DNA of 64,000 bases from Patescibacteria group bacterium (GTDB taxonomy: Bacteria > Patescibacteriota > Microgenomatia > UBA8517): the NCBI GenBank assembly GCA_022868165.1, contig JALHYA010000017.1, positions 11,634 through 75,633 of the forward strand, in the 5' to 3' direction. The notes under the pieces are model-generated. The model was not told where the DNA came from, made no database searches, and saw only the letters and a list, made by a program, of their open reading frames with translations. Made by a program: the position numbers and the translations under genes. Below are positions 1-64,000 of the stretch, in pieces (positions within the stretch are counted from its first letter, which is position 1; the number at the start of each line of letters is the position of its first letter).

Positions 1-34
1 ATGAGAACTATTCTTCTCCAAAAGTCTGGGCTTG

Positions 35-1012
35 TCAATCCTTAAGCTCCCCTAGGTATTTGATGGCATCCATGGCCGCCATGCAGCCGAAGCCGGCTGC
101 CGTTACTGCTTGTTTATATTGATAGTCGTGCACATCTCCCGAAACAAATACGCCCTGCACGTTGGTTGCGGTTTTGTATCCGCCAATTTTCTCGTCCCAA
201 AATCTTTTGACATAACCTTTCTCGTCAAGCTCGATCTTTCCTCCAAAGATTTGTGTTGAAGGAACGTGTCCTATTGCTACAAAAAGTCCGTCGACAGGAA
301 ATTCGCTAGTTGAATTGTCATAATTGCTCTTGAGCTTCAATTTTTCCAATTTCTGCTCACCAATCACTTCTGTCACTTCCGTGTTCCATAAAATTTTAAT
401 CTTGGGATTTTCCTTCACTTTCTGCTGCATTGCGGCGCTAGCCCTAAATTCATCGCGCCTGTGGATAATCGTTACTTCAGTCGCGTATTTTGTAAGTGTC
501 ACTGCCTCTTCCATTGCCGAATCCCCTCCTCCAACAACAACCACTTTTTTATCTTTGAAGAAGGCCGCGTCGCAAGGGGCGCAAGAAGAAACCCCGCGAC
601 CGATAAGCTTTTTGAGTCCCGGAACATCCAACCATTTTGTCTCCGCACCTGTAGCAATAATTATTGATTTTCCCAGATAAACCTTTCCCGCTGCTATAAC
701 TTCAAAAGGTTTTTTGGAAAAATCAACGTCGGTTGCATTTTCCCCAAGAAATTCCGCCCCAAAACGCTCGGCCTGAGCCCGCATCTCCCCCATTAACTTG
801 GGTCCCAAAATTCCCTGAGGAAAACCGGGAAAGTTATCAACTGTTGTGGTCAGCATAAGCTGGCCTCCCCAGACTTCTCCGCCGATAATTAGCGTTGAAG
901 CGGCTCCTCTGGTTGTATAAATTGCGGAAGTAAGCGCTGCAGGACCCGAGCCTATGATTATTACATCCCAAGACTCGCCTTGTTGCGGCTTTTTTGCGAA
1001 GGTTTCTTTCAT
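35..1012 (-). CDS. trxB: thioredoxin-disulfide reductase
   Basis: 325-aa ORF. FAD motif IIIGSGPAALTSAIY, redox CxxC (SCAPCDAAFF), NADPH motif VVVVGGGDSAMEEA. Same operon as trxA. Confidence 0.9.
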   Translation of the reverse strand: MKETFAKKPQQGESWDVIIIGSGPAALTSAIYTTRGAASTLIIGGEVWGGQLMLTTTVDNFPGFPQGILGPKLMGEMRAQAERFGAEFLGENATDVDFSKKPFEVIAAGKVYLGKSIIIATGAETKWLDVPGLKKLIGRGVSSCAPCDAAFFKDKKVVVVGGGDSAMEEAVTLTKYATEVTIIHRRDEFRASAAMQQKVKENPKIKILWNTEVTEVIGEQKLEKLKLKSNYDNSTSEFPVDGLFVAIGHVPSTQIFGGKIELDEKGYVKRFWDEKIGGYKTATNVQGVFVSGDVHDYQYKQAVTAAGFGCMAAMDAIKYLGELKD

Positions 1013-1020
1013 GAACCTAT

Positions 1021-1263
1021 TTAAACTGTTCCCCCTGTACCACCAGTAGCTGGCGGTTCATTCACGGGTACTTGAGGCTCAGGAGCTCCTGCGGGAGGCG
1101 GTGTTGGTTCGCCAGGCGCCGGCGTAGGTTCCGGTGTTGTCGGTACTATTGGTTCCGGTGCCGGAGGCGGCGTTACTGGCGGCTCTGCCGGAGTAGGCAT
1201 GGGAGCCGGTGTGCCCATAGGCTGCGGCTGATCTGTTGGATTAGTCGGTTGTGTTGGTTCCAT
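1021..1263 (-). CDS. Pro/Thr-rich low-complexity protein (80 aa), function unknown
   Basis: ORF wedged between trxA and trxB. The trxA TGA is directly followed by its ATG (TGAATG), and its stop lies 8 nt before the trxB start. About 45% Pro, no signal peptide. It could be a compositional artefact of a GC-rich spacer. Confidence 0.45.
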   Translation of the reverse strand: MEPTQPTNPTDQPQPMGTPAPMPTPAEPPVTPPPAPEPIVPTTPEPTPAPGEPTPPPAGAPEPQVPVNEPPATGGTGGTV

Positions 1264-1602
1264 TCAAATCACCCCCTTTTTAATCAAATCTTCGAATGCT
1301 TGTTTTCCTGCAAATCCTACCTGCCTTCCCAACTCTTTTCCCTCTTTAAAAAGAATTGTTGTGGGAATGGACATAACGCCGAATTTTGTTGCCGTATTGG
1401 GATTCGCATCAACATCTAATTTTGCGATTCCCACTTTGTCATTATACTCACCGGATAGTTCTTCCAAAACCGGCTCGGCCATTTTGCACGGACCGCACCA
1501 TGAAGCCCAAAAATCAACCAAAACTGGAGTCTTTTTCTGAATAACCTTTGTCTCGAAATCCGAATCCGTTATATTAAATGTCGTCATGATTTGTCGTTTC
1601 AA
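1264..1602 (-). CDS. trxA: thioredoxin
   Basis: 112 aa with the canonical WASWCGPCK active site and thioredoxin-fold length. Confidence 0.92.
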   Translation of the reverse strand: MKRQIMTTFNITDSDFETKVIQKKTPVLVDFWASWCGPCKMAEPVLEELSGEYNDKVGIAKLDVDANPNTATKFGVMSIPTTILFKEGKELGRQVGFAGKQAFEDLIKKGVI

Positions 1603-1638
1603 TATACAGACTTAATATAGTTTAAGTCAACACTCTTT

Positions 1639-3615
1639 TCACAAACGCGTTCGCCTAAGGGTCAGTGCGTTGGCTACGACGATAAGCGATGAGGCACTCA
1701 TTAGGATGGCGCCGTATTCGGGGCGAAGCATTATACCCCAGGGGATAAATACTCCAGCTGCAGCCGGAATCGCCAATACGTTATATCCTGTTGCCCAAGC
1801 AAGATTTTGCTTCATCTTAGCATCTGTTTTTCGACTTAGAGCGATTACTTTGACAACATCCAGAGGGTTATTTTTTACTAATACTACTTCTGCGGACTCA
1901 ATGGCGACATCCGTTCCCGCTCCTATTGCGATACCAACATGGGCCTGCGTTAGACTTGGGGCATCGTTTACTCCATCCCCCACCATGCCGACGGTGTGGC
2001 CCATTGATTGAAGTTCTTTTACTTTATTTACCTTATCTTCTGGCAAAACCTCCGCAAAAACGGTATCTATTCCCAATCGTTCCCCCATCTCTTCTGCAAT
2101 CTCCTTTTTATCCCCCGTAAGCATCGCAATCTTTAATCCCATCCCATGAAGTCTATCAATTGCCTTTTTAGACTCCGGACGAACCTCATCTTCCAAAGTG
2201 ATATTGCCGATAAATTTTCCATCCTTCGTTACGGAAATATCTCTTCCTCCAACTTCTATCTTTGATTTTCCGACCATGCCTTCTATTCCCTTGCCTGGAT
2301 ACGATTTAAAATTTCTGACTTTTGGTATATCAATTCCTTTTTCCTTGGCTGCCATGACGATTGCCTTCGCAATCGGGTGCTGAGAATATATCTCAACCGC
2401 CGCGGCCAATCGCAAACACCCTTTGTTTGAAAACTTTGTTACTGCAAAATTTCCCGTTGTTAGCGTTCCGGTTTTGTCAAAAATTATGTAGTCCAGCTTT
2501 CTTGCAATTTCCAATCCCGCCATGTCGCGAATCAAAATCCCATTTCTGGCCGCCACAGCCGAAGTAATCGTTGTAACCGTCGGAATTGCCAATCCCAATG
2601 CGTGGGGACAGGTTATAACAATGACGGTGATGGCCAACGTTACTGCAAAAATCGCTCCGTGGGGATTGATAAAGAACCAATAAATAAAAGTTCCCGAGCC
2701 GACAACTATTGCGACAATTGTGAGTGCGTTTGCGGCTTTATCCGCAAGCTTTTGCACCGACGGCCTTGTTTCTTGAGCTTGACGAATAAGCTCCATTATT
2801 TGGGAGATAGCTGTTTCGCTTCCTGTTTTGGTTACTTTGACAGTCAAGGAGCCGTCATTATTAATAGTTCCGCCGATAACTTTATCGCCATTTTTCTTCC
2901 CTACGGGGCGGGATTCGCCGGTTATCATCCCCTCGTTTACCGAAGACTCTCCGTCTGTTACTACCCCATCGATAGGTATTTTCTCTCCGGGCCTTACCAG
3001 AACAGAATCCCCTACTTTGATTTCCCCGGTCGGGATGTCAACAACATCGCGACCGGACAATTTATGTGCCGCCGGAGGGATTAATTTAGCAAGTTCTCCG
3101 AGAGCATTGCCGGTCCCCAAAACAGCGCGCATCTCCATCCAATGCCCGAAAAGAAATGCCAAAACCAAAGTTGAAATTTCCCACCACAGCGATTCTCCCG
3201 TAAATAAAAATGTTGCGGCAACGGAAAAGAAATATCCCGAAATTACAGCGAGAGAAACCAGCGTCATCATGCCATAATTCTTGTTTCTTAATTCAACCAG
3301 CGCTTCTTTAAAGAATGGCCATCCGCCATAGAGGAAAATTATTGTTACAAGAAAAAATAATGATACATTATGATATGGAAGCGTCTTTTGAAATCCCAAC
3401 CATTGTTGGATTTTTGGAGAAAGAGCTAAAACGAGAATCGTTAGGGGCAGGGCAACAAAAAATCTTCTCTTAAAATCTTCCGCCATCATTGCGTGATGGT
3501 TCTCGTGACCCTTATGCTCCCCCACTTCTACAAGTGACATCCCGCATTTGGGACAAAAACCAGAAGCATCCTGTTTTACTTCAGGATGCATTGGACAAAG
3601 ATATTTATGTTCCAC
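1639..3615 (-). CDS. copper-translocating P1B-type ATPase (CPH motif) with N-terminal YxCPMHPEV...CPKCGM metal-binding module
   Basis: DKTGTLT phosphorylation motif, TGES-like [16 protein letters not shown] transmembrane metal site, GDGVNDAP hinge. The maximal ORF runs to 3723, but that would overlap the upstream gene by 119 nt. A GTG at 3615 ([11 protein letters not shown]) keeps the Cys motif and overlaps by only 11 nt. Confidence 0.9.
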
Positions 3616-4504
3616 AGCTTCCTCCGCCCACAGCGTTTTGAGGAAGCGGACCAACTTTCTTTGCAATACCAGAGGCTCCAGTGCCTGAAGAAAAATCTTT
3701 TCCCAGCATCTCTTTTGCGTCAACCTTATCCCAATCCAGATTCCTTGCGGTCTTCATGTAATAAGCATTTGTGATGTAAGTCTGGGAGAACCAAAAGGAA
3801 TTAAGCTCCAAAATATACTTGTAGATATCGTTTTCCGGAACGCCTTTTGAGACCAAAAGTTCAATCGCCGCCAAGGCTGCCATTCCGTGATTGCAGTCCG
3901 GAAACCAAGTGGGATTATCACAACAGGGTCTGTAAACCCCCTTGGCAATTCTGGCTACTTCATCCTGTTGCTCGACCGTGAGAGAAATCAAATCAAATTT
4001 ATTAAGATAATTTACTGCGTCCGACTTTGCCAAAGTCCAGCCTCCGGTTGAAGCAAAATTTCCTACCTCGGCCTTATAATCTGTGCCCAATGGTCCTTGG
4101 TCATAAACAATTGATTTTTGGGCAAGGCCCAAAGCCCAAAGAAAATCAACCACAAACTGGGAATTGGCAGCATCGATTTTTAGATTGTCGGATGAGCCTT
4201 CGGTTAATATCTTTCTTTGCTCCTCGGTCAGTTTAACGGCCTTTTCAAATTGGGCCATATCAATCACCCCGGCAGCAACGAGTTTGGGGCCGTAGTCGCC
4301 CCAGGAAACCGGCAAGGTAAAACCCTCTTTAGGAACAACTTTAGAGGAAATTTCGGCAATTGTTGCCAGTGCTTTAGCATCGCTCTTTGCTTTAACAATT
4401 ACTTGATACTTTTCTCTAAAAGTATTCATGTTCATTCCCAGGAGCAATCCCCCTACTCCCAAAACCAGGAAAGCGATTAGTATCAAAATATTTTTTCTAT
4501 TCAT
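3605..4504 (-). CDS. membrane-anchored Cys-cluster protein of unknown function (copper-locus accessory)
   Basis: 299 aa with an N-terminal TM helix. Carries the cluster [22 protein letters not shown] and a C-terminal GGGSCGT. 4-nt overlaps with both neighbours place it in the csoR-ATPase operon. Confidence 0.7.
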
Positions 4505-5067
4505 GCGAAGTTAAGCAATATAAACAAGATTATTGATGCTAGTAATATGCTTCCGAGGCTGAAAAATATCCTTTGATAAGGGAAGTAAACTTTTCCGTTT
4601 CTTTTAATAAGAAAGTTGTCCAAAATATCGACAAGATAAAAAATTGCTCCGCCCAAAACCAGTCCGAAGGTTAATCTATCCAACCCCATTATTTTGCTTA
4701 GATGGGTATTAATTAGGAAAAATTTCAGATTTAGAACCGCCCAGTTGTTAAAAGCATAAAAAGACCATATGGTTAACCCAAAAATCACAACGTAAATGGC
4801 AGGCTTTATAAACTTCCGGATTTGCCCGGAAATTTTGGCGTCGTATTTCCGAAGAATGAATGTGCCAAACCAAAAGGCTATCGCCCCCAAAAATGCCGCC
4901 ATCCAAAGACCTGTTATTGCATCATCAACTCCCAAAAATCTGGCAACGGAAAGCCCTACTACCGCTCCCCCGACACACAACGGACAATGGGCGGAAACCA
5001 CCGGGGGCAATATCAAATAGACACCTGGCAATAGAAGCAAAATTGTGATCTTTAAGGAATTTTTCAT
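4501..5067 (-). CDS. polytopic membrane protein with N-terminal CPxC motif (HCPLCVGG...RFLGVDD)
   Basis: 188 aa, signal-like N-terminus and about 5 TM helices. Paralogue of 5924-6442, sharing C-P-x-C-x(7)-GL-x(2)-R-x-LGVDD. Confidence 0.7.
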   Translation of the reverse strand: MKNSLKITILLLLPGVYLILPPVVSAHCPLCVGGAVVGLSVARFLGVDDAITGLWMAAFLGAIAFWFGTFILRKYDAKISGQIRKFIKPAIYVVIFGLTIWSFYAFNNWAVLNLKFFLINTHLSKIMGLDRLTFGLVLGGAIFYLVDILDNFLIKRNGKVYFPYQRIFFSLGSILLASIILFILLNFA

Positions 5068-5567
5068 TGGACCACATCCCCATTGAAGGTCAGTTCTTTC
5101 ATCCCACCGTCAAAATAAAGCCAAACGCTTCTCTGAACCTGTCCCAAACCTGCCAAACCATGGGCAGCCGGATCGAACCTTACGGTAACTTTGACAGTTT
5201 CGCCGTTTTTAACTGCCAAACTAAGGGTTGGGTTCGCCACACCGCTCATTTCCATTCCATAAAACGAAGATCCTTTCCCGCCGATGGTAACCGATGCTGT
5301 GGTACACATGCAGGATGTGGTGATTTTAAAAAGCTTAATATCCTTACCGGAAGCATTTTTTATCTCATACTCTTTGGTAACCAATCCCCCAGAATAAGGT
5401 ACGTTGCCCAAATCGTAATTTTGAGGATTTGACTCAATACCCTCGACCGGATTTGTAGAAATTGCAGCCTCGGTTTTTTGTTTTGTCGTAACTAAAAAGG
5501 TTAATCCGACAACCAACAAAATTGTTACAATAAAGGCTCCAATAATAAATTTACTTTCTCTGCTCAT
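5064..5567 (-). CDS. DUF1573-like protein with SCMC motif
   Basis: 167 aa with an N-terminal TM anchor, then a beta-rich domain (YDLGNVPYSGGLVTKEYEIKNASGKDIKLFKITTSCMCTTA) typical of DUF1573. Confidence 0.65.
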   Translation of the reverse strand: MSRESKFIIGAFIVTILLVVGLTFLVTTKQKTEAAISTNPVEGIESNPQNYDLGNVPYSGGLVTKEYEIKNASGKDIKLFKITTSCMCTTASVTIGGKGSSFYGMEMSGVANPTLSLAVKNGETVKVTVRFDPAAHGLAGLGQVQRSVWLYFDGGMKELTFNGDVVQ

Positions 5568-5833
5568 TTGCTTTTGCTAAATACTTCCACTATTTCTTTG
5601 ACTATTTTCTCTTTTTCGCCGGCTGGTTCGTGGATATCGTGAAGGACACAGGAGTGAAGATGGCCATGAAGAATAATTTCATCAACCTTTTTAAGAGCAG
5701 CCTGAACTGCCTGCGATTGATGTATAACATCTAAACAGTACGCATCTTCATCAAACATCTTGCGTACCCTTTTCAGATGCCCCTCGGCAATTGCCAACCT
5801 TCTTAATGTTTGTCTCTTAACGGAAGCGTCCAT
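5564..5833 (-). CDS. csoR: CsoR/RcnR-family metal-sensing repressor
   Basis: 89 aa, DUF156 pattern RLAIAEGHLKRV. C-H-C ligand set (AYCLDV ... HGHLHSC). First gene of the copper operon. Confidence 0.88.
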   Translation of the reverse strand: MDASVKRQTLRRLAIAEGHLKRVRKMFDEDAYCLDVIHQSQAVQAALKKVDEIILHGHLHSCVLHDIHEPAGEKEKIVKEIVEVFSKSK

Positions 5834-5842
5834 ATGAAGTAG

Positions 5843-5861
5843 TATCCCCCCGGGGGGGATA
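5843..5861. promoter_or_regulatory. candidate CsoR operator (TATCCCCCC GGGGGGGATA palindrome)
   Basis: G/C-tract pseudo-palindrome flanked by AT(A), the general shape of described CsoR operators. Lies 10 nt upstream of the csoR ATG, between the divergent csoR operon and the 5924 gene. Confidence 0.7.
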
Positions 5862-5923
5862 TGCTGTCAAGAAGGTATTTTGTCCGTTGCGCCGAGATAG
5901 ACTTTTCCCATAGAATTCAATGT

Positions 5924-6442
5924 ATGAAGAAATTTCTAAAAGTCCTTTCTGTTTTTTCCCTATACTCTGTCCTCTCTATACTCTTCCCTTCTGTTACCTA
6001 CGCCGTCTGCCCCGTTTGCACAGTCGCAGTCGTGGCCGGGTTAGGACTTTCTAGGTGGTTGGGTGTTGACGATACCGTTTCGGGAATATGGATAGGCGGC
6101 GTCATTCTTTCTACCTCTTTCTTGTTTGCGAGCTGGCTAAAAAAGAAAAACATAACATTTCCGTACTTAACCGTTATTTCGGCCGCGATTATGTATGCTA
6201 TTGTTCTTCTTCCCTTACAGTTTGCCAAAATAATCGGTCATCCGTTGAATACCCTCTGGGGCGTTGATAAGCTAATTTTAGGCACCTTAATTGGTTCGGT
6301 CGTCTTTCTGACGGCGGTTTTTGCCGATAGAAAGGTCAGGGAAATCAAAGGAAAACAGCTTTTTATCTTCCAGAGAGTCATTTTTCCTGTTGGCGCACTT
6401 GCAATTATGTCTTTGGTGTTTTACTTTGTAACCAGACACTAA
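5924..6442 (+). CDS. polytopic membrane protein with N-terminal CPxC motif (VCPVCTVA...RWLGVDD), paralogue of 4501-5067
   Basis: The ORF opens at 5861, but MKKFLKVLSVF at 5924 gives a signal-peptide-like start outside the operator. Same motif and TM layout as 4501-5067. Confidence 0.7.
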   Translation: MKKFLKVLSVFSLYSVLSILFPSVTYAVCPVCTVAVVAGLGLSRWLGVDDTVSGIWIGGVILSTSFLFASWLKKKNITFPYLTVISAAIMYAIVLLPLQFAKIIGHPLNTLWGVDKLILGTLIGSVVFLTAVFADRKVREIKGKQLFIFQRVIFPVGALAIMSLVFYFVTRH

Positions 6443-6443
6443 T

Positions 6444-6983
6444 ATGGCAGATAAAGCTGACGTAAAAAAACTATTGGATAAGGTCGAATCCGTCACGAAG
6501 GAGAAAAAACTCGACCTCTCCTCCGACGAAGACCTCTCTATAGGAATAATGAACCTCATTTCAATTGAGGAGCACCTTTTCTTCACTTCTCAAAAAACCG
6601 GCAAACAAATGTATCTGGATCTACTTAATGAGGTTCGGCTGATGCGAACCGAACTCATGAGAAAAATCATCAAGGACTACGAAGGAGAGGTCTGGTGCAT
6701 AAGCAAGCATTTACTTGCGGCTTCGATGAGAATGATGGAAGTCGGCACCAAAGAACTTAAAAAGGGCAATAAAAACGAGGCTTGGGAATTATTCGATAAA
6801 GGATACAAGCTCTATTCGATGTTCTGGGGCATCAATCTTGGAGTAATCAAGATGGACAGCATCAAAAGAGGAGATACAGAGGTTAACTTGGTAGACGAAA
6901 AATTTAACCTCAAGGGCAAGGTTTCCCTTTGGGATAAGCTTGGAGTAATTGTCAAAAAAGCCATCGACTGCTGCAAAGAATAA
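6444..6983 (+). CDS. hypothetical helical protein ending in DCCKE
   Basis: 179 aa. Starts 1 nt after the stop of 5924-6442, so probably co-transcribed. C-terminal vicinal Cys pair. No recognisable family. Confidence 0.6.
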   Translation: MADKADVKKLLDKVESVTKEKKLDLSSDEDLSIGIMNLISIEEHLFFTSQKTGKQMYLDLLNEVRLMRTELMRKIIKDYEGEVWCISKHLLAASMRMMEVGTKELKKGNKNEAWELFDKGYKLYSMFWGINLGVIKMDSIKRGDTEVNLVDEKFNLKGKVSLWDKLGVIVKKAIDCCKE

Positions 6984-7005
6984 ATCTCCAAGGACAGGGA
7001 CTGCC

Positions 7006-7557
7006 CTATTCTACTGGGGTCAAAAGAAATAGATGAATAAATACTGTTTCTTCCTTATAAAAAATCGTTTCCTCCCCAAGGGTTAACGAAATATCTTCTC
7101 TACGGTCCAAAACTCTGTAGGCATATCTCCATTCTCCATTGTCCCCATCGGTCTCGGTGGGCATACAGGTTCTATCAAGTCTAGTCATGCCTCCCAGCCC
7201 TCTGATTTTCCATTTAAGGTAACCGGCTACATCTTTCTTTGTAATCCCCAGTTTTTCAAGTTGTTCCGCTGGGGCTACTCCTCCCGCATAAAGCCGAGTG
7301 AATTTTTTGCCATCTACCTCGACTACTTCCTGGCCACCACCGGTAATCTGAGCCAACCACTCATCATGATATACTCCCTCGGCCCCTTCATAATGGCTTG
7401 ATTCAAAGGAAAACCCTCCGCGGTCAACGGGTGTTCTAAGGTTGCGACCTGCATAACCAGAAGTTAGCCCTCTGGTCAAAATTTCTTTAATTTCTTTACT
7501 TATCACGACACCCGTAATATAGCACTCCGTTATGGTTAAAACAATTTTGTCCGCCAC
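7006..7557 (-). CDS. hypothetical protein (DUF5680-like pattern)
   Basis: 183 aa. YHDEWLAQITGGGQEVVEVDGKKFTRLYAGGV resembles, from memory, the Y-D-x-GG-E-V-V core of DUF5680. The assignment is weak. Confidence 0.5.
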   Translation of the reverse strand: MADKIVLTITECYITGVVISKEIKEILTRGLTSGYAGRNLRTPVDRGGFSFESSHYEGAEGVYHDEWLAQITGGGQEVVEVDGKKFTRLYAGGVAPAEQLEKLGITKKDVAGYLKWKIRGLGGMTRLDRTCMPTETDGDNGEWRYAYRVLDRREDISLTLGEETIFYKEETVFIHLFLLTPVE

Positions 7558-7609
7558 GAAGCTGGATCAGTATAAGGGGATGTGCGAGAAAAGCGTGCCC
7601 AGATATAAA

Positions 7610-8143
7610 TTACAGCAAAAATCCAAAAAGGAGAAGAATCCCCGCGTTTGCCGCCAGATATAAATTTGCTTGATTTTTATTTAGAACAATCGGAGTCTGT
7701 CTAAACCAATTTATCAGACCATTTGTCTCCATCAAATCCACAACCTCATCAACTATCAAATGCAGCATAAAAGCCAGCACTATTCCTCTGCCGAATACGC
7801 TTCCCGACGAGGTTACCACCAAAAAGGCAAAAACCAGGAAAATTATCTGGAAAAGGGCGGTGTGGAAAATAAGCTTTGTCCGCTCGTTTCTGGTCTCGGC
7901 AAGCAAACTTAGGCTCCCCCATAAATCGCGTTGCCCAATCATGTGATTAAATCTTTGGGAAACGTATTCCTGCGGCCTAAGAAAAAAGACATAAAGAAGA
8001 TGGTCCAAGTCCGGAAGCATGGTTCCAACCAATCCCCCAACCCAAAACGGCCAATATGAGAGAGTCGTCCAGCCGCGCATTAAAGAAACAAAAACAAAGA
8101 AGGAAACTAAAAAGGAAAAATGGATAAAAATCTCTTTCTTCAC
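7610..8143 (-). CDS. integral membrane protein with PDLDH motif, function unknown
   Basis: 177 aa with 4-5 hydrophobic helices. MLPDLDHLLY is reminiscent of membrane-bound metal-dependent hydrolases (DUF457/YdjM-like). Low functional confidence. Confidence 0.55.
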   Translation of the reverse strand: MKKEIFIHFSFLVSFFVFVSLMRGWTTLSYWPFWVGGLVGTMLPDLDHLLYVFFLRPQEYVSQRFNHMIGQRDLWGSLSLLAETRNERTKLIFHTALFQIIFLVFAFLVVTSSGSVFGRGIVLAFMLHLIVDEVVDLMETNGLINWFRQTPIVLNKNQANLYLAANAGILLLFGFLL

Positions 8144-8180
8144 AAACTAATTATGACATATTTGGATTTGAAGAAATCCA

Positions 8181-9158
8181 TTAGTCCGTAAATACTTGTA
8201 CAAACATTTTTCCGTAGAAGCCGTTGTCAATAAGGCCAATTCCGACTTTATGAAATCTCGGTTCCAAAATATTCGCCCTGTGGCCTTCGGAATTTATTAG
8301 TCCCGTCATTGCGGTTTCAACAGTGGGCGCCAGAGCTAAATTTTCTCCAGCAAAACTAAAGCTAATATGGGCCGCCGTGAGCCTATCCCCGACATCCTGT
8401 CCTTCCGGTGAATAATGTGAGAAATATTGCCTAACCCACATATCTTTTGCGTGTGCTCGGGCAACTTCGGTAATCGCAGGAGACCATGTCAGAGCAGCAA
8501 CTCCCCGACTTGTTCTCTCTTTATTTACCATAGCAAACATTTGCTCCTCACTTTGGCTATCGACCGAAAGATTCTGACTTCCAACAGTTAAAGGCACGGA
8601 TTCTTTGCTTCCGGGTTTAATCGTAAAGTAGGTTAAAGATTCATTGACCGCTCCTCCAAAAATCTCGTTTATTTTCTTTTCTACCCCCGAAGTTTCTTTA
8701 ATAATTAAGCCTCCGATTTTGGACTTGGACTCCGCTTCTTTAAGCTGGGGATTTACCGGAAGACCCAGAATAAAAGTCAGAATAAAGGCTATTAAGATTA
8801 GCCCCTCACCCAGCGCGGGCAAAATTGCCAGGTATTTTGAGTATTTGCTGTTCCAATACTTCTCCGGAAGCTTGGTTATAAGGTGCGCAAAAACATAACC
8901 CAAAAGGGCTTCGCTAAGTATCGCCGTAAGTAGAAAACCCAACGCGTTCGCTATTGAATGGGAAAGAGAAAAGTTGCTTTCCAGAATCCCCGCGGCAAAT
9001 TTATATCCCCGAAGGGAAATCAATAAGGAACCCAAAAAGGCTGCAAAGTCTGCCAAAAGCACCCAAATTCCGTGACGCCAAGCCTCGCTGATGAAGTAAA
9101 TAAGAACAAGGATAATAACCAGGTCAACCCAATTTCCGTGCAGAGCAGGAATCTTCAT
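8181..9158 (-). CDS. CvpA-like membrane domain fused to a CAP/SCP (YkwD-like) domain
   Basis: 325 aa. N-terminal 4-TM CvpA-like region. C-terminal CAP-domain pattern (VNKERTSRGVAALTW...AHAKDM...YFSHYSPEG...GENLA...SEGHRANIL). Confidence 0.7.
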   Translation of the reverse strand: MKIPALHGNWVDLVIILVLIYFISEAWRHGIWVLLADFAAFLGSLLISLRGYKFAAGILESNFSLSHSIANALGFLLTAILSEALLGYVFAHLITKLPEKYWNSKYSKYLAILPALGEGLILIAFILTFILGLPVNPQLKEAESKSKIGGLIIKETSGVEKKINEIFGGAVNESLTYFTIKPGSKESVPLTVGSQNLSVDSQSEEQMFAMVNKERTSRGVAALTWSPAITEVARAHAKDMWVRQYFSHYSPEGQDVGDRLTAAHISFSFAGENLALAPTVETAMTGLINSEGHRANILEPRFHKVGIGLIDNGFYGKMFVQVFTD

Positions 9159-9451
9159 TTCCTTTTGCTTTTAGCCTCTTTCTTGAGTTGGGTCAATTTC
9201 CAGATGAATAAAGCGGCTCTGTTTTTAACATTATTGGCGTCTTTGACAAAATTTTTGGCCGTCTCCAAAAGCCCCCGCGGGGTTTCTTTGGCCAATTTAA
9301 TATATAACGATTTATTCTTTAAATCCCCCAACTCTTCGGCCAGCTCGTAACCGTATTTCTGGAATTCATAGGAAATAAATTTGTCCTCGTCGTTGTCAAA
9401 CTTTTTTAGAACGTCGGCAACCGTAGAAAATCCCTTAAGATTATTTGGCAT
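9155..9451 (-). CDS. hypothetical protein (98 aa, Lys-rich C-terminus)
   Basis: ORF overlaps neighbours by 4 and 11 nt in operon fashion. No recognisable motif. Confidence 0.5.
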   Translation of the reverse strand: MPNNLKGFSTVADVLKKFDNDEDKFISYEFQKYGYELAEELGDLKNKSLYIKLAKETPRGLLETAKNFVKDANNVKNRAALFIWKLTQLKKEAKSKRK

Positions 9452-9914
9452 TTAATAACTCGTCCGCAACTTTTTTTATTACCGGCCTTAAATTTTCCTT
9501 CTCCACTTCGCTAAAATCCTGCAAAACATACTCCTCTCCCGGAATTCTGTTGTCCGGACCGCGGTCATCGACACCGATTCTAACCCTCCAAAAATCATCG
9601 GTGCCCAACAGCCGCTCTATAGAATTTACTCCGTTATGAAGTTTTGGACCCTTACCTTTTTGGATTTTATAGCTTCCCAAAGGAATATCCAAATCATCAT
9701 GAATAACCCATAAATCTGACGGATTTATACGATATTGTTCAACTAATTTCTTCACATAAGCCCCCGACTCGTTCATAAAAGTTATTGTCTTTCTGACTAT
9801 TACTCCGGGAGGAAGAACTCTGGTAAGAAGTTCATCTACTACTATGTAACCAACGTTATGCCGATTATTTTTATATTTTTCTTCGGGATTTCCCAAACCA
9901 ATGATAAGTTTCAT
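9441..9914 (-). CDS. pth: peptidyl-tRNA hydrolase
   Basis: MKLIIGLGNPEEKYKNNRHNVGY is the canonical Pth N-terminus. The internal Met at 9914 avoids overlap with pcm; the maximal ORF runs to 9992. Confidence 0.88.
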   Translation of the reverse strand: MKLIIGLGNPEEKYKNNRHNVGYIVVDELLTRVLPPGVIVRKTITFMNESGAYVKKLVEQYRINPSDLWVIHDDLDIPLGSYKIQKGKGPKLHNGVNSIERLLGTDDFWRVRIGVDDRGPDNRIPGEEYVLQDFSEVEKENLRPVIKKVADELLNAK

Positions 9915-9930
9915 AATCCCAATTGTAACA

Positions 9931-10572
9931 TTAGTTACTTTCGACGAAGGGCACAAAGGAAAAGATTCCGTACTGCTTTTTTGTGACTCCAAATTTGCTT
10001 TTTTTGTACTTCGTCATAGATTTACTCTCTCCCTCTCCAACCGGAGCGACCAAAATCCCTCCAATCTTAAGCTGGTCAAAAAGACCTTTTGGGACTTGCT
10101 CCATACCCGCGGTAACAAGAATCGCGTCAAACGGCGCATGCGCCTTCCACCCGAATTCTCCCTGTCCCACGCTTACCTTTACATTTTTTATCTGAAGTTC
10201 TTTTAGTGCCTTTTCGGCACTTCTCGCTAGCTCCGGAATTCTCTCAAGTGAATAAACTTCTTTTGCAAGGCGGGAAAGAACGGCTGCTTGATATCCGGAG
10301 CCGGTGCCTATTTCCAATACCTTTTCTTTTCCTTTAAGTCCAAGAAGGTTAGTCATAAAAGCCACGGTGTAAGGCTGGGAAATTGTTTGGCCGAAACCTA
10401 TCGGAAGAGCGGCATCGGAATATGCCAAATATCTTCTACCTTTGGGAACGAAGAGCTCCCGAGGTATTTTAAGCATTGCCTTAAACACCTTGGGAGCATT
10501 CAGTCCATAAGCGGACCTGATTTCTTCTATCATCCCCTTTCGAGGATTCATAAGATTAAGCCTTCTTTGCAA
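9931..10572 (-). CDS. pcm: protein-L-isoaspartate O-methyltransferase
   Basis: SAM motif VLEIGTGSGYQAAVL, GQTISQPY substrate motif, about 210 aa. Confidence 0.88.
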   Translation of the reverse strand: MQRRLNLMNPRKGMIEEIRSAYGLNAPKVFKAMLKIPRELFVPKGRRYLAYSDAALPIGFGQTISQPYTVAFMTNLLGLKGKEKVLEIGTGSGYQAAVLSRLAKEVYSLERIPELARSAEKALKELQIKNVKVSVGQGEFGWKAHAPFDAILVTAGMEQVPKGLFDQLKIGGILVAPVGEGESKSMTKYKKSKFGVTKKQYGIFSFVPFVESN

Positions 10573-10882
10573 ATTTTCTAGCGAATTTGCCGAAGAAAGG
10601 CACTTCCCACTCTTCTCCCTGCCAGGCTTTATAAATAAGCACCAGCCAGAGAATGAAACTTAGAATTCCCACAATAGGAACCAGGGGCAAAAGAATTAGT
10701 GTAAGCCCCAATACCCACTGCAATATAAACAATCCTACAAAAACTACGATGGATTGCATCGCATGGAATTTAACGAATGGGTCCTTTTCGACAACCAAAA
10801 AGATTACACCCGTGATTGGTCCCAATACATAGGAAAGAGCACCTGCTGTTTCCTTTTTAAGTCCTGTTCCGTTTGCTGCCAT
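10556..10882 (-). CDS. DUF4870-like small membrane protein
   Basis: 108 aa. GALSYVLGPITGVIFLVVEKDPFVKFHAMQS matches the DUF4870 signature. 3 TM helices. Confidence 0.65.
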   Translation of the reverse strand: MAANGTGLKKETAGALSYVLGPITGVIFLVVEKDPFVKFHAMQSIVVFVGLFILQWVLGLTLILLPLVPIVGILSFILWLVLIYKAWQGEEWEVPFFGKFARKFAKKA

Positions 10883-10913
10883 AACTACTCACCTCCTTGC
10901 TCTATCTATCTTT

Positions 10914-12308
10914 TCAAAAAAGACTGCCCTGGTCAAGAGTCTGAGGCTCTTCTTCCTTATTTTCCTTCCAAATTTTCACTTTACCAAAGACGCCGTCATA
11001 ACCGGGTTCAATTGCTATATCCCCGTTTCTAACTAATGAGATTGCTTCCGAAATTCTCGGCCCGGCGATTGCACTTATTTCGTGAATATCCGTCTCGAGA
11101 AGAATTTTGAATTCATTTCCTAAAGAGTTAATCATCTGCTCATAACTAGCCTGAACTTTCTGGCTAGCAACGCCGGACTCCAAAGCTTCGGACAGAATTT
11201 CCAACAGAGGAACCATCATTACATAAGGCGTTCTCTTTTCCTCTTTATCTTTAATCCATCTCACTCCGAATTTATCGATTTCTCCCTTGGTTTCAATCTC
11301 AACCGAAGCCAGCTCCTCTACCCTGCTCATTACCCCAACCGTTAGCGGCTTTCCGCAAACGGGACAGGCGGTTCCAAGTTTTCTTGCATCGTTTGGCGAA
11401 TAAACAACCTTGCAGTTTCTATGACCGGTATAATGGTACTTCCCCTCTTCGGGATAAAACTCAATAGTGAAAGATATGTGAGGTTGGAGGCTAGAAACTC
11501 GAGTCGCTTCGCTCCGAAGTGAGAGTTTAGATTTCTCACTTCCAACTTCGATGTCCAGCTTCTCACCTCTATCTTCCCACTTCCCAACGATTGCCTTCCT
11601 TATATTCTCATAGCTAATTTCCGAAAGCTCAAAAGCAGTCGCTTCCCTCCCCATTTTTGCCGGAGAATGAGCATCCGAAAAAGAAACAATTCTTCGGCTG
11701 GATAGCTCCGCTATTCTCCAATTCATTGCCGGGTCACTGGAAAGTCCTGTTTCTATTGCGTAAATCTCCGGCGCGAGCTCCTCAAAACATTCATCAATCG
11801 AATCAAATCCCGAAATGCTTCCGAAAACCGAAAAGTACGGGGTCCAGGCGTGAGCGGGAATAATAAGACAGCGACTGTCAACTCCAAGTGCGACTTCGGC
11901 TACGTTTTTGGCAGTAAGTCCAATAATGGGCCTTCCGTCGGAAAGTAAATTTGCTCCCCTAAGTGTCAGTTCTTTATTTATTTTTTCGACCGTTTCAAAA
12001 TTCGGGGCAAAAACCAACGTGTGGATTCTTCGTCCCTTTCCTCCTTGAGAATAAATCGAGCTAATCTCCGTAGAAAGAAGAAACAAGGGCGAACCCTCTT
12101 CGGCGTCTTTTTGCTTGTAAACTCCTTCTCCGGCTTCAATCAAATTCGCACGAAGTTCCCTATACCAAATCGGGTGGGTCCAATCGCCGGTTGCAACCAA
12201 CTCTATTCCCTTTTTCTTCGCCCACTGGCTAATAACAGGAGGGGTCATTTGCTGAGAAACGGCACGGGAGAATCTGGAGTGAATTTGAAGATCGGCTATT
12301 ACCCTCAT
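10914..12308 (-). CDS. PHP-domain endonuclease Q-like protein (TIGR00375-like)
   Basis: N-terminal ADLQIHSRFSRAVS PHP motif. C-terminal zinc ribbon ACPVCGKPLTVGVMSRVEEL typical of EndoQ. The Met at 12308 (MRVIADLQIHS) is preferred over the maximal start at 12338. Confidence 0.72.
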   Translation of the reverse strand: MRVIADLQIHSRFSRAVSQQMTPPVISQWAKKKGIELVATGDWTHPIWYRELRANLIEAGEGVYKQKDAEEGSPLFLLSTEISSIYSQGGKGRRIHTLVFAPNFETVEKINKELTLRGANLLSDGRPIIGLTAKNVAEVALGVDSRCLIIPAHAWTPYFSVFGSISGFDSIDECFEELAPEIYAIETGLSSDPAMNWRIAELSSRRIVSFSDAHSPAKMGREATAFELSEISYENIRKAIVGKWEDRGEKLDIEVGSEKSKLSLRSEATRVSSLQPHISFTIEFYPEEGKYHYTGHRNCKVVYSPNDARKLGTACPVCGKPLTVGVMSRVEELASVEIETKGEIDKFGVRWIKDKEEKRTPYVMMVPLLEILSEALESGVASQKVQASYEQMINSLGNEFKILLETDIHEISAIAGPRISEAISLVRNGDIAIEPGYDGVFGKVKIWKENKEEEPQTLDQGSLF

Positions 12309-12352
12309 TGCATGCCGCGTTCTACACGGTGAGGGCATTGTAGCACAACTAA

Positions 12353-14086
12353 CTAAGAAGTAACTTTCTGCATCTCAAACAGTTTCTCGAGCTCAACAAA
12401 CGTTGTAACCTGGTCGGGGTTCTTCTCGTCCCTAAACCTGATAAGTCTTGGAAATCTTAAAGCAAGCCCAGCTGAGTGCAAGGGGCTTTTAGTAATTTCA
12501 TCGGCCAGAATTTCGACAACCAACGACGGCTTCGTCCAAATATCGGGAGTAAGATTTTTCGGAACTTCATATTCTTTAGGCTTCTGGGTAACTTCCAGTT
12601 TTCTGGCACGTTTGGCCAATTCTCTCCACTGTTCATCGGTTAGTCCCGTTCCGATTTTTGAAACCGTTTTAAACTCTCCTCCCGATTTTATTCCTACCAA
12701 AAATGCCCCGACGCCAAAGCCCGCCCTTTTTCCTCTCCCTTTATTTACTCCCATAACCAAGCAGTCTATTGTGTCGGCAACTCCTTCATCAGTATGTTTT
12801 TTGTATTTGACCCAATGATAACCTCTTGCACCGGCTTTATATGGCGCATCGATTTTTTTGATAACAGCTCCCTCAAGTCCCTCGGTAAGATATTTCTTAA
12901 TTAAATCGCGGATTTTATCGGGGTCGCTTACCAAATTCTGTCTGGTCAGCTCAACCACTCCGCCGTCTTTTGGCAAAGCATCTTCAAGGGTTTTTCTTCT
13001 TTGGTTAAAAGGCATATCTAAATAGCTTTTTCCGTCTTTAAATAAAATGTCAAAAAGATAAAGCCTTAATGGGAAATTCCTAGCCGCCTCCTCTATGCCG
13101 TGCTTTCTTTTTCTTTGAACGGTTTCTTGGAAAGGCAAAAATTTATCGGTTTTGGGATCATAACCGATTGCCTCTCCGTCAAAAATAGCGGAGGTAACTT
13201 TTATTTTTTTGGCCGCCTCGACTAAATCCGGAAACATGGCTGTTGTGTTTTCCAAATTTCTTGAAAAAATGCGTACCTTTTTCTCTTTTCCCTCATGCCA
13301 AATATGGACCTGGGCTCTAAACCCATCGTATTTAGGCTCAACATACACAGTCTTTCCAACCTTTTCCAAAATCTTTTCGGCTGAAGGAAGCCTTTCGCAG
13401 AGAGAAGCCCTTATCGGTGTTCCCGCTTCCGGTTCGACCTCAGATAAACCAACTAGACCCTTTTCTTTAACTCTTTTGGCAATTTTACCGATATCAACTG
13501 TGACATTGAAAGCGCTTTCGATTTCATGTCTGGCGCTCTTATCCCCTTTCGTCATGTACGAGAGGGCGTCTAGTATTGTCATGTCGGAAAAGCCAAGTCG
13601 AAGCTTGCCAACCGGGATTCTGGCTACGTATCGGGCGGATAATGGGGCAAGCTCGCCCAAAAGTTTTGCCATTTTGCTGACTTTTCTTTCCTGACTTCCC
13701 TCCCCGCCCTCGTCGGCAACTTCCATTAACTTTTCAAAAACTTCGCCGACGGCAAGGTTTATCCCACCGCTGGAGGCTAAATCGGAGGCAACGTTCCCCA
13801 AATCTCCCTCTTTTTTATATAAAAGTTTAATTTTATTAATATCCTCGTCGTAAGCTTGGGCGATAATTCTTAACATCATGCGCTCGGCAATATTAAGAAC
13901 AACGCCTTCGTAGTTGGGGGCAAGCTCGCCCAGTACCAAATAAACGATTTTATCTATTTCCCCGGCTGTGGATTTTTTAAATAAGTCCGCAAGAATCTGA
14001 GTAATTTCGTTTCTTGAAGAAGTTTTTTCCAGTTTTTGGAGATAAGCGGCAAGTTCCGAAAATTTCATACCCATATTATATCTCAT
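12353..14086 (-). CDS. ATP-dependent DNA ligase (archaeal/eukaryal Lig1-like, with DNA-binding domain)
   Basis: Adenylation motif I EPKYDGFRAQV. Later motifs FDGEAI, LYLFDIL and EGAVIK, plus an OB-fold C-terminus. The true start may be MKFSEL at 14068. Confidence 0.9.
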   Translation of the reverse strand: MRYNMGMKFSELAAYLQKLEKTSSRNEITQILADLFKKSTAGEIDKIVYLVLGELAPNYEGVVLNIAERMMLRIIAQAYDEDINKIKLLYKKEGDLGNVASDLASSGGINLAVGEVFEKLMEVADEGGEGSQERKVSKMAKLLGELAPLSARYVARIPVGKLRLGFSDMTILDALSYMTKGDKSARHEIESAFNVTVDIGKIAKRVKEKGLVGLSEVEPEAGTPIRASLCERLPSAEKILEKVGKTVYVEPKYDGFRAQVHIWHEGKEKKVRIFSRNLENTTAMFPDLVEAAKKIKVTSAIFDGEAIGYDPKTDKFLPFQETVQRKRKHGIEEAARNFPLRLYLFDILFKDGKSYLDMPFNQRRKTLEDALPKDGGVVELTRQNLVSDPDKIRDLIKKYLTEGLEGAVIKKIDAPYKAGARGYHWVKYKKHTDEGVADTIDCLVMGVNKGRGKRAGFGVGAFLVGIKSGGEFKTVSKIGTGLTDEQWRELAKRARKLEVTQKPKEYEVPKNLTPDIWTKPSLVVEILADEITKSPLHSAGLALRFPRLIRFRDEKNPDQVTTFVELEKLFEMQKVTS

Positions 14087-14099
14087 CGCGAGCGCAAGG

Positions 14100-14303
14100 C
14101 TATACTTTTTGGCTCAAGTAAGTGGAGAAGAAAAAGTAGGCAATAATTACGGCTCCCAGAAAAATTATTCCAAAAAAAATGCTTATAAAACCGGCCATCT
14201 CTTTGTGGACCACCTTATTAAGCCCTTCGCCAACAAGCACAAATCCGAATAAAACGGGAAGGACCAAAATCATATAAAGAAATTGCGGGTCGGAAGGTTT
14301 CAT
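14100..14303 (-). CDS. small two-TM membrane protein
   Basis: 67 aa, two hydrophobic helices. Its start abuts the fic stop (14303/14304). Confidence 0.45.
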   Translation of the reverse strand: MKPSDPQFLYMILVLPVLFGFVLVGEGLNKVVHKEMAGFISIFFGIIFLGAVIIAYFFFSTYLSQKV

Positions 14304-15368
14304 CTATTTATTGGCAATCACATACTTTGATGCTTTTGTGCTTCCTTCTTTTTTGATAATCCCCTTGTCCAAGGCGTCTTTTAAATCTCTCAAAATCGTA
14401 TCTTCCGAAACCATAGGCAAAACTTTTGTTAGCTCCTGCATATTGGCCGAGCCTTGGTCGGAAATGTATTCGATGAGCCTCATTTGTCTCTCGGTAAGTG
14501 CAATCTGCTGACCGAATTTAACCTTGAGTCTCGTATCAATAGACAATTTGCGGACTTTTTCCTTAACCTTACTAAGCTCCACGGCCACAACTTCGGTAAA
14601 GTACTCAAGCCATGGTGTTAAATCCCTTAGGGCTATGTTTTTGCTTTGCCTGTCCACCCTGGCAAAGGCTTCGTAGTAAGCTGCCGGGTTTTCGTCAAAA
14701 CTTTCCTCCATAGAAAAGAAGCGTTTTATGTCATAGCCTTCACGAATAAGAAGAAGGGTGGTAAAAGCCCTGGCCGTTCTTCCGTTTCCTTCTACAAACG
14801 GGTGGATTGCGACCAAGGTGTAGTGCGCAATTCCGGCGCGAAGAATTGGATGCACTTCCATTGCTTCCGGAGAGTTAAGCCAAGCAAAGAAGTCGTCTAT
14901 AAGGTATGGAACTTCCACAAAAGGAGGCGGCTGAAAAATAATTTGCCCTGTCTCTTCTTCCTTTACAACAACCTCTGTTGTGCGAAAAACACCCGCTTTT
15001 TCATCGGGAATAATCTTAAACACCGTTTCTTTATGAATTTCCTTGAGCATTTCGACATCATATCCTCCCCTTTTAACACCCATGTCGTCCAAAAGTGTGA
15101 CAACGTTTCTGTAATTAATAACTTCCTGAATATCGCGGGCGTGTGCGTAAACCTCCTGCCCTTCCAAGACCTTTTTTGTTTGGACAAGTGTTAGGTCGTT
15201 TCCTTCGATATGGGTTCCATGATAAATCGTTCTGACAATTGCGTCCGACTGGAACTGTTTTTCGAAAGAAGGAACCAATGGGGCGTTTTCAATAACTTCC
15301 TTTGAAGCCTCAACCGCACCGATACTTTTTAAGATTTTACCGGAGATTACGTATTTTGGAGCGTACAT
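14304..15368 (-). CDS. Fic family protein with C-terminal winged-helix domain
   Basis: Fic motif HPFVEGNGRTARAF. N-terminal inhibitory-helix-like HGTHIEGN. C-terminal wHTH-like region (ILRDLKDALDKGIIKK). Confidence 0.88.
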   Translation of the reverse strand: MYAPKYVISGKILKSIGAVEASKEVIENAPLVPSFEKQFQSDAIVRTIYHGTHIEGNDLTLVQTKKVLEGQEVYAHARDIQEVINYRNVVTLLDDMGVKRGGYDVEMLKEIHKETVFKIIPDEKAGVFRTTEVVVKEEETGQIIFQPPPFVEVPYLIDDFFAWLNSPEAMEVHPILRAGIAHYTLVAIHPFVEGNGRTARAFTTLLLIREGYDIKRFFSMEESFDENPAAYYEAFARVDRQSKNIALRDLTPWLEYFTEVVAVELSKVKEKVRKLSIDTRLKVKFGQQIALTERQMRLIEYISDQGSANMQELTKVLPMVSEDTILRDLKDALDKGIIKKEGSTKASKYVIANK

Positions 15369-15377
15369 TTCCCCATT

Positions 15378-16220
15378 TTACGCAACTTTTGCGGAAAATA
15401 CAACAGGAACCGTATTCGCCAAATCGTCGGCGTTGTAGTTTGTGCCGGCTTTTTTGAATAGCTCATCCGCTGCCGCCTTTGTGAGATAAGACGATGCACA
15501 GGCGACCAAAAATGGCTCGTTTTTTGCCAAAAGGCCAATGGCCAACCCTGCCTGAACGTCCCCCGTTCCCCCTTTTGTAAGGCCGGCATTGCCGTTTGAT
15601 ATCTCAACACATTTTTCCGGAGAGCAAACCATTGTTGTGGGCCCTTTGAGAACAATTATGCAGTCATATTTCCTGGCCGCTTCCATCGGTTCCGTTTTTC
15701 CAAAAAGTATTTCGAATTCTTTTTGGTTAGGCGTAAGAATCGCATTTTTGGGAATCCAATTGGGATCCATTGTCTGCAGGCTCCCGGCATCAATTACCCA
15801 TTTCTTGTTAGGAAATTTCTTGAGTAAACTTTCTGTAATCTCTCTGCTTTTTTTGCCTTCTTCGTGACCGAAGTGTTCTCTTTTATCTTCCAGTGTCTTT
15901 TCGCTGCCAAATCGCATAAATCCCGGTCCAATCAGCACCGCGTCAGACTTTTTAATATATGCCTCTAGGTCTGTCCAGGGAGCCCAGATAAAAGAAAGGA
16001 GCCTCGATTTTATCTGCTCCGCGGTTCTACCGACCGAAGGTTCCGGAGAGGAAAAGAAAACCATATCGACAATTTTTGAGGCTACCTTTAACGATAGAAG
16101 GGGTGCGCCGTGGAACAAATTAGAACCGCCAATAATTGTAACCTGCCCGTTATCTTCTCCCGAAGAATTCTTGGCAGGTTTATATAAACGATTAAGCTCG
16201 GCGGGGTCGAATTGATTCAT
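15378..16220 (-). CDS. nnrD: NAD(P)H-hydrate dehydratase (YjeF C-terminal domain type)
   Basis: 280 aa carbohydrate-kinase fold. GGTGDVQAGL and VLKGPTT motifs typical of YjeF_C. Confidence 0.78.
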   Translation of the reverse strand: MNQFDPAELNRLYKPAKNSSGEDNGQVTIIGGSNLFHGAPLLSLKVASKIVDMVFFSSPEPSVGRTAEQIKSRLLSFIWAPWTDLEAYIKKSDAVLIGPGFMRFGSEKTLEDKREHFGHEEGKKSREITESLLKKFPNKKWVIDAGSLQTMDPNWIPKNAILTPNQKEFEILFGKTEPMEAARKYDCIIVLKGPTTMVCSPEKCVEISNGNAGLTKGGTGDVQAGLAIGLLAKNEPFLVACASSYLTKAAADELFKKAGTNYNADDLANTVPVVFSAKVA

Positions 16221-16549
16221 TTCTCTTCCTCTATTTTTGGAGGTTGGTCTTGCTGATTATCAATTACTCCCTTCATCCTCTCTTCGGCTGCATCTTCCGG
16301 ACTAACCGCCCCTTGCCAAGACTGAACTCTTTCCTCGTTTGTAGGCTGCACCAACGGCGAAGGTCTTTCTACTACCTTAGGCACCCTTCTCCAACCCTGT
16401 ATTTGTTGTGGTTTGTCGGGATTTTCCCTTATGGCTACCCAAGTAAACGGTTTGCCTTGATAAATTCCGTCCCTAGGTCTTTTTTGCTGCCAAGTTACTA
16501 AAGGAATCTCCTTTTTTCTTCTTTCTCCGTGGCTTTCCGTTTCCGTCAT
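16217..16549 (-). CDS. hypothetical protein (110 aa, charged)
   Basis: 4-nt overlap with the nnrD start. No motif recognised. Confidence 0.5.
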   Translation of the reverse strand: MTETESHGERRKKEIPLVTWQQKRPRDGIYQGKPFTWVAIRENPDKPQQIQGWRRVPKVVERPSPLVQPTNEERVQSWQGAVSPEDAAEERMKGVIDNQQDQPPKIEEEK

Positions 16550-16593
16550 GGCAATATTTTACTATTTTTTATGCAAAAGGGTATAATTGCGCC

Positions 16594-17079
16594 ATGAAAG
16601 ATAGGCTTACAGAAACTCCTTTGCCTTGGCACGAAGTAAATGCCCAACAATTTGTGGCTGACATTCGGGAAGAACTTATGGCAGACTTTCGGGACATACA
16701 AATAGATTTCTACGATTGGTCCCAATTAAGGCGCAGGAATTTGGAAGGCATTAGTAAAAAAGCCAGGCAAAAAGGAGACGAAAATTTGGCTACTGTATTT
16801 GAAAAGTTGGCCCAGGAAGCAAAAGAGGAGCAATCTTCTTCGGTACTAATTGAAATCGTGGGTAACAGCCGAGTAAGAATAAACGAGGCCTTATTTTCGT
16901 TATCAGAAATCGCCAAAAGAAATTTTGGAGTTTTGGACACCGAAAAAAGCAAGTCTCTCTATGTAAACCCGCCATATAAAGCCCTCAAAGAGGCCGGAAT
17001 AGGAGAAATCTTGGCGCCACGCTGGAAGTGCGAAATGGCTTATAAATTCACGGAAGAGAAATCTTCTCGAGCTTCTTAA
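16594..17079 (+). CDS. hypothetical protein (161 aa)
   Basis: ORF preceded by TATAAT (16582-16587) 6 nt from the ATG. Its 3' end overlaps the convergent recF by 32 nt. Confidence 0.55.
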   Translation: MKDRLTETPLPWHEVNAQQFVADIREELMADFRDIQIDFYDWSQLRRRNLEGISKKARQKGDENLATVFEKLAQEAKEEQSSSVLIEIVGNSRVRINEALFSLSEIAKRNFGVLDTEKSKSLYVNPPYKALKEAGIGEILAPRWKCEMAYKFTEEKSSRAS

Positions 17080-18109
17080 GTTTCTCTGTAAAATGCGGGT
17101 CCGCGGTAGTAATAATTGTCTGCTGACTATTTGACGTCTTCATCACTACTTCCCTGTGTGCATCGTCCAGCTCGGAGAAAATATCGTCCAAAAGAAGAGT
17201 CGGCCTTTCTCCTGATATATGCTCAATATATTCCAACTCCGCAATTTTTAGCCACAAAGTTCCCATCCTTTGCTCTCCACGACTCCCGAATCTGGACAAA
17301 TCACGCTTTTTTTCCGTAAAGAAACAAAAATCGTCCCGATGCGGTCCAACCAAGGTTGTCGCTGCCGCAACTTCTTCTTCCGTGTACTGCTCAAGTCTGG
17401 CCTCACTGATTGCACTTTTGTCGTACTCGAGCTCAAACTTCTGGGTATTCAAACCCTGTGTTGCGTTGGCAAAATCAATAAACTCCTGCCTTTTTAGAGA
17501 GATATAGTCGCCGTTTTTGACAAGCAATTTGTTCCAAAAAAGAAGTTGGCTTCTGGAAATTCCTTCTTCCCGAATTCTCAAAAGGAGCCTGTTGCGTTGT
17601 CTTAAGCCTTTTTCATAAGAGAGGCTGGCACGGCGATACTCACGGTCAACCTGTGAAATAACCGTGTCCATAAATCTTCTTCTGAGAGTTGGCGATTCGG
17701 TTACCAAATCCAGATCCCAAGGTCCGAAAAGAGTCACTCTAAAATTCCCCGCAAAATCAATTAGGCGCTTCCCTACTCCGTTAACGAGAAGCCTCTTCTT
17801 TGCAATTTTTTCCGGAGCGCTCTTTCCAATATCCAAAAACCCTCTTGTCAGTACTGTTTCCAAATCAACGACTGCCCCATCGGTCTTAACTCTCCCTTTA
17901 ACCCTCGCAAGATCGGCATCATAATTAACCATTTCTTCCTCAACCCTGGCATGGAAACTTTTTCCGGTCGAAAGAAGAAAGAGACTTTCCAAAATATTGG
18001 TTTTTCCGGAAGCATTCGGGCCAATAATTACGGTTGTCTTGGGAGAAAACTCAAAGAGTTTGGTCTTAAAATTACGGAAGTCATTTAGCCTAACCTTTTG
18101 TATTAACAT
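17048..18109 (-). CDS. recF: DNA replication/repair protein RecF
   Basis: Walker A GPNASGKTNILE, signature GSRGEQRM, Walker B LLLDDIFSELD. Confidence 0.9.
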   Translation of the reverse strand: MLIQKVRLNDFRNFKTKLFEFSPKTTVIIGPNASGKTNILESLFLLSTGKSFHARVEEEMVNYDADLARVKGRVKTDGAVVDLETVLTRGFLDIGKSAPEKIAKKRLLVNGVGKRLIDFAGNFRVTLFGPWDLDLVTESPTLRRRFMDTVISQVDREYRRASLSYEKGLRQRNRLLLRIREEGISRSQLLFWNKLLVKNGDYISLKRQEFIDFANATQGLNTQKFELEYDKSAISEARLEQYTEEEVAAATTLVGPHRDDFCFFTEKKRDLSRFGSRGEQRMGTLWLKIAELEYIEHISGERPTLLLDDIFSELDDAHREVVMKTSNSQQTIITTADPHFTEKLKKLEKISLP

Positions 18110-18112
18110 CGA

Positions 18113-18967
18113 CTATTGTTTTTGGCAGATTGGGCAGAAGAAGGTTCCGCGACCGCTAAGATTAATTCTTTTAATTGTCCTTCCACATTTGGAGCATTTT
18201 TGGCCTTCCCGCTGATAAACCCGAAAATGTTTTTGATACTCCCCCGCCTCGCCGGTTGGCTTTATATAAGCCTCATCGGCAGCCGACGAGCCGCCATACT
18301 TGAGGCCATCTTCCAAAACTTTAATGATAGATTCTCTTAATTTCTTTATTTGGGTTTCACTTAATGCCTTCGCCGGCGAAGTCGGTGAAATACCCGCTTC
18401 AAATAAAGCATCATTAGCATAGATATTGCCAACCCCGGCAATCTTTTCCTGGTCCATTAAGACCACCTTCACCGGCTTGGCGGTCCTGGAAAAAATTTGC
18501 TTGAGGTATTCTTCGCTAAACTCTTTATCCAACGGCTCAGCCCCCAACTTTCCCACTTCCTTAACTACCCCAGCCTCATCAAGAACCTTAATCCAGCCGA
18601 ATTGTCGGAGGTCATTAAAGAAAAGTTGGCCTTCGTCGATATCAAAGATTATGTGGGTAGTTTTGGCAGGTAGATTACTTCCGGCAAACGGGACGGGGTG
18701 ACCCAAGGTTACTCTTTCCCCTTTTTTCGGAACCCAAACCAATTGGCCGGTAAGTTTAAAGTGGATAAGTAAATTCTTGCCATTGGAAAGAGAAATTTTT
18801 AAGATTTTTCCCTTTCTTTCTATCCCTTGTATGTTTGTGCCAACAACGTCCCTTTTTTCTCCCTGAAATTGTTTCGCCAAAATAACCTCAATCCCGATAA
18901 TTTTTTTACCAACGATGGATTTTTGCAGACTTCTTTTAATTGTTTCTACTTCTGGTAGTTCGGGCAT
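18113..18967 (-). CDS. mutM: formamidopyrimidine-DNA glycosylase
   Basis: MPELPEVETIKRSL catalytic N-terminus (Met at 18967; maximal ORF to 19003). C-terminal zinc finger CSKCG...FFCPICQ. Confidence 0.9.
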   Translation of the reverse strand: MPELPEVETIKRSLQKSIVGKKIIGIEVILAKQFQGEKRDVVGTNIQGIERKGKILKISLSNGKNLLIHFKLTGQLVWVPKKGERVTLGHPVPFAGSNLPAKTTHIIFDIDEGQLFFNDLRQFGWIKVLDEAGVVKEVGKLGAEPLDKEFSEEYLKQIFSRTAKPVKVVLMDQEKIAGVGNIYANDALFEAGISPTSPAKALSETQIKKLRESIIKVLEDGLKYGGSSAADEAYIKPTGEAGEYQKHFRVYQREGQKCSKCGRTIKRINLSGRGTFFCPICQKQ

Positions 18968-18974
18968 ATTGTTT

Positions 18975-19544
18975 TTACCAGATGGCTTCCTTTCTAACTC
19001 CAAAATACTTCCTCTGAAAAAGAGGAAAGCCTTTTTCTTTTAACCTTCTCGGCCAGTATATATGAAGCAGGATCTCGCGTATTTCTGAAGCAAGAAGAAG
19101 AAAAAGGAATATCCCAAACGGAAGTTGTATCCCCAAAAGAGGAAAAATAAACCACCACAAAAACGAGGCTTCAATAAAATTGGGAAAAAAGACAAATACG
19201 CTCTGTTTCTTCAAGTAAAGGAAGAGTCCCTGGCCGATTAGTCTGTAAAGAATAGGAATCAAAATCAGAATAAAGTTTTCGCTTTTGATGCTTACTATGA
19301 ATATGGATATATAACCCAGCCAATCTTGATATTTGTCAAAAACCTGGTAGGTCGGCCGCGGCATATCCACCAATCCTTCTACTTGTTCGAAAAGATATCC
19401 ATCCCAAAAGTCGAAGAATAAATACAAGAAAAATCCCCAAACCGGATTAAACAGAATATAGATTGCTGAGGCGATTCTAAGACATAGCGAGACCAATACA
19501 ACCGGGTTGCCGAGATAATCTCTTATTCTGTATGATTTCCTCAT
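18975..19544 (-). CDS. integral membrane protein, function unknown
   Basis: 189 aa, about 5 TM helices. 4-nt overlap with the upstream glycosyltransferase. Confidence 0.55.
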   Translation of the reverse strand: MRKSYRIRDYLGNPVVLVSLCLRIASAIYILFNPVWGFFLYLFFDFWDGYLFEQVEGLVDMPRPTYQVFDKYQDWLGYISIFIVSIKSENFILILIPILYRLIGQGLFLYLKKQSVFVFFPNFIEASFLWWFIFPLLGIQLPFGIFLFLLLASEIREILLHIYWPRRLKEKGFPLFQRKYFGVRKEAIW

Positions 19545-20656
19545 TTTGAAACCTTTGAATTAACAAAAGCTGAAATTTCTTTTTTGAATCTTTCTTTGGA
19601 AAACTTTTTGGCCTGGGCGATACAAGCTTCCGATGTAATACTTCGATGAATCGATTTATCGAAATGCCGGATGGCCGAGGATAGAGATTCCACGGTTGGT
19701 TCGTCGAAAAACACTCCGGTTTTACCTTCGATAACCGATTCTTTGACTCCGCCCGAGCGGAGCGCAATAACGGGAGTCCCAACCGCCATGGCCTCAACCG
19801 GAGTGATTCCGAAATCTTCAAATTCTGCCGGGAAAATAAAGGCCTTGGCTCCGGCCATAACCCTAAATTTCTCTTCATCGGAAATCTCTCCCAGAAATTC
19901 GACGGTCGGACCCGCCATTTTTCTAAGTTCTTCACCGTAGCCGGCAAATTCCTTCCCGAAAACTTTCAGGGGAAGATTAAGTTTGGTACAAACTTTAACC
20001 GCCAAATCGATTCTTTTTGGCCTCGCCAGCCTTCCCCCGGTTAGATAGTAATTTCTCGAGGTTGAATATTGGAGGTTAGAAGCTGGAAGTTCCACAGGAG
20101 GATAGATTACTGTAGAGTCTCTTCGGTAAAACTTCTCTATTCTGGCCACGACTTCTTTGGAATTAGCAATAAAATAATCGACATTTTGTGCCGATTCAAA
20201 GTCCGTCATTCTCAAAAAATGATTTGCAACCTCGCCCAAAACCCTAAAAACTACATTGTTTTTCCAATTTCTGGCTGTCGGATAACCATAAAGGTATCTG
20301 GGCGGAGTATGACAATAACAAACATGAACGGCTTTCCCCTTTTTGATTAAATTAGGAGTATAAGCCCCGGTTGCGGAAACGATGACCACGTCATATTTCG
20401 AGAAATCCATATTCTTGAAAATCGAAGGTGTAATAACACGAAACGGGCTTATCAGCTTTCCTTTCATTGGTATCCATTGAAGAAACGATGTCCTTATATC
20501 CCATTTGGAAAATCTTTCTTTATGGGGGCCCAAAAACCTTGGAAGATAAACAGTTGTATAAACGGGAGCTTTTGGCCATATCTCATGCAGGGTTTCCAAA
20601 ACCCTTTCCGCTCCCCCGTATTCCTTTATGTAGTCGTGGACTATTGCAACTTTCAT
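19541..20656 (-). CDS. glycosyltransferase family 4 (GT-B)
   Basis: 371 aa. C-terminal E-x7-E region PAEFEDFGITPVEAMAVGTPVIA. Confidence 0.82.
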   Translation of the reverse strand: MKVAIVHDYIKEYGGAERVLETLHEIWPKAPVYTTVYLPRFLGPHKERFSKWDIRTSFLQWIPMKGKLISPFRVITPSIFKNMDFSKYDVVIVSATGAYTPNLIKKGKAVHVCYCHTPPRYLYGYPTARNWKNNVVFRVLGEVANHFLRMTDFESAQNVDYFIANSKEVVARIEKFYRRDSTVIYPPVELPASNLQYSTSRNYYLTGGRLARPKRIDLAVKVCTKLNLPLKVFGKEFAGYGEELRKMAGPTVEFLGEISDEEKFRVMAGAKAFIFPAEFEDFGITPVEAMAVGTPVIALRSGGVKESVIEGKTGVFFDEPTVESLSSAIRHFDKSIHRSITSEACIAQAKKFSKERFKKEISAFVNSKVSK

Positions 20657-21543
20657 ATTAGGTGCATTTGTTTTTCTTCATCCATTTGCTTGCCTACCTT
20701 TTTAACTCTTTCCGTTAGGGTCTTAAATCCAAAGTCTGCAAAAACATCCAACACTTTTTTATTATCAACGTCCCATTTGCTTGCCGCTTCCTCGTCGAGT
20801 TCAACGGGTACATCTTTTACTATCGTAGCTAATTTATGCGATATCTCCGCCGACTTTTCCCCCTCCTTAAGTTTCTCGGAAAGTTTCGGCGGGATTTTCT
20901 TCAAGTTTTTATAAACTCCTGTAACAGAACCGAATTTGTTAAGTAAATTAATCGCAGTTTTCGGTCCGATTCCGGGAACGCCAGGATAATTGTCCGAAGG
21001 GTCTCCGACCAAAGCTTTATAATCCGGGATAAGTTCCGGAACAACTCCCATTTTCTCAACTACCTCATCCTTTCCCATCAATTTTCCCTCCGACATACCG
21101 GAGATGGGCATATAAACTTTTATCTTCTTATTAACCAGCTGCAAAATATCCCTATCTCCGGTTACAATTACTACATCTTCTTTTGACTGGTTTGCTAAGG
21201 TTCCAATGACATCGTCTGCTTCAAAACCCGGCTTTGAAAATATAGGAATTCCGAAGGCATCTATAACCCTGCGGGCCTTTTCGAACTGACCCGAAAGCTC
21301 GTTTGCCATAACCGGCCGCTGAGCCTGATATTCCTTGAATTGTTTGTGTCTGAATGTCGGCGCCTTTTCGTCAAAACAAATTGCAATTTCGGAAGGTTTT
21401 AAGTCTTGGATTACCTTAAGAAGCATGCTAATTAGACCATAAACCGCATTAATCGGCTCTCCCCGCCTGGTTGTCAATGGAGGAAGTGCGTGGTATGCCC
21501 TATGAAGAATGGCGTTTCCGTCGATAACTACTAGTTTGCCCAC
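20653..21543 (-). CDS. 5'-3' exonuclease (stand-alone Pol I N-terminal/FEN domain)
   Basis: VVIDGNAILHRAYHA, FEADDVIGTLA and an H3TH region GDPSDNYPGVPGIGPKTA. No polymerase domain follows. Confidence 0.88.
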   Translation of the reverse strand: MGKLVVIDGNAILHRAYHALPPLTTRRGEPINAVYGLISMLLKVIQDLKPSEIAICFDEKAPTFRHKQFKEYQAQRPVMANELSGQFEKARRVIDAFGIPIFSKPGFEADDVIGTLANQSKEDVVIVTGDRDILQLVNKKIKVYMPISGMSEGKLMGKDEVVEKMGVVPELIPDYKALVGDPSDNYPGVPGIGPKTAINLLNKFGSVTGVYKNLKKIPPKLSEKLKEGEKSAEISHKLATIVKDVPVELDEEAASKWDVDNKKVLDVFADFGFKTLTERVKKVGKQMDEEKQMHLI

Positions 21544-21557
21544 AAGATTATTCTAAC

Positions 21558-23423
21558 TTAATCCTTCCGTTTTACGCCAACAATCGCCTCGAAGTCATCT
21601 CTTTCCAATGTTTCTTTAACCAAAAGTTTTTTAACAATACTGTCTAGGGTCTTTCTTCTTTTCTTGACGATTTGAACAGCTTCCTTATAACAGGAGTCGA
21701 TAATTTTTTTAACTTCGTTGTCGATTTTTTCCTGCATTGCCGGAGAAACCTGCGCCGGTTCGTACATCTCCGGTGCTCCAAATTCGCTATATTCGGTTTG
21801 CGGGCCCAAATTAATCGGTCCAAGGTTGCTCATTCCGAAATCCACAACCATCGCTCTGGCAATCCTTGTTGCTTGGGCAATATCATTCGATGCGCCCGAT
21901 GTCATTTCGTTAAAAACCAACTCTTCGGCTGCTCTTCCCCCAAGCATCGCAGTAATTTCCTGAGTAAGATGGGTTTTGGTTTCATGCGACCTGTCTGCCG
22001 CGGGAGGAATTAGCGTGTGGCCCAAACTCATTCCCCTCGCAACAATGGAAATTCTGTGTACCGGGTCCATTTTTGGCAGAGTGTGGGTTACAATTGCATG
22101 GCCGGCTTCATGATAGGCCGTTATTTCTTTATCTTCTTTGCTTTGAAGTTTATTTTTGGCCGGACCAAGCTTAACTTTGGTGGCAGCCTCCTCGATATCT
22201 TCCATCTCCACCAATTCTTTTCCTTCGCGCGCTGCCAAAATGGCGGCTTCGTTAAGCATATTTTCCAAATCTGCTCCTGAAAATCCAACCGTTCTATCTG
22301 CTACTCTTTGCCATTTGACCCCGCGGGAAAATTTCTTCCCCCTGGCATGAATCTTCAAAATAGCCAGTCTTCCCTCCTTGTCCGGCATATCCAAAACTAC
22401 ACGCCTGTCAAATCTTCCCGGCCTTAATAGTGCGGGATCCAATAAGTCTCCCCTATTTGTTGCGGCAATAACCATTACGTTGTCGTTGGGAGTAAAGCCA
22501 TCCATTTCAACCAGAATTTGGTTCAGGGTTTGCTCACGCTCATCGTGGCCTCCAAAAAAACCTCTTCCTCTCGGGCGGCCGATAGCGTCTATCTCGTCAA
22601 TGAAAATAATCGAGGGAGCGGTGGCTTTGGCTTGAGCAAATAAGTCGCGGACGCGGGATGCCCCAACCCCAACGAGCATTTCCATAAATTCGCTTCCCGC
22701 CATGCTAAAAAACGGCACTCCGGCTTCTCCGGCAACGGCTCTTGCCAAGAGTGTCTTTCCGACCCCTGCCGGACCAAAAAGAAGTACACCTTTCGGAGTT
22801 CTGGCCCCAAGCTTACTGTACTTCGTGGGATTTTTTAGAAAGTCCACAACTTCCTCGAGCTCTTTTTTGGCATCATCAACTCCGGCAACGTCATTAAAAC
22901 TTACCTGCTGTCTGCCCTTGGCGAAAAGTTTTGCCCGGCTGCGGCCGAAAGAAAATATATCTTGTGCCCCTTTTGTTTGGGCCCGAATGATAAAAAAGAA
23001 GAAAACGCCCATTAGGGCGAGGGGTAAAACAATTCCCATAATATCTCCAAAAGTTTTGGATAAAGACTGGTCAACAACCTTATAGCTTATGCTTGAAGGG
23101 TTAACACCGGCCTTAGACAAAAGATCCGAAAAGCTGTCCTTATCCTCCTTTATTGAATACTTTACTGTCCCATCTTTATAGTCGAGGATTAAACGGTTAT
23201 CTTCTATTGTTACCTTGGAGAGTTTTCCTGCCTTGGCGTCCGAGACAACTTGGGATATATCTACATTAGTGTTGGTGTTTTTTAACTCAAATGCCGAAAG
23301 CAAAAGCGGTACCAGAAAAATTATCAAAAAGAGGCCAAAAAGAACCGACCAGAGATTAATCTTAATCTTAAACTGCAAGCCCTTTTTCCCTTTTTTGTCG
23401 CCAAAAATCTTTATTTTTCGCAT
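21558..23423 (-). CDS. ftsH: ATP-dependent zinc metalloprotease FtsH
   Basis: Walker A GPAGVGKT, Walker B IIFIDEID, SRH region, HEAGHAI zinc site, N-terminal TM pair. Met at 23423 (MRKIKIF); the ORF extends to 23468. Confidence 0.93.
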   Translation of the reverse strand: MRKIKIFGDKKGKKGLQFKIKINLWSVLFGLFLIIFLVPLLLSAFELKNTNTNVDISQVVSDAKAGKLSKVTIEDNRLILDYKDGTVKYSIKEDKDSFSDLLSKAGVNPSSISYKVVDQSLSKTFGDIMGIVLPLALMGVFFFFIIRAQTKGAQDIFSFGRSRAKLFAKGRQQVSFNDVAGVDDAKKELEEVVDFLKNPTKYSKLGARTPKGVLLFGPAGVGKTLLARAVAGEAGVPFFSMAGSEFMEMLVGVGASRVRDLFAQAKATAPSIIFIDEIDAIGRPRGRGFFGGHDEREQTLNQILVEMDGFTPNDNVMVIAATNRGDLLDPALLRPGRFDRRVVLDMPDKEGRLAILKIHARGKKFSRGVKWQRVADRTVGFSGADLENMLNEAAILAAREGKELVEMEDIEEAATKVKLGPAKNKLQSKEDKEITAYHEAGHAIVTHTLPKMDPVHRISIVARGMSLGHTLIPPAADRSHETKTHLTQEITAMLGGRAAEELVFNEMTSGASNDIAQATRIARAMVVDFGMSNLGPINLGPQTEYSEFGAPEMYEPAQVSPAMQEKIDNEVKKIIDSCYKEAVQIVKKRRKTLDSIVKKLLVKETLERDDFEAIVGVKRKD

Positions 23424-23489
23424 ACTTGCCTTAAGGCAGGCTATTTTACCACATTCAGCATGTGGCAAGCTTTGCTTACCACACTTTGC

Positions 23490-23828
23490 CTAGTGGATTT
23501 TGGACCCGGGCGCAATTTCGTCAATTGGAGCCAAAAGAATACACTCTTCGCCGTCATCGGTTTCTGCGGCCATTATCATCCCCTGCGACTCTTCTTCCAT
23601 CATCTTTTTGGGCTCTAAGTTGAAAACAAAAGCAAAAATTTTCCCTTTTAAATCTTTGGGCGTGTACCACTTTTTGATTCCGGAGAGAATTGTCCTTTTT
23701 CCTTCTTCGCCGAAGTCGACGGCAAGCCGCATTAAGGTTTCGGCGCCCTCAATGTTTTCGGCCTTGAGAACCTTCCCTACCCTGAAATCTATCTTTGAGA
23801 AGTCTTCAAAAGTAATTGTATCGCTCAT
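23490..23828 (-). CDS. tRNA-binding domain protein (CsaA/MetRS C-terminal-like)
   Basis: 112 aa OB-fold pattern FSKIDFRVGKVLKAENIEGAETLMRLAVDFGEE. 4-nt overlap with trpS. Confidence 0.8.
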   Translation of the reverse strand: MSDTITFEDFSKIDFRVGKVLKAENIEGAETLMRLAVDFGEEGKRTILSGIKKWYTPKDLKGKIFAFVFNLEPKKMMEEESQGMIMAAETDDGEECILLAPIDEIAPGSKIH

Positions 23829-24811
23829 ATCAAACCCATTGACTTTTTGACCTCATCCAAAGTCCCTCGCGCAACAGCCCTGGCCCTTTTTGCCCCGTCT
23901 TCGAGCACTCTTTCTACATAAGAAGGGTCTTTTTCAAGAACTGCCCGCCTTTTTTGAATAGGCTCAATTTCCTTATAAATTGCCTGGGCAAGCTTTTCTT
24001 TGAGCTCGGAATATCTAATTCCCTCGCCAAGATACATCTTTTCGTATTTTTCTCTCTCCGCCCCTCCTTCAAAAAGCTCAACAAGTTCCAATAGCGTCGC
24101 CACGCCACCTTTTTCGGGCACTTTCTCCCCACGTCCGGAATCTGTCGGAGTTTTGGCCAGCTTCTCTTTGATGGCTTCCAGGCTGTCGGTTAGGTAAATC
24201 GAGCTTCCCTCAACTGTTTTGGCCATCTTCCCCTCTCCTGTTAATGACGGCACATACTCGCCCTCGGTTACGAATCTTGTCGGTTCCGGAAAGGATAGTC
24301 CATACTTCTCATTCATTTTTCTGGCAATTTCTCTGGTTATCTCAAGATGCGGTTCTTGGTCTATTCCGGTCGGCACAAGCGGAGCTTTATAAGCCAAAAT
24401 GTCGGCCGCCATAAGGATTGGATAGTTGAGAAGGCCAACATTTACGTTCTGGGGGTACTGTTTAACCTTCTCTTTGTAAGTGGGAAGGTGCTGCATGCGG
24501 GCTATTGACACGGCTGTTGAGAAAAGATAGGCCAACTCAACATGCTCGGGAACGTAAGATTGGATAAAAATCGTCGATTTTTCGGGGTCAAGGCCCGCGG
24601 AAAGATAGTCCATTACAACCTCCCTGGTGTTATTTTTGAGCTCCCTGGGGCTATAAGGCGTGGTAAGGGTGTGTAAATCGGCAACCATATAGAAAGTTTC
24701 ATAATCCGGATTATCTTGTAGGACCAGCATGCCCTTGACCGCCCCCAGATAATTACCCAGGTGTAGCCTTCCTGTAGCCCTAATGCCCGATAAAACTCGC
24801 TTTTTGGCCAT
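23825..24811 (-). CDS. trpS: tryptophan--tRNA ligase
   Basis: Class I HIGH-like GRLHLGNYLG, KMSKS-like KMAKT, about 330 aa. The start is Met at 24811 or 24829. Confidence 0.9.
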   Translation of the reverse strand: MAKKRVLSGIRATGRLHLGNYLGAVKGMLVLQDNPDYETFYMVADLHTLTTPYSPRELKNNTREVVMDYLSAGLDPEKSTIFIQSYVPEHVELAYLFSTAVSIARMQHLPTYKEKVKQYPQNVNVGLLNYPILMAADILAYKAPLVPTGIDQEPHLEITREIARKMNEKYGLSFPEPTRFVTEGEYVPSLTGEGKMAKTVEGSSIYLTDSLEAIKEKLAKTPTDSGRGEKVPEKGGVATLLELVELFEGGAEREKYEKMYLGEGIRYSELKEKLAQAIYKEIEPIQKRRAVLEKDPSYVERVLEDGAKRARAVARGTLDEVKKSMGLI

Positions 24812-24857
24812 ATATACGGATTCTACCATTATTGAGGCTAAAGAGGAAATTTACTAG

Positions 24858-24936
24858 TGGCTACGAGAGGATTCGCCGTGCAAAACTTAACCTTGAGAAG
24901 CACTATCGAAACCTCGAGTGGCTACGAGAGGATTCG
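24858..24936. repeat. 18-nt perfect direct repeat of a tRNA 3' end (tggctacgagaggattcg at 24858-24875 and 24919-24936)
   Basis: Read directly. The second copy is the T-loop/acceptor 3' end of the interrupted tRNA-like gene. The first copy lies 61 nt downstream, with its T-loop broken by about 34 nt. Confidence 0.9.
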
Positions 24937-25156
24937 AACCTCTGATCTTGCGCTTATAAGCGTAGCTTGCAAACCCTTCGGGTTTATAAGCGAAGCTTGT
25001 GTCGCGAAATATTGGTGCCAGCGACAGGACTCGAACCTGTGACGGCTCGCTTATGAAACGAGTGCTCTACCGCTGAGCTACGCTGGCATATTTCGCGTCA
25101 TGAAATCCCGCTCTTAGGCGATAGCCGCACCTCTTGGTGCACTGAGCTACGTAGCC
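24919..25156 (-). tRNA. interrupted tRNA-like gene hosting tRNA-Met (complex, possibly degenerate)
   Basis: The minus strand starts GGCTACG TA GCTC AG... at 25156 and ends ...AGAGG TTCGAAT CCTCT CGTAGCC A at 24919, giving a 7/7 complementary acceptor stem. The D-loop region is expanded. A complete tRNA-Met flanked by a 12-bp inverted repeat sits in the anticodon region. I could not build a clean anticodon stem. Confidence 0.45.
25013..25087 (-). tRNA. tRNA-Met (anticodon CAT), CCA encoded
   Basis: GCCAGCG TA GCTC AGCGGTA GAGC A CTCGT TTCATAA GCGAG CCGTC ACAGG TTCGAGT CCTGT CGCTGGC A CCA. Full cloverleaf built by hand. Confidence 0.9.
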
Positions 25157-25263
25157 GCGTCAATGCTTAGCTCGCCTAATTCAATTCTGTCCCTTTCGGG
25201 ACACGAATCTTTACCGCTCGCTAGCCTTTCCTTTCAAAATTGCTAGGCAATTTTGGTGTTTAC

Positions 25264-25282
25264 AAAATCGCAATGCGATTTT
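25264..25282. terminator. palindromic hairpin AAAATCGCA-A-TGCGATTTT (bidirectional terminator-like)
   Basis: 9-nt arms with T-tracts on both strands. Lies about 80 nt downstream of the 25359-25428 tRNA on the minus strand. Confidence 0.4.
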
Positions 25283-25358
25283 GAGAGGAGGAGCCGACTT
25301 GAAATAGCTAAGTCCCGACTAAATCGGGACGAAGCGCAAAAGTCGAGCTCCGACGATG

Positions 25359-25428
25359 TTGCGGGGCTAGGAGTTGAACCTAGCCTGGAAGATTATGAGC
25401 CTTCCGTGCAGCCGTACACTACCCCGCA
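25359..25428 (-). tRNA. tRNA with CAT anticodon (Met or Ile2-type), small D-loop, no encoded CCA
   Basis: TGCGGGG TA GTGT ACGGCT GCAC G GAAGG CTCATAA TCTTC CAGG CTAGG TTCAACT CCTAG CCCCGCA A. U1-A72 pair. No GGG/CCC initiator signature in the anticodon stem. Confidence 0.72.
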
Positions 25429-25454
25429 CGTAGATGAACGGGCTCTATTATACC

Positions 25455-25817
25455 TCAAAGGAACAGTTTCAGCCACTTTCTCCAGGTTGGGTCAGGCAGT
25501 TTTTCTTCCTCTTCCGGTAGCCTCGGAGCCAACTCTTCTAGGATTTTTGTTTCCGGCAAAACTATCACTATTTCGCCCTTTTTAGCCAGCCCCAACTTAT
25601 CCCGTAGCTGTTTTTCAATATATTCCTCGCTCTGGGCTTCTTTAAGTCTAGCTTCCAAGTCGCTATTTTCTCCCTGAAGCTTAGTAATATTTTCCTTTAT
25701 CTTATCTGTCCCCCTTTTTGCTTCAAGTCCTTTGAATACATTTCTAACCAAGGAAATACTCAAAAGCACTGCAAGTCCTAAAAGTAATAAATTCGTATAT
25801 TTTGCTAACTTTTGCAT
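25455..25817 (-). CDS. septum formation initiator (FtsB/DivIC family)
   Basis: 120 aa with an N-terminal TM helix, then a coiled coil ...ENITKLQGENSDLEARLKEAQSEEYIEKQLRDKLGLAKKGEIVI. Confidence 0.8.
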   Translation of the reverse strand: MQKLAKYTNLLLLGLAVLLSISLVRNVFKGLEAKRGTDKIKENITKLQGENSDLEARLKEAQSEEYIEKQLRDKLGLAKKGEIVIVLPETKILEELAPRLPEEEEKLPDPTWRKWLKLFL

Positions 25818-25879
25818 TGTAGCTTATAAGCACAGCTTGTGAGACTTTACTTTAAAAAGTAAACGTCTCATAATATGCG

Positions 25880-25907
25880 TTGACTCAGCAGAAATATGTG
25901 CTAGAAT
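25880..25907 (+). promoter_or_regulatory. sigma70-like promoter TTGACT-N16-TAGAAT for the recombinase gene
   Basis: Hexamers read directly. The -10 is bracketed by an 8-bp inverted repeat, GCAGAAAT (25888-25895) and ATTTCTGC (25923-25930). Confidence 0.55.
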
Positions 25908-25948
25908 ATAGGTCCTGCGAAAATTTCTGCTCCTAAGTTTATCTGATT

Positions 25949-26815
25949 ATGGCACAAGATACTCTAAAAAACCTGCTACCCAAGTTTGTCGAAAGCTTGA
26001 AAACCAAAGGTCGCTCCCCGTCGACCGTTCTCGCCTATCGGGCAGACCTTGAACAGCTTGTACAGTTTCTATTAAGCAAGAATAAGCCCCTTTCGGACCA
26101 GGTTAGACCCAGCGATTTGGAGGGCTTCCGTGACACCCTTTTGGCCGAAAAATACACTCCCAAAAGCGTATCCCGCAAGCTAAACGCCGTCAAAACTTTC
26201 TTTAGATGGCTGATTGCCGAGAATATTCTTACATCCGATCCTTCGGCTTCCGTAGCCCATCCCAAGATAGAAAGTTCTCTTCCCAAGTTTCTTTCCCAGC
26301 TGGAATATAGGGCTCTTCGTGATGTCGTCCGCGGGGATGTCAGAATAGCCGCTATTGTGGAGCTTATCTTGCAAACCGGAATGAGAATTTCCGAGGTTGC
26401 AAACCTTAAAATCGAAAATGTCAAAGAGAATGAAGCAAAAATTGAGGCTTACGCTACCCAGCCCGAGCGCACCGTTCCTCTAAACAAGCCGGCCAAAGAC
26501 GCTCTAAATGCTTATTTGGCAATCAGACCCGACAAAAACGGCTCGCCGTATGTGTTTGTAAGCAAAACCGGTCATCCGTTGGCAGTAAGAAATATAAGGG
26601 CCGCAATAGACAGATATATGCAAAAGGCAGAAGTTCCCGCCTATTCGGTTAATGATTTGAGAACTACTTTTATAGTCGAAAATCTTAAGGCCGGAGTTGA
26701 TTTGGTTCTTCTTTCCCAAGTAACGGGCCACAAAAGACTTTCGACAACCGAGCGTTATTTGGAGTTAGCCCAAGTCACCGAGCCCGGCAAGCGCCAAATC
26801 CTTCAGGAGCTTTAA
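25949..26815 (+). CDS. tyrosine recombinase (XerC/XerD-like integrase family)
   Basis: 288 aa. N-terminal SAM-like core-binding domain. Catalytic residues in TGMRISEV ... TGHKRLSTTERYLEL (R..HxxR..Y). Confidence 0.88.
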   Translation: MAQDTLKNLLPKFVESLKTKGRSPSTVLAYRADLEQLVQFLLSKNKPLSDQVRPSDLEGFRDTLLAEKYTPKSVSRKLNAVKTFFRWLIAENILTSDPSASVAHPKIESSLPKFLSQLEYRALRDVVRGDVRIAAIVELILQTGMRISEVANLKIENVKENEAKIEAYATQPERTVPLNKPAKDALNAYLAIRPDKNGSPYVFVSKTGHPLAVRNIRAAIDRYMQKAEVPAYSVNDLRTTFIVENLKAGVDLVLLSQVTGHKRLSTTERYLELAQVTEPGKRQILQEL

Positions 26816-26820
26816 AAGTT

Positions 26821-27019
26821 TGGTGGAGCCGCTTGGGACCGAACCAAGTACCTGTTGTTTATGATAGAGCTTCACTCTGACATGTCAGCAAAACCTCTGT
26901 GGAACGGGATGGGATCGAACCATCGACCTCATGTTTATAAGACATGTGCTCTAACCACTGAGCTACCGTTCCATTATTGCTGTCATAAGACAACCGCTCT
27001 ACCAATGAGCTACGGCTCC
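26821..27019 (-). tRNA. tRNA gene split in the anticodon loop by a ~130-nt insert (anticodon CAT or TAT depending on junction), CCA encoded
   Basis: The 5' part (27019->26990) reads GGAGCCG TA GCTC ATTGGTA GAGC G GTTGT. The 3' part (26858->26821) reads ACAAC AGGTA CTTGG TTCGGTC CCAAG CGGCTCC A CCA. The acceptor (7/7) and anticodon (5/5) stems are perfectly complementary across the insert. Confidence 0.72.
26900..26972 (-). tRNA. tRNA-Ile (anticodon TAT), located inside the split tRNA
   Basis: GGAACGG TA GCTC AGTGGTTA GAGC A CATGT CTTATAA ACATG AGGTC GATGG TTCGATC CCATC CCGTTCC A. Canonical 73-nt cloverleaf. Confidence 0.9.
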
Positions 27020-27056
27020 ATCGAGGCTATATTATATCAGAAAGAGGCTATTGAAG

Positions 27057-27908
27057 TTACTTTTTCTTCTTTTTATGATTCACGGCTCCTTCAATCTCCT
27101 CCCAATCTCTTACTTTTCGAATCTTCAGATTCTTTTCCCACATGGCTTTTAAGGCGGACATATCCACACCCATATTTTTGGCAAAACCCAAAAGCGCGAC
27201 TGTATCCTTGGGAAAACATTTGCCACCAAAACCCCGAATTGTTGTAACACTAAGGTGGCTCAACCCAATTCTGGGGTCAGCGGCAACCAGTTCCTTTACC
27301 TCGTCATATTTAATACCAAGGGCGGTACACAAGTCGTACATTTCATTCGCAAAAATGACCTTAGAAGCCAAAAGGGCATTGCTCATATATTTAACCATCT
27401 CTGCCGTGGTTGTATCCGTAATAAAAATTTTTGCTTTTGGTCCCAATAGGTCCCTATAAAGAGCAACCAATCTTTCCGAAACAGACTGGGAAAGGGCCCC
27501 TATTATTGTTCTGTCTGGGTGTAAAAAATCCCAAGGGCCATTGGCTTCAGTTAAAAATTCGGGGTTCATCGCAAAAAGCGTTTCCGGATACTTCTTTTTG
27601 AACGATACCGTTGTTCCGGGAACCACGGTGGATTTTATTGTGAGAATTTTATCTGTTTTCACTATTTTGGGTGCGATTCTATCAACAACCTCTTTGATCA
27701 CCGATAAATCGATCCCGCTGTTGTCGGAAAACATTGGAGTAGGAACACAAACAAATATAAATTCCGACTCGGATATTACTTTTTGAAGCGAAGCAGGACC
27801 TTTTTTATACTTATCCCACCAGAAAATTTCGTTTTCTTTGTTTCTAGCAAAACCTTCTCCGACGGCTTTCCCTACTATCCCCCAGCCGATAATTCCGATT
27901 TTAGCCAT
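27057..27908 (-). CDS. UDP-glucose/GDP-mannose dehydrogenase family protein, short form lacking the C-terminal nucleotide-sugar domain
   Basis: N-terminal Rossmann MAKIGIIGWGIVGKAVG. Catalytic Cys region GFGGKCFPKD. Ends after 283 aa with a KKKKK tail. Confidence 0.75.
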   Translation of the reverse strand: MAKIGIIGWGIVGKAVGEGFARNKENEIFWWDKYKKGPASLQKVISESEFIFVCVPTPMFSDNSGIDLSVIKEVVDRIAPKIVKTDKILTIKSTVVPGTTVSFKKKYPETLFAMNPEFLTEANGPWDFLHPDRTIIGALSQSVSERLVALYRDLLGPKAKIFITDTTTAEMVKYMSNALLASKVIFANEMYDLCTALGIKYDEVKELVAADPRIGLSHLSVTTIRGFGGKCFPKDTVALLGFAKNMGVDMSALKAMWEKNLKIRKVRDWEEIEGAVNHKKKKK

Positions 27909-27922
27909 CGGGCTTTATACTA

Positions 27923-30256
27923 TCATAACTTTGCTCTTCTGATAATTTCGGCATCGACTAGTTTTAGGTCGCGGCCAAATTTGAGTCTGCTCATTTCTTT
28001 TATTATCTCCGACACTCTGGGATTTTCTTCCTCTTTGAGCTTATTCATATCGCGGGTCAAGTCCATAGAAAAAGGCGGAACAGGCTCATTATTAACGGTT
28101 GTCTTGGTGTAAACATGGAACCTGTCGATATTAAGAAGGTCGTCTTCTCCAAAGGTCGGAGTAAATTCGTGAGCCAAATAGCTAGCATCGGTTACTCCTA
28201 CCCTAAAGGCAAGTATGCTTCCGACGTTTCCGAAGACGGCGTTTTTAACCTCTTCTTCCACTTGGCCGATAAACTGGTTGGCAACCGTTAGATTAAGTCT
28301 ATATTTTCTCGCCTCGGAGAGAATTTGGGCAAAGTCGGGTGTCGCAAAATTTTGAAACTCGTCAACATAAAGATAGAAATCCCTGCGGGCATCCTCCGGA
28401 ACATCCTGTCTGCTCATGGCGGCCATTAGAATTCTCGGGACCAAAACAAGCCCCAAGAAGTTGGAGTTCTCCTCCCCTATCGCACCCTTTGCCAAGTTAA
28501 TCAAAAGAATTTTGCTTTCATCCATTACTGTTCTGAATGAGAAAGAGGACTGGGATTGGCCAATTATGTTTCTTATCATTTTATTTGTAACAAAGCGGCC
28601 GAATTTGGAAACGATATAATCCAAAACTTCGGATTTATGGAAGTCGGCTGTTTGGGCAATCTGGTCGGTCCAATATCGTCTGACAATGGGATCCTGAACC
28701 TTGGGTAAAATCTCTTGGACAAAACTTGCGTCCGTAAGAATTCTCATAACCTCTACAAAAGTGCTTCCCGGCTCGCTCATGGCCGTAAGCATTGCGTTTC
28801 TGACCGCGTGTTCAAAACGGGGGCCGACAATTCCGGTTTTATAAGGGTCGAAAAGCTTGTACATCATATTAATTACTGCGGTTGAGACAAAGTGTTTTTC
28901 GTCTTCCGTGTTTGCCTCAAGAAGATTAAGTCCCATTGGCCTCTCCGTGTCCGACGGATTAAAGTAGATAACATCCTCTGCACGTTCCGGCGGAATTAGT
29001 TTAAGCAAATCCTCGATTGCGTCTCCGTGCGGGTCCATAAAGCAAATTCCGCGTCCGGCTTTTATATCCTGCATAATAAGATCCTTAAGAAGTTCCGTCT
29101 TTCCGGTTCCGGTTTTGCCGATAATATACATGTGTCTGCGCCTATCGTCATTTGAGATATAAACTGCCCGTTTTATTCCCCGATAAGTACTTTGTCCCAA
29201 AAAAAGTCCCTCTGTGGGAATTTCTGCCGGTGCCGGGGCCGTCTTGGAATACAACCAATAGATATGCGGGGTTGTTACCTGCTTATTTGGAAAATGATAA
29301 ATAGTTGCCAACTCTTCGGAGTTTAGAATCGAAGGATGGTTTCCGAAAAGATGGAACATCGGCTGATAGCGATAGAGAAAATCTTCCATAAAGCTCCCTT
29401 TGCTTCGAATTTTGCGGCTTTTTATGTTGTTGTTTTCGCTCGCGAACTGGCTAAAGGAGGAGTTGATGTTGTCCAAAATCATTTTCGCTTTCTCGGCTGC
29501 CACGGAAACAACAACTATGCGAATTGAGGTTTCAAACCCGGGCTTGGAAATTTTATTCTCAACAGCCTCTAGGGTTTTCGCACTTGTCGAAAACTTGGCT
29601 TTCTCGGGATCGGACTCTTGTTTTTTGGTATCGGAAATAAACTTTCTTCCGTCTTTTTGCCAACTGCTTTCCACCGGAGACAACAATATTTGAATCGCTG
29701 CGGCTTCCCCAGGGCCCATTTTTGCCATTGCGGAGGAAAGTGAAGAAAGCGGGTCGGTAACCAAATCTTTGAATGTTTTTATGGGAAAGAAGTTTGACTT
29801 GGCAAGCTGCAAAGATTTGTAAGCAACTTTTCCGTTTTCGCTGAAAATATTGTATTCAGGAACTTCCAAAATTTCGGCATCCGAATATGCCCCATGAATT
29901 TGCTTTTCGATAAGGTCCTGCATTCTCTTTGGAGTCCAAACATAGAATCTGATATCTTCTTGTCTTGCTACCAACTCGAAGCTGATTGTGGGTTGAGTAG
30001 AAAATCTTTGCTTCCATCCTCCTTTTTTGATTGAGTAAAGAGATGCAAATAGCTGCTCCATTGCGTCGATTTTGATTTCATTTCCTCGAGGAACGGCAAC
30101 TTGAAGAAGAACCGAGTCTATGGAGCGCTCTTCTCTTCCCCTGAATTTAAAAAAAGTAAAAAAAATGTATGCCAAGGAAACAAGCAAGAGAAAGCTTAAC
30201 GAAATCAAAACGAGAACCAGAAAAATTGCGTTTACATCGATTGTTGCGGGGATCAT
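27923..30256 (-). CDS. TraD/VirD4-like (type IV coupling protein-like) FtsK/HerA-superfamily ATPase with N-terminal membrane anchor
   Basis: 777 aa with an N-terminal TM helix. Walker A IIGKTGTGKT, Walker B LYVDEFQNF, ARKYRLNLTVANQ arginine-finger-like region. Confidence 0.75.
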   Translation of the reverse strand: MIPATIDVNAIFLVLVLISLSFLLLVSLAYIFFTFFKFRGREERSIDSVLLQVAVPRGNEIKIDAMEQLFASLYSIKKGGWKQRFSTQPTISFELVARQEDIRFYVWTPKRMQDLIEKQIHGAYSDAEILEVPEYNIFSENGKVAYKSLQLAKSNFFPIKTFKDLVTDPLSSLSSAMAKMGPGEAAAIQILLSPVESSWQKDGRKFISDTKKQESDPEKAKFSTSAKTLEAVENKISKPGFETSIRIVVVSVAAEKAKMILDNINSSFSQFASENNNIKSRKIRSKGSFMEDFLYRYQPMFHLFGNHPSILNSEELATIYHFPNKQVTTPHIYWLYSKTAPAPAEIPTEGLFLGQSTYRGIKRAVYISNDDRRRHMYIIGKTGTGKTELLKDLIMQDIKAGRGICFMDPHGDAIEDLLKLIPPERAEDVIYFNPSDTERPMGLNLLEANTEDEKHFVSTAVINMMYKLFDPYKTGIVGPRFEHAVRNAMLTAMSEPGSTFVEVMRILTDASFVQEILPKVQDPIVRRYWTDQIAQTADFHKSEVLDYIVSKFGRFVTNKMIRNIIGQSQSSFSFRTVMDESKILLINLAKGAIGEENSNFLGLVLVPRILMAAMSRQDVPEDARRDFYLYVDEFQNFATPDFAQILSEARKYRLNLTVANQFIGQVEEEVKNAVFGNVGSILAFRVGVTDASYLAHEFTPTFGEDDLLNIDRFHVYTKTTVNNEPVPPFSMDLTRDMNKLKEEENPRVSEIIKEMSRLKFGRDLKLVDAEIIRRAKL

Positions 30257-30588
30257 TGTTTTCGTCCTCCTACTACCATCTGCCAGCCGAAATGAATTGC
30301 TTTCTTAATTATTCTAACCCAGAAAGCCGCAAACCAAGTCAGAGAATCATTTATGGAACCCTTTGCCACCGTTGTAAGTTGAGCCTGGTCCGCAGGAATT
30401 TGAACCGAAACGGCTCCAGAACCTGTCGGTTGGACCAACGGCTGACCTTTATCGTCGGTTACTTTGGCCTTAAACTGCGTAGGCGTCGGGGTAACGAACG
30501 ATTTGTTCTCAACTTCCATAGGAATTTCGGGAAATTCTTCCGGTCTTTCGACAACTGGAAGAGATTCCTTTTCGGGAAAAGGACTCAT
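30253..30588 (-). CDS. small protein with C-terminal membrane helix (partner of the ATPase)
   Basis: 111 aa. 4-nt overlap with the ATPase start. Hydrophobic segment WFAAFWVRIIKKAIHFGW near the C-terminus. Confidence 0.5.
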   Translation of the reverse strand: MSPFPEKESLPVVERPEEFPEIPMEVENKSFVTPTPTQFKAKVTDDKGQPLVQPTGSGAVSVQIPADQAQLTTVAKGSINDSLTWFAAFWVRIIKKAIHFGWQMVVGGRKQ

Positions 30589-30595
30589 ATAAAAT

Positions 30596-31144
30596 TCATT
30601 TTAACACCTTTGGGGGCCACGAAGTTTCGGCAGTTTTCTCCCTGGAGTTTGCTTCTCTCGCCAACATGAAGAGGAGGTCACTTAGGCGGTTAAGAAAAAC
30701 CAAAACCGAGGGATTCACTTTTTCCTCTTTCGAAAGCGTAACCACCATTCTCTCTGCCCTTCTTGACACAGACCGCGCCAGATGAAAATTTGCGGACAAA
30801 ATGCTTCCTCCCGGAAGAATAAAATGTCCCAAAACCGGAAGTTTTCCCTCCAAATAATCAATTTTCTTCTCCAGATATTTCACTTTTGAGGCCGAAAATC
30901 TTTTGTTGGCTCCCGCCAAAATTGCTCCGATTGTAAATAGGTCGCTCTGGATTTTTTGAATAAACTTTTTGCCGGAGCCGTCTTTTTCCAAAGAAGCGCA
31001 AATTCCCAAAACGCTATTAAGTTCATCGATGGAGCCGATTGAATGGACTGTCAAAGAGTCTTTTGAAATGCGGATTTTTTGAGAAGACTCTTTGTCGTAA
31101 AGAGAAGTTTCACCTTTATCCCCCCTCCTGGTATAAATAGCCAT
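30596..31144 (-). CDS. ATP:cob(I)alamin adenosyltransferase (PduO type)
   Basis: MAIYTRRGDKGETSL N-terminus and about 180-aa helical bundle length typical of PduO-type ATR. Confidence 0.85.
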   Translation of the reverse strand: MAIYTRRGDKGETSLYDKESSQKIRISKDSLTVHSIGSIDELNSVLGICASLEKDGSGKKFIQKIQSDLFTIGAILAGANKRFSASKVKYLEKKIDYLEGKLPVLGHFILPGGSILSANFHLARSVSRRAERMVVTLSKEEKVNPSVLVFLNRLSDLLFMLAREANSREKTAETSWPPKVLK

Positions 31145-31377
31145 TATTCTTTCTTCATAAAAACAAATCGAGGAACCTTCTGTCCGTTAATCTCCACCTC
31201 TTCAGTAAACATATTTTTGGGTCTAACCCAAAGCTTTGAATCGGGATTATCGTAAAGAGCCTCATAGACTACTAACTCTTCCGATGTTTCACTGTGTTTG
31301 GCCACACCGATAACTCTATAAAAATTTCCAGTTTTTGAATGTTTATAAATTCCCGGTTCTATATTCTCTTTCGACAT
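31144..31377 (-). CDS. DUF1653 domain protein
   Basis: 77 aa. GIYKHSKTGNFYRVIGVAKHSETSEELVVYEALY...LWVRP matches the DUF1653 signature. Confidence 0.75.
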   Translation of the reverse strand: MSKENIEPGIYKHSKTGNFYRVIGVAKHSETSEELVVYEALYDNPDSKLWVRPKNMFTEEVEINGQKVPRFVFMKKE

Positions 31378-31464
31378 CTCGCGCTATTTTAACCCGCGAG
31401 GCAACCTTTTTGAAGAAGCTGTTAAAGAGTTGCGAGCGCGAGGAAATTTTTCGACAAAGCTCGC

Positions 31465-33984
31465 CTAGCATTCACTGTGGCCACAGGAGTAGCATTTTGC
31501 GCAGCCTTCTTCATAAACCAGCGCACTGGCTCCGCATGAGGGGCAGATATCACCTATTGCCATGTGTGCCTCGGAAAAAGCGGAAGCTGGAGCCGGTATG
31601 GGGTCAGAAGTTTGACTCCGGACAGGAGTTTGGTGTCCCGTCCCATTTGGGGCGGGACCATTCGCCACCACAACAGCCCCAGCTTCTTCAATGTGAGTAA
31701 CGCTGTTCGTTGCCGCATCGCCATTTGTTGCAACTCCATTTCCTTCTACTAAAGCTGCGAAACCGTTAATTTTAAAGTCGTAGTGGATAGAAAGAGCCGC
31801 CGCAATTGCATCCGGAAGTGAGCGGATTTTGTTGGGCCCAAATCCTACCGAGCGTCTTCCTCCAATTCCCGAGAGCTGTCTAGCAATTTCTCTGGCCCGT
31901 TCTTTGGAATTTAGATGACCCCTAAAGCGAAGTGCGGTTGAAATTGTTCTACCCAAAGCCTCGGCCATTGCCGCAACATCGCTTCCGGCCTTGCCTACAT
32001 TGATAAAAACTTCCAAAGGCATGTTGTCGGTAGTTTCGTTGATTGTCACAAACGCGCTGCCTACCGGCGTTGCGAGTCTGTATGTTGCTCCCTTAGCAAC
32101 CATAGGTCTTTCAATCAGCGTTGTCGCGTTATCCATGATAACCGGCTGCGGCGTTTCTTTGGCTTCTTCTTTTTTCTGGGGGACCGTTTCCAAAACCCCG
32201 GGACGGGAACCGGCTCTCATAAAAGTTACTCCCTTACAACCCAACTCATATGCCAAGTTATAAAGCTTCTTTACGTCATCAACACTAAAGCTTGCCGGAG
32301 CGTTAACGGTCTTGGAAATAGAAGCATCAACATATTTTTGAATCGCCGCCTGAACTTTTACATGGTCTTCGGGAGTAAGATCCTGGGCTGTAACAAAATA
32401 TTGCGGAGGAGTTTCTTCGGGATGCTCATTCTTCCAAGAATCATAAAGCGAATGATAGATTCTATGCTCTCCAAGCCTGTCTCTTCTTATAAACGAAAAC
32501 TCATAAACCGGCTCAATCCCAGAAGTTACGCCGGCCATAAGCGAGGTCGATCCGGTAGGCGCCTGCATAAGGATTACAGAATTCCTGGTCCCGTTTTTCT
32601 TGACTTTCTTCAAAAGCTCTTGAGGCAATTGGCCCACAAAATAGCTTTTGGTATATTTTTCGGGGTCAAATTTCGGAAACGCGCCTTTTTCGTGTGCAAT
32701 ATCGCTTGATGCGCCGTAAGCCGTATCCCTTATTAATTTATAAATTTTCTCAATAACTTTTATGGACTCTTCGCTTCCATAGCGGATTTTCATCCGAATC
32801 AACGCATCTCCCAGACCCATCGTTCCCAATCCAATCCTTCTCTCCCCCTCAAGCTGTGTCTTTTTAATTCCGTCAAAAATATAGATATCGGAATCGATAA
32901 CATTATCCAAGAACCTCACGGCAATCCTGACATGCTCGGCCAAAGAGTTGTAGTCAAAACTGCCGTCTTCTTTAACAAAAGGAACCAAATTTAGGGAGCC
33001 CAGATTGCAAACTCCATAGGCAGGAAGGCCTTCCTCCCCGCAGGGGTTAACGCAGTTAATTTTATTGAAGTAATAATTGTTGTGCCATTTGTTGTATCTT
33101 TCCATAAATACAACGCCGGGTTCGGCGGATGTCCAAGCCGCCTGTGCAATCATGTCCCAGAGCTCCCTGGCCTTAATTGTTTTGTAAATTTTTATTTTTC
33201 CGCCGGCTTCAAGCCAATTTTCCAAAATGCCATCCCATTTTTCGTCGTATATCGGGTCATCCAAATCGGGGAAAATTAGCGGCCAGTCTTCGTTTTTCTT
33301 GACCGCTTCCATAAACCTGTCCGAAACGCAAACAGAAAGGTTGGCGCCATTAATTTTACTCAAGTCCTTCTTTATGGTGATTAACTCTTCAATATCGGGG
33401 TGCCAGTCCCAAAGCATAAGCATGAGTGCTCCCCGCCTGGTTCCCCCTTGCTGGATAATATCGTGGGTGGCAACCGAATAAAGTTCTGCCCAATTAAGAG
33501 GTCCCGAAGAAAATCCGTTGACTTTCTTGACCCTGGCGCCCTTTGGTCGCAGGGATGAAAGGTTTATTCCGACCCCACCCCCGCGACTCATAATTTCAAC
33601 CATCTCCTTGAGGTTATCCAAAATTCCGTCCCTTGAATCCTTTGGACTCGGAAGAACATAACAGTTGTAGTAAGTTACGGCAAAACCGGTGCCGGCACCG
33701 GAAAGAATTCTTCCTCCGGGAACAAATTTGAACTCATCCAAAGCTTTGTAGAATTTTTCTTCCCACTCTTTTTTCTTTTTGCCGGTTTTTTCAATCTGCG
33801 CGACTCCCCTGGCTACTCTTCTCCACATTTGCTCGGGATAATCTTCCAGTGGACTGCCGGCTTCGTCTTTGAGGGAATATCTGTCTATAAAAACTTCGCG
33901 CCTTATTCCTTCAAGCACTGTTCCGTTTTCGACAGGCTCCGGCATCACCCTGAGAAGTTTTTGTGTAGTATTTTTCTTTTGCAT
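31465..33984 (-). CDS. nrdJ: adenosylcobalamin-dependent ribonucleoside-triphosphate/diphosphate reductase (class II)
   Basis: 839 aa. Active-site region VNPCGEEGLPAYGVCNLGSLNL, thiyl-loop context. C-terminal Cys-rich zinc ribbon CPSCG...CAKCYSCGHSEC. Confidence 0.9.
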   Translation of the reverse strand: MQKKNTTQKLLRVMPEPVENGTVLEGIRREVFIDRYSLKDEAGSPLEDYPEQMWRRVARGVAQIEKTGKKKKEWEEKFYKALDEFKFVPGGRILSGAGTGFAVTYYNCYVLPSPKDSRDGILDNLKEMVEIMSRGGGVGINLSSLRPKGARVKKVNGFSSGPLNWAELYSVATHDIIQQGGTRRGALMLMLWDWHPDIEELITIKKDLSKINGANLSVCVSDRFMEAVKKNEDWPLIFPDLDDPIYDEKWDGILENWLEAGGKIKIYKTIKARELWDMIAQAAWTSAEPGVVFMERYNKWHNNYYFNKINCVNPCGEEGLPAYGVCNLGSLNLVPFVKEDGSFDYNSLAEHVRIAVRFLDNVIDSDIYIFDGIKKTQLEGERRIGLGTMGLGDALIRMKIRYGSEESIKVIEKIYKLIRDTAYGASSDIAHEKGAFPKFDPEKYTKSYFVGQLPQELLKKVKKNGTRNSVILMQAPTGSTSLMAGVTSGIEPVYEFSFIRRDRLGEHRIYHSLYDSWKNEHPEETPPQYFVTAQDLTPEDHVKVQAAIQKYVDASISKTVNAPASFSVDDVKKLYNLAYELGCKGVTFMRAGSRPGVLETVPQKKEEAKETPQPVIMDNATTLIERPMVAKGATYRLATPVGSAFVTINETTDNMPLEVFINVGKAGSDVAAMAEALGRTISTALRFRGHLNSKERAREIARQLSGIGGRRSVGFGPNKIRSLPDAIAAALSIHYDFKINGFAALVEGNGVATNGDAATNSVTHIEEAGAVVVANGPAPNGTGHQTPVRSQTSDPIPAPASAFSEAHMAIGDICPSCGASALVYEEGCAKCYSCGHSEC

Positions 33985-34431
33985 TTATTTTCTGTCTTCA
34001 ATTGCCTTTTCAAAATCGCTCAAGTCCTCAAATTCCAGGTAAACACTTGCAAATCTCAACCATGCCACCTTGTCAATCTTCCTTAAACGCTTAAGAACCG
34101 CATTTCCTATCATTCTTGAAGGAATTTCTTCCTTCTCACTTCTTAGCATTTCCCTCTCTACATCCCCCACCAAATCTTCTACTAAATCCAAAGAAACCGG
34201 CCTCTTTTCTATGGCTCTTAAAACTCCCCGTTTTATTTTTTCTCTGTCAAAAGGCTCTCGTCTGCCTTCTTTTTTAACCACCCATAAAACCGAACCTTTG
34301 ACTCTTTCGACCGTTGTAAATCTCTTCCCACATTTGGCACATTCCCTGCGTCTTCTTATCCCTTCGCCGTCATCCGTTACTCTTGACTCGAGAACCTGAG
34401 TATCACTGCCTCCGCAGAATGGACATTTCAT
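33985..34431 (-). CDS. nrdR: transcriptional repressor NrdR
   Basis: MKCPFCGGSDTQVLESR zinc ribbon plus ATP-cone. Its stop abuts the nrdJ start. The maximal ORF runs to 34443. Confidence 0.9.
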   Translation of the reverse strand: MKCPFCGGSDTQVLESRVTDDGEGIRRRRECAKCGKRFTTVERVKGSVLWVVKKEGRREPFDREKIKRGVLRAIEKRPVSLDLVEDLVGDVEREMLRSEKEEIPSRMIGNAVLKRLRKIDKVAWLRFASVYLEFEDLSDFEKAIEDRK

Positions 34432-34478
34432 ATATGAAAACAAAAAACGCTATCGGCAGTAACGAGGTCAATAATCTA

Positions 34479-34512
34479 ACACTAGATATAGCCAGTCAAC
34501 TAGTAAGTTGTA
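34479..34512. promoter_or_regulatory. candidate NrdR-box pair (ACACTAGATATAGCCA and CAACTAGTAAGTTGTA)
   Basis: Box 1 matches the remembered consensus acaCwAtATaTwGtgt at 12/16. Box 2 is an inverted repeat, CAAC-N6-GTTG. The centre spacing of about 18 bp is atypical. Confidence 0.3.
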
Positions 34513-34635
34513 TGTCAAAAAATATCATCTCACGCACGCCCCGTGACTGGAGTTTTCACTTTAACCGAAGATTTTCCGCATAACGAAAATGGTGTTAAAT
34601 ATTAATGGTGAAAATTTTTTCGTCGAAAGGTTGGC

Positions 34636-35271
34636 TTATGGTCGTTCGAATGGGTTTTCCGGAACAGGCACTCCCTTGGAATTTAGGGCGTCCCGGGCCT
34701 CTTTGAAAGCGTTTTTGGCATAATCCTCGGACTGAACAATTCCGGGTTTTGCATCTTCCGGAGCAATTTTTAATATCTCTTCCAACACTTCTCTATGTTT
34801 GAGAGCCGCATTGGCCAACTTCTGCCAGAACGGCACCGTATCCAAACCCTTCTTTGTATTCTCTTTCCCTTGGTTCACGGCCATTTCCAGATATTTTTCT
34901 CCTTTGCTTAAAGACGGAAATGCAACCGATGATTTGTTTCTTTCAAATAAAATCTTGCTCGAAGCCAGCCTTTTGTCGGCGAAAAGAAGCATCAAATCCG
35001 CTTTCTTCCCACTATCGGTAGTTATAAAAAGCCAAAGCCTGTCTCTTGCTGCTTTGAGAAGCCAGAAAGGGCTATCCGGGAGTATTGAACCGGGATAAGC
35101 GAGAGAATAATCGATTATGACTGGTTTTTCGTTGGATGGAGTACTTGTCGGTTGTGGAGATGCGGGGAGAGCAAATGCGTACTTAATTGATGCGGTTTTA
35201 AGAACAGAAATAAAAAGAATTAAGGACGCCACCGAAAACGCACAACAAATATATGCAATCCGCCTAAACAT
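34636..35271 (-). CDS. secreted/anchored helical protein (DUF5667-like)
   Basis: 211 aa with an N-terminal TM or signal. PDSPFWLLKAARDRLWLFITTDSGKKADLMLLFADKRL resembles DUF5667 proteins common in CPR genomes (from memory). Confidence 0.6.
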   Translation of the reverse strand: MFRRIAYICCAFSVASLILFISVLKTASIKYAFALPASPQPTSTPSNEKPVIIDYSLAYPGSILPDSPFWLLKAARDRLWLFITTDSGKKADLMLLFADKRLASSKILFERNKSSVAFPSLSKGEKYLEMAVNQGKENTKKGLDTVPFWQKLANAALKHREVLEEILKIAPEDAKPGIVQSEDYAKNAFKEARDALNSKGVPVPENPFERP

Positions 35272-35337
35272 TAGGGTAAGGATAATAGTACTTCTCTTTC
35301 AAAAGCTAGTCAAGCTCGAAGGTTGAGTTTCCAGTCT

Positions 35338-35410
35338 CCATTCCCAAAGGACATGAAGGAAGATAAGCAAAGCTTGCGACTTAGTCTAAAGCAAAGCTTG
35401 CTGCTTCGCA
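35338..35410 (-). pseudogene. remnant of a CPBP protease 3' end with a ~24-nt tandem duplication
   Basis: 35338-35364 is 26/27 identical to 35627-35653, the 3' end of the intact CPBP gene. The minus-strand reading gives ...TKSQALLIFLHVLWEW versus TKNVFSSIFLHVLWEW, preceded by a stop and a duplicated unit sharing AAGCAAAGCTTGC. Confidence 0.55.
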
Positions 35411-35605
35411 GTAAGAAGTATTTTAAGCTTAATCTTGATTCCGAGGGAACCATTTTTAAAAATGTGTCGAACCAGCCCCAAGAAAGACAAACGATTCTGG
35501 TAAAAGTTCTCTGGCTGGTGAGACGCAAGCGAGGAGCGGAGTCTACAAAATAAGCTCAATTATACTCGACGAGAGTTTTTTAAAAATGCGTTTCCGAAGG
35601 AATCT

Positions 35606-36247
35606 TTATCTAAACAAAATAATGGGCCATTCCCAAAGAACATGAAGGAAGATTGAAGAGAAAACATTCTTTGTCCGGGCAAAAACAAAAGCCGAACCCA
35701 ATCCAAAAAGAGCAGTGATAAGTAGATTTACCATTGTTGCCGAAGCGCCCAACTGCAGAACAAAAATGTAAATCGGAACGTGTATTAGAACCCAAACAAG
35801 AGTTGTTATTACATTGGCGAGCCATTCATTTTTCAGAGCAAGCCACAACCTGTTAAACATATATCCCCTAAACGCAATCTCCTCACTCACGGCTGTTGCA
35901 AACGATATTCCCAAAGCCATAGGAAGCGTCTTGTCTCCAATATTTGCCGCAAAACTTAGGCCGTTGTGCTTAATAAAATTGATAATCAGCGCCTCCATCA
36001 CAAAAAACGAACCCAGGGCCAGAGAAAAATAAACGGAGGGGAAGAGGTTTTTGACTGTTATCCCCAAAGAATCCAAACCCAAGCCCTCTTTTTTGATAAT
36101 TACAAAAACCGGTATCAACCAAATAATGGGTTTTACAACCAACTCCTCTACTTCATCGGGTAGTTGTATTAAAAACCTGTAAAGTCCCCAGACTATCAAA
36201 AGATATGTTGCGTAAACCGTCGCTGTTTTTAAATAATTTTCTTTCAT
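35606..36247 (-). CDS. CPBP family intramembrane glutamic endopeptidase (CAAX protease/Abi family)
   Basis: 213 aa polytopic. Motif 1 SEEIAFRGY, later HVPIY and HVLWE His motifs. Confidence 0.85.
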   Translation of the reverse strand: MKENYLKTATVYATYLLIVWGLYRFLIQLPDEVEELVVKPIIWLIPVFVIIKKEGLGLDSLGITVKNLFPSVYFSLALGSFFVMEALIINFIKHNGLSFAANIGDKTLPMALGISFATAVSEEIAFRGYMFNRLWLALKNEWLANVITTLVWVLIHVPIYIFVLQLGASATMVNLLITALFGLGSAFVFARTKNVFSSIFLHVLWEWPIILFR

Positions 36248-36729
36248 TGCCCTTTCATTTTACATTCTTTATATGCTAGGCCGATGGCTTTGATAACCAT
36301 ATCTACTCTTTCTTTCGCCTCGGTGACACTCAGAGCATTCTTTTCGTTGGGAAACCAATGGAAAACCAAATTTCTGCAATTTTTCCAAGTGTCCCAAAGG
36401 GTATCCGCAAGCATGTTTGTCCCGGTAAAAGCGACCAGTTTGTCGTAGACGCTCTCGCTCCTGAAACTTTTTTCCAGAGAAGGATTTAAAGCTTTCCCGA
36501 TCCTAAAATGCTTTCCGTAGTAATCCTGGGGGGTGATAAACTCCAAATCCAAAAACAATTTTTTCAAAAATCCTTCGTAGGCTTTGGCTGCAGGAAAAAC
36601 CACAAAAGCATAGTCATGGAAATCCTCCTTGCCGTAATATGTTTCGGACAACAAAACCGCCTCATTTAGAAGCTTCTGAAGATCTTCTCCCAGGTAATTC
36701 CACCAGACCTCTTTCGACAGCTCACCCAT
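36244..36729 (-). CDS. hypothetical cytoplasmic helical protein with Rx4H (HEPN-like) motif
   Basis: 161 aa. NCRNLVFHW fits R-N-x3-H at about three-quarters of the length, as in HEPN domains. ATGA and TAATG overlaps with both neighbours. The family assignment rests on this one motif. Confidence 0.55.
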   Translation of the reverse strand: MGELSKEVWWNYLGEDLQKLLNEAVLLSETYYGKEDFHDYAFVVFPAAKAYEGFLKKLFLDLEFITPQDYYGKHFRIGKALNPSLEKSFRSESVYDKLVAFTGTNMLADTLWDTWKNCRNLVFHWFPNEKNALSVTEAKERVDMVIKAIGLAYKECKMKGQ

Positions 36730-37397
36730 TATTTTATTCCCAAAGTAACCGAAATGGTCAATTTTCCGCTGCTTTCGGCAAGTCCAACAAATCCGCTCGT
36801 TTTGTCCTTCTCAAAAGAAATAGTCTGCATTGCCTCTTGAGCAAGCTCGTTGTCTATCTTCCAACCACCAGCCGTAAGTTTATCTTTATAGAATAATTTT
36901 ACTTGGGTCACCGAGTCCGTCGTTTCCCAAACGACAGAAATTCCCTTGCTGTCTTCTCCGGTGGTTGTCCAAGAGGATGTTAGTTTGGCTCCGGGATAAA
37001 TCGGAAAATCGCTTGGGAAACCATCCGGCAGTTTTCCTTCTGCCGAGTAGGAAAACTGTCCTCCCTTACCGTCGAAGCTAATCTTTTTGCCGTCATTCTC
37101 CACCTTGACGTTTTCTCCTGCTGTCTTGGAAAGGAAAAGTGAGAGAAATTTTGAACTGATTTTCCCCCCTAAGCTTCTCCACAAAACCCGGGCCGCAAAT
37201 CCAACCAAAACCAAAACGGCAAGAACCGATAAGAGAATAATCAGTAGCTTGTTAGACTTTTTCTTGGGCTCTTCCTTTTCTTCTTTTTTATCTTCCAGTT
37301 TATCTTCCAAAAGAAACTCACCTCCTACCAAAAAACAATAGTCCAATAATATTATCATGCGGGGTTTTAAGTCAAACCCCGAAAGCCTGTATGACAT
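36729..37397 (-). CDS. membrane-anchored extracytoplasmic protein, function unknown
   Basis: 222 aa. Charged KE-rich N-terminus, one TM helix (LLIILLSVLAVLVLVGFAA), and a beta-rich C-terminal domain (FPIYPGAKL...VKLFYKDKLTAGGWKI). Confidence 0.6.
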   Translation of the reverse strand: MSYRLSGFDLKPRMIILLDYCFLVGGEFLLEDKLEDKKEEKEEPKKKSNKLLIILLSVLAVLVLVGFAARVLWRSLGGKISSKFLSLFLSKTAGENVKVENDGKKISFDGKGGQFSYSAEGKLPDGFPSDFPIYPGAKLTSSWTTTGEDSKGISVVWETTDSVTQVKLFYKDKLTAGGWKIDNELAQEAMQTISFEKDKTSGFVGLAESSGKLTISVTLGIK

Positions 37398-37508
37398 CCT
37401 CCCCGCTTTGAAAAGCGGGGTTTCCTCTAAAGGAGAATGACATATCAGCGTTCAATTCATCCCCTCGACTACGCTCGGGGTTTTCTTGAATGCTGATATA
37501 ATTCTCAT
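37398..37508 (+). promoter_or_regulatory. conserved multi-hairpin element upstream of PBP gene 1 (copy 1)
   Basis: Hairpin CCCCGCTT-TGAA-AAGCGGGG (37401-37420). Box GTTCAATTCATCC (37450-37462). Variable hairpin. Box TCTTGAAT (37484-37491). TGaTATAAT (37494-37502) lies 6 nt from the ATG. A long helix pairs GAGAAT..ATATCAGCGTTCAA with TTGAATGCTGATAT.ATTCTC. Confidence 0.6.
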
Positions 37509-39728
37509 ATGAAAGAAAAACTGCGGCTTGTTTTTGGAAAACTAAGAAAATTTTTTGCGAACGGAAAAAGGATTAAGGCTCTACTTTATTGGGGAGTTGT
37601 AGCCGTGGTCTTGACATGGCTTTTCTGGGGAATACCGCTCCCGACCGCCCTTTCTTCCAAACAAATCCCGGTTTCAACCAAACTTTATGACAGAAACGGA
37701 AAACTGATTTATGAAATATACACCGACAAAAGAAGTACGCCGATTAAACTTTCGGATCTCCCGGCTTATGTCAAAGAGGCCACTATTTCTATAGAAGACA
37801 AAGATTTTTACAAGCATTACGGATTTTCTTTTACCGGCATTGCCCGCGCTGCTTTTAATATAGTTTTTAAAAGAAATCTTCAGGGCGGGTCAACCCTAAC
37901 TCAACAATTGGTCAAAAATGCCCTTCTGTCCCCCGAACGCACGGTCAAGAGAAAAATTCGGGAATTCGTTTTAACAATGTTTGTCGAATCTCTTTACTCA
38001 AAAGACCAAATTCTGGAGATGTATCTAAACCAAATCCCCTACGGTTCAACCGCATACGGAATTGAAGCCGCGAGCGAACTTTATTTCGGAAAACAGGCAA
38101 AGGATTTGACGTTAGCCGAGTCGGCTCTTTTGGCGGGACTACTTTCATCTCCCACGGCATACTCGCCTTTTGGGGCCCACCCGGAGCTTGCCAAGGAAAG
38201 GCAAATAGACGTGCTCAGAAGAATGGTCCAAGACAAATATATCACTCAAGCCCAGGCGGATGAGGCAAAAAATCAGGAATTAAAGTATGCAGAAATTACC
38301 CCTCCTGCCGCTCCCCATTTTGCCCTCTGGATAAAAGAGCAGCTTGCAGAAAAGTACGGAACAAACATTGTCGAACAGGGGGGTTTGAGGGTTACCACTA
38401 CTCTTGATTTGGATTTGCAGGATTTTGCCCAAAAAGCCGTTGCGACCGAGGTTGCTAAACTCAAAGCCCAAAAGGTGGGAAATGGGGCCGTGATTGTTAC
38501 AAGGCCAAAAACCGGAGAGATTTTGGCGATTGTAGGGTCGAAGGATTATTTCGCAACGGATGAGGACGGTAAAGTGAATGTCATCCTATCCAAAAGACAG
38601 CCTGGCTCTTCCATAAAACCCTTAAATTATGCCTTGGCTATAAAAGATAAAAAAATAAATGCAGCCACTCCGCTCGCGGACGTTCCCAGCTGTTTCGCTG
38701 TTATTGGACAACCCATCTATTGCCCCACCAACTACGACGAAAAATTCCATGGAGCGATACAAGCCCGCTTCGCCCTTGGAAATTCTTACAATATACCGGC
38801 CGTTCGTGTTCTTGCCTTAAACGGTCTGGATAATTTTGTCAACTTTGCCAAACAGATGGGAATTACAACCTTTACCGACCCCGCCAATTATGGTCTTTCT
38901 TTAACCCTTGGAGGCGGTGAGGTCCGCCCGTACGATATGGCCGTGGCCTTTGGAGTCTTTGCCAACCAAGGAATCAAACAGCCTCTTATTTCAATACTCC
39001 AAGTAACCGACTGGAGGGGAAAAATTTATGAGGAAACCAAACCTAAAGATGTTGAACTTACGGGCGAGCGTGTTCTTAATCCCGAAGTAACCTTTATTGT
39101 TTCCCACATTCTTTTGGATAATAATGCGCGTTCACAGGCATTTGGCGAAACTTCATATCTCAATGTTGCCGGCCATCCTGAGGTTTCGGTCAAAACCGGA
39201 ACTACCAATGACAGAAAGGATAATTGGACGATAGGATATACCGCGGACGCTGCAGTTGTAGCTTGGGTTGGCAACAACGACAACTCTTCAATGTCTGGGG
39301 CGGTTTCGGGAATTTCGGGTGCTTCTCCTATTTGGAACAGGATAATGAAAGCGGTTTTGGATTCGGCGGAAAAAGGAGCTTACGACAAAGAGGAGGAAGG
39401 ACACGCCTGGCCACACCAACCGTCCGATGTTGTGGGCGCAACAATATGTTCTACGGATGGACTTTTGCCTCCCGGGCCCAAAGACAACCCCGGCTGTCCC
39501 GCACGTTTTGAGTACTTCCTAGAAGGAACCTTGCCGACCCAAACCAGCGGCCAAAAAGCCGATATTCCGATAAACAAGGATGACCATACCGTCTCCGCTC
39601 CCGATACCCCGCCGGACAAGATTGAAACCCAAAACCATCCGGTTTTATATGACCCTCTAAAAACTTTGGTGTGCCTTGACTGTCCGATACCTACAAAAGA
39701 GGTAACAATCAGTTATCCTCTGAGGTAG
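37509..39728 (+). CDS. class A penicillin-binding protein (GT51 transglycosylase + transpeptidase)
   Basis: 739 aa with an N-terminal TM helix. GT51 motifs EDKDFYKHYG and GGSTLTQQLVKN. Transpeptidase motifs SSIK, SYN and KTGTT. Confidence 0.92.
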   Translation: MKEKLRLVFGKLRKFFANGKRIKALLYWGVVAVVLTWLFWGIPLPTALSSKQIPVSTKLYDRNGKLIYEIYTDKRSTPIKLSDLPAYVKEATISIEDKDFYKHYGFSFTGIARAAFNIVFKRNLQGGSTLTQQLVKNALLSPERTVKRKIREFVLTMFVESLYSKDQILEMYLNQIPYGSTAYGIEAASELYFGKQAKDLTLAESALLAGLLSSPTAYSPFGAHPELAKERQIDVLRRMVQDKYITQAQADEAKNQELKYAEITPPAAPHFALWIKEQLAEKYGTNIVEQGGLRVTTTLDLDLQDFAQKAVATEVAKLKAQKVGNGAVIVTRPKTGEILAIVGSKDYFATDEDGKVNVILSKRQPGSSIKPLNYALAIKDKKINAATPLADVPSCFAVIGQPIYCPTNYDEKFHGAIQARFALGNSYNIPAVRVLALNGLDNFVNFAKQMGITTFTDPANYGLSLTLGGGEVRPYDMAVAFGVFANQGIKQPLISILQVTDWRGKIYEETKPKDVELTGERVLNPEVTFIVSHILLDNNARSQAFGETSYLNVAGHPEVSVKTGTTNDRKDNWTIGYTADAAVVAWVGNNDNSSMSGAVSGISGASPIWNRIMKAVLDSAEKGAYDKEEEGHAWPHQPSDVVGATICSTDGLLPPGPKDNPGCPARFEYFLEGTLPTQTSGQKADIPINKDDHTVSAPDTPPDKIETQNHPVLYDPLKTLVCLDCPIPTKEVTISYPLR

Positions 39729-39740
39729 ATATGGTAAAAT

Positions 39741-39856
39741 CTTCCGCCGACTAAAGTCGGCGGCACCAGCCCCTAAGGGAAGATTATAGCCCTAGGTTCA
39801 ATTCATCCTCGCAATAAATTGCAAGGTCTTCTTGAATCTATGGTAAAATTGCCGCA
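39741..39856 (+). promoter_or_regulatory. conserved multi-hairpin element upstream of PBP gene 2 (copy 2)
   Basis: Hairpin CCGCCGACT-AA-AGTCGGCGG (39744-39763). Box GTTCAATTCATCC (39796-39808). A different variable hairpin. Box TCTTGAAT (39830-39837), at the identical 34-nt spacing. TGgTAAAAT (39841-39849) lies 7 nt from the GTG. Confidence 0.6.
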
Positions 39857-40840
39857 GTGAAAGGCAGGTCTCAAATTTTTACTGCCCTAAGTTTCTTCGC
39901 CAGCGCCCTTAAGTTTGTCGGCCGGCCTTTCTACCTAATCTTCTCTTACGGATTTATTGCTCTGATTTTGGCAATATCCGCCGTCGGTATTTTGATAAAA
40001 GCCATTCTCTCCTTTCCAATAAGGCTTCTCCCGAAAATCCCTCTGAAAATCAAGTTTAAGTTCCGTCCCAAATTATTAACGACGTCTGTTTTGGGGCTGG
40101 CAATAATTCTTTCGATTTGGTTCTTTGTTTTCCGCAACCTTCCCTCTCCCAAAGAGCTTGTTAGCCGCAATCTGGAAGTTTCCACAAAGATTTATGACCG
40201 AAACGGGATCCTTTTGTATAAAATCTACAAAAATAAAAATCGCACGGTTGTCCCTTTATATAGGATTCCTCAAAACGTAAGGCTGGCCACTTTGGCTGCC
40301 GAGGACGCCGAGTTTTATAGCCATCCAGGAATATCAATTCGCGGGATAATCCGCTCTATTGTTACAAACTTGAAGCAAGGAGAACTAACCGGAGGCTCAA
40401 CAATTACCCAGCAGCTTGTTAAAAATGCGCTTCTTTCGCCGGAAAAGACTTTTCGACGGAAACTTCGCGAAGTAATTCTTGCATTCGAAGTCGAACTTGT
40501 ATACTCAAAAGACCAAATTTTGGAAATGTATCTGAATGAAGTTTCCTATGGCGGAACCGCGTACGGAATTCAAGAAGCCGCCCAGCTTTATTTCGATAAA
40601 GATGTAGAAAATCTGGATTTGGCCGAAGCCGGGCTTCTGGCCGGACTTCCAATAAGTCCGACAAAATATTCTCCGTTCGGATCAGAACCCGACCTGGCAC
40701 TCGTTCGCCAGAAAGAAGTGCTGGAACTTATGCGCATCAACAAATACATTACCCAAAGGGAAATGGAGGAAGCCGAAAACGAACCCGTCAGCTTTGCCCC
40801 AAACAGAACGGATATCAAAGCTCCCCATTTTGTAATGTAA
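39857..40840 (+). CDS. class A PBP paralogue, N-terminal part (TM anchor + GT51 transglycosylase), ends at in-frame TAA
   Basis: EDAEFYSHPG and GGSTITQQLVKN motifs. Terminates at ...KAPHFVM-TAA where the paralogue reads APHFALW. Confidence 0.8.
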   Translation: MKGRSQIFTALSFFASALKFVGRPFYLIFSYGFIALILAISAVGILIKAILSFPIRLLPKIPLKIKFKFRPKLLTTSVLGLAIILSIWFFVFRNLPSPKELVSRNLEVSTKIYDRNGILLYKIYKNKNRTVVPLYRIPQNVRLATLAAEDAEFYSHPGISIRGIIRSIVTNLKQGELTGGSTITQQLVKNALLSPEKTFRRKLREVILAFEVELVYSKDQILEMYLNEVSYGGTAYGIQEAAQLYFDKDVENLDLAEAGLLAGLPISPTKYSPFGSEPDLALVRQKEVLELMRINKYITQREMEEAENEPVSFAPNRTDIKAPHFVM

Positions 40841-42103
40841 GTTAAAGAGCAATTGGTTGATAAATATGGTGAAGAAATGGTTCAGCAGGGAGGACTCAAT
40901 GTCATAACTACTCTTGATTATTCTATACAAAGATTGGCGGAAGATGCGGTAAAAAACGAAGTCGCCAGCCTTCAAGCGCTACATGTAGGAAACGGGGCGG
41001 CGTTGGTTTTAAACCCGAGAACAGGAGAGGTTCTTGCAATGGTAGGCTCCAAAAATTATTTTGATACCGAAGGAGGAGGAAACGTAAACGTAACCCTGCG
41101 CCCTCGCCAGCCCGGCTCTTCAATAAAAATCGTCAACTATGCCTATGCTCTTTCCACTAGTTACACCCCGTCATCGATTCTTTCGGATACTCCCGTCACT
41201 TTTTCAACCGGAGGACTTGCCCCTTACACCCCCAAAAACTATGACGGCAAATACCGGGGGAATCTTACCCTTAGAAGTGCTTTTGCGGAATCCAGAAACG
41301 TCCCTGCCGTAAAGGTTCTCGCATCTTACGGTGTAAGCCACATGATTGACCTTGGAACCAAAATGGGCATTACAACTTGGACCGAACCATCTAACTACGG
41401 ACTATCTCTCACTCTCGGTGGTGGTGAAGTGAAACTTTTGGATTTGGCACGGGTATTCGGGACAATTGCCGATTACGGCAAAAAACCTCCGATTTTTTCA
41501 ATTATTAAGGTAACCGACTATAAAGGAAAGGTTTTGGAAGAAAATAAGTGTTTAACCGAAGAGCCGTGCGAAGGTCCCGAAGTCGTTGACCCAAGGGTTG
41601 CGTTTCTCTTAACAGACATCCTCAAAGATAACAGTGCCAGAACCCCCGCTTTTGGTTCAAATTCCGCATTGGCTATTGCCGGCCATCCCGAAGTTGCAGT
41701 CAAGACCGGAACCAGCAATGATTTAAAGGACAATCTGACCCTCGGTTTTACCCAAAAATACCTTGTTGCAACTTGGGTAGGAAATAACGACTCAAGTCCC
41801 ATGTCAAAAATTGCCTCGGGCATAACAGGCGCGGCACCAATCTGGCATACAATTATGGCAAGCCTTCTTTCCAATGAAAAACCCGACCCCTGGCTGGTCC
41901 CGGACGGGGTTGCCAAGCTTTCGATTTGCACACTGACCGGAACTTTGGCCTGCGAAGAATGCAATTCTTATTCCGAATGGTTTCTGAAGGAAAAAGCCCC
42001 GACGAGGGCGTGTACAAAAGAAGCCATAACAAAGATTAAGGACGAGAAAAAGACCCAAGGCAAAATTCTAGAACCCGCAGCGAAAATTGAGGTTGTTAAC
42101 TAA
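40841..42103 (+). CDS. class A PBP paralogue, C-terminal part (linker + transpeptidase), same frame as 39857-40840
   Basis: Continues VKEQLVDKYGEEMVQQGGL in frame directly after the TAA. Has SSIK, SRN and KTGTS motifs. The first possible start is TTG at 40853. Confidence 0.75.
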   Translation, partial: VKEQLVDKYGEEMVQQGGLNVITTLDYSIQRLAEDAVKNEVASLQALHVGNGAALVLNPRTGEVLAMVGSKNYFDTEGGGNVNVTLRPRQPGSSIKIVNYAYALSTSYTPSSILSDTPVTFSTGGLAPYTPKNYDGKYRGNLTLRSAFAESRNVPAVKVLASYGVSHMIDLGTKMGITTWTEPSNYGLSLTLGGGEVKLLDLARVFGTIADYGKKPPIFSIIKVTDYKGKVLEENKCLTEEPCEGPEVVDPRVAFLLTDILKDNSARTPAFGSNSALAIAGHPEVAVKTGTSNDLKDNLTLGFTQKYLVATWVGNNDSSPMSKIASGITGAAPIWHTIMASLLSNEKPDPWLVPDGVAKLSICTLTGTLACEECNSYSEWFLKEKAPTRACTKEAITKIKDEKKTQGKILEPAAKIEVVN

Positions 42104-42761
42104 GCTCTTTGTAGAGAAGATAGAACGGAATCAGAAAAAATGGTCCCATAAAAATCGCAAAAACCGGTCCGACGTAAGGAATGTTGGCAAAAACCATCTG
42201 AATCAGAATGTAGATAAGTAAAAATACCGAGAATCTTCCCAATATCGGCCAAAATCTTCCTTTAGTCAGCGCCTTGCTTTTTGCCAAAGATTCCTTAACC
42301 GAAGTTCCTTTTGAAATTTGTATAAAAAGCGAAAAGGAAAACCAAATTCCGAAAATTATTCCTGGAATTATAAGAAGGACAAATCCTAAAGCCATAATCA
42401 GTCCTCTGGCCAAACTTACAAGAAAGAAGCACCAGGTCTTTTTCCATGAAGTTAAAAGAGTCTCCTTTACTACAAGGGTTCTGCCCTCAACAGCTCTGAT
42501 TACCGCTTCATAGGTAGCTGCTTGAAACCAAATACCGATGATGGCAAGCGGGATTGCCGAGGCCACCAAGGGCAATATAAAAGCAGGTTGTCTCGCAGCA
42601 TTCGAGCCGGTTCCTTTTGCAACCACAAAAAATATGCTCGTAGCAATTGATAAAACCAAAAACAGCAAACCGAGTTTTAGGAAATAAATCAAATTTTTCT
42701 TCTCAAAATAAATTTTGAATGCTTCCCTAATATATAAAACCGGTGACGAAAGTTTTTTCAT
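42096..42761 (-). CDS. polytopic membrane protein, function unknown
   Basis: 221 aa, about 6 TM helices. 4-nt overlap with the upstream serine hydrolase gene. Confidence 0.6.
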   Translation of the reverse strand: MKKLSSPVLYIREAFKIYFEKKNLIYFLKLGLLFLVLSIATSIFFVVAKGTGSNAARQPAFILPLVASAIPLAIIGIWFQAATYEAVIRAVEGRTLVVKETLLTSWKKTWCFFLVSLARGLIMALGFVLLIIPGIIFGIWFSFSLFIQISKGTSVKESLAKSKALTKGRFWPILGRFSVFLLIYILIQMVFANIPYVGPVFAIFMGPFFLIPFYLLYKELS

Positions 42762-43813
42762 TTTGTCATCCCGTCATAAACGACTTTTGAAATCTCCGAA
42801 ATTGCCGTTTGTGCTTCGCCCAAGTCCGCATCTTTGCTCATAATTACCAAAATATATGGCTTGTCGGCAAAGATAATTCCGGCGTCGTTTACTACCGAAT
42901 CAATCATACCGTATTTGTGGGAAACTCTTACCTGTTTGGGCACTCCTTGGGGAATTAAATCCTCGCGAACGGTGTTGGTAAGAAAATCCAATATCTCTGT
43001 CTTGTATTTTTCCGATACAATCTCATCCCGCCATAGTTTTTTGAAAAAAATCCCAACATCTTTCGGGGTCGTTTGGTTTTCGCTAAACGATGTATTTTCC
43101 ATGCCTATTTCTTTTGTGACTCTTTCAATCTTTTCCACCCCTCCGACTTCGTTTTGTGCTATATAAAGTGCGGTATTATCCGAACCGTTTCCCATTAAAC
43201 GGGCCAGTTCTTCGAGCGTTATAACGGTTCCCTCCGGCTTTTGGGAAAGCTCTCCTGCCCCACCTTGTTTGTCCGAATTAACCAAAGTGTGGGTAGTACT
43301 TAAATCCAAACTTCCATTTTCAACTTCCTTGAAAATCGTTGCCAAAACTTGAAGTTTGTTGAAAGATGCCGACTGAAAAATTTCGCCTTCTCTTTCGCCA
43401 AAGCCAAAGCCGTTTGATAAATCGATAACATAAAAACCGTAAGTTCCAGAAAGTTTGGAGATTTTCTCTTCGAAAGCCAATTTTATTTTGTCGGCTTTAT
43501 CTCTTTGTTCTTTTGTCCCTTCAATTGTGATGGTCCCGCTTCCCCACTCGGGTAGAGAGATTTTTGGAAATTTAGGCAAGGTAAAACCCTCGGAAGAAAT
43601 TGTGAGAAAAGCCGCAACAGAAGCGGTTACCAATAAAGTTGAAAGAACAATTATTCTTTCTTTTCTGCCCCACGGCTTAAGGGGTTCTTTTCTTTTCTTT
43701 TTGTTCTCCGGCCTTAAATCCTTAAAGGATTTCCTTGAAGAACTTTTTTCCTCCAACTCGTCTTCCTCTAAGTCTTCCTCTTCTTCGCTTTTTTTCCTTC
43801 TAAAAAATGGCAT
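42758..43813 (-). CDS. class A beta-lactamase-like serine hydrolase, membrane anchored
   Basis: SxxK (SASFNK), SDN (GSDNTA) and a KTG-like HKYG motif. Charged N-terminus plus a TM helix. Confidence 0.75.
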   Translation of the reverse strand: MPFFRRKKSEEEEDLEEDELEEKSSSRKSFKDLRPENKKKRKEPLKPWGRKERIIVLSTLLVTASVAAFLTISSEGFTLPKFPKISLPEWGSGTITIEGTKEQRDKADKIKLAFEEKISKLSGTYGFYVIDLSNGFGFGEREGEIFQSASFNKLQVLATIFKEVENGSLDLSTTHTLVNSDKQGGAGELSQKPEGTVITLEELARLMGNGSDNTALYIAQNEVGGVEKIERVTKEIGMENTSFSENQTTPKDVGIFFKKLWRDEIVSEKYKTEILDFLTNTVREDLIPQGVPKQVRVSHKYGMIDSVVNDAGIIFADKPYILVIMSKDADLGEAQTAISEISKVVYDGMTK

Positions 43814-43904
43814 AGGATTATTGTACTATCTTCGTATTATATTCGGACTCGTGAAAAACTCAACTTCCTTTGCTTGGCAGGGGATATTTTATGTTCGGAA
43901 GTGC

Positions 43905-44894
43905 TTATTTTCGCCTATTTTCCCACACTTCTTCATTGACTAGGTTTTCGGGCTTTTTGCCTCCTAATGAGTCGAGTATCGTCGAAACTGCCTGTTGACC
44001 CATCTTCTCTCTTGCTTCCAATGTGGCAGAGGCTATATGTGGGGTTGTAATAGTGTTGGGCATTCCAAGAAACTCAGGGTCTATGTTTGGTTCGTTGTCA
44101 TATACATCCAATGCTGCACCGCCTAAGTGTCCAGATTTTAAAGCCTCGATTAGGTCTCTTTCGTCGACTACTTGCCCCCTTGCCGTGTTTACAAGAAAGC
44201 TTCCTTTTTTCATCTTTGCCAAAGTCTCCTTATTAATCATGTGTCTCGTTTCCTCGGTTAAAGGAACATGCAATGACACAAAATCGCTTTTTGCCAAAAG
44301 CTCATCCAATGGAGCAAATTTTATACCAAGTTCCTTTTCTGCTTCCGGATCCGGTTCGTGTTTATTATATAAAACAGTCATGTTGTAACCCTTTGCCCTT
44401 CTTGCAACCATGGTTCCAATCCTCCCCAAACCGATAATTCCTAAGGTCTTACCAATTAAATTTGTCCCGATAAAAATATCCGGCTCCCACCCTTTATATC
44501 CTCCCCTTCTGGTTGCCTCATCTGCCTCAACTATTCTTCTGGCTATAGAAAGAATAAGAGCCCAAGTATGTTCCGCGACCGCTTCGTTTACTTCATCGGA
44601 AGGTGTGTTGCAAACCGGTATTTGCCTATCGCTGGCCGCCTTGATATCGACATTGTCAAATCCTACGGCATAATTGGAAATGATTTTAAGCTGGGGTCCC
44701 GCAGCATCCATTAAGTCCCCATCAATTCTGTCTGTCAGAAGACACAAGAGAGCATCCACCCCTTTTACCTTTTCCACTAATTCTTCTTGTGTAATTGGAC
44801 GGTTGAATTCGGAAATCTCAACCTCGTGTCCAGCTTTTTTAAGCTCTTCCAGGTGCTCTCCTGGAATTTTTCTGGTAACAAATATTTTTGCCAT
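43905..44894 (-). CDS. D-isomer-specific 2-hydroxyacid dehydrogenase (glyoxylate/hydroxypyruvate reductase-like)
   Basis: NAD motif GIIGLGRIGTMVARRA, catalytic R/E/H context (NTARG...TPHIASAT). Met at 44894 (MAKIFVTRK) avoids overlap with the upstream kinase; the maximal ORF runs to 45029. Confidence 0.85.
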   Translation of the reverse strand: MAKIFVTRKIPGEHLEELKKAGHEVEISEFNRPITQEELVEKVKGVDALLCLLTDRIDGDLMDAAGPQLKIISNYAVGFDNVDIKAASDRQIPVCNTPSDEVNEAVAEHTWALILSIARRIVEADEATRRGGYKGWEPDIFIGTNLIGKTLGIIGLGRIGTMVARRAKGYNMTVLYNKHEPDPEAEKELGIKFAPLDELLAKSDFVSLHVPLTEETRHMINKETLAKMKKGSFLVNTARGQVVDERDLIEALKSGHLGGAALDVYDNEPNIDPEFLGMPNTITTPHIASATLEAREKMGQQAVSTILDSLGGKKPENLVNEEVWENRRK

Positions 44895-44899
44895 TATCG

Positions 44900-45889
44900 T
44901 CAAAATTCTTCTACCTTTACTCCGCTTGAGCGTGCTCTCTCTAACCATTCTGGCATTTCTTCGGAGGTTAGCAAGCCCTTTTGCGAACCGGTATAGCCTA
45001 TCACCGAGGCGGAATTTACCGTTCCCCAAATTAGCGCCTCGCCGATATCTTTCCCTTTAATTACTGCGCTCAAAAACCCTGATCCGAAAGCATCTCCGGC
45101 CCCGGTTCTTTCGAAAGCATCGACCGGCAAAACTCCGACTTTCAACCCCTTTACCAAGTCGTAAGCAAAGGCTCCATTGCCCCCGTCGGTTATTACGCAA
45201 ATCTTGGGGCCCAGCTTATTAAGGGCCACACATAAATCTTTCTCTTTGCCGTGCGAAGGCCCAAAACCTGTTAGCTTTTCCGCTTCTTCCCTGTTCACAA
45301 AAATAATAAAAGTCATAGCCAATACGTCGGCAATTTCCTTTACTCCTCCTTTTAGCTGCCAGCTACCAGGGTTAAATACCAACTTGGTATTGGGATTTTT
45401 CCTCAGCCAGTCTAAGAAATGATTATAAAAAGGCCGGTAACTTTCTCCCATTGAAGTAAGATATGCCCAGGGAACATTCGGCAGCTGTACCGGAAATTCG
45501 TAAGAGCGCGGTGCATGAAAGGTAAAAATCGTTCTTTCCCCCGAATAATTGATTACAGTTGAATAGTTCGAAGCCGTGGAAGGCTGCTGAAAAACGTAAG
45601 TTAAATCGATTCCTTCTGCTTGGAGTTTCTCCACCAGCATTCCTCCTATGTAATCGTCGCCCAAAGTAAGAACAAGAGCATCTGTAACTCCTAACCTTTT
45701 TGCTCCAACGGCGTTGTTGGCGGCATTCCCGCCGACCGAAAACTGGAGATTTTTTACGGGAATTTTTTGGCCGTAGGAAAAAGCTATAAAGCACTCCTTT
45801 GTGTCAATCTGGCATAGCTGTTCGGACTCGGTCGGAGCCATAAAAACGTCTATCGACGCATCGCCTATGGACAGTAGGTCATAATTCAT
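44900..45889 (-). CDS. PfkB-family carbohydrate kinase
   Basis: 329 aa. N-terminal GG motif (SVGGNAANNA) and C-terminal TGAGDAFGSGF anion-hole motif. Confidence 0.85.
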   Translation of the reverse strand: MNYDLLSIGDASIDVFMAPTESEQLCQIDTKECFIAFSYGQKIPVKNLQFSVGGNAANNAVGAKRLGVTDALVLTLGDDYIGGMLVEKLQAEGIDLTYVFQQPSTASNYSTVINYSGERTIFTFHAPRSYEFPVQLPNVPWAYLTSMGESYRPFYNHFLDWLRKNPNTKLVFNPGSWQLKGGVKEIADVLAMTFIIFVNREEAEKLTGFGPSHGKEKDLCVALNKLGPKICVITDGGNGAFAYDLVKGLKVGVLPVDAFERTGAGDAFGSGFLSAVIKGKDIGEALIWGTVNSASVIGYTGSQKGLLTSEEMPEWLERARSSGVKVEEF

Positions 45890-46898
45890 TTTCCATCTCC
45901 TCCAAATACTGCCCCTGAGAAGCCAAACTATTTAGCTTAGCCCGTTTATATAAAGCAGACTGGACTGCTTTTCCGTTCTCCACCTCGTTTTTCCAAATCT
46001 CCATTGCTGGACCTTCAAGCCCGCGCTCGAATGAGAAACTTACTTTCCAAGGCAAATCTTTCGTTTTACAAATCTCATTTAGCCTTGCCGTTGCAAGGAT
46101 CACATCCTGACCTCCGGAAAGAAAAACAATACCAGGAACTTCTTTCGGAACCGTCTTAAGAAGGGTTCGAATTGTCATCTGGGCTACTTCTTCTAAACCA
46201 GCCTGGGTCTGACACTTGTATCCGGACAAAACCATATTGGGTTTAAGAATTATTCCTTCCAGAGCTACTTTTTGCTCTTTGAGTTGGGCAAAAACATTCA
46301 AAAGAACAGCGGTAGTGATTTCCTCTGACTTTTCAATTGTGTGTTCCCCATCCATCAAGACTTCGGGTTCAACTATTGGAACCAATCCCTGCTCCTGGCA
46401 AAATTTTGCATAACTGGCCAACCTCTGAGCATTTGGCTCGATACACCTCTGGGATGGTATTCCATCCCCGATGCTGATTACCGCTCTCCATTTGGCAAAT
46501 TTTGCTCCCATTTGTTTGTACTCGGCAAGCCTTTCACTCAAGCCTTCAAGTCCTTCTGTTACCTTTTCCTCCGGAGAGCCTTCAAGCTCCACAGTTCCTT
46601 TGTCGACTTTGATTCCGGGAACAATTCCCTGTTTTTGTAATAGATCGACAAAACCGATTCCCTCTGAAGTTCTTTGTCTGATGGTTTCGTCGTAAAGAAT
46701 TACCCCCGAAATAAATTCTCCCAAACCTGGGGTACTAATAAGAACTTCCCTAAACATCGTGCGCGTTTCAAGCGTTGGAGTAATTCCAGCCGCTGTCAAT
46801 CTCTTATCCATTGTTGGAGTTGAGGCATCGGTCGCCCAAATTCCCTTTCCGGGTGCCACCAATTCTTTGGCGGTAGATTCAAGATCATTCTCAGCCAT
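45879..46898 (-). CDS. fructose-bisphosphate aldolase, class I
   Basis: GKGIWATDASTPTMDKRL N-terminal motif and the Schiff-base lysine context ILKPNMV. About 340 aa. Confidence 0.85.
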   Translation of the reverse strand: MAENDLESTAKELVAPGKGIWATDASTPTMDKRLTAAGITPTLETRTMFREVLISTPGLGEFISGVILYDETIRQRTSEGIGFVDLLQKQGIVPGIKVDKGTVELEGSPEEKVTEGLEGLSERLAEYKQMGAKFAKWRAVISIGDGIPSQRCIEPNAQRLASYAKFCQEQGLVPIVEPEVLMDGEHTIEKSEEITTAVLLNVFAQLKEQKVALEGIILKPNMVLSGYKCQTQAGLEEVAQMTIRTLLKTVPKEVPGIVFLSGGQDVILATARLNEICKTKDLPWKVSFSFERGLEGPAMEIWKNEVENGKAVQSALYKRAKLNSLASQGQYLEEMENEL

Positions 46899-47913
46899 TT
46901 TTTTCCTTTTTAACTATTACTCTTTTGACCGCTTCAACAATACTTTTGGATTTCATTCCGTATTTTTCCAGAAGCTCGTCGGGCGCACCCGATTCGCCAA
47001 AATGGTCCGGCATTCCGACAAATTCCATTGGAGTCGGGTAATTTCTGGCCAATGTTTCTGCCACTGCGCCACCCAATCCGCCGGTAATTTGATGCTCTTC
47101 AACCGTAACGACCGCTCCGGTAGTTTTTGCTGCTCGGATTATTGCTTGCTCGTCTAAGGGTTTAAGCGTATGGGAATTGAGCACCAAAACATCGATTCCT
47201 TTCTTTTCCAGCTCTTTTGCCGCCAATAGGGCTTCATAAACTAAGGGTCCGCAGGCGACTATGGCGACTAACGGATCGCCATGTCGTCCTGAGATTGTCG
47301 AAGGACCCCATAGAACTTCTGCACGACCGATCTTAAAAGGAGTATCTTCGGTTGTAAAAACGGGGGATTTTTCGCGGGCAAAGCGAATATAAACAGGGTG
47401 TTCGGTTTTGGCCGCCGCCACGGTTGCCTTCTTGGCCTCGAGACTGTCGCAAGGAGCAATAACCGTCATGTTGGGCATTGCCCGCATCAAAGCCATATCC
47501 TCAAGCATCTGGTGTGTGGCTCCGTCGGGCCCGACGGATATGCCGGCATGTGCTCCGGCAATCTTTACCGGCACATCGTTTAAGGCAATTGTGGTTCTAA
47601 TTTGTTCCCAATTTCTTCCGGGAGAAAAAGCGGCGTAACTACTTATAAAAGGAATTTTGCCGTAATTTGCCATTCCCGCGGCAATTGTAGCGAGAGCTTG
47701 CTCGGCAACTCCAACCTCAATAAATCTCTCGGGGAAACGCTCCTTAAAAAGAATCGAGCGGGTACTCTCGGTCACGTCCGCGCACAAAACTACAACTCTT
47801 TCGTCCTTCTCCCCCACCGCCACCAACCCTTCCCCATATCCCTGCCGGGTGGGAATCATTTCTATATCCTTCTGGAAAATCTTTTTGGATAGTTTCGCTT
47901 CCTTATTAATCAT
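46891..47913 (-). CDS. transketolase, C-terminal (pyrimidine-binding) subunit
   Basis: PTRQGYGEGL ... FIEVGVAEQ ... typical of the split transketolase B subunit. Met at 47913 gives an 8-nt overlap with the N-terminal subunit gene. Confidence 0.88.
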   Translation of the reverse strand: MINKEAKLSKKIFQKDIEMIPTRQGYGEGLVAVGEKDERVVVLCADVTESTRSILFKERFPERFIEVGVAEQALATIAAGMANYGKIPFISSYAAFSPGRNWEQIRTTIALNDVPVKIAGAHAGISVGPDGATHQMLEDMALMRAMPNMTVIAPCDSLEAKKATVAAAKTEHPVYIRFAREKSPVFTTEDTPFKIGRAEVLWGPSTISGRHGDPLVAIVACGPLVYEALLAAKELEKKGIDVLVLNSHTLKPLDEQAIIRAAKTTGAVVTVEEHQITGGLGGAVAETLARNYPTPMEFVGMPDHFGESGAPDELLEKYGMKSKSIVEAVKRVIVKKEKNG

Positions 47914-48757
47914 TTTCGCTTTTGATTTTTCCTCCCAACGTTCTGAGCTCTCTAAGGGCAATCTTTGCCTCCTCGGCTGTGGGAGGCTTACCGTGCCATT
48001 CAGGAAGGTTTTCCATAAAAGAAACCCCTTTGCCCGGAATTGTGTGGGCGATAATTACGGTTGGATTCTCATAAACTGCGCGGGCTTGTTCGACCGCATC
48101 GATAATTTGCTCGATATTGTGACCGTCGACTTCTATCACTGTCCAATTAAACGCTCTATATTTATCAACCAGAGGCTCAAGCGGCATCACATCTTCGGTG
48201 TGGCCGTCTATTTGGATATTGTTTCTATCAACTATTACGGTGAGATTTGAAAGGTTATATTTACCGGCAAAAAATACGGCCTCCCAGTGGTTTCCTTCGT
48301 CGTGTTCCCCGTCGGAACAGATACAAAACACTCTGAATCTTTTTCCGTCCATACGCGCAGCGTATGCATAACCCGAGGCTTGAGCCAAACCGCTGCCCAA
48401 AGGACCGGAAGTTGTTTCGACCCCGGGAAGCCTTAGCCTTTCGGGATGTCCTTGAAGTCTGGTTCCAAGATGACGCAGAGTTTTGAGTTCTGAAATCGGA
48501 AAATATCCCGCATGCGCCATTGTGGCGTAGCGCACCGGACAAATATGCCCGTTTGAAAGAATTAATCTGTCTCTATCTTCCCAAAAAGGATTTTTGGGGT
48601 CATGGTTCATAATCGCGAAGTATAGGGCGGTGAAAATATCTGCCGTTCCCAAAGGCCCTGCGGAGTGGCCGCTTCCGGCGGCCACGAGCATTTTTATTAT
48701 GTCCTTGCGGATATCATTGGCCTTCTTTTGAAGCTTTTCGATTGTATATTTGGGCAT
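47906..48757 (-). CDS. transketolase, N-terminal (TPP-binding) subunit
   Basis: GSGHSAGPLG, GHPE and SDGEHDEGNHWEA (GDG-x-N-like TPP motif). Confidence 0.88.
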   Translation of the reverse strand: MPKYTIEKLQKKANDIRKDIIKMLVAAGSGHSAGPLGTADIFTALYFAIMNHDPKNPFWEDRDRLILSNGHICPVRYATMAHAGYFPISELKTLRHLGTRLQGHPERLRLPGVETTSGPLGSGLAQASGYAYAARMDGKRFRVFCICSDGEHDEGNHWEAVFFAGKYNLSNLTVIVDRNNIQIDGHTEDVMPLEPLVDKYRAFNWTVIEVDGHNIEQIIDAVEQARAVYENPTVIIAHTIPGKGVSFMENLPEWHGKPPTAEEAKIALRELRTLGGKIKSEND

Positions 48758-48771
48758 GACAGAAAAAAATT

Positions 48772-49374
48772 TTAAAGTTGGAATGCTTTTTCATTATCAT
48801 GGGCATGATTTTGCCCCCCCAAAGCTTGTTCAAAAGATTGTATTGCCTGGAAAGCCTCCTTGGGAGAGTTGACCACTCTATAAACTTTCAATTCCTCCGG
48901 TCTTATTCGCATATTATCTACAAAGGCTTTAACAATATTGTTCCAAAACTCGCCGTATAGAAGAAGCGGCTTGTGGTGTCCAAAATACAGCCTTGCCAAT
49001 CCCCAGGCCATTCCAAATTCCGAAATTGTTCCGGTACCTCCACGGAAAATTACATAAACGTCTCCCAACTCCAAAAGCTTTAGTGTCCTTTCCAGATAAT
49101 TATTCGTTTTAATCTCTTCGTCAATCGGATTTCCCGGGTCTTTTCCTTCAAAGTTTGTTATGTCTTTCGGGTAAAAAGTAACTCCGATGGCCTTTCCGCC
49201 CGCAGCTTTCGCTCCCTCCGACACGGCTTTCATCGTCCCCGGCCCGCCTCCGTTGATTGCAACATAGCCTTTCTCTGTCAGAAACTTTGCAACCTCAAAG
49301 GCCTCTTTATAAAGGGGGTCATTTACCGCCGCATCCGCAAATCCAAAGTATGATATTTGTTTGATCTTTTTCAC
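48772..49374 (-). CDS. LOG family / TIGR00730 protein (nucleotide 5'-monophosphate nucleosidase-like)
   Basis: INGGGPGTMKAVSEGA and FRGGTGTISEF (PGGxGTxxE) motifs. Confidence 0.82.
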   Translation of the reverse strand: MKKIKQISYFGFADAAVNDPLYKEAFEVAKFLTEKGYVAINGGGPGTMKAVSEGAKAAGGKAIGVTFYPKDITNFEGKDPGNPIDEEIKTNNYLERTLKLLELGDVYVIFRGGTGTISEFGMAWGLARLYFGHHKPLLLYGEFWNNIVKAFVDNMRIRPEELKVYRVVNSPKEAFQAIQSFEQALGGQNHAHDNEKAFQL

Positions 49375-50027
49375 TATTTTTTGTTATACGCTGCTCTAAT
49401 GTATCTGTCTATATTCTCCGCCAAGTTCCCATCGAAAAGTCTTCGGCCGATAACTATCTCGTCGGCACCGGCTATCCTCGTATCATCAATTGTATCAGGA
49501 GTTTCCCCTCCATCGACGCATATTTTAAACGGTGTTGCATCTCGGGACCTAATTTCATCTAGTTCTCTTATTTTGGTGAGTGCTTTTGACTCAAACTTTT
49601 GCCCACCAAACCCCGCCCTTACGGCCATAACAAGAACCACATCCAAATTGGTAAGAATTGTCGGGTCGAGAGCGGAAACCGGTGTGTCCAAATCGATAGC
49701 AAGTCCAACAGAAAGAGCAACTTCGGAAACTTTGCCGACAAAATCGACTTGGCTTGCCATTTTCTCAATTTGTCCGACTATTCTCTCTGCCCCGGCCCGA
49801 ACGCATCTTTCAACCCAATCTGTGGGTTCTTTTGTCATTAAATGGAAATCCAGCATCAAATCGGTATCAAAATTTTCCAAAACAGAAGGGTCTATTGTTT
49901 TACTTTGGGCAAATTGGCCATCGATTATGTCAACCTGCACCCTGTCAACAACATCCTCGGCTCGTTTTAACAGCGCCTCCACTTCTTGAGGATTTGACGA
50001 AAGTATTGCGGGGATTACTTTAAACAT
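49374..50027 (-). CDS. rpe: ribulose-phosphate 3-epimerase-like protein
   Basis: VDIIDGQFA, DFHLM, VLVMAVRAGFGGQKF and VDGG motifs parallel the Rpe signature H-DxMDG / D-HLM / M-V-PGFGGQ / VDGG. Divergent. Confidence 0.72.
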   Translation of the reverse strand: MFKVIPAILSSNPQEVEALLKRAEDVVDRVQVDIIDGQFAQSKTIDPSVLENFDTDLMLDFHLMTKEPTDWVERCVRAGAERIVGQIEKMASQVDFVGKVSEVALSVGLAIDLDTPVSALDPTILTNLDVVLVMAVRAGFGGQKFESKALTKIRELDEIRSRDATPFKICVDGGETPDTIDDTRIAGADEIVIGRRLFDGNLAENIDRYIRAAYNKK

Positions 50028-51133
50028 TACGGGCTTTGATGGAAAGACAAAGTAATTGCATCAGTCGGCGCTTTCTCGGAAGATAAGGTTCTCCCGACTC
50101 TTATTACCTGCTCAACTAGCCTATTTGCATAACCCCATTCATTATCATACCAAGCAAAAACCTTGACAAGATTTCCTCCGACTACCTGGGTAAGGCCCAG
50201 ATCAACAATCGCCGATTCGCTTCTACCGATTATGTCGGATGAAACCAGCGGCTCTTCGGTTGTTGCCAGTATTCCTTTATATAAAGGGTTTTTTTCTGCC
50301 TCCTTAAAAGCCTGGTTAACCTCTTCTAGAGTCACATTTTTCTTCAAAATGATCGCAAAATCGGTTATTGAACCGGTTAAAACCGGAATTCTTAGGGCTC
50401 TTCCGTCGAAAAGACCTTTAAGCTCCGGTATAGTCTCCGTTGTTGAAATTGCCGCACCGGTTGAAGTCGGAATAATATTTTGGGCTGCGGCGCGCGCCCT
50501 ACGAAGGTCTTTGTGCGAACCGTCCTGAATATTTTGATCGTCGGTATAGGCATGGGAAGTTGTCATTGCCGCTTTTTCTATCCCGAATTTTGCGTGAAGA
50601 ACGGCAGCAACCGGCGCAACACAGTTGGTTGTACAGGAAGAATTCGACAAAATTTCCGTCTCGCCTTTGTACTGGTTTACCCCAATTATGTAGGTGTTTA
50701 CATTTCCCCCCTTAACCGGAGCGGAAATAACTACTCGTTTTGCACCGCCGACAGCGTGCTTTTTGGCATCTTCTTCGCTGGTAAACTTACCGGTAGACTC
50801 GATAACAACATCTACCCCGTATTTTGCCCAAGGAATTTTTGAGGGGTCTTTCTGGGCCAAAACGGGAATTTTTTTGCCGTCGGCAATCAAATTCCCAATT
50901 TGCGGTTCTTCATCAGTAGCCTCCTCGGGCTTTTTTAGTTCTTCACTTTTAATTTCCTTCTCAAATTTTCTATAAGTCGTATCGTAATTAACAAGATGCG
51001 CCCAACCTGCAGTTTCCATGCTGCCGGAGGTATTTATTGCAGAGAATTCCAATTCCTGAGAGTGCTTAAGAAGCCCTATTCTGAAAGCTATTCTTCCTAT
51101 TCTTCCAAATCCATTAATGCCTACCTTCACCAT
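50027..51133 (-). CDS. gap: glyceraldehyde-3-phosphate dehydrogenase (type I) with insertion and C-terminal tail
   Basis: MVKVGINGFGRIGR start (Met at 51133; maximal ORF to 51202). Catalytic SCTTNC. About 20-aa acidic insert (KEIKSEELKKPEEATDEEPQ). Confidence 0.9.
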   Translation of the reverse strand: MVKVGINGFGRIGRIAFRIGLLKHSQELEFSAINTSGSMETAGWAHLVNYDTTYRKFEKEIKSEELKKPEEATDEEPQIGNLIADGKKIPVLAQKDPSKIPWAKYGVDVVIESTGKFTSEEDAKKHAVGGAKRVVISAPVKGGNVNTYIIGVNQYKGETEILSNSSCTTNCVAPVAAVLHAKFGIEKAAMTTSHAYTDDQNIQDGSHKDLRRARAAAQNIIPTSTGAAISTTETIPELKGLFDGRALRIPVLTGSITDFAIILKKNVTLEEVNQAFKEAEKNPLYKGILATTEEPLVSSDIIGRSESAIVDLGLTQVVGGNLVKVFAWYDNEWGYANRLVEQVIRVGRTLSSEKAPTDAITLSFHQSP

Positions 51134-51174
51134 GGCAGTTATAATTTTAAGTATATCGTATAATCCTAAGTTAT

Positions 51175-51861
51175 ATGAAGGTTTCTGTGGTAATTCCGGC
51201 ATTTAACGAAGAAAAATACATCAAAAAAAGTTTGGCGAGCGTAATGAACCAAAAAGTTGAGGCTGACGAAATAATTGTTGTAAACAATAATAGCCGCGAC
51301 AGAACCGAAGAAATTGCCATTGGTATGGGTGCAAAAGTGGTGCGCGAGCCCAAACAGGGAATGATTCCGGCAAGAAACAGAGGTTTCGACTCGGCTAAAT
51401 ACGAAATAATAGCCCGAATCGATGCCGATGTTATAGTTCCAACCGATTGGATAAAACAAATAAAAAAGAGCTTTGAAAAGAAAAATTATGATGCCTTTAC
51501 CGGTCCTGTCACATTCAACGATCTTTTTGCCAAGCCCACATCCACACTCCCTTCAAAAATATATCTGGAATCATTAAGCGTGCTCACGAGAGGAAATAGA
51601 TACCTAATGGGCCCCAACATGACTCTTAAGCGGGATATTTGGCTTAAAGTGCGCAGATTGGTAAATCTTGATGATTCAAAAGTACATGAAGACATTGATT
51701 TGTCACTCAACATCATTAAGGTTGGTGGAAAAATCGGGTTCGACCCCGACCTGGTAGTACAAATATCGGCTAGGAGAATTAAAAAACACCCCGAATCTTT
51801 TTTCCTGGAATACCCTGCGAGAATAGTAAAAACTTTCTTAATAAATAAGATTAAGAAATAA
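51175..51861 (+). CDS. glycosyltransferase family 2
   Basis: VSVVIPAFNEEKYI N-terminus, DxD-like RIDADV. 228 aa. Confidence 0.85.
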   Translation: MKVSVVIPAFNEEKYIKKSLASVMNQKVEADEIIVVNNNSRDRTEEIAIGMGAKVVREPKQGMIPARNRGFDSAKYEIIARIDADVIVPTDWIKQIKKSFEKKNYDAFTGPVTFNDLFAKPTSTLPSKIYLESLSVLTRGNRYLMGPNMTLKRDIWLKVRRLVNLDDSKVHEDIDLSLNIIKVGGKIGFDPDLVVQISARRIKKHPESFFLEYPARIVKTFLINKIKK

Positions 51862-51876
51862 TTCCCAGCACTCTGC

Positions 51877-52077
51877 TTACTTCTTTTTTGTAAGCATGGC
51901 GTAAGCTCCCCAAAGGCCTGCAACCCCGACTAATATGTAAACAACCTTAACTAACATTGGCCAGCTGCCCAATAGGCTTCCAATTAAGTCAAAATTCATG
52001 AAACCCATTAGTCCCACCTCTATAGCTCCAAGTACAACTAACCATTTGGAAACTGTCTTTAATTTCATTCTCCTCAC
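51877..52077 (-). CDS. DUF378 small membrane protein
   Basis: LVVLGAIEVGLMGFMNFDLIGSLLG...VYILVGVAGLWG matches the DUF378 pattern. Confidence 0.7.
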   Translation of the reverse strand: MRRMKLKTVSKWLVVLGAIEVGLMGFMNFDLIGSLLGSWPMLVKVVYILVGVAGLWGAYAMLTKKK

Positions 52078-52110
52078 CCTCTCTCTGCATTAACTTTAGC
52101 ACGTTTCGTT

Positions 52111-53076
52111 TTAGTACGACAAAGCTTCGATTCCCGGTAAAGTTTGTTTCGCCAAAAATTCAAGCATTGCTCCCCCGCCGACCGAAATCCAATCAAACTT
52201 ATCTTCAAGGTTATACATAGATACAACAACATTGCTGTCGCCGCCTCCGGTAATTTTATGGGCCGAGGAAGATGCAACTTTTTTGAATATTCTTTCCGTA
52301 CCCTGCCTGTGTCCCTTATCTTCATACTTTCCCATAGGCCCGGCAATAACGATTGTTTTGGCTTTCTCAATCTCGTTTTCAAAACGCTCGATTGAATTAA
52401 TTGTCATGTCCTCTTTATCCATAACAAGGTTGGCGGTAACAATCTTTTCATTCGGACCAATCGTGCGAATGCTACCCTCAAATCCCATATAATCCGGAAT
52501 TCTTCCGCCGATAAGTAATTTGTCCGCAATTTCAGCCAGCGGTTTAATCAAATCCAGTTTATCTTCTTTGGAGCCTCCAAGAATTACAACGATGGGCCTT
52601 TTGGGATTTTCAAAAATAACACTTAGTTTTTCAACCTCTTGACAAAATCTGAAGCCTGCCGCGTGGGGAAGAAGTTTCGGAAGTCCGACTATGGATGCGT
52701 GCACCCGATGACTTGCCGCAAAAGCTTCGTTAACGTAAAGTTCGCCATTCTCCGCCAGTTTTTTTGCAAAATCCGAGTCATTGGCCTCCTCCCCAGGGTC
52801 GAAGCGCAAATTTTCCAACACGGAAAACTCTACTTCCCTGACTATTTTTCTTAGCCGCTCCTCAATCGGTTTGAGACCCAGACTTTCTACCTTAACCCCA
52901 TTTGGTCTTCCCCTGTGACCAATGAGTGTAATCCCAGCCCCGTTGTCCGACAAAAATTTAAGCGTAGGAGCCAATGCCCTGAGGCGGAAGTCTTCTTCAT
53001 CGGGAACATCGAGATCGGCACGAACTAGCACCTTTTTGCCGCTAACCTCCAGGTTTTGGACAGAAGGAAGATTCAT
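52111..53076 (-). CDS. pgk: phosphoglycerate kinase (compact, 321 aa)
   Basis: GKKVLVRADLDVP, NEAFAASHRVHAS and GGGDS motifs. About 70 aa shorter than typical bacterial Pgk. Confidence 0.85.
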   Translation of the reverse strand: MNLPSVQNLEVSGKKVLVRADLDVPDEEDFRLRALAPTLKFLSDNGAGITLIGHRGRPNGVKVESLGLKPIEERLRKIVREVEFSVLENLRFDPGEEANDSDFAKKLAENGELYVNEAFAASHRVHASIVGLPKLLPHAAGFRFCQEVEKLSVIFENPKRPIVVILGGSKEDKLDLIKPLAEIADKLLIGGRIPDYMGFEGSIRTIGPNEKIVTANLVMDKEDMTINSIERFENEIEKAKTIVIAGPMGKYEDKGHRQGTERIFKKVASSSAHKITGGGDSNVVVSMYNLEDKFDWISVGGGAMLEFLAKQTLPGIEALSY

Positions 53077-53080
53077 TACA

Positions 53081-53530
53081 CTAATTATTGGCTTCTATTT
53101 TTTCTATGTCGGCAAGTCTTCTTACAGATCTCGCTTTCCCGGTAAATTCCGTTTCCAAAAAAGCCTTAACCATCTCTTTCGCTTCTTCTTCTTTTGTATA
53201 GTCTGCCGCGATAACCAAAATATTCATATCATCACCATTTCTCCCGGCTTTAACTTGCTCGGGACTCTTACCGATTGAGGCTCTCACTCCGTCGATTTTA
53301 TTGGCCGCAACGTCAACGCCGACCCCGGAGCCGCAAAGAAGGATCCCTATTCCTTGACCCGCGCCTACTATCGAACCAACTTTTTGAGCATAAAGGGGGT
53401 AATCGTCGTTTGGGTCATGCGCATATGCGCCTAAATCTTCCCACTGATAATTCCACCGGCTCAGCCAATCTTTAATTTTCTCTTTATATTCAAACCCCCG
53501 ATGGTCGGTTCCCAAAAACACCTTCATCAT
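53081..53530 (-). CDS. rpiB: ribose-5-phosphate isomerase B
   Basis: MKVFLGTDHRGFEYK and the catalytic Cys region LLCGSGVGVDVAANK. Confidence 0.88.
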   Translation of the reverse strand: MMKVFLGTDHRGFEYKEKIKDWLSRWNYQWEDLGAYAHDPNDDYPLYAQKVGSIVGAGQGIGILLCGSGVGVDVAANKIDGVRASIGKSPEQVKAGRNGDDMNILVIAADYTKEEEAKEMVKAFLETEFTGKARSVRRLADIEKIEANN

Positions 53531-54186
53531 TTGAATCCTTCCGTTAAATCCAAAAGCTGGGCTTTCGGGTCTTGAGCTTTGACAACGTCCGTTGCCACAG
53601 CAACTCCTGCGGCCCCAAGTTCCAAGCTTTTTCTAACATCTTCCTGCGAATGTATTCCTGCTCCAACTATCAAGGGAATCCCGGAAGCTTTTGCGTACTC
53701 GTATGCTTCTTTTACTATTTCCGGCTTGGCAGTAGATACGGAAGTCGTGGTACTGCCTACCAGTTCAGGAGGTTCATAAGCAAGATAGTCCGGCCTTAGG
53801 GTGAGAACCTGTTTAAGTTCGTTTATATCGGCCGCAAAGACTAAAGTCTTAAGAGACGCCTCCTTACATTTTTCGACCGCCAAAGATAAAGAGTTCCAAT
53901 CCGGAAATTTGTGTTCCGAATGGTTTAGAAAGACTCCGCGGACTCCGGACTTTGCAACCTCCTGGGGCAACACCCAACCCGTGTAGGGACCGTAAGAAAC
54001 CGGGTCAACGTGTTGAATCCAAACCTCAAGTTGAGTGGAGTTTATAACCGTCTCGGCATCGATTACCTGAACAACGGGAATAATTTTAATCTGGGTCGCA
54101 CGCGCTACTTCTTCCAAAATCTTTGTCAAGGCAAGCGCACGCTCGCCGCTTGCTTCCGCATAGGTTTTATAATTTACAAAAATCAT
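53527..54186 (-). CDS. tpiA: triosephosphate isomerase (short archaeal-type)
   Basis: 219 aa. MIFVNYKTY start, LNHSEH catalytic His context, YEPPELVG catalytic Glu context. Confidence 0.82.
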   Translation of the reverse strand: MIFVNYKTYAEASGERALALTKILEEVARATQIKIIPVVQVIDAETVINSTQLEVWIQHVDPVSYGPYTGWVLPQEVAKSGVRGVFLNHSEHKFPDWNSLSLAVEKCKEASLKTLVFAADINELKQVLTLRPDYLAYEPPELVGSTTTSVSTAKPEIVKEAYEYAKASGIPLIVGAGIHSQEDVRKSLELGAAGVAVATDVVKAQDPKAQLLDLTEGFK

Positions 54187-54437
54187 TCGCTAATTCCCAA
54201 AGTCTGGTTAAATTTTCCCTTGTCGAATCCAATTATCGATTCCTTGCTGCCGTCATCTTTAACAACAACACTAAACGGAACCCCCAAAAATCCTCCGGAA
54301 ACTGTTTCCATCTCTTTTTGCGCAGCCTCGTCCATATCCACCAGTTTCTCGGAAAATGTTTTTCCCTTCTGGGTAAGATAATCCTTAAGCATTTTGCAGT
54401 ACGGACAAGTTGTGGTTGAGTAAATCGTGATTTGCAT
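54183..54437 (-). CDS. glutaredoxin-like (NrdH/YruB-type) protein
   Basis: 84 aa. ITIYSTTTCPYCKMLKDYL CxxC thioredoxin fold. First gene of the carbon-metabolism cluster. Confidence 0.82.
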   Translation of the reverse strand: MQITIYSTTTCPYCKMLKDYLTQKGKTFSEKLVDMDEAAQKEMETVSGGFLGVPFSVVVKDDGSKESIIGFDKGKFNQTLGISE

Positions 54438-54509
54438 GCTCTCACCCCCTAATATCCTATCTTATACTATACAGCTTTATTTTCCGCATTTTTAACGCAC
54501 TATTTCCGC

Positions 54510-54538
54510 TTGACTATCCCGCAAAAAAATTCTAACCT
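54510..54538 (+). promoter_or_regulatory. sigma70-like promoter TTGACT-N17-TAACCT
   Basis: Hexamers and spacing read directly. Positioned just upstream of the riboswitch-like element. Confidence 0.5.
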
Positions 54539-54544
54539 CCCCTT

Positions 54545-54655
54545 AAGAGGTTGTGTTCAAGGAACCCTGTGAGATTCAGGGGCTGTGCCGCAACTGTAGA
54601 GCCAGAAAACTAGCAACCAGAAGGTCCCGAGTGTAATCGAGGGATCATTCCGAGC
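54545..54655 (+). ncRNA. cobalamin riboswitch-like leader (compact variant)
   Basis: Core AAGGAACCCTGTGAGATTCAGGGGCTGTGCCGCAACTGTAGAG parallels the remembered core GGGAA..GGUGAGAAUCC..GC.G.CCCGC.ACUGU. B12-box-like AGCCAGAAAACTAGCA matches AGCCAGGAGACCUGCC at 11/16. P1 candidate GGTTG/CAACC. Ends at the AGGA-N6-ATG of the next gene. Confidence 0.7.
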
Positions 54656-54663
54656 AGGAAAAA

Positions 54664-55443
54664 ATGTCTAGAGAAACAATTTATTCACAAGATGTAGAGT
54701 ATGAGGCTTCGGTTTCTCTTGAAACCAATAGAATCCCCGACCCATACCACTATTTTTTTAAGAATGGAAAACTCTACTCCCCCGTAACCAATGAGCCTGT
54801 CGAAAATTCAATAACCATATATCGTGCACTGAATGAAGACGAATCTTCAGCGTTTCAAAAAATCCAAAAATGGTTTGTTGAAAGCGAGGAGGGAATGGTT
54901 GTCTGGATAAGTCCTCCCCATCCTGAAAGGTCTCCCAATACAAAAATAATTTTTTCTGACATTGTTTACGAGCTAGGCTCGGGAAAGAAGCTTCGCAATA
55001 GAGCCGTCTGTATTGGTTTAACTCCTAACGGTTGTGTTGCCTTTGCAAGACGGCTGGGCTTTTCGGGCGCTATCTCGGCTGAAGAGCTGCGCGCTTCGCC
55101 GCTTTTTCTCGACAAAATATCTCCTGATGAATTTATCGATATTCTCGCAGAATATACACAAAAACAGGCTCGAATTATCAAAAGCGGCGAAGATTTTATT
55201 ATCAAAGAGAACCTTAAGGCCAGGATAGCACTTGGCTATCCAGCTCCTATCGGGCCTTATCCCTCAAGCTGCGGACCGGCTTTGCAATCTGCATTTAATG
55301 TGATGTTTGGAAATTCCCTGAATATAAGCGAGGCCTACTTTGACTGCCCAAAATGCCACAAGGCAATTCCCTCGGGGCGGGGTATAACCACCTGCCCGCA
55401 TTGCGGAGCCATAAAGGAGGATTACAATTCCGGCTGCGACTAG
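54664..55443 (+). CDS. hypothetical soluble protein with C-terminal zinc ribbon, downstream of cobalamin riboswitch-like leader
   Basis: 259 aa, no TM helix. C-terminus CPKCHKAIPSGRGITTCPHCG. No family recognised. Confidence 0.7.
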   Translation: MSRETIYSQDVEYEASVSLETNRIPDPYHYFFKNGKLYSPVTNEPVENSITIYRALNEDESSAFQKIQKWFVESEEGMVVWISPPHPERSPNTKIIFSDIVYELGSGKKLRNRAVCIGLTPNGCVAFARRLGFSGAISAEELRASPLFLDKISPDEFIDILAEYTQKQARIIKSGEDFIIKENLKARIALGYPAPIGPYPSSCGPALQSAFNVMFGNSLNISEAYFDCPKCHKAIPSGRGITTCPHCGAIKEDYNSGCD

Positions 55444-55458
55444 AGCAGTGAATATATC

Positions 55459-55483
55459 AAAGGGTCGGATGCAAATCCCTTTT
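55459..55483. terminator. hairpin AAAGGG-N11-CCCTTTT between convergent genes
   Basis: 6-bp GC-containing stem followed by a T-run on the plus strand. Located between the 55443 stop and the 55483 stop. Confidence 0.35.
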
Positions 55484-55689
55484 CATTTCGAACCTCCTAC
55501 CGACGGCTGACCCGAAGGAGTAACTACCTGCGATCCCCCCGTCTGTCCCGGACCTTGAAGATCATTTAAATCATTCATCCCCCTCCCAAGATTCGACCTT
55601 CCGAGGAAAAACCCTATTGTGCCTGCTACCAGAAGTCCAATCACCACCCAAGTAATAATTAAGGCTTTCTTAGCATCCATAAAAATCAC
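55483..55689 (-). CDS. small single-TM protein with Gly/Pro-rich tail
   Basis: 68 aa. TM helix ALIITWVVIGLLVAGTIGFFLG. Confidence 0.45.
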   Translation of the reverse strand: MIFMDAKKALIITWVVIGLLVAGTIGFFLGRSNLGRGMNDLNDLQGPGQTGGSQVVTPSGQPSVGGSK

Positions 55690-55872
55690 CGCCTCACAGA
55701 AGTCATTAAAATAAAGCTACATCATTTTTGTCTAAGGTTTCAAGGGGAACTAGTGGTTTGGCTTGAAAAACGCTTTTAATTATGAGTAATATTAGAATGC
55801 GAAAGCCTCTGGTTATGGCGGTAGCTTTTATTTTAGGCTCAATTTTTGTCTTCTTGAGAAAAAGGAGGCGCA

Positions 55873-57387
55873 TTGTTAACTAAGTGGGGAAAAAGATTAC
55901 TTGTCTCTCTCTTTTTGGTTTTTTTATCTTTCGCGATTTACCTTTACAAAGTTGAGGAAATAACCCCCGGTGCTTGGGGCGATGAGATTGTAATAGGACA
56001 AACCTCAGAAAAACTAGTCAAATCCCCCGGGTTTTCGGTATTCGTTGATGTTAACTATGGACACCCAACTCCTCTCCTTTATCTTACGGGGTCGGTAACA
56101 AATTTATTTGGCAAAAGTCTGACATCCCTTAGGCTGGTAAGCATAATGTTTGGGGCCTTGGGTGTCGGTTTAAGTTATCTGCTATTTACCCTGTTTTTCG
56201 ACGAACAAGTATCTTTTCTTGGGGCACTTGCGATGCTGACCTCATATCCACTAATTATTATTTCCCGCTTTGCTTACGAGGCAACTGCGGCCATATTCTT
56301 CGGAGTACTTTCGATTCTTTTTGGCATACAAATGGTAAAGACGAAAAAAGTATATTGGGCTTTACTGTTTGGGGTCGCTCTTGGAGCGGGAATATACACT
56401 TATCTGGGGTTTAGAACCATGGCCCCCTTAATATTTCTGGTTTTCTCCCTCATACTTTTTAAACAAGAGGCTCCAAGAAAAGCTCTTGTCAAAACCCTTC
56501 TCGTTATGTTTACCGTTGCTGTCATCTCCTCTCCCATTCTGATTTATGCATTCAGAAATCCTCAACAATTTTGGGCAAGAACTAAATCTGTCTCTATCTT
56601 TAACTACAACCTGTCTCCGAGTGGGATTCTAAAGGAATTTGGTGCGGGAACGGCCAGAACCATAGGAATGTTTTTCGTAACAGGAGATCCAAATCCGAGA
56701 CAAAACCCCTCCGGAACAACAATGTTTGATTTACTCACAACATGCCTGATGCTAGTGGGGGTCGTCTATTTATGGAGAAAAAATAAAGTTGTAGCATATG
56801 TATGTCTTTTTCTTGCTATCTCTCCCTTAATTAATGATATTTTCACCGTCGAATTTTTCCCGGAATTTCATTACTACGGTACAGGCCATCCGAACGTTCT
56901 TAGAGTTTCGGGAATAATACCCATTGTCTATTTTTTAGTTACCGCAGGACTAGCAAGTATAAAAAGCTTTCTCTCTACCCAGCTAGATAAGAAAAAGGTG
57001 GTCTGGGTACTCATTTTGATAGTGGGAATCGCTCTCTTAATTAATCTGGGGAGGTATTTTGGCCAAACCGTTAGCAGGTTTAACTATGTAATAAATGGTG
57101 CAGGGGAAATAAAAATAGCGAAATACATAAATAAATCACAAAAACACAAAATCGTGCTCTCGCCAAGTCTCTACAACGATATACGAATACAATACTTAGT
57201 TAATGATAAAACGCTGGAAAAGTCGGACACTATTCCAAGTGAAGAGCTGACAATAATCAAATCAACCGACAACCCCGAGGTGATTAAAAAGATATTGGCG
57301 GGAGGAGAAATCAAACCAGTGGAGGTTTTTGTAAACCCGTGGAGTGAAGTTGAAGCCGTCGCAGTCTATGAAGTTAATACCCAATAA
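55873..57387 (+). CDS. glycosyltransferase family 39 / ArnT-PMT-like membrane glycosyltransferase
   Basis: 504 aa, more than 10 TM helices. DE motif in the first extracytoplasmic loop (GAWGDEIVIG). AAGGAGG Shine-Dalgarno 6 nt before the TTG start. Confidence 0.7.
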   Translation: MLTKWGKRLLVSLFLVFLSFAIYLYKVEEITPGAWGDEIVIGQTSEKLVKSPGFSVFVDVNYGHPTPLLYLTGSVTNLFGKSLTSLRLVSIMFGALGVGLSYLLFTLFFDEQVSFLGALAMLTSYPLIIISRFAYEATAAIFFGVLSILFGIQMVKTKKVYWALLFGVALGAGIYTYLGFRTMAPLIFLVFSLILFKQEAPRKALVKTLLVMFTVAVISSPILIYAFRNPQQFWARTKSVSIFNYNLSPSGILKEFGAGTARTIGMFFVTGDPNPRQNPSGTTMFDLLTTCLMLVGVVYLWRKNKVVAYVCLFLAISPLINDIFTVEFFPEFHYYGTGHPNVLRVSGIIPIVYFLVTAGLASIKSFLSTQLDKKKVVWVLILIVGIALLINLGRYFGQTVSRFNYVINGAGEIKIAKYINKSQKHKIVLSPSLYNDIRIQYLVNDKTLEKSDTIPSEELTIIKSTDNPEVIKKILAGGEIKPVEVFVNPWSEVEAVAVYEVNTQ

Positions 57388-57401
57388 ACCTTGCAAGATA
57401 A

Positions 57402-58172
57402 TTATTCTCTCCAAGCATAAATATAGCCATAGGGAGAGCCATCGGAAGTTAGACGCGTTTTAAATCCCAGCCTTTGAAATCTTTTGTTTAAATCTTCGTG
57501 TTTAACCGGCGACATATCGTCGTGATATTCCAGGGAAACCTTGCGGATTTTCTTCCAAACATAAGCCGGAGTCGAAAGAATAATTTTACCTTCGCTTCCT
57601 TCGGCATCAATCTTGAGAAAATCGACTTTCTTGAGATGGTATTTAGAGATAATAGATCTCAAAGTGAGCGTGGGAACCTCAATATTTTTTCTAAACCCTT
57701 CTTTCAGCAGAGAGCCGTGTGGATCGGATTTACCCAGATAAAACCTGGCCAGGCCGGTTTTGTCGGCCACAGCGGCTTGGACAACAACCGGCTCGGGAAG
57801 ATTATTTTCCTTAAAATTTCGATATATTAATCCGGCATTCTCGGGCAAAGGCTCGAAGGCGTAAATTTTGCCCGCATCCTTGGACGCGGCAAAAAGGCTA
57901 AAAACGCCAACGTTTGCTCCGATATCAACAACTACATCTCCGGATTCTATGGGCAAAAACTTAGGGGTATAGCCCTTACGAAAAAATATTTCGTCGACAA
58001 CGTCTAACAACAAACTCTTTCTGTTTCCCCGAATAACCAATCCATTTTTAAGTCTCAGCTGGGTAATCGGCTTGCAAAGGAGTCTCTGTTTTATAAGAAT
58101 TGCCAAGCCATCGGGATAATAAGACAAAAGGTGAGAGATATAGCGGTATTTTCCCGATAAATTTAATGCCAT
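57402..58172 (-). CDS. FkbM family methyltransferase
   Basis: VVDIGANVGVFSLFAA SAM motif and the FLKIDAEGSE signature. Confidence 0.82.
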   Translation of the reverse strand: MALNLSGKYRYISHLLSYYPDGLAILIKQRLLCKPITQLRLKNGLVIRGNRKSLLLDVVDEIFFRKGYTPKFLPIESGDVVVDIGANVGVFSLFAASKDAGKIYAFEPLPENAGLIYRNFKENNLPEPVVVQAAVADKTGLARFYLGKSDPHGSLLKEGFRKNIEVPTLTLRSIISKYHLKKVDFLKIDAEGSEGKIILSTPAYVWKKIRKVSLEYHDDMSPVKHEDLNKRFQRLGFKTRLTSDGSPYGYIYAWRE

Positions 58173-58234
58173 CTGAGTATTTGTTGGACAATTTTAGAAT
58201 AACGCAGGCGCTAGAAACAGTTGTAAAATGAAAC

Positions 58235-58399
58235 GTGTCATCAAAGACCACTTTTTATATAGCTGCCTTAATTGGTTCAGTAATCGGGGCTTACATACCG
58301 GCGCTCTGGGGAGCGGGTTTATTTTCGTTTTCCTCAGTTATTTTTAGTGCCATTGGAGGAATAGCCGGAATCGTAATCGTTTGGAAATTTTTTAAATAA
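58235..58399 (+). CDS. unlisted 54-aa Gly-rich two-TM peptide (GTG start)
   Basis: Hand translation gives (M)SSKTTFYIAALIGSVIGAYIPALWGAGLFSFSSVIFSAIGGIAGIVIVWKFFK*. Below the 60-aa ORF-track cutoff. More protein-like than the antisense ORF 58291-58473. Confidence 0.45.
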   Translation: MSSKTTFYIAALIGSVIGAYIPALWGAGLFSFSSVIFSAIGGIAGIVIVWKFFK

Positions 58400-58417
58400 A
58401 ACTTTTCCGCAAGGGAT

Positions 58418-58633
58418 TCATGAAAGAAGTAGGTTAAGGATAAAGGCGGCAGTAAAAAAAACCGCTCCGCCAAAACAAGGTGTCAGAAACGGATTGGGGG
58501 CCTTAATAGAACAACGACCGCTTCGGCATTTTATTTTCCCCTTTTTCCAATTAAGTAGCTCCGAGCCAAAATTAAACCAAGCAAAAAGAGTGCCCCCAAG
58601 AAGTACCCAGAATTGAATCCAAAGAATATCCAT
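58418..58633 (-). CDS. small membrane protein with Cys-rich loop
   Basis: 71 aa, two hydrophobic helices flanking KCRSGRCSIK...PC. Confidence 0.4.
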   Translation of the reverse strand: MDILWIQFWVLLGGTLFAWFNFGSELLNWKKGKIKCRSGRCSIKAPNPFLTPCFGGAVFFTAAFILNLLLS

Positions 58634-58733
58634 ACTTCATTCTAAACAATTTTTGAAGAAAAATCTCAATGGAAATAATCTGCTCCACCTGGTAGATCGT
58701 AGATGGTGAGGCAATCGAACCACGACTTTGGAC

Positions 58734-59327
58734 CTATTTCTCTGTAAATCCGAGCTTCTCTCCAACTGTAAACTGAATAAGGCTGAAGATAATAAAGTTA
58801 ACAATAAGGAGGTAAATTATGAAACTAGAATTGGCAAAGGTTAATTCTGTTAGCGTTAATAAAGTGAGCACAACCCCTATTGAAGTAGCTAACCAAGGCC
58901 AAGCAATTTCTGTATCAGGATATTTATATGCCTTGACGATTGTCGGTACTGCTGCCAAACCATCTGCCAAAATACTAAAAACTATCGCTATATTCCCCAC
59001 TTTTGTTATTAACCATAGAATTAACCCCATGACAGATAAGAGTCCGCAAGACAAATCAAATCGTGTCAATTTCCATTCTGCTTTTTTATTTACAAATGAC
59101 GCAATGAGAATCGTAAATGGAAGAAACCCTGCGCTAAAGGTCATCAGTGCTTCCAAACCAACCCCTTGTTTAATTTGTGCGGCAAAAGCTATAAATGGCG
59201 CAATAGACCAAAGTAAAAAAGAAACCCTATTAGGCTTCACCTTACCCCTCAAAGTGCTTATTAAATAGACAAGCGAGCCAATTGCACTTATAAGAGTTCC
59301 AACAATTACAAAATTTGGATGTAACAT
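58734..59327 (-). CDS. polytopic membrane protein, function unknown
   Basis: 197 aa, about 6 TM helices. Confidence 0.6.
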   Translation of the reverse strand: MLHPNFVIVGTLISAIGSLVYLISTLRGKVKPNRVSFLLWSIAPFIAFAAQIKQGVGLEALMTFSAGFLPFTILIASFVNKKAEWKLTRFDLSCGLLSVMGLILWLITKVGNIAIVFSILADGLAAVPTIVKAYKYPDTEIAWPWLATSIGVVLTLLTLTELTFANSSFIIYLLIVNFIIFSLIQFTVGEKLGFTEK

Positions 59328-59486
59328 CTTTTGAGTATATCAAAAGTTCTAATGCCGACTGAGGTATTGAAAAATTGAGGCTAAAATAAAATTTGAAAAC
59401 TCGTATAGGATATAAACATTCCCGGGAAGGTGGCGGAAAAAATTGTCAATTTTGAAGTAAAACCTACCCTTATATACAGATTATCT

Positions 59487-59729
59487 TTATTTAAATTTCG
59501 GGAAGATCTTTTTGATAAGATAGGCAATAAGTGTCAGTACTAGATAGAAAACGATAAAGAAGATGATAAAGTTAAGCACATAGTCGAGAATCTGTCTTGA
59601 AAGACTACGGGTGGCGATAATGTTGATATTTCTGGGGACAAAATTAAAAGCGTAAAACACAACAAGTAAGGAAGCGATTGCCGACACTAAAGCCCTTTTT
59701 TTAGAGATAAATATCTTCTTTCCCTTCAT
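59487..59729 (-). CDS. small two-TM membrane protein
   Basis: 80 aa hydrophobic ORF in the AT-rich block. Confidence 0.4.
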   Translation of the reverse strand: MKGKKIFISKKRALVSAIASLLVVFYAFNFVPRNINIIATRSLSRQILDYVLNFIIFFIVFYLVLTLIAYLIKKIFPKFK

Positions 59730-59750
59730 ATAAAGATTATATAATAAAAA

Positions 59751-60386
59751 ATGATGAAAAGATTTATTACCTTATTAGTATTTATAACAGCAATCCTCAT
59801 TTGTTTTTTTGTGTATCAAACATATCAGTATAATCGTCCCGTACCCAATGGAGCGGTGGCGTTAGAATTTCCTCTGAAAAATGGAGGTTTTATAGCCGTT
59901 CAAAGCGGCAGGTTTGGAAATATACATACCACCCCAGTTGAAAAATATGCTTTGGATATTGTAAGATCTCCCAGTTTAGCTTCATTTTTCAAATTTCGGC
60001 AGGCAGGTTTGGAGTCAGATGCTACGTATGGCACTCCGGTTTATAGTCCGTGTTTGGGTCGTGTAAAAAAAGTGAGAGATGGTATTTCCGACCAGCCGAT
60101 TGGAATAAAAAACCGTGCAGCCGGAAGCGGAAATACTGTAATTATTGGCTGTTTTGGCTTTGATGTCATGATGGCTCATTTTAAAATTAACTCAATCAAG
60201 GTAAAAGAGGGTGACCAAATTCAGATCGGAGAAGATATTGGTCAGATTGGTAATAGTGGGAACACCGACGGGCCTCATTTGCACATTGTGGCTTATCTTT
60301 CCAACGACTCAACCGGGGGAAAAATACCCTTGCCAATAACGTTTGCCGGAAAATATCTGCGTCGGGGTGACAATTTTACAAACTAA
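59751..60386 (+). CDS. M23 family metallopeptidase
   Basis: N-terminal TM or signal. GNSGNTDGPHLHI zinc-ligand motif. Confidence 0.82.
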   Translation: MMKRFITLLVFITAILICFFVYQTYQYNRPVPNGAVALEFPLKNGGFIAVQSGRFGNIHTTPVEKYALDIVRSPSLASFFKFRQAGLESDATYGTPVYSPCLGRVKKVRDGISDQPIGIKNRAAGSGNTVIIGCFGFDVMMAHFKINSIKVKEGDQIQIGEDIGQIGNSGNTDGPHLHIVAYLSNDSTGGKIPLPITFAGKYLRRGDNFTN

Positions 60387-60617
60387 GTTTTAGTAAAATG
60401 AAATATTGTGGAGTCTCAACCTTCTGTGTTGAACAGCTTTGAACACGGAAAAAATTAAGGTATATTAAGTGCCAACTGGCTCCTCGGGCAGGATTCCCTT
60501 CGGTAAACTCAGGGTAAATTTGTCGAATGAGCTTCACCCGACGGAGAATATTGGTAATATTAATACTTATTCCGGTGAAATTGATTTCGTTTAAGTTCTT
60601 ATCCATAATGCCTCTAT

Positions 60618-61070
60618 ATGTTGGAAAGAGAAACCTGTGCGTTGGCATCCGAAGAAGCATTGACAAGATCCTTGGAAAGTGCACGGTCATGGAGTAAAAA
60701 CGAGCTTGGTAGATATGTCCGAGGTGTTGTTTGTAAATTTAATTACGACATTTTCAGGTTTATCATTGATAATGAGCAAATGTCTGATATGTGTCTTGAT
60801 CCCAAAGAGGAAGGCTTGATTCGAGTTTCTCAAAAACAGCTGGATTTCATAAAACGACGACAAGAGGCTTTCAGCGGGATGATAGGGGCGGCTGAGGTTG
60901 ACCCTGAATCGATTTTTGTACACGAAATCACAGAGTTTATTGTGGACATTGATACCTCGGTATACCTACAAAATTGTGTACCCTTAACGAGATTTCCTCA
61001 TGATGTTGCCTGTATTGTAGAAAACGCCAACAGGAAAGAAAGAGGACTAAAACCCTGGTTTCACTACTAA
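60618..61070 (+). CDS. hypothetical protein (150 aa)
   Basis: Longest ORF in this interval, with a non-ATG start in the track. No motif recognised. Confidence 0.4.
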   Translation: MLERETCALASEEALTRSLESARSWSKNELGRYVRGVVCKFNYDIFRFIIDNEQMSDMCLDPKEEGLIRVSQKQLDFIKRRQEAFSGMIGAAEVDPESIFVHEITEFIVDIDTSVYLQNCVPLTRFPHDVACIVENANRKERGLKPWFHY

Positions 61071-61177
61071 AAATAGGATCCTCCCAAGGAGCTTCTTGTG
61101 CAATTGAAAACTGGTAGCTCAAATCAGAGAGGAAATAGAAAAAGTAAAACCCAATCTTATTGCGCTTACTCCACGCA

Positions 61178-61468
61178 CTACTTCTTTTTAATGATTTGCT
61201 GTAAAAGCTTTGATCCTCCGAAAACGACTAAAGATACGACAAAGTAAATAATCAGGATAAACATTGCCATAACTAACAGAAGGTGAGGCTGTTGGAAATG
61301 TTGAAAGTAATCAATGATAACAGTTATTGGTCTATAGTGAGTAACGTATTGTCCGTTATTATATTGCTCTCTTAATATGGGTAAACACAAAACAAGGAAG
61401 GTAAGTAAAATATTAAGTAGCCGAGGCTTTAAAAAGTGGAGGCTTTTATACACTTTCATTACCATCAT
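61178..61468 (-). CDS. small membrane protein
   Basis: 96 aa with two or three hydrophobic helices. Confidence 0.4.
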   Translation of the reverse strand: MMVMKVYKSLHFLKPRLLNILLTFLVLCLPILREQYNNGQYVTHYRPITVIIDYFQHFQQPHLLLVMAMFILIIYFVVSLVVFGGSKLLQQIIKKK

Positions 61469-61537
61469 TTTAACATAGCCTGCAATTCGTATTTTAAATG
61501 CAATCTTGCTCTATCTAATGGACAACATCAGAACCTA

Positions 61538-61873
61538 TTACTCTAGGAAGACGATATAGCCACCATTAGTTTTGGGTGTGTAATATCCTTCTACTTCATT
61601 TGAATTATTAGGTGTCCAACATTTCTTAGCTATTCTCCCTCGGAAGTTCCAATCTTCACCTGATGAATGTCCTTCGTCATTGAGGTTTAATTCTTCAATG
61701 AATAGCCACAGTGGTGTTGTTAATCGGGGTAGGGATTTTCTATTTGCTACAACAAATACATTACCTATCCAAAATTCTACGAACGAACGATTTTCGCCTT
61801 CTAATGGAACGAGTGAATTTCTCATTTCTACAATGCTGGGGCCCATTTCAATCCGATGTTCGAACTCTGCCAT
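61538..61873 (-). CDS. hypothetical protein (111 aa)
   Basis: ORF with balanced composition. No motif recognised. Confidence 0.45.
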   Translation of the reverse strand: MAEFEHRIEMGPSIVEMRNSLVPLEGENRSFVEFWIGNVFVVANRKSLPRLTTPLWLFIEELNLNDEGHSSGEDWNFRGRIAKKCWTPNNSNEVEGYYTPKTNGGYIVFLE

Positions 61874-62053
61874 AGAAATTATTGGTTGGAGTATATAACA
61901 AATATTCTAGTTTCGTCTAATTAGCCCCCGCTAAAGGACTTATTCATTAACCAAAAGATACAGTTTGATTATAACTTAGACGAGCTTAAACTCTTTATCA
62001 ACCAAATTGAAGGTCTAAATTCTTCGTTCTCTTTCGCATAATTGGTGTAAGAT

Positions 62054-62677
62054 TTACTTTTTAATCCCCTTGATTGTTTCCCATTTCTCTCTTGGACATT
62101 TCCTTGGCCAAGTTCTCCAGGCTTCCTTGTCTCTATACTGAGGAAACTCACCATCTTCTACCCAATGAAGTTTATTATCATCTTTTATGTGAGTTACAAA
62201 CTCTTTTCCGTTTAAGTGGTCAATCTCATGTTGAAAAATCCTGGCAACATAACCTGTATACTTTTCTTCAACTTTTTCTCCATCTTTTGTATATGCTTTT
62301 ATCTCGATAGATTTTGGTCTTGAAACAATGCCACAAACCCTATCTGTAGAAAAACAACCTTCATACCATTTTTCTTTTGTTTTTGATTTCCAAACAATTT
62401 CTGGATTTATAAAAACTCTCAGGTCTGAAACTTTTCCATGCCCGTCAGCGCCAACATCAACCAGAATTATTCTTTTTTGAATTTTAACTTGAGGAGCAGC
62501 AAGCCCAACTAAAACTGGCTTTTTTCTGTCACTCTGCTCTGGATACGCAAATTTAAGCATTTTCTCAATTATCTTTTGGGTCTTGGATGAAGTAATTTCT
62601 TTAACAGAGATTTTTTTAGCAGTCTTAACTAAAATTGGGTCATTTGGATAAGCGAAGCCTTTTCTGTGGACCGCCAT
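62054..62677 (-). CDS. def: peptide deformylase
   Basis: GLAAPQV, EGCFS and HEIDHLNG motifs. TATAAT lies 6 nt upstream of the ATG. Confidence 0.9.
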   Translation of the reverse strand: MAVHRKGFAYPNDPILVKTAKKISVKEITSSKTQKIIEKMLKFAYPEQSDRKKPVLVGLAAPQVKIQKRIILVDVGADGHGKVSDLRVFINPEIVWKSKTKEKWYEGCFSTDRVCGIVSRPKSIEIKAYTKDGEKVEEKYTGYVARIFQHEIDHLNGKEFVTHIKDDNKLHWVEDGEFPQYRDKEAWRTWPRKCPREKWETIKGIKK

Positions 62678-62894
62678 ATCGGGATTATACTACAAGTTCG
62701 AATCCTGCTTGGGATTGTCCAGTTTGATATGGTTTTCTGAGGCTAAAGACCGTGGCTAAGCGGGAAAGTGTCCTACGCTGGCGACAGCAAGGTGCAGAAT
62801 TGTACATTGCTCCCTAGCCCTGAAATTATCCTCCTTCGCGCAAGGCTTCGGCGGGACAAGTAATACAAGTTACAAATAGGATTGTTAAGGCGTT

Positions 62895-63902
62895 TCAGGA
62901 ATCCTTAATCAAGCTCCATGTGGCATATTCTTGGGGAGTTAATCTCAACTTTTTTGATGATTTTCTGCCGTATGACCTTGCAAAATGCGGAACCAAAATG
63001 TGCCTTTCATAGGACGAAATAATTACAGGGTGAATATAATACTTTCTGCATACTCTTTTGGTGTTGCCCAGGTGAACTGAGACCACGGCAACCACTTCAG
63101 AAATATTATTCTTAAGTTCGTTTTTGTCTTTGGCGTTTCCCTTCTTGTAAAGTGAATCCCCCGCCATAACGCTTCCGCCCCAAGTCCGAAAATCTTTTGC
63201 AGAAAAGTCCGCCCCCGTATGGGTTTTCAGATAATCATTTACATCCCCAGAATCCACCACTTGTGTGTTTTTGTCGCTATCGAAATATTGAAAAATCTCA
63301 TATCCGGGAATATCAAGACAGTCTTTCATGGTTTTTGCAACTCTCGAATTTGTCACATCAAGCTCATGGAAAACTCCGCTTTTTCCTTCAAAATTAAAGG
63401 TCAAAGTGTTACCTCTAACTTCTATATGTTTATCGCGCATGGTTGTAAGTCCGTATGACTGGTTTTCCTCGGCATACTCTTTGCTCCCCACCCTTATGAA
63501 AGTGTGTTCCAAAAGCCAAATTACAGTAGCAATGACACGGTCTTTCGTCAGCCTGCGTTCATTCATGTGGGCTTTTACTGTTTTCCTTAAAGTTGGGAGT
63601 CTTTCACCAAAGATTATCATTTGGTCAAATTTATGCTCCTGATTACGCTTTATCCACTCGGGATGATAAATGTACTGCTTGCGACCGCGGTCATCCACTC
63701 CGATTGCCTGAATATAATCCCAAGGATCGGCACTTATGACAACCTCGTGCCATGCGGGAGGGATTGCCAAGCCTAAAACCCGTGCTTTTGCAATTTTGGA
63801 AATGCGTTTTCCTTTTTCATTGATGAAGCCAAAACCCTTATCCTTTTTTATGCGACGCCAGGGAAGATTAGTATCTTTACGATAATGAACCTGAGACACC
63901 AT
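62895..63902 (-). CDS. DNA topoisomerase IB (poxvirus/bacterial TopIB type)
   Basis: LAIPPAW, GRKQYIYHPEW, QSYGLTTMR, FEGKSGV and SAKDFRTWGGS motifs match the bacterial TopIB pattern. The catalytic Tyr region lies near the C-terminus. Confidence 0.82.
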   Translation of the reverse strand: MVSQVHYRKDTNLPWRRIKKDKGFGFINEKGKRISKIAKARVLGLAIPPAWHEVVISADPWDYIQAIGVDDRGRKQYIYHPEWIKRNQEHKFDQMIIFGERLPTLRKTVKAHMNERRLTKDRVIATVIWLLEHTFIRVGSKEYAEENQSYGLTTMRDKHIEVRGNTLTFNFEGKSGVFHELDVTNSRVAKTMKDCLDIPGYEIFQYFDSDKNTQVVDSGDVNDYLKTHTGADFSAKDFRTWGGSVMAGDSLYKKGNAKDKNELKNNISEVVAVVSVHLGNTKRVCRKYYIHPVIISSYERHILVPHFARSYGRKSSKKLRLTPQEYATWSLIKDS

Positions 63903-64000
63903 TACAGTGTATCAGTTTTGCTTTAGAGGAAAATCACGGGTACTTTGCTCCGTGTTCCTAGTTTCGCTCTGACCACTGCTTTATCCCGTGTTCTCAAGGC

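Follow-up and report, generated by a model that had tools for sequence, protein, structure and literature searches.

A putative CsoR-controlled copper ATPase operon with three envelope cysteine proteins in a Woesebacteria-like Patescibacterium

In a 64-kb stretch of DNA (the window) from an uncultured, Woesebacteria-like Patescibacterium, an organism with one membrane, genes of cysteine-motif proteins are situated between csoR and a copper ATPase gene, and thioredoxin genes as well as a divergent gene pair adjoin them. This raises the question of whether the region constitutes one extended locus, and whether its cysteine proteins serve copper trafficking or thiol maintenance, both of which had been proposed in a preliminary description.

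Organization of the locus

The positions of all open reading frames were confirmed in the window (Table 1), and the co-directional string of genes with near-zero junctions is present as it had been placed before. Overlaps of 4 nt join csoR to the DUF1573 gene (5564-5567), the latter to P3 (5064-5067), and P3 to P4 (4501-4504); P4 and the ATPase gene overlap by 11 nt, and a gap of 36 nt separates the latter from trxA. The ATPase reading frame extends over 1639-3723, with the likely start at a GTG (3615) immediately before YLCPMHPEV. The reading frame of P9 spans 5861-6442, its homologues begin at the MKK codon (ATG 5924), and P10 follows after 1 nt.

Table 1. Features of the locus, with coordinates in the 64-kb window
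Feature	Position	Strand	Remarks
trxB, thioredoxin-disulfide reductase	35-1012	-	TIGR01292, 372 bits vs cutoff 343; CAPC
Pro-rich 80-aa ORF	1021-1263	-	between trxA and trxB
trxA	1264-1602	-	TIGR01068, E 6e-37; WCGPC
P1B ATPase (CopB-like, CPH-type)	1639-3615	-	TIGR01511, E 3e-174
P4 (299 aa)	3605-4504	-	C-terminal GGGSCGT
P3 (188 aa)	4501-5067	-	motif AHCPLCVGG...RFLGVDD
DUF1573-like protein	5064-5567	-	motif TSCMCT; PF07610, E 4.9e-11
csoR	5564-5833	-	first gene of operon; PF02583, E 1.8e-21
Sigma-70-like promoter, csoR operon (putative)	5841-5870	-	TTGACA-18-GATACT; 10/12 consensus positions, by consensus match alone
CsoR-type operator palindrome (putative)	5844-5860		ATCCCCCCGGGGGGGAT; single occurrence in window
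P9	5924-6442	+	P3 paralogue, A-V-C-P-V-C
P10	6444-6983	+	ends DCCKE

The region consists of three modules, namely csoR-DUF1573-P3-P4-copB, trxA with the Pro-rich ORF and trxB, and the pair P9-P10; as judged from its sequence, the first of these is probably a CsoR-controlled operon (1639-5833, minus strand). The single extended locus of the preliminary description has to be given up, since P9-P10 also occurs away from copper genes and is therefore a separate module, and since trxA possesses a promoter-like site of its own (1630-1601). Nor are the thioredoxin genes fused, as had been suggested; trxA and trxB are contiguous but separate. They are conserved housekeeping neighbours outside the csoR operon: TrxA is found in 25 of the 80 P4 loci surveyed below, in two orientations relative to csoR, and a Pro/Thr/Ala-rich ORF, usually starting with MDP, fills the trxA-trxB gap in 13 related loci. 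The Pro-rich ORF of the window matches no Pfam or NCBIfam family.

Concerning the regulator, its best NCBIfam match is RicR, a copper sensor, and its translation contains the ligand fingerprint Y32-C33...H58-x3-C62; with the pattern YC...HxxxC recurring in 43 of the 52 csoR genes of related loci, it is probably a Cu(I)-type repressor of the CsoR family. The palindrome ATCCCCCCGGGGGGGAT, which we take to resemble the classic GC-rich CsoR box, is situated inside the spacer of the promoter-like site of the csoR operon. Of 52 related loci, 30 possess a similar palindrome (AT-C4-8...G4-8-AT) close to the beginning of csoR, compared to 1% of random 240-nt windows.

The cysteine proteins and the ATPase

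Among the accessory proteins, regarded as uncharacterised in the preliminary description, P3, P4, P9 and P10 indeed match no Pfam or NCBIfam family, whereas the DUF1573 protein belongs to a family already named. The latter exhibits an N-terminal membrane anchor, followed by an Ig-like domain that carries the Cys pair, and in a profile search it also matches the HYDIN/VesB Ig-like family. Its motif is essentially invariant (TSCxCT with exactly two Cys in 57 of 66 homologues), and the combination of Ig-like domain and Cys pair presumably recalls DsbD-alpha. Selenoprotein forms of DUF1573 carry UGC (PMC9312934, PMC13188914), which we would equate with the C-x-C motif found here.

P4 is predicted to be extracytoplasmic with an N-terminal anchor, and possesses a CC...C-x-H-x-M motif as well as a Cys on a C-terminal GGSCGx tail. 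Across 36 sequences there is no variation at C194, C195, C204, H206, M208 or C297, and 75 of the 76 complete homologues have a Cys at -3 from the C-terminus, a feature that played no part in finding them. P4, which has no sequence relative in the PDB, probably represents a new family. The sole fold match of its subdomain is CcmH; this match is weak, the LRCxxC motif of CcmH is absent, Pfam yields no CcmH match, and Foldseek returned nothing.

P3 is paralogous to P9 (29% identity, E 2e-20), and A-x-C-P-x-C is invariant across the relatives of both. P3, likewise with no sequence relative in the PDB, appears to be a polytopic membrane protein of a new family. Hydropathy and the positive-inside rule predict its CPxC pair at the outer face of the membrane, and with this single pair its predicted topology is nearer to DsbB/VKOR than to CcdA; topology prediction and N-terminal anchors place all three Cys motifs of the cassette extracellularly. 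In 14 of 132 cluster representatives of P3/P9, a signal peptide and a Trx/Grx-like CxxC domain (with motifs including CPHC and CPYC) are fused upstream of the CPxC module, and in two cases the P10 gene directly follows the fusion gene.

P10 is probably a cytoplasmic helical protein of a new family as well, with no relative in the PDB; it has at least 8000 homologues, and none of the 120 matches listed contains a Pfam domain. C85, H89 and a C-terminal D-C-C-x-E are invariant, the C-terminal CC being present in 106 of 106 P10 ORFs, and the AF2 model is of low confidence (pLDDT 63). In 41 of 58 loci, the gene situated directly upstream of P10 is P9, and P9, P3 or a CcdA-like gene is also present in 61 of the 62 P10 loci with enough flank. 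A 50% identical P9 homologue is situated upstream of P10 beside rpoD/dnaG, and in sister genomes P9-P10 directly adjoins trxA-trxB-dsbA, with the copper cassette absent. With its membrane CPxC protein and its cytoplasmic Cys-Cys protein, the pair may represent a variant of the principle proposed below for the copper cassette, and one that is more widely distributed.

The N-terminal module of the ATPase is of the YxCPMHPEV type and not CopZ-like, as had been described, but it is not novel, corresponding to the named Pfam domain HMBD (PF19335, E 1.5e-11). The N-terminal part also contains a short His-rich stretch, and GDGVNDAP is read from the translation. No CopZ/HMA protein was found among the scanned ORFs of the locus, in agreement with the preliminary description; the Cys motifs of P4, P3/P9, DUF1573 and P10, whose conservation it had presupposed, are kept well above chance.

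The cassette in related loci

The survey comprised 80 species-level loci holding P4, with neighbours counted within 8 kb; since locus sets were gathered by motif-based patterns and annotated by phmmer queries on naive ORFs, the counts are approximate. A Cu-ATPase is found in 64 of these loci, DUF1573 in 61 and CsoR in 52, whereas a copA neighbourhood would be expected in about 1-2% given one copA per ~1 Mb genome. The enrichment beside metal-resistance genes on which the preliminary description depended is thus present and very strong. The csoR-copB cassette with its Cys proteins is conserved across hundreds of related species.

The slot between DUF1573 and P4 is occupied by P3 in 25 of the 80 loci (P3 being directly upstream of P4 in 24) and by a CcdA/DsbD-family protein in 43, never by both, and hhalign gives no homology between them (probability 1%). 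It is within the slot that one excludes the other, and not within the genome as a whole: L139 and L140, both centred on P10, contain P3 and, elsewhere in the neighbourhood, a DsbD_TM gene. In other loci, these operons also include canonical thiol-redox genes, namely those of Redoxin/TlpA-like proteins, of a WCPHC Trx-like protein and of DsbA. Because of the CcdA/DsbD substitution and the thioredoxin-fold fusions, the comparative evidence favours thiol-disulfide exchange at least as strongly as the copper trafficking that had been put beside it.

Proposed function and comparison with known systems

With an about even chance, the cassette would constitute a copper-induced envelope thiol/Cu(I) relay, in which unrelated proteins perform an Scs- or DsbD-CcdA-like function. 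Cu(I) would release CsoR from the promoter palindrome, such that the CopB-type efflux ATPase and the three-protein envelope cassette would be made together. The DUF1573 protein and P4, the latter with an additional Cys on its flexible tail, would be anchored with their Cys motifs outward, and P3, placed between them with its CPxC at the outer face, may exchange dithiol/disulfide, possibly also Cu(I)-thiolate, with both. The relay would keep surface cysteines fit to bind the Cu(I) that the ATPase exports, or would undo copper-catalysed disulfides, and P3 would fill the role of the CcdA/DsbD-type protein of sister lineages. While gene order, motif conservation, the linkage to csoR/copA, the substitution in the slot and the domain fusions are read from the sequences, we infer that copper induces the cassette and that its proteins bind Cu(I), as well as which way the electrons move and which proteins interact. 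TrxA-TrxB is a plausible ultimate reductant; as P3 has one outer-face Cys pair, the transmembrane route of reducing power is not accounted for.

In the MerP/MerT/MerF, CopL and CupA systems, whose genes are situated in metal-resistance operons, an anchored or periplasmic Cys protein is combined with a membrane protein with Cys pairs in a helix, and a vicinal Cys pair is cytoplasmic or C-terminal. Alternatively, the Cys motifs of the cassette might be ligands of Cu(I) (or Ag/Hg) instead of electron carriers. Like CopL, CupA or MerP, the DUF1573 protein and P4 would then act as chaperones or sponges for Cu(I) at the cell surface, P3 and the DsbD_TM proteins of PCC/SCC type would provide metal sites in the membrane, comparable to MerT/MerF or to the CPx site of P1B pumps, and P10 (C-terminal CC, Cys85, His89) would be a cytoplasmic chaperone replacing the absent CopZ. 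Membership of the csoR/copB operon, the invariant Cys, His and Met of P4, the absence of CopZ from the locus, the HMBD, YHS and DUF1775/YcnI genes of related loci, and the position of P10 directly beside P4/CopA in Parcubacteria-type loci are consistent with this, as are 29 DsbD-family slot proteins in which each of the two signature helices carries a vicinal CC pair (APCC and SCCTP); such pairs are unusual for electron carriers and resemble Mer-type metal sites. A further family (M150) has a CPxC in the membrane and a CC at its C-terminus, a layout that we take to be MerF-like. Nevertheless, we consider a pure metal relay rather unlikely: copper import would be futile under copper stress and senseless for detoxification, there is no sequence relationship to these systems (no Pfam matches), the same slot holds canonical single-Cys CcdA-like proteins in 16 loci, DsbA/Grx-like CxxC domains are fused to P9 relatives, and P9-P10 pairs exist without any copper gene. 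Metal and electron relay would be compatible, since Scs proteins do both (PMC10907172).

The whole region is syntenic in many genomes (pth, cvpA/CAP, ydjM-like, DUF3105, P10, P9, cassette, trxA, trxB, dsbA), and P9-P10 is clearly copper-independent, such that general Microgenomates envelope or housekeeping genes might stand beside csoR-copB and trxAB without shared function. This is improbable in view of the retained overlapping junctions of the DUF1573-membrane protein-P4 triad, the 4-nt overlap of csoR with the cassette in the window, and the presence or absence of the cassette as one unit between trxA and P9-P10; the link of the triad to csoR/copA persists in at least three rearranged architectures and in another genomic context, as in loci without trx genes (L005-L008, DUF1573-P3-P4-CsoR-YHS-ATPase). 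Still less probable is a sulfide/persulfide (CstR-like) system, with sulfane sulfur as the signal sensed by the regulator and with persulfides as the substrates handled by P4. Control over sulfur metabolism is possible for members of the CsoR family (PMC10318464), and a rhodanese domain with intact CxxGR.S loop is found in 26 of the 120 P4 homologues listed; however, the P4 of the window has no such domain, the regulator exhibits the Cu(I) fingerprint C-H-C with a preceding Tyr and matches RicR best, the putative operator is a GC-rich box of CsoR type, and the operon ends with a copper ATPase.

The preferred thiol/Cu(I) relay is most similar to the Scs system (ScsABCD) of Salmonella, Proteus and Caulobacter, which is also an envelope module linked to copper stress. 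The Scs thiol oxidoreductases of the envelope, which copper stress induces, are Cu(I) binders as well (PMC10907172, PMC8900818), and the extracytoplasmic Cys proteins that are capable of both disulfide exchange and Cu(I) binding depend on ScsB, a DsbD-like thiol-disulfide transporter in the membrane (PMC10907172, PMC8900818, PMC5524982). In contrast, DUF1573, P3 and P4 are not homologous to Scs proteins and lack a thioredoxin fold, P3 has one CPxC pair without DsbD_TM homology, and the cassette is under presumed CsoR control, in one operon with the pump, in a single-membrane organism. To CcdA/DsbD with the acceptors TlpA, ResA, CcmG and CcmH, the locus is linked by the occupation of the P3 position, the adjacent trxA/trxB and the weak CcmH match of P4, whereas P3 resembles these carriers neither in sequence nor in profile, lacks a 3+3 repeat and a second Cys, and is predicted to carry its Cys pair on the outer side of the membrane.

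DsbB/VKOR resemble P3/P9 as small polytopic proteins with an outer-face Cys pair, and the fusions to secreted Trx-fold domains with a DsbA-like CPHC, as well as the dsbA-trxB-trxA neighbours of P9-P10 in sister genomes, recall their pairing with DsbA. However, there is no homology, DsbB/VKOR possess two Cys pairs instead of one, P3/P9 show no evidence of a quinone site, and P9 has a dedicated cytoplasmic partner, P10, which DsbB/VKOR do not have. With csoR-copZ-copA of Firmicutes and Actinobacteria, the locus shares a C-H-C CsoR, a GC-rich promoter palindrome and a P1B copper ATPase; it differs in the missing CopZ/HMA, in the CopB-like ATPase with HMBD and CPH motif, and in the three additional envelope Cys proteins within the operon.

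Gene layout and predicted control of the csoR locus

The minus-strand genes of the locus run from csoR through the three-gene cassette (DUF1573-like protein, the 188-aa polytopic CPxC membrane protein P3 and the N-terminally anchored 299-aa Cys protein P4) to a P1B ATPase, trxA, a Pro-rich ORF and trxB, and the P3 paralogue P9 and the helical protein P10 are encoded divergently. The ORF list reproduces this gene string of the preliminary description with all genes in their places; the thioredoxin system, described there as fused, consists of separate trxA and trxB genes. The first three minus-strand junctions (csoR/DUF1573/P3/P4) are overlaps of 4 nt, and the spacing between P9 and P10 is 1 nt. 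The ATPase most likely starts at a GTG just 5' of YLCPMHPEV, which gives an overlap of 11 nt with P4.

Features of the csoR locus and its flank (window positions)
Feature	Position	Strand	Family match or basis
csoR	5564-5833	minus	PF02583
DUF1573-like protein gene	5064-5567	minus	PF07610
P3, 188-aa membrane protein	4501-5067	minus	ORF list
P4, 299-aa anchored protein	3605-4504	minus	ORF list
P1B ATPase	ORF 1639-3723, most likely start GTG 3615	minus	TIGR01511, PF19335
trxA	1264-1602	minus	TIGR01068
Pro-rich ORF, 80 aa	1021-1263	minus	ORF list
trxB	35-1012	minus	TIGR01292
P9, P3 paralogue	ORF from 5861; ATG 5924 is the start in homologues	plus	
P10, 179 aa, ends DCCKE	6444-6983	plus	ORF list
Palindrome ATCCCCCCGGGGGGGAT	5844-5860		
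Promoter-like site TTGACA...GATACT, 18-nt spacer	5870-5841	minus	consensus match
Second promoter-like site, 5' of trxA	1630-1601		consensus match
183-aa ORF, 3' of P10	7006-7557	minus	no family match
YdjM-like membrane protein	7610-8143	minus	PF04307, E 7.7e-6, below cutoff
cvpA/CAP	8181-9158		
pth	9441-9992		

The regulator, the pump, the thioredoxin system and the DUF1573 domain are members of known families. CsoR carries the four-helix-bundle domain (E 1.8e-21, 76.8 bits vs. a cutoff of 22.8), the DUF1573-like protein matches its Pfam domain with E 4.9e-11 (42.9 bits vs. 26.1), and the ATPase matches TIGR01511 (E 3e-174, 580.9 bits vs. 397), its N-terminal module being the Pfam domain HMBD (E 1.5e-11). 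The ATPase translation contains the P-type core motifs DKTGT, TGD and GDGxNDxP together with the transmembrane motifs CPH, GYN and MSASS, and because of the transmembrane motifs and a short His-rich stretch it is considered CopB-like. TrxA possesses the motif WCGPC (125.8 bits vs. 96.8), and TrxB is a CAxC flavoprotein reductase (372.3 bits vs. 343.45). Neither Pfam nor NCBIfam yields a match for P3, P4, P9 or P10, relaxed thresholds included (sub-regions to E 10), nor for 23 members of the P10 family scanned against both; profiles of P4 and of P3/P9 retrieve only noise from the PDB sequences. P3 and P9 share 29% identity (E 2e-20) and are paralogues. Among NCBI proteins, the window has its matches in a Patescibacteria MAG.

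Concerning the regulator, the Cu(I)-sensor fingerprint x-C-H-C comprises a Cys, preceded by a Tyr, and then a His and a Cys four residues apart, and persulfide sensors of the CsoR family exhibit a Cys-only fingerprint. The ligand residues in the window translation are Y32-C33, H58 and C62, and the same Y-C/H/C fingerprint is found in 43 of the 52 csoR genes of related loci. The palindrome upstream of csoR, which occurs only once in the 64-kb window, is situated inside the spacer of the minus-strand promoter-like site and is therefore placed as expected of a repressor operator; an AT-C(4-8)...G(4-8)-AT palindrome near the csoR start is present in 30 of 52 related loci vs. 1% of random windows. 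For both promoter-like sites the basis is similarity to the consensus, which does not prove function. No second CsoR box was found across the 64-kb window, and reading the sequence revealed no convincing plus-strand promoter for P9. Judged by its domain, fingerprint and GC-rich operator, the window protein probably belongs to the Cu(I)-sensing CsoR subgroup, with release by Cu(I) being predicted, and the operator and promoter-like site point to an autoregulated operon of the CsoR/CopB type. A CstR/persulfide reading of the regulator is improbable in view of the ligand fingerprint and the copper ATPase.

In the window, the Pro-rich ORF begins in frame right after the trxA stop codon. The trxA-trxB gap of 13 Woesebacteria-like loci holds an ORF of 59-137 aa that is rich in Pro, Thr, Ala and Glu and has MDP(N/T) as its usual start (e.g., L014:8242-8439, L018:13324-13572, L034:12154-12453); this ORF is missing where trxA abuts trxB, e.g., in Gottesmanbacteria-type loci. 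On the other side of the locus, the YdjM-like gene, cvpA/CAP and pth constitute a flank conserved in many genomes.

Gene neighbourhoods and substitution at the P3 position

A pattern scan with one genome per species detected relatives of P4 in 374 genomes, and the best 80 loci, all of Patescibacteria-type context, were analysed by mapping 28 query proteins (from the window and three annotated loci) with phmmer onto all of their ORFs. A Cu-ATPase is found in 64 of these loci, DUF1573 in 61, CsoR in 52, DUF5676 in 32, P10 in 26, TrxA in 25, TrxB in 24 and DsbA in 23, all counts being approximate, as they depend on naive ORF calling, a query set chosen by us (threshold E 1e-4) and loci collected by conserved-motif patterns. 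Given a single copA in a genome of ~1 Mb, a 16-kb neighbourhood should include it in roughly 1-2% of cases; homologues of the accessory proteins are thus enriched beside csoR and the P1B ATPase, as their earlier assignment to a copper locus had implied, and the cassette is strongly linked to csoR/copA. Many MAG records named 'uncultured Gammaproteobacteria bacterium' (e.g., L012, L015, L017-L019) exhibit Patescibacteria-type synteny (pth, cvpA/CAP, ydjM-like, cassette), so these names look like mislabels or placeholders.

Two main arrangements are encountered, namely CsoR-DUF1573-P3-P4-(DUF5676)-ATPase-TrxA-TrxB-DsbA, which is the form of the window, and TrxB-TrxA divergent from CsoR-ATPase-DUF1573-[DsbD_TM]-P4. 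In L005-L008, DUF1573-P3-P4 with overlapping junctions lies beside CsoR-YHS-ATPase in a quite different genomic context and with no trx genes. Among the longer P10-centred loci, about half carry the CsoR cassette divergently beside P9-P10, like the window; P9-P10 also abuts TrxA-TrxB-DsbA with no copper cassette (e.g., L109, L121, L133, L151, L153, L162) and is found beside rpoD/dnaG in L009. The copper cassette therefore behaves as one block, which some genomes have and others lack, set in a thiol-redox neighbourhood that is itself conserved, and the single extended locus initially proposed has to be divided: P9-P10, which occurs without the copper cassette, and trxAB are separate modules.

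The slot downstream of DUF1573 and upstream of P4 is occupied by P3 in 25 of the 80 loci and by a CcdA/DsbD-family member in 43, including a divergent 260-aa subtype recognised by jackhmmer, which has sub-threshold Pfam matches to DsbD_TM and SfLAP. The two occur together in none of the 80 loci, and 12 contain neither (five of them without upstream sequence); in L139 and L140, which are P10-centred, a DsbD_TM gene is situated elsewhere in the neighbourhood of the P3 cassette. P3/P9 and the CcdA-like proteins exhibit no homology (hhalign probability 1% against 45 slot sequences), and P3/P9 do not match DsbD_TM/CcdA (PF02683) even at E 10. The layout of that family, with one redox Cys in each of TM1 and TM4, is likewise absent from P3/P9, which possess an adjacent CPxC pair only; lack of homology and the different Cys layout together rule out membership. 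Because non-homologous proteins fill one position of an otherwise conserved cassette, P3 may do a CcdA/DsbD-type job; this substitution is the best available argument for such a role, and it supports 'works like', not membership.

Vicinal Cys pairs, FAPCCIT and T-S-S-C-C-T-P, are found in place of single cysteines in both signature helices of 29 of the slot DsbD_TM proteins, and these pairs could equally suit a metal site. Such proteins, unusual for CcdA, occur in Gottesmanbacteria-type loci (e.g., L024:6736-7572, L025:6739-7575, L059:6751-7587).

Cysteine motifs of the unnamed families

In the P3/P9 family, which comprises 579 clusters at 50% identity in an exhaustive profile search, A-x-C-P-x-C holds the only invariant Cys residues. 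Hydropathy and the positive-inside rule, applied to 188 members, predict that the N-terminus is cytoplasmic, that the Lys/Arg-rich loops are inside, and that the CPxC helix, together with the acidic G-V-D-D behind it, lies at the outer face. N-terminal extensions are present in 24 of 132 motif-carrying cluster representatives; in 14 of these, a signal peptide is followed by a thioredoxin/glutaredoxin-like CxxC domain (CPHC, CPYC, CQYC or another variant), a transmembrane helix and then a linker rich in Lys, after which come the hydrophobic segment typical of the family and A-x-CPxC. With this arrangement, the CxxC domain and the CPxC are both on the outer side of the membrane. Two of these fusion genes are located directly 5' of a P10 homologue (51% and 60% identity, respectively), and their loci contain no copper genes. 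A P9-type protein, P0428, carries an N-terminal Nitro_FeMo-Co domain (PF02579, E 4.6e-15) instead of a thioredoxin-fold domain.

The homologues of P10, which are of high identity, number at least 8000, and its invariant residues include E43, H44, C85, K88, H89, C176, C177 and E179; in the predicted structure, which is of low confidence, the helices form a bundle and the CC tail is disordered, and fold matches are non-specific. A metagenome scan for P10 returned 80 loci, and P9 lies immediately upstream in 41 of the 58 with enough room. Within the P4-centred loci P10 is accompanied by P9 and P3 (9 loci), P3 alone (7) or a CcdA-like protein alone (10), and 35 of 36 P10-centred loci contain a Cys-bearing membrane protein nearby; P10 is thus nearly always found near such a protein. 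In the Blackburnbacteria locus L011, the gene ahead of P10 is, instead of P9, a 67-aa ORF (6795-6998) resembling the C-terminal half of the Grx-like domain of P9 fusions (C-G-V-P...G-V-P-M-L...C-I-T-G).

In eight loci, the place of P10 between the CcdA-like gene and a WCPHC Trx-like gene is taken by M150, a membrane-protein family of ~150 aa with a membrane CP[IA]C and a C-terminal K-M-K-N-C-C. Its second hydrophobic segment opens with F-x-I-C-P-I-C-A-G-V and its charged tail ends in K-M-K-[ND]-C-C (L066:4503-4967, L067:6971-7435, L071:6744-7190, L072:1320-1763, L076:7369-7797, L078:7400-7843), so that it resembles, in layout, P9 with the tail of P10 added to the same polypeptide. A kinship of M150 with P3/P9 (hhalign probability 46%) is only suggestive.

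Concerning the surface proteins of the cassette, P4 has more than 5600 homologues, which lack a Pfam domain of their own. Among 36 sequences of 55-65% identity, the motif that opens with R-P-C-C does not vary, nor does the Cys of the C-terminal tail G-G-S-C-G-x; the tail Cys, not a selection criterion of the search in question, is found in 75 of 76 complete homologues. A rhodanese domain with an intact C-K-T-G-R-M-S loop is fused in 26 of 120 listed P4 homologues (e.g., P0039, P0064, P0109; alignment columns 60-160). It is inserted behind the membrane anchor and ahead of the P4 body, and would be extracytoplasmic. The long form occurs in about 34 of 80 loci, and the window P4 is without rhodanese. 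Of 66 DUF1573 homologues, 57 carry TSCxCT and have exactly two Cys. Since selenoproteins of DUF1573 carry UGC (PMC9312934, PMC13188914), and if UGC is equated with CxC, the first Cys of the latter would be reactive, as a site for redox chemistry or for metal.

Relation to known systems and a possible envelope relay

DsbB/VKOR are characterised by two extracytoplasmic Cys pairs, a four-helix core and a quinone site; P3/P9 have one Cys pair only and no Pfam match. Resemblance of P3/P9, P4 and P10 to DsbD, DsbB/VKOR, CcmH, Mer and Scs is functional only, and by the features tested they stand outside these families, although for CcmH (PF03918, a three-helix bundle with an LRCxxC active site), considered for the C-terminal subdomain of P4, this is only probable. 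The literature searched on DUF1573, on CsoR with CcdA, and on copper and DsbA in Patescibacteria yielded no description of the cassette. What is new is a putative thiol system of the envelope that is linked to copper and consists of new protein families: the three-gene envelope cassette is conserved, its Cys motifs are invariant and predicted to face outward, and P9 (and P3) is coupled to the cytoplasmic CC protein P10.

The cassette may function as a copper-induced, thiol-based relay at the cell surface, which would work like the Scs system or the DsbD/CcdA-TlpA pathways; P10 would be the obvious candidate partner coupling the single outer-face Cys pair of P3/P9 to the cytoplasm. Under copper stress, Scs-type systems maintain the function of cysteines in the envelope, and they bind Cu(I) as well (PMC10907172, PMC8900818). 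The main rival is a Mer-like metal relay with P10 as CopZ substitute: the motif layout of P3, P9, P10 and M150 is like that of the Mer transport families (MerT/MerP/MerF), a likeness limited to this layout, and no Pfam or NCBIfam match to these families was obtained for any of the four; such a metal relay may be partly true alongside the thiol relay. Less likely than not, yet with a fair chance of being right, is a wider proposal for the thiol relay, according to which P3/P9 with P10 might form an unrecognised, Patescibacteria-specific third class of transmembrane thiol-disulfide relay beside DsbB/VKOR and DsbD/CcdA, linking the C-terminal Cys-Cys of P10 through the membrane CPxC with secreted CxxC/CxC proteins; P9-P10 would then be a housekeeping pair acting with DsbA-like domains, and P3 would have been recruited into the CsoR regulon for the two new surface Cu(I)/thiol proteins DUF1573 and P4.

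Patescibacteria (CPR) represent a large, mostly uncultured share of bacterial diversity; their genomes are tiny, many of their genes lack annotation, and they are reported to be largely quinone-less. Transfer of thiol redox equivalents or Cu(I) across the membrane by P3/P9-P10, if it takes place, would bear on extracytoplasmic disulfide management without quinones and, if true, add a new protein class for copper and redox homeostasis. The very large unnamed families P4, P10 and P3/P9 hereby receive a testable role, in a copper-stress regulon whose pump appears to be coupled to an envelope module that is based on cysteines and has no relation to the Dsb, Scs and Ccm families.

Some genomes possess P4 with neither P3 nor CcdA beside it (L004:4751-9502; L018, L028). 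There, P4 comes after a Ferric_reduct membrane protein of 500 aa and a DUF1775 protein (copper-binding, YcnI-like), a neighbourhood that gives P4 a further setting of transmembrane electron transfer or of copper; in L004, an HMBD-MauE fusion follows P4 with a 4-nt overlap. An unnamed family of ~130 aa is found in 14 loci (e.g., L066:2725-3123, L076:5555-5968, L078:5670-6047, L073:829-1212, L083:1590-2009) and repeatedly lies immediately 5' of DUF1573 in Parcubacteria-type cassettes, its members exhibiting an N-terminal TM, the motif C-x(6-9)-C-P and the conserved end W-L-A-L-H-E-N-S-P.

Follow-up and report, generated by a model that had tools for sequence, protein, structure and literature searches.

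A tRNA-Met gene nested in the remnants of older tRNA-Met genes, and a family of putative tRNA replacement cassettes in Microgenomates

Layers of the nested tRNA-Met locus

The window, the whole 64-kb stretch of Patescibacteria DNA that we analysed, carries on its minus strand, between positions 25156 and 24919, both ends of a tRNA-Met-like gene around an intact tRNA-Met(CAU); we refer to this site as locus B. The original prediction had described here a full tRNA-Met inside an interrupted tRNA-like gene, a completely paired acceptor and a perfect T arm for the outer gene, a 12-bp inverted repeat clamping the inner one, extra D-loop nucleotides with two hairpins, and two direct copies of a motif on the 3′ side. 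All of its statements on the sequence of locus B were borne out when the sequence was read again (Table 1).

The inner gene, Z, shares 74-88% identity with the tRNA-Met genes found at the same site in relatives and is predicted to be the functional gene of the locus. It is abutted on both sides by the arms of the clamp, which are complementary at 12/12 positions (the repeat search gives 13 nt at 92%), and the left arm forms the start of the innermost cassette directly after the exon end ..CAT. On the 3′ side, the first of the two copies of the motif CAAGCTnCGCTTAT has the place and form of the second hairpin (SL2) and of the YAT/AA junction of other elements (the slash marks the point of interruption). 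It is a direct repeat of the copy at 24956-24969, which is the 3′ end of an older cassette that interrupted the outermost gene, X. A third copy of the motif was found beyond those reported originally. The core of locus B (LE, tRNA and RE) was 88% identical over 106 nt to an element (L123) that is housed in a different, intact outer tRNA-Met.

The 5′ part of X comprises the 5′ acceptor strand, positions 8-9 and the 5′ strand of the D stem. Its acceptor strand is complementary at 7/7 positions to 24920-24926, and the gene shares its initial 16 nt exactly with the tRNA-Met of another locus (L097). The 3′ exon runs from AA through the anticodon 3′ strand GCGCA, the variable loop and the perfect T arm (AGAGG-TTCGAAT-CCTCT) to the acceptor 3′ strand CGTAGCC and the discriminator A; this part shows 88% identity over 41 nt with tRNA-Met 3′ halves (L052/L033; E = 2e-7) and on its own gives a weak local match to the tRNA covariance model (16.1 bits). 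The two strands of the anticodon stem, 5′ GGGAT and 3′ GCGCA, do not pair, in agreement with the original failure to assemble a clean stem, and ARAGORN rejected the spliced outer sequence as a normal tRNA. With perfect acceptor and T stems, an unpaired anticodon stem and a 25-nt insert in its D loop, the outer gene does not have the make-up of a functional tRNA.

Remnants of a middle layer, Y, lie between the parts of X. The 5′ remnant consists of the end of the D loop, the 3′ strand of the D stem and a degenerate anticodon 5′ strand with its loop; it is 1 nt short compared to a normal anticodon arm and is homologous to the outer 5′ exon of another nest (L122; TAAGAGCGtGATTTCAT/GACG). The 3′ remnant comes after ..TTAT/, as do the 3′ exons elsewhere in the family, and its CCC could pair with the GGG of the 5′ remnant. 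The D-loop insert, between layers X and Y, is likely to be the scar of a deletion or insertion, and comparable D-loop hairpin inserts were seen in the outer tRNAs of L122, L008 and L018. The final 18 nt of X recur as a direct repeat 43 nt downstream, and the interval between the two copies opens like a right clamp arm. Because the outer tRNA of L007 has an RE and 3′ exon remnant downstream, the second copy may possibly, and with some uncertainty, derive from a layer older still.

Locus B represents an old stack of no fewer than three layers, and its outer pieces are the remnants of at least two earlier tRNA-Met genes. The stacked insertions and the decaying outer gene that had been proposed as alternatives both apply at once. 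The pattern goes beyond chance, because the outer ends match genuine tRNA-Met genes and the core matches the L123 element.

Table 1. Features of locus B and its surroundings in the window, in minus-strand order for locus B
Feature	Position	Strand	Sequence or form	Basis
Outermost tRNA-Met gene X, 5′ part	25142-25156	-	GGCTACGTAGCTCAG = GGCTACG TA GCTC AG	
D-loop insert, 25 nt	25117-25141	-	hairpins GCACC-AAGA-GGTGC and GGC-TATC-GCC	
Middle layer Y, 5′ exon remnant	25100-25116	-	ends TTCAT (anticodon CAT)	
Left clamp arm, SL1 5′ strand	25088-25099	-	GACGCGAAATAT	repeat search, family covariation
Inner tRNA-Met(CAU), Z	25013-25087	-	intact, encoded CCA	ARAGORN; Rfam tRNA, 69.3 bits
Right clamp arm, SL1 3′ strand	25001-25012	-	ATATTTCGCGAC	repeat search, covariation
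First SL2-type module, innermost cassette end	24986-24999	-	AAGC-TTC-GCTT + AT	
Layer Y, 3′ exon remnant	24970-24985	-	AA ACCCG ...; also hairpin AAACCC-GAAG-GGGTTT	
Second SL2-type module	24956-24969	-	AAGC-TAC-GCTT AT; directly followed by AA and the X 3′ exon	
X, 3′ exon	24919-24955	-	AAGCGCA AGATC AGAGG TTCGAAT CCTCT CGTAGCC A	
Interval between the 18-nt copies	24875-24917		opens GGTTTCGAT AG	
Repeat of the final 18 nt of X	24857-24874	-	GAATCCTCTCGTAGCCAC	repeat search
Third copy of CAAGCTnCGCTTAT	25839-25824			
XerC/D-like recombinase gene	25949-26815			Pfam
Sister locus A, tRNA-Ile(UAU) nest	26821-27019	-		ARAGORN after inner-tRNA removal
Locus A, outer tRNA-Ile(UAU) exons	27019-26985 and 26860-26821			
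Locus A, cassette	26984-26861		124 nt	
Locus A, cargo tRNA-Ile(UAU)	26972-26899			

Recurrence of the architecture at two tRNA sites

The nest near 26.9 kb (locus A), which had been likened to locus B from the outset, is the same phenomenon. Its outer tRNA-Ile gives a perfect cloverleaf in ARAGORN once the inner tRNA is removed. The closest relatives, L054/L055 (recombinase 96-97% identical to that of the window, ~91% nucleotide identity), have an uninterrupted tRNA-Ile, ..CTTAT/AAACAAC.., at the site of the locus A cassette, indicating that the insert is a recent gain or loss at the DNA level; the empty site could represent a precise loss, not a gain. A second pair of empty and filled sites is provided by L071 and L072, within a cargo tRNA.

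Among 133 related Microgenomates loci, the same two tRNA sites yielded about 30 more nests or remnants of nests; the sample is biased to these sites, which lie beside the query proteins, so that generality and target rules are uncertain. The check for conservation in related genomes suggested with the original prediction thus found the architecture in many of them and did not refute that prediction. To recover outer tRNAs, the inner tRNA was deleted and ARAGORN was run again in a mode that permits introns; on the native sequence the same program misses the outer genes because the inner genes mask them. This approach returned nests of tRNA-Ile(UAU) in tRNA-Ile(UAU) (locus A, L007, L067, L071, L072, L102 and L106) and of tRNA-Met(CAU) in tRNA-Met(CAU) (L049, L097, L105, L123 and locus B). 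In the flank tables, nests or remnants of LE, RE or exons were present at approximately 19 of the 67 distinct tRNA-Ile(UAU) loci and at 13 of the 87 elongator tRNA-Met loci. The anticodons of host and cargo matched in all 19 readable cases. The innermost copy was always intact and the outer copies formed a decay series, in which 8 spliced outers are still tRNAs, those of L106, L097, L122, L072 (middle layer) and locus B are not, and many loci keep the RE and 3′ exon alone or the 5′ half alone. No intact outer gene with a decayed inner one was detected in the 133 loci (ARAGORN -i).

The elements share the layout exon ..YAT/GAC-stem (tRNA) stem-GAC AT GTC-hairpin-GTC AT/AA.. exon, with one junction and one orientation across elements that differ in cargo and host. 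The foot AUG-N-C...G-N-C-AU, with an N × N mismatch, is common to both hairpins, and the GAC on both clamp arms results in the A × A mismatch of the family at the second helix position. In an alignment anchored by hand at the helix foot, 87% of the cells of the clamp helix (SL1) were paired compared to 64% in shuffles, changes on both sides were seen in 10 of 11 pairs, the covariation score was reached by none of 500 shuffles, and the second position was unpaired in 12 of 14. The SL2 hairpins folded well below shuffled controls. A MITE of a DDE transposon would have terminal inverted repeats, a target-site duplication of fixed length and many dispersed copies. The termini ATGACAG and CTGTCAT are perfect in L071 and weaker elsewhere, and the AT could represent a 2-bp duplication. 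A generic scan for AT-GNC..GNC-AT hairpins yielded 46 against 23-38 in shuffles, a weak enrichment located mostly at the tRNA loci, and the hairpins are therefore no widely dispersed family of repeats within the DNA sampled. A function of TGACATGT as a promoter -35 was rejected since the distance between it and the -10-like ..CATAA ranges between 13 and 20 nt, and a TA target duplication of the Tc1/IS630 type is incompatible with the ..TTATG and ..CATAA junctions.

Proposed replacement cassettes and competing readings

What the comparison demonstrates is a recurrent architecture, covariation, a polymorphism between empty and filled sites, the matching of anticodons and a series of decay. The explanation that we consider probable is that of non-autonomous mobile cassettes that target the anticodon loop of a cognate tRNA gene and replace that gene. 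Locus B would be the old, multi-layered product of small (~100-250 bp) non-coding insertion cassettes, each made of a complete tRNA gene in a covarying clamp (SL1) followed by a short hairpin (SL2). A cassette would enter, in a single orientation, the anticodon loop of a resident tRNA gene whose anticodon is that of the cargo. The insertion point would fall in the AT of positions 35-36 or after it, in ..T-N-A-T/A-A..., and the resident gene would be split. The inner tRNA would be transcribed from the resident promoter, freed by ordinary end processing and assume the function, and the outer gene would become a decaying pseudogene or be re-invaded through its successor, giving rise to Russian-doll stacks. 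The outer copies would be non-functional. Mobility would depend on a trans-acting, site-specific enzyme recognising a folded single strand, for which the candidates are an HUH-type ssDNA transposase and a recombinase that crosses over at an AT. No transposase, RNA ligase or endonuclease was identified by Pfam in the ~50 scanned ORFs (at least 100 aa) of the window, where a conserved Xer-like recombinase was the sole such match, and our searches found no gene (transposase, recombinase or nuclease) tied to the cassettes. Regular expressions for interrupted tRNA 5′ halves with long ORF-bearing inserts found no autonomous version, and viral contigs scanned with the conserved SL2 sequence gave 0 matches.

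The same inserts could instead be introns of a new bacterial type that house a second tRNA, so that the exons are ligated and outer and inner tRNAs are both made, the transcript being cut at the AUG-N-C/G-N-C-AU helices by, for example, an RNase III-like enzyme that leaves 2-nt staggered ends. We regard this as unlikely. The insert position in the anticodon loop is constant, and 8 outers have perfect cloverleaves, some with encoded CCA, as a spliced gene would look. In L071, the junctions AUGACAG and CUGUCAU could form a perfect helix in which they would be staggered by 2 bp, as RNase III cleavage would leave them. Moreover, G.U pairs are tolerated in the sense-strand helices (4 G.T versus 1 A.C), and Patescibacteria are unusually rich in tRNA introns (PMC13011429).

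Several observations oppose splicing. Group I introns are recognised by a detectable P3-P9 catalytic core and usually exceed 180 nt; outside the inner tRNA the inserts hold 12 + 57 nt (locus B) and 12 + 38 nt (locus A). In 516 bp and in 4 kb, Intron_gpI gave no match with the cut-off relaxed to E ≤ 10, and Rfam, run on 64 kb, 4 kb and 516 bp with the gathering threshold and with E ≤ 10, returned three plain tRNAs and the weak 3′-half match alone. A group I intron needs a U at the end of the 5′ exon (U.G in P1) and a terminal G, whereas the insert ends in ..YAT, with U as the terminal nucleotide, and inserts of the L049 type come after A35. The tRNA-Met1 of L006, in contrast, has an intron that ends in G after exon U33. 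The bulge-helix-bulge (BHB) reading was also rejected, since the junctions of the 12 nests inspected are not in 3-nt bulges with a 4-bp helix between them; they are placed within a continuous helix (AUGAC.. and ..GUCAU) or at its end, or beside an 8-nt/3-nt asymmetric loop (L049). Pfam showed neither a splicing endonuclease nor an RNA ligase among the scanned ORFs of the window, which covers ~6% of a genome. The outers decay freely and the innermost copy never does, the outer anticodon stem of locus B cannot pair, and at T-loop position 58, which is conserved, the outer gene of locus A carries a G and the intact gene of L054 an A. The intron reading implied in the original prediction is thus without support, and these features lead us to disfavour splicing of the outer tRNA. 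It is improbable that the cassettes are a third bacterial intron type, religated by a protein pathway and yielding two same-anticodon tRNAs per transcript.

It is similarly doubtful that the nests are scars of ordinary recombination with no dedicated element, in which DNA uptake followed by homology-facilitated illegitimate recombination, or else unequal recombination or the conversion of one tRNA paralogue by another, left pieces of tRNA around the present gene. Between relatives, tRNA genes at the site are swapped or inverted and the flanks persist, a chimeric deletion in L072 shows recombination between nested copies, and orphan halves exist (L006). However, these processes fail to explain the constant junction and orientation, the GAC/GTC feet with their mismatch, the covarying clamp and SL2, and they leave unexplained how 124 nt could be inserted cleanly and the exons stay unchanged. 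One crossover between homologous tRNAs would give tandem chimeras, not nests.

Site-specific integration by the neighbouring tyrosine recombinase, either through att-site duplications of an island or through Xer/dif-type (IMEX-like) insertion, is very unlikely, even though the XerC/D-like gene lies between the two nested loci, the end of the outer gene of locus B is repeated downstream and tRNA anticodon loops are frequent targets of integrases. In 80 loci, some with nests and some without, the recombinase gene is syntenic and 75-97% identical, and so resembles a housekeeping gene. The cassettes measure 100-250 bp and are devoid of ORFs, their junctions share AT alone and not the required 6-8-bp overlap, and the inverted arms at the internal palindrome span ~5 bp. 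Being present without insertions, and with no recombinase found within 4 kb of the L049 nest, the Xer-like neighbour is disfavoured as the agent. Finally, an assembly or chimera artefact across similar tRNA genes of a metagenome is hardly conceivable, for conserved tRNA segments can mislead assemblers but an independent assembly (Logan contig L001) contains the region in identical form, the same architecture occurs in dozens of contigs from many separate studies, unrelated projects and assemblers, and chimeras do not yield structured, covarying flanks.

Significance and relation to known systems

An insert family in Microgenomates (CPR) that splits a tRNA gene and delivers its replacement is apparently undescribed; our literature search on nested, embedded or disrupted tRNAs in CPR returned nothing relevant beyond group I introns. 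If the replacement reading is correct, it would reveal a new route of tRNA turnover in which a single-copy essential gene is invaded by its own replacement, the old gene rots around the new one, and the new one is the next target. The cassettes would explain why close CPR genomes have the same promoter and flanks but different tRNA-Ile or tRNA-Met genes, and also annotation artefacts such as tRNA halves scattered at these loci, which tRNA finders that suppress overlaps miss or mislabel. The implied enzyme would direct DNA to a single phosphodiester in a hairpin loop, which is of interest for mobile elements and possibly as a tool, and the strategy would be one of minimal addiction, as loss of the element requires precise excision. 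The less likely splicing reading, if true, would mean a protein-dependent tRNA splicing pathway in Bacteria, a larger consequence still.

Archaeal BHB introns, with proposed transposition in Thermoproteales and with split and permuted tRNAs, are like the cassettes in being short, protein-free inserts in or near the anticodon loop that have flanking complementarity, are gained and lost between relatives and can stack in one tRNA. The cassettes differ in being bacterial, in having no two 3-nt bulges 4 bp apart and in holding a whole second tRNA; the decay of the outers makes splicing doubtful, and neither EndA nor RtcB was found in the 64-kb window. Group I introns occupy tRNA anticodon loops in Patescibacteria and Cyanobacteria (PMC13011429), thus the same phylum and the same loop (positions 33/34 and 35/36). 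In relatives of the window genome, the neighbouring initiator-like tRNA-Met is interrupted by a group I-like intron. Unlike group I introns, the cassettes (124 nt at locus A, of which 74 are tRNA) have tRNA cargo instead of a ribozyme core, with no terminal G, exon-terminal U.G pair or Rfam match.

Genomic islands and prophages integrate into tRNA genes by means of tyrosine integrases and restore them with a copied 3′ segment. The cassettes likewise use a tRNA gene as a safe landing site, with the damage compensated and the anticodon loop as a target. In contrast to islands, a cassette is tiny, carries no integrase and brings a whole tRNA rather than a 3′ segment, the old gene stays split around the new one, and there are no att repeats beyond AT, the sole att-like feature being the 18-nt repeat downstream of X. 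An integron gene cassette, which has an attC site with R''/L''-L'/R' boxes beside an intI/attI platform, was rejected as a model: GTTRRRY core sites are missing, the recombinase is Xer-like by Pfam and convergent to the tRNA-Ile, and nests also occur away from any recombinase.

The palindrome-associated elements derived from IS200/IS605 and the REP/RAYT elements are non-autonomous and bounded by hairpins with mismatched feet, and lie in one orientation beside a short specific sequence with no clear target duplication and with precise empty sites. The cassettes show hairpins, one orientation and a ..YAT/ target, and their AT repeat is compatible with a duplication or with none. They differ from IS200/IS605 in that their cleavage points abut the hairpin feet and are not 10-19 nt away, a spacing unlike that of IS608, their hairpins have opposite foot polarity (GAC..GAC versus GTC..GTC), and the tRNA cargo sits in the loop of the left hairpin; Pfam identified no TnpA, RAYT or Y1 transposase in the 64-kb window. 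Compared to homing-type selfish elements, the cassettes have no homing endonuclease gene, and no co-conversion was seen in the exons beside the insert (window versus L054). They would nevertheless share with such elements a cycle of invasion, fixation, decay and re-invasion, and, as with addiction-type elements, they would be indispensable as the sole working copy of a single-copy tRNA.

Anatomy of locus B

Plain tRNA genes were called with ARAGORN and Rfam, and the whole window holds three. The original prediction had described locus B, a broken tRNA-Met-like gene with a tRNA-Met nested in it, correctly base for base: the outer ends, the clamp, the inner tRNA and the repeated motif were all confirmed in the sequence. 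A third copy of the motif and a repeat of the outer gene's final 18 nt had been overlooked.

Features of locus B and the plain tRNA genes of the window
Feature	Position	Strand	Called by
tRNA-Ile(UAU)	26972-26899	-	ARAGORN, Rfam
Third copy of the CAAGCTnCGCTTAT motif	25839-25824	-	
Initiator-like tRNA-Met (Met1)	25428-25359	-	ARAGORN, Rfam
Outer gene 5′ start, GGCTACG TA GCTC AG	from 25156	-	
Extra D-loop sequence, 25 nt	25141-25117	-	
Clamp arms GACGCGAAATAT and ATATTTCGCGAC, enclosing the inner tRNA-Met	25099-25088 and 25012-25001	-	
Inner tRNA-Met(CAU)	25087-25013	-	ARAGORN, Rfam (69.3 bits)
Motif CAAGCTnCGCTTAT, two copies	24999-24986 and 24969-24956	-	
Outer gene 3′ end, AGAGG TTCGAAT CCTCT CGTAGCC A	ends 24919	-	
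Repeat of the outer gene's final 18 nt	24874-24857	-	

Over 41 nt, the outer 3′ part shares 88% identity with the tRNA-Met of the related loci L052 and L033; it scores 16 bits with the tRNA model and, judged by its sequence, is a genuine tRNA-Met 3′ half. As originally noted, there is no clean outer anticodon stem: GGGAT cannot pair with GCGCA, and ARAGORN did not accept the spliced outer sequence as a tRNA. The core of the locus (left end, tRNA and right end) shares 88% identity over 106 nt with an element in L123, whose own host is an intact outer tRNA-Met different from that of locus B.

Both CAAGCTnCGCTTAT copies within the locus are modules of the SL2 type, the short 3′ hairpin of these inserts, with AAGC-NNN-GCTT followed by AT/AA. 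The first is followed by AA ACCCG..., in part complementary to the GGG of a 5′ remnant, TAAGAGCGGGATTTCAT, that is homologous to the outer 5′ exon of L122, and the second by a complete 3′ exon with an acceptor strand matching GGCTACG. Two such modules, each with its own 3′ exon sequence, imply at least three layers. Layer X is the outermost, with only its ends left; the middle layer Y would consist of the anticodon-arm remnants, an assignment that we infer; and layer Z is the intact inner tRNA-Met gene. The extra D-loop sequence probably marks a scar left between X and Y, and the 18-nt repeat, which follows a right-arm-like GGTTTCGAT AG, could represent a fourth layer. Stacked insertions and a decaying outer gene had been offered as alternatives; both were right.

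Several outer tRNAs have an additional GC-rich hairpin within the D loop or directly behind it (window 25117-25141; L122 ~805-835; L008 ~7625-7650; L018 ~2222-2255), which may be a second type of small insertion or a recombination scar. The SL2 position of locus B is taken by the motif CAAGCTnnGCTTATAA, which recurs in the window (24956-24969, 24986-24999 and 25824-25839), in L006 (2725-2745) and in L007 (6900-6940). Because it ends 7 nt ahead of the DivIC start codon in the third window copy, and 7-8 nt ahead of tRNA 5′ ends in L006 and L007, the motif resembles a compact promoter of the extended -10 type, and DivIC may lack a leader.

A family of tRNA-carrying cassettes

The search for further tRNA-in-tRNA cases uncovered a family. 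In a survey of 133 loci (52 species representatives and 80 metagenome contigs fetched via the recombinase), deletion of the inner tRNA followed by an intron-permitting search recovered Ile-in-Ile nests in L007, L067, L071, L072, L102 and L106 and Met-in-Met nests in L049, L097, L105 and L123. Inspection of all flanks added nests in L008/L124, L121, L122 and L018, together with many partial cases retaining only the right end and 3′ exon or only the 5′ half. In total, nests and remnants affect ~19 of the 67 distinct tRNA-Ile(UAU) loci and 13 of the 87 loci for elongator tRNA-Met. The anticodon of the 5′ exon equals that of the cargo, the tRNA inside the insert, in all 19 readable cases; these may simply be the survivors, because a mismatched insertion would remove an essential single-copy tRNA.

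The whole inserts, or cassettes, share the layout exon ..T-N-A-T / G-A-C-stem (0-5 nt) tRNA (0-5 nt) stem-G-A-C A-T G-T-C-hairpin-G-T-C A-T / A-A.. exon, in which AT occurs three times, leaving 34/35, 35/36 and 36/37 as possible breakpoints. The clamp helix around the cargo, SL1, covaries. Across 14 elements aligned by anchoring at the helix foot, 87% of cells were paired, compared to 64% in shuffles and 37-46% with the partner slid; both sides had changed in 10 of 11 pairs, and the observed score was reached by none of 500 shuffles. Twelve of the 14 have a purine-purine mismatch at the second position. SL2 folds as AUG-U-C...G-U-CAU with energies far under those of shuffled controls. The outer ends of the L071 cassette, ATGACAG and CTGTCAT, are perfect inverted repeats, with the palindrome CTGAyATGTCAG at its centre. 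The Roizmanbacteria Met-in-Met nest L049 (9436-9621) is a variant with an unambiguous junction at 35/36, a two-part clamp, an intact outer gene with CCA, and neither GAC feet nor SL2.

An intergenic hairpin module with a cassette-type foot (ATGAC...GACAT) lies at 37391-37443 in the window, just upstream of the TTGAAT-17-TATAAT promoter of a penicillin-binding-protein gene (37509-39728). It has homologues in part of the L007 insert and in a module 5′ of the tRNA-Ile in L061.

Empty sites and decay of the outer copies

Deleting the inner tRNA-Ile from the sister locus A (27019-26821, minus strand) gave a perfect outer tRNA-Ile(UAU) in ARAGORN, with the insert after ..CTTAT, and L026 carries an uninterrupted homologue of this outer gene. 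In the nearest relatives, L054 and L055 (recombinase 96-97% identical, flanks ~91% at the nucleotide level), the outer gene is intact in the same place and behind the same promoter (GGTTGTCTTAT/AAACAAC); the window is set apart by a clean insert of 124 nt (26984-26861). This is an empty/filled site polymorphism at the DNA level. A single change is seen in the outer T loop, G where L054 and L055 have the conserved A58, and locus A is apparently a clean, recent nest. Among relatives, promoter and flanks at this site persist while the tRNA genes are exchanged or inverted (L058 4877-4950 vs window 26985-27089; L002, L007, L009, L013, L017, L026), consistent with repeated replacement; L058 has the window's promoter with a different tRNA-Ile, and L002 has its Met genes on the opposite strand.

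When spliced in silico, 8 outer genes were still recognized as tRNA, and those of L106, L097, L122, the L072 middle layer and locus B failed. L072 corresponds to L071 once its cargo tRNA had been invaded again and a deletion had joined the D arm of the outer gene to the anticodon arm of the middle one. In L007 and L121, older right ends with 3′ exons lie downstream of the outer genes, and in L005, L109/110, L071-Met, L102-Met, L120 and L130 only right-end remnants are left, behind a tRNA with its own promoter. None of the 133 loci has an intact interrupted gene around a decayed inner tRNA. Decay confined to the outers, rather than striking either copy, argues against both copies being functional and redundant; the outer copies are not maintained. 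The outer tRNA might in principle be spliced, and the junction helix of L071 shows a 2-bp stagger resembling that of RNase III, but the decay pattern and the unpaired outer stem of locus B are both at odds with splicing. The intron reading of the original prediction is unsupported.

Neighbourhood, candidate mechanism and known systems

Locus B has bacterial genes as neighbours (FtsH, DivIC, Fpg, TrpRS and a Xer-like recombinase); for TrpRS, the best matches among species representatives come from Microgenomates/Woesebacteria MAGs and do not exceed 70% identity. The order UDP-glucose dehydrogenase, tRNA-Ile(UAU), Xer-like recombinase, DivIC, Met1, elongator tRNA-Met, TrpRS is widely conserved. 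L003 and L005 have plain tRNAs, and their second tRNA-Met directly abuts Met1, without the conserved structured spacer found directly 3′ of Met1 elsewhere (window 25157-25358, minus strand; L018 1999-2205; L054 424-525; L006 5134-5232; L132 3190-3279). This spacer forms a long hairpin around a second hairpin, then one or two CAAAAT..ATTTTG hairpins; RNAalifold gave 28 pairs, 9 with compensatory changes, and no Rfam family matched. In this lineage AUA appears to be decoded by a tRNA-Ile with anticodon UAU (window 26899-26972), found at almost all related loci; this suggests independence of lysidine-modified tRNA-Ile2.

The cassettes differ in presence or absence at the DNA level, with constant site and orientation. 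Their hairpins are selected for pairing, with a conserved mismatch and a conserved GAC/GTC on one strand, which together point to a protein that reads single-stranded DNA or RNA in folded form rather than to a duplex-binding transposase. A trans-acting enzyme would place the cassette beside ..YAT of the anticodon loop; among candidates, we favour a single-strand mechanism of the HUH type or a recombinase that crosses over at AT. No such enzyme was found in a Pfam scan of about 50 window ORFs or among related loci searched for ORF-bearing inserts. The neighbouring Xer-like recombinase is disfavoured as the agent, since its gene is syntenic whether insertions are present or not, the junctions lack a 6-8-bp overlap, and L049 has peptidase and glycosyltransferase neighbours and no recombinase nearby. 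This XerC/D-like gene (25949-26815, plus strand), 75-97% identical across 80 metagenome loci (L054-L133) and always between tRNA-Ile and divIC, looks like a housekeeping gene and not part of a mobile element. The window also codes for a type IB topoisomerase (62895-63902), an ATP-dependent DNA ligase (12353-14086) and a TrwB/TraG-like coupling ATPase (27923-30256), with no link to the cassettes shown.

Locus B is an aged member of an apparently new class of tRNA-carrying insertion cassettes that target the anticodon loop. We consider the descriptive model of the cassettes highly probable, and its combination with DNA-level mobility and non-function of the outers somewhat favoured.

Bacterial tRNA introns reported to date are group I or, rarely, group II (PMC13011429). 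Met1 is uninterrupted in the window; in many relatives it is split at 33/34 by a 175-266-nt insert (L006 5286-5622, L045 8841-9100, L004 ~2463-2790 and ~20 metagenome loci, e.g. L056, L057, L068-L073) bearing hallmarks of group I introns (a U in the exon and a terminal G, with a GTAGAGACTA core in L006), and ARAGORN mislabels these genes tRNA-Leu(caa) or tRNA-Ser(cga). The cassettes failed the group I test and also the BHB intron test, and integrase islands and integron cassettes were rejected. The full-text literature searched, with subscription journals mostly beyond reach, held no report of a tRNA nested within a tRNA in bacteria, and an earlier description is possible. Among known elements, those of the IS200/IS605/REP type are a loose match to the cassettes.

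Follow-up and report, generated by a model that had tools for sequence, protein, structure and literature searches.

Complete tRNA genes inserted into tRNA anticodon loops on both sides of an Xer-derived gene in a Woesebacteria genome

Background

In a Woesebacteria (CPR) genome, a divIC/ftsB-like gene and an Xer-like gene form a pair that is flanked on both sides by loci in which one tRNA gene is nested within another. This arrangement raises the question of how the tRNA genes came to be nested, and whether the recombinase homologue encoded between them was responsible. A sequence-only reading of this DNA had suggested that the recombinase moves tRNA cassettes into tRNA genes by recognizing TTATAA palindromes that resemble anticodon loops, or else is simply a chromosomal Xer placed next to a tRNA cluster. 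The movement of cassettes into tRNA genes is upheld by the analysis reported here, but the role given to the neighboring recombinase and its palindromes is not.

Gene content of the window

The stretch of DNA analyzed (64 kb, "the window") contained the Xer-like gene between two tRNA-in-tRNA loci, as had been claimed, with a complete tRNA inside the anticodon loop of another at each (Table 1). The 288-aa product of this gene had Phage_integrase and Phage_int_SAM_1 matches and, as previously stated, was the sole tyrosine-recombinase homologue in the 64 kb when the window was searched using tblastn. No transposase or other recombinase domain was detected in the other ORFs (those ≥ 90 aa were scanned, and the middle ~20 kb was covered through precomputed Pfam annotation). 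The promoter attributed to the Xer-like gene was located in the sequence, and the inverted repeat AGCAGAAAT/ATTTCTGCT described as flanking it was also visible. A DivIC/FtsB-like gene adjoined the Xer-like gene in every related locus inspected. GC skew was uniformly negative across the window, with no switch, and the replication terminus therefore lies outside it.

A third, intact tRNA(CAU) gene, missed in the sequence-only reading, was found at 25358-25428 and is probably an initiator tRNA. In many relatives, this gene carries a group I intron in its anticodon loop (RF00028 matches in L002, L005, and L022).

Table 1. Positions of features in and around the two nested tRNA loci, numbered from the first base of the window
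Feature	Position	Strand	Remarks
Orphan tRNA relic (T-arm and 3' acceptor strand), GGCGAATCCTCTCGTAGCCA	24858..24877	-	Direct repeat
Outer tRNA 1, 3' half	24919..24960	-	Loop CTTATAA, stem, variable loop, T-arm, acceptor CGTAGCC-A
Two CAAGCTNNGCTTATAA copies (24954-24969, 24984-24999)	24954..24999	-	Hairpin AAACCCGAAGGGTTT between
tRNA-Met cassette	25001..25099	-	ARAGORN, Rfam 69.3 bits
tRNA-Met cassette, trailer ATATTTCGCGAC	25012-25001	-	Complementary to leader
tRNA-Met cassette, complete tRNA-Met(CAU) with CCA	25087-25013	-	
tRNA-Met cassette, leader GACGCGAAATAT	25099-25088	-	
Outer tRNA 1, 5' half	25100..25156	-	Acceptor GGCTACG, D-arm, loop ...TTCAT
Conserved 71-nt tRNA(CAU), uninterrupted here	25358..25428	-	94-100% identity across loci
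DivIC/FtsB-like septum-formation gene	25455..25817	-	PF04977, E=1.5e-14
Third motif copy, includes second GCTTATAAGC	25822..25843	+	divIC/xer-like intergenic region
Sigma-70-like promoter of the Xer-like gene	25880..25907	+	TTGACT-16-TAGAAT, TG-extended
Xer-derived tyrosine-recombinase homologue	25949..26815	+	Degenerate active site
Resident (outer) tRNA-Ile(UAU), 3' half	26821..26860	-	CCA at end
Inserted cassette, 124 nt	26861..26984	-	Missing from L202
Locus 2 cassette, trailer	26899-26861	-	End ...CTGACATGTCAG...CTCTATCAT
Locus 2 cassette, complete tRNA-Ile(UAU)	26972-26900	-	Rfam 76.5 bits
Locus 2 cassette, leader GACAGCAATAAT	26984-26973	-	
Resident (outer) tRNA-Ile(UAU), 5' half	26985..27019	-	Preceded by TATAAT promoter, 27031-27036

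Nested tRNA genes in the window

At locus 2, a complete tRNA-Ile(UAU) lies inside a second tRNA gene. This nesting is a genuine insertion at the DNA level, because a related strain (L202, recombinase 97% identical to that of the window) holds the same tRNA-Ile(UAU) uninterrupted between near-identical flanks. Relative to L202, the window has a clean 124-nt extra stretch between CTTAT and AA with the target bases all kept, and the outer 3' half differs from the intact gene by a single T-loop base. The boundaries of the cassette are ambiguous by the dinucleotide AT, which could be a target duplication; the junctions have just these 2 nt in common.

At locus 1, both ARAGORN and Rfam found a complete tRNA-Met(CAU), and the acceptor strands of the surrounding halves pair at 7 of 7 positions (25156... 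/ ...24919; 25156-25150; custom scanner). The anticodon-stem strands of these halves do not match, and outer tRNA 1 is therefore a composite relic; its 5' half is a decaying pseudogene with a hairpin insertion, GCACCAAGAGGTGC, inside the D-loop. The leader and trailer of the tRNA-Met cassette form a 13-nt inverted repeat (92% complementary), and the left junction reads TTTCAT|GAC.

The orphan relic is a direct repeat of the 3' end of the outer tRNA, which lies 61 nt upstream of it; this duplication of 19-20 nt (24857-24875 and 24918-24936) had also been missed in the sequence-only reading. It is the evidence for one T-loop breakpoint at locus 1, and it encloses only ~42 nt, with the Xer-like gene outside. 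Analogous tandem relics, starting in the T-loop, were present in L070.

Recurrence in related genomes

Of 81 loci, 73 had tRNA-Ile(UAU) next to the Xer-like gene, and among these 73 Woesebacteria loci 11 were fully nested, 5 held a 5' relic only, and 13 a 3' relic only (~40%). Breakpoints fell at tRNA positions ~34-37, in the anticodon loop, and nesting was multiple in L016 and L017. Metagenomes supplied ten more nested cases, of which all with enough flank showed the same synteny. Outer halves were degenerate in L018 and L016, and relic halves carried hairpin insertions. The insertions are recurrent DNA-level events, restricted to the anticodon loop and accompanied by decay of the outer halves.

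One family of cassette tRNAs (GGGCGTG...) was found inside different resident tRNAs; related cassettes in different resident tRNA-Ile genes, together with the pair of empty and filled sites at locus 2, bear out the earlier proposal that cassettes move into tRNA genes. The median leader/trailer complementarity was 9 nt in 28 nested tRNAs versus 4 nt in 180 others (p=1e-13). Cassettes usually start with GAC and end with GTC, and their end sequences otherwise vary; a comparison with MITE-type elements, which have conserved terminal inverted repeats and target duplications of fixed length, found inverted repeats, but ones that differ from cassette to cassette beyond GAC/GTC. In one instance both sides had changed together, from TTATGAC/GTCATAA to TTACGAC/GTCGTAA, and L060 contained a palindrome resembling a circle junction, GTCAT|GAC.

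Some of these features would suit an enzyme acting in trans from outside the window, such as an IS200/IS605-type HUH transposase, a serine recombinase (with a 2-bp AT crossover), or an IS110-type recombinase. An IS200/IS605-type HUH element would be expected to insert 3' of TTAT/TTAC, with hairpin ends and no duplication. The insertion lies exactly 3' of CTTAT with the target intact, the ends can form hairpins, where the left flank varies between TTAT and TTAC the right end changes too, and the L060 palindrome also fits. We nevertheless regard such an enzyme as unlikely, given that no gene of this kind was present in the window or within ±4 kb of the related loci with ORFs inspected, and that the cassette ends vary more than a sequence-specific transposase would allow.

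Inner and outer tRNAs were co-oriented in every nested case, as would be expected if the nested tRNAs were true introns. The unit would be transcribed as a whole, RNase P and RNase Z would then free the inner tRNA, and the outer halves, held by the leader/trailer helix, would be joined into a second functional tRNA in a bacterial version of archaeal split tRNAs. In archaeal intron-containing and split tRNAs, the gene is interrupted next to the anticodon. The cassettes share this position and have complementary sequences able to hold the halves; they differ in that the host is bacterial, the outer halves decay, and what lies between these halves is a tRNA gene in its own right. In the predicted RNA fold, the acceptor stem of the outer tRNA and the cloverleaf of the inner one both persist (z = -3.7 and -4.7), with helices flanking the inner tRNA. 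Splicing is still very improbable: several genomes have outer halves with visible degeneration, the anticodon-stem strands of locus 1 do not pair, neither a group I/ribozyme match nor a bulge-helix-bulge motif was found, and a uridine before the 5' splice site and a terminal intron G are not both available at the junction. A bulge-helix-bulge intron, which has functional exons and, where exon and intron meet, a 4-bp helix between two 3-nt bulges, was rejected, as the junctions TTATGAC/GTCATAA pair continuously without bulges and L016, L018, and locus 1 of the window all have degenerate outer halves.

Group I introns occur in tRNA anticodon loops of Patescibacteria (PMC13011429), in a study that does not mention nested tRNAs. 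The cassettes resemble these introns in phylum and anticodon-loop target, and the tRNA(CAU) of relatives carries RF00028 introns. They are, however, half the size of a minimal intron, contain a tRNA, and match no ribozyme family; no RF00028 match was obtained at E<=1 in positions 24700-27200.

The Xer-like gene

The Xer-like protein has the tyrosine-recombinase fold and a SAM-like core-binding domain (PF00589, 2.8e-27; PF02899, 2.7e-16). Its best family matches were XerC (160 bits), XerD (155 bits), and XerA (152 bits), each under the equivalog cut-off (335, 330, and 220 bits, respectively), and matches in the PDB were XerA and XerD (5hxy, 1a0p). The active site reads R-T/A-N-R-H-Y in place of R-K-H-R-H-Y, and thus departs from the catalytic hexad R-K-H-R-H/W-Y. 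All 81 orthologues had T or S in place of K172 and N in place of H244, the catalytic Lys and His-II were missing through the entire clade, and R148 or Y279 was additionally lost in ~24 of ~60 clade representatives. R, R, H, and Y were retained in all Woesebacteria orthologues (81/81), so some residual catalysis is possible.

Synteny around the gene was constant across more than 80 species, whether the tRNAs were nested or not, and was kept down to 47% identity, with a genome scan finding one such locus per species genome. The gene is an old, vertically inherited core gene with an eroded active site, and its product is probably a bystander to events in the flanking tRNA genes. Nested cases all lie within a few kb of the gene, which the conserved synteny explains but which would also be compatible with a dependence of nesting on the gene.

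The plain alternative in the sequence-only reading, a chromosomal Xer, holds in that the gene is Xer-derived and chromosomal, but the protein fails the XerC/XerD equivalog thresholds and lacks the intact catalytic hexad. A working Xer that resolves dimers at a distant dif site, unrelated to the tRNAs and with its odd active site a peculiarity of the lineage, is possible but doubtful. It would share with XerC, XerD, and XerA, its best family matches, a two-domain architecture (SAM-like N-terminal and catalytic) and a chromosomal gene beside a cell-division gene, the latter in all relatives; it is the only such homologue in the window, with one locus per genome, and Woesebacteria orthologues retain R, R, H, and Y. 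It differs in its sub-threshold scores and in the clade-wide replacement of Lys (of the GKG motif) and His-II, and Tyr and Arg can also be lost within the clade. A cognate dif site would be an 11-6-11 bp sequence at the replication terminus; no dif-like site was found within the window, a weak point against a working Xer since the window is not at the skew terminus.

Anticodon loops and T-loops are classic targets of tyrosine integrases, and integrative elements whose integrases target these loops were reportedly classified by Williams in 2002. The insertions described here have anticodon-loop breakpoints, one T-loop breakpoint, and a direct repeat of a tRNA 3' end in common with those elements. 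In contrast, the cassette is ~125 bp without an integrase, brings a whole replacement tRNA and does not rebuild the interrupted gene, and has junctions with 2 nt in common rather than 7. A tRNA-targeting phage or ICE integrase would be encoded inside an island with direct repeats of the tRNA 3' part at its borders and would be variably present among relatives, which is at odds with the same synteny of the Xer-like gene across 80 species loci and with its position outside the tRNA 3'-end repeat.

Integron attC and CTX-phage attP hairpins are folded inverted-repeat substrates in which structure is kept and sequence varies. By analogy with both, the adjacent Xer-like protein might insert cassettes, entering as hairpins, at folded or palindromic TTATAA-type sites by exchange of one strand. 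It is the product of the only recombinase-family gene in the window and adjoins the hot-spot tRNAs in every species; the hairpins at cassette ends conserve structure while varying in sequence, with one both-sided change, as expected of attC-like sites; a T-loop breakpoint is present; and tRNA orientation flips between species. We consider this role quite unlikely. The catalytic residues Lys and His-II are missing in 81/81 orthologues and clade-wide (with Tyr or Arg-I lost in many), loci that lack nesting have the gene too and conserve it equally, the 2-nt junctions fall short of the 6-8 bp overlap of canonical tyrosine recombination, and the adjacency is explained by a synteny older than the cassettes. 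The strain-specific palindrome described below also speaks against the proposed mover. An integron was rejected as such: the integron-integrase model (TIGR02249) scored 57 bits against a cut-off of 265, the ends are TTATGAC/GTCATAA without GTTRRRY/RYYYAAC core sites, and the insertions are nested and do not form a linear array.

HTH-LAGLIDADG genes beside the same tRNAs

Unannotated ORFs of ~227 aa with an HTH-LAGLIDADG organization adjoined these same tRNAs in 22 related loci. They were located beside tRNA-Met in 12 loci (directly 5' in 10) and directly 5' of tRNA-Ile(UAU) in 10. The LAGLIDADG fold was recognizable as alpha-beta-beta-alpha-beta-beta-alpha with an acidic residue ending the motif helix, where Glu-Gly is invariant. 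At the tRNA-Met-type loci, the tRNA(CAU) was split in 12/12, by a group I intron according to Rfam in 3/3 tested; at the Ile-type loci, relics were found in 0/10 as compared with 29/63 other loci (p about 0.004). IMG/VR contained five distant relatives from phages of 88-446 kb, each located within or adjacent to tRNA genes and four of them inside arrays of 6-21 tRNAs. The family has about 960 members, and its association with tRNA genes is seen both in CPR bacteria and in large phages.

A free-standing homing endonuclease, SegB, is encoded in a tRNA gene cluster of phage T4 (PMC2330249; also PMC13096335). The ORFs described here are likewise putative endonuclease genes among tRNA genes, and would cause the tRNA region linked to them to be inherited preferentially or to be rearranged; SegB, however, belongs to the GIY-YIG family, whereas the candidates have a LAGLIDADG fold and none is in the window. 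We infer that this family is a better candidate driver of insertion than the Xer-like protein. No homing-endonuclease gene was found in the 64-kb window, and the insertion enzyme is for that reason a proposed one.

Proposed explanation and significance

The best overall explanation, to which we give roughly even odds (about 0.5), combines a bystander Xer encoded by a core gene with selfish tRNA cassettes that enter at breaks made by the HTH-LAGLIDADG candidate. The divIC-like and Xer-like genes are a chromosomal pair that Woesebacteria/Microgenomates have long inherited vertically; the protein descends from Xer recombinases, and the catalytic Lys and His-II are gone from its clade. The genes for elongator tRNA-Met(CAU), the conserved tRNA(CAU), and tRNA-Ile(UAU) are hot spots for selfish insertions into the anticodon loop. 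Here, two small hairpin cassettes, each a complete tRNA of the same anticodon between a leader and a complementary trailer, have inserted at the loop centre (CTTAT|AA for Ile, TTCAT|.. for Met). The trigger would be a double-strand break in anticodon-loop DNA made by a tRNA-gene-associated HTH-LAGLIDADG homing endonuclease encoded elsewhere in the genome or population, and repair would copy the cassette in through the few loop bases common to each junction. Insertion would inactivate the resident gene and the nested copy would take over its function; the outer halves then decay.

Several observations fit this explanation poorly. Inverted repeats with conserved structure and variable sequence are not a natural outcome of break repair, nor is the both-sided change described above, and the two features are more reminiscent of an RNA helix or of a hairpin that serves as a recombination site. 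The proposed endonuclease is missing from the window, and the retention of R, R, H, and Y in Woesebacteria orthologues sits uneasily with a bystander.

More tentatively, at somewhat under even odds, the ~125-bp units may represent an undescribed selfish class, a "replacement-tRNA cassette" that homes into the cognate anticodon loop and is mobilized in trans. Its hairpin would destroy the resident gene and make the cell depend on the incoming copy, and repeated rounds would yield Russian-doll nests and half-tRNA graveyards. The mobilizer would be a tRNA-gene-dedicated HTH-LAGLIDADG endonuclease family that jumbo phages also carry; the degenerate Xer-like protein, working on folded DNA, would be a less likely one. 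Should the cassettes prove to be discrete mobile units, they would be a third way for selfish DNA to occupy an essential tRNA gene: known elements either splice out, as introns do, or restore the gene's 3' end, as integrative islands do, and cassettes would supply a spare copy. They would also account for the extreme degree to which tRNA-Ile(UAU) and tRNA-Met sequences turn over in Woesebacteria. ARAGORN and Rfam reported only the inner tRNA at nested loci, so that the interruption of the outer gene goes unannotated.

Two by-products, both directly testable, have significance of their own. One is a clade, found across the CPR, of Xer-derived proteins that have eroded active sites and are linked to divIC, which implies either a non-catalytic role in division or a different mode of dimer resolution in CPR; the second is the HTH-LAGLIDADG family with its tRNA genes.

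Palindrome and dispersed hairpin motif

The palindrome GCTTATAAGC, which the sequence-only reading had linked to the recombinase, was confirmed at 24952-24961 (within the 3' half of outer tRNA 1) and 25822-25831 exactly (2 seen versus 0.05 expected). It lies within a longer repeat, CAAGCTNNGCTTATAA, present in three copies on the minus strand (0.02 expected), and is part of a hairpin motif with dispersed copies, AAGC-N3-GCTTG (7 seen versus 0.66 expected). The third copy folds as the hairpin CTTATAAGC-ACA-GCTTGTGAG. The exact 10-mer upstream of ftsB is missing from the 97% relative L202, and the indel between the two genomes begins exactly after GCTTATAAG at this copy; judged from the sequence comparison, the 10-mer is a strain-specific junction. 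The motif has CTTATAAG in common with the tRNA-Ile loop, which would let the two recombine.

Nested tRNA genes and the empty site

Just three tRNAs were detected around the Xer-like gene by ARAGORN and Rfam. Reading of the minus strand together with a stem-based scanner placed two of the three within other tRNAs, which confirmed an earlier claim that two nested-tRNA loci bracket the recombinase. The outer tRNAs are missed by ARAGORN in intron mode, and an Rfam search at E ≤ 1 across 24700-27200 returned only tRNAs, and neither introns nor ribozymes nor any further RNA family.

Features of the window discussed in the text (empty cells, nothing reported)
Feature	Position	Strand	Remarks
Three-domain ATP-dependent DNA ligase (N, adenylation, and C domains) adjoining a Fic-domain protein	12353-14086, 14304-15368	minus	
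trpS	23825-24829	minus	
tRNA cluster	24858-25428	minus	
Inner tRNA-Met(CAU)	25013-25087	minus	Acceptor strands of outer halves pair 7/7 (25156.../...24919)
Spacer between two tRNA(CAU) genes	25157-25357		200 nt
71-nt tRNA(CAU)	25358-25428		Uninterrupted
DivIC/FtsB-like gene	25455-25817	minus	
Tyrosine-recombinase homologue (Xer-like)	25949-26815	plus	
Second tRNA locus	26821-27019	minus-strand reading	
Inner tRNA-Ile(UAU)	26900-26972	minus	Flanked by outer 5' half (27019-26985) and 3' half (26860-26821)
UDP-glucose-dehydrogenase-like and VirD4/TrwB-like genes	Beyond second tRNA locus		
Bacterial type IB topoisomerase (PF01028, PF21338)	62895-63902	minus	

In L202 (a JGI contig with a 97% identical recombinase), the outer tRNA-Ile gene is whole, and its promoter and downstream sequence match those of the window. 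Alignment of L202 with the window gave a clean 124-nt gap between near-identical flanks, with one further difference in the T-loop. The empty site reads GTTGT-CTTATAA-ACAAC and the filled site GTTGT-CTTAT[GAC...ATCAT]AA-ACAAC. The insertion costs no target base, and the junction is ambiguous by 'AT' only; brute-force deletion was too permissive for placing this junction, which was settled by the empty site. The nesting is a DNA insertion. At the tRNA-Met locus, L202 is entirely unlike the window.

The locus L204 (94% identical recombinase) carries a different tRNA-Ile with a 3'-half relic behind it, and an additional ORF of 282 aa without a Pfam match (1379-2227) lies between its Xer-like gene and tRNA-Ile locus. 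The spacer between the window's two tRNA(CAU) genes had no Rfam match, is partly common to L018 and L202, and holds several perfect hairpins (e.g., CAAAATCGCA/TGCGATTTTG and GTCCCGATTTAGTCGGGAC).

Spread and decay across related loci

The source genome belongs to the Woesebacteria (Patescibacteria/CPR). The 80 most similar loci from GTDB genomes were mostly labelled Woesebacteria, Microgenomates, or Patescibacteria, and an identical Xer-like protein is encoded on a Logan contig.

These loci show that replacement-tRNA cassettes are inserted recurrently at the DNA level, centred on the anticodon loop, and that the interrupted gene then decays. When every tRNA was compared with the loci by BLAST, half-tRNAs with breakpoints at positions ~34-37 turned up outside annotated genes. 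Eleven loci are fully nested, five hold a 5' half alone (upstream), and 13 hold a 3' half alone (downstream); L016 and L017 record more than one round of nesting. BLAST of the outer halves themselves gave almost no matches, the turnover of these tRNAs being too rapid, and the structural scanner and all-tRNA BLAST were used instead. Ten further nested cases were recovered by a pattern scan of metagenomes, with the same neighbouring genes where the flank was long enough. The Xer-like gene is adjoined by tRNA-Ile(UAU) in 73 of 81 loci. This tRNA is hyper-diverse and mosaic in sequence across loci, and the neighbouring 71-nt tRNA(CAU) is 94-100% conserved.

Inner and outer tRNAs always share the same anticodon and orientation. 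One cassette family, with a GGGCGTG acceptor, was found inside several different resident tRNAs, and in L173 and L091 a cassette of this family has taken on the resident's body. Together with the L202 empty site, this family supports the earlier suggestion that tRNA cassettes are mobile. Outer halves are frequently degenerate or carry hairpin insertions, and at the window's tRNA-Met locus an insertion sits in the D-loop of the outer 5' half, and pairing between the two strands of the anticodon stem has been lost; the interrupted outer genes are therefore dying rather than spliced.

A literature search for nested tRNAs in CPR bacteria found no reports. Group I introns in Patescibacteria tRNAs (PMC13011429) are a near system, but the defining features are unmatched and nested tRNAs are not mentioned there. 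A phage origin of the cassettes was rejected, as an IMG/VR pattern scan gave nine chance matches, none with a tRNA inside.

Short G+C-rich hairpins interrupt relic tRNA halves in the T-loop or D-loop (L041, ~4960-5010; L050, ~5240-5300; L017, ~3200-3270), and the window's own outer 5' half is interrupted likewise at 25125-25138, so small palindromic inserts of another kind may exist as well. Species differ in the direction in which tRNA-Ile(UAU) and the 71-nt tRNA(CAU) point (L014, L021, L023, L026, L028, L029, L056, and L069), and a 3'-half relic is inverted in L079 (5001-5040), so DNA inversions have taken place at these loci.

The Xer-like protein

The Xer-like gene is, as the sequence-only reading had stated, the only tyrosine-recombinase homologue in the 64 kb, and the TTGACT-16-TAGAAT promoter described there is also present. 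No transposase or recombinase domain was found in other ORFs. The type IB topoisomerase is the window's only other enzyme with a tyrosine-recombinase-like catalytic core.

The protein scored best against XerC, XerD, and XerA, at under half of the XerC and XerD equivalog cut-offs and below that of XerA, and its closest solved structures are XerA and XerD. Its position beside divIC and the same tRNAs is kept in all scanned loci and in a 47%-identical relative. Alignment to E. coli XerD shows T or S in place of K172 and N in place of H244 in each of the 81 orthologues, with R148, R247, H270, and Y279 retained. An exhaustive search of cluster representatives found the GKG lysine in no member of the clade and VNDLR in nearly all; R148 or Y279 is additionally lost in about 24 of ~60 representatives, and the closest canonical GKGxKER/HxLRH proteins are no more than 37% identical. 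Within this Lys/His-II-less Xer-derived clade (representatives P0241-P0377), loss of Arg-I or Tyr is sporadic, and the gene is linked to divIC in the loci inspected.

Judged from sequence, the hexad losses, conserved synteny, and sub-threshold scores point to an Xer-derived core gene of doubtful catalytic competence. The proposal that this recombinase moves the cassettes was not supported, given its core-gene synteny and the loss of both K172 and H244. The more ordinary alternative, a plain chromosomal Xer, held for its Xer-derived, core character and failed on the low scores and eroded hexad. The protein cannot be classed as an integrase borne by a cassette, nor as a textbook Xer.

GC skew is negative throughout the window and a search for a dif-like site found none in the 64 kb; the window is therefore not at the terminus. 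The dif sites of E. coli and B. subtilis were matched in the window at no more than 20/28 bases. Palindromes of 11-6-11 form occur at chance level; one of them, at 37029-37058 within an ORF (AGTTTTCCTTC-TGCCGA-GTAGGAAAACT), has dif-like geometry with 10/11 arm bases matching. A dif reading of the TTATGAC/GTCATAA cassette ends was rejected on these grounds and because a complete ATAA-N6-8-TTAT site with palindromic arms is absent.

HTH-LAGLIDADG genes beside the tRNAs

A better candidate driver than the Xer-like protein is a family of ~227-aa HTH-LAGLIDADG ORFs, about 960 members in size and all unannotated. The ORF was found in 22 related loci, beside elongator tRNA-Met in 12 (immediately 5' in 10) and immediately 5' of tRNA-Ile(UAU) in the other 10, and the Met-type and Ile-type ORFs form separate subfamilies. 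Pfam detected only an N-terminal transposase-like helix-turn-helix; the family profile matches I-DmoI (E = 6e-4), and the Glu-Gly that closes the motif helix is invariant. Relics were present in 0 of 10 Ile-type loci versus 29 of 63 others (p about 0.004). No HTH-LAGLIDADG gene lies within the 64-kb window.

A split tRNA(CAU) adjoins the ORF in 12/12 Met-type loci. Its interruption, in the anticodon loop, matched the group I intron family RF00028 at 60-75 bits in all three cases tested (L002, 2562-2791; L005, 2504-2697; L022, 3125-3331). This arrangement resembles collaborative homing (compare PMC2790892). Beyond these three, the tRNA(CAU) is split in 13 more loci, and an HTH-LAGLIDADG gene directly adjoins 12 of the split loci.

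Five distant relatives (L217-L221) were found in IMG/VR, in or beside tRNA genes of 88-446 kb phages and, in four of the five, inside arrays of 6-21 tRNAs. Such placement parallels that of T4 SegB, a GIY-YIG endonuclease encoded within the phage's tRNA cluster (PMC2330249; PMC13096335).

Cassette ends and the proposed mechanism

On the left, the junction is usually CTTAT^GAC (TTCAT^GAC in Met), and on the right it is GTCAT^AA, where ^ marks the insertion point. Leaders, 10-12 nt long, pair with the trailer adjoining the inner tRNA, with a median complementarity of 9 nt in 28 nested tRNAs versus 4 nt in 180 others (p = 1e-13). Many trailers have an added GAYATGTCAG...CTGTCAT module. Leader and trailer sequences differ widely from cassette to cassette, and in L003 the TTATGAC/GTCATAA pair is changed to TTACGAC/GTCGTAA.

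In the proposed mechanism, HTH-LAGLIDADG endonucleases would break anticodon-loop DNA and repair of the break would copy in a cassette via a few shared loop bases, with the Xer-like protein presumably taking no part. This model leaves unexplained the flank hairpins, which are kept whatever their sequence. On account of these hairpins, three alternatives stay in play: recombination of folded DNA, an unseen trans-acting enzyme, and a constraint at the RNA level. The closest known systems, in addition to the Patescibacteria group I introns, are Xer recombinases, tRNA-targeting integrative elements, SegB-type free-standing endonucleases, and attC/CTX hairpin sites, and none is matched on its defining features.

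The palindrome and a dispersed motif

The 10-mer GCTTATAAGC occurs twice, at 24952 and 25822, as had been noted (0.05 expected). It makes up the end of an 18-nt repeat (family D4) belonging to a dispersed AAGC-N3-GCTTG motif, and on the plus strand this motif can fold into a hairpin that includes G-T pairs. Seven copies were found in the window versus 0.66 expected, and 61 in 676 kb of window and related loci versus roughly 10 expected from pattern length alone. In relatives, the motif lies upstream of tRNA-Ile genes as ...AAGCTTTGCTATAAT, and is joined to tRNA-Ile 5' halves precisely at CTTATAAG (L045, L035/L039, and L073) and to tRNA-Met D-loop fragments (L070 and L071).

Upstream of divIC, L202 has two copies (GCTTATAAGa and GCTTATAAGg), and its divergence from the window begins immediately after GCTTATAAG. 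Since these copies differ from the window, the exact palindrome is not conserved. Its likeness to the Ile anticodon loop is more plausibly a matter of common sequence favouring illegitimate joining than the mark of a protein recognition site. A PsiI-like restriction enzyme cutting TTA^TAA was rejected, as TTATAA is not avoided (36 observed versus 36.3 expected). Reading the motif as a simple promoter suits the sites upstream of some tRNAs and divIC, but was rejected for its wrong orientation at 23466 and tandem arrangement at 35365-35400. At the latter, an intergenic site, (A/T)AAGCAAAGCTTGC stands twice in tandem at a distance of 24 nt. Arrays of this type are also present in L045 (5477-5511) and L052 (435-495), and the tandem array may act as an operator or promoter module or be a REP-like element.
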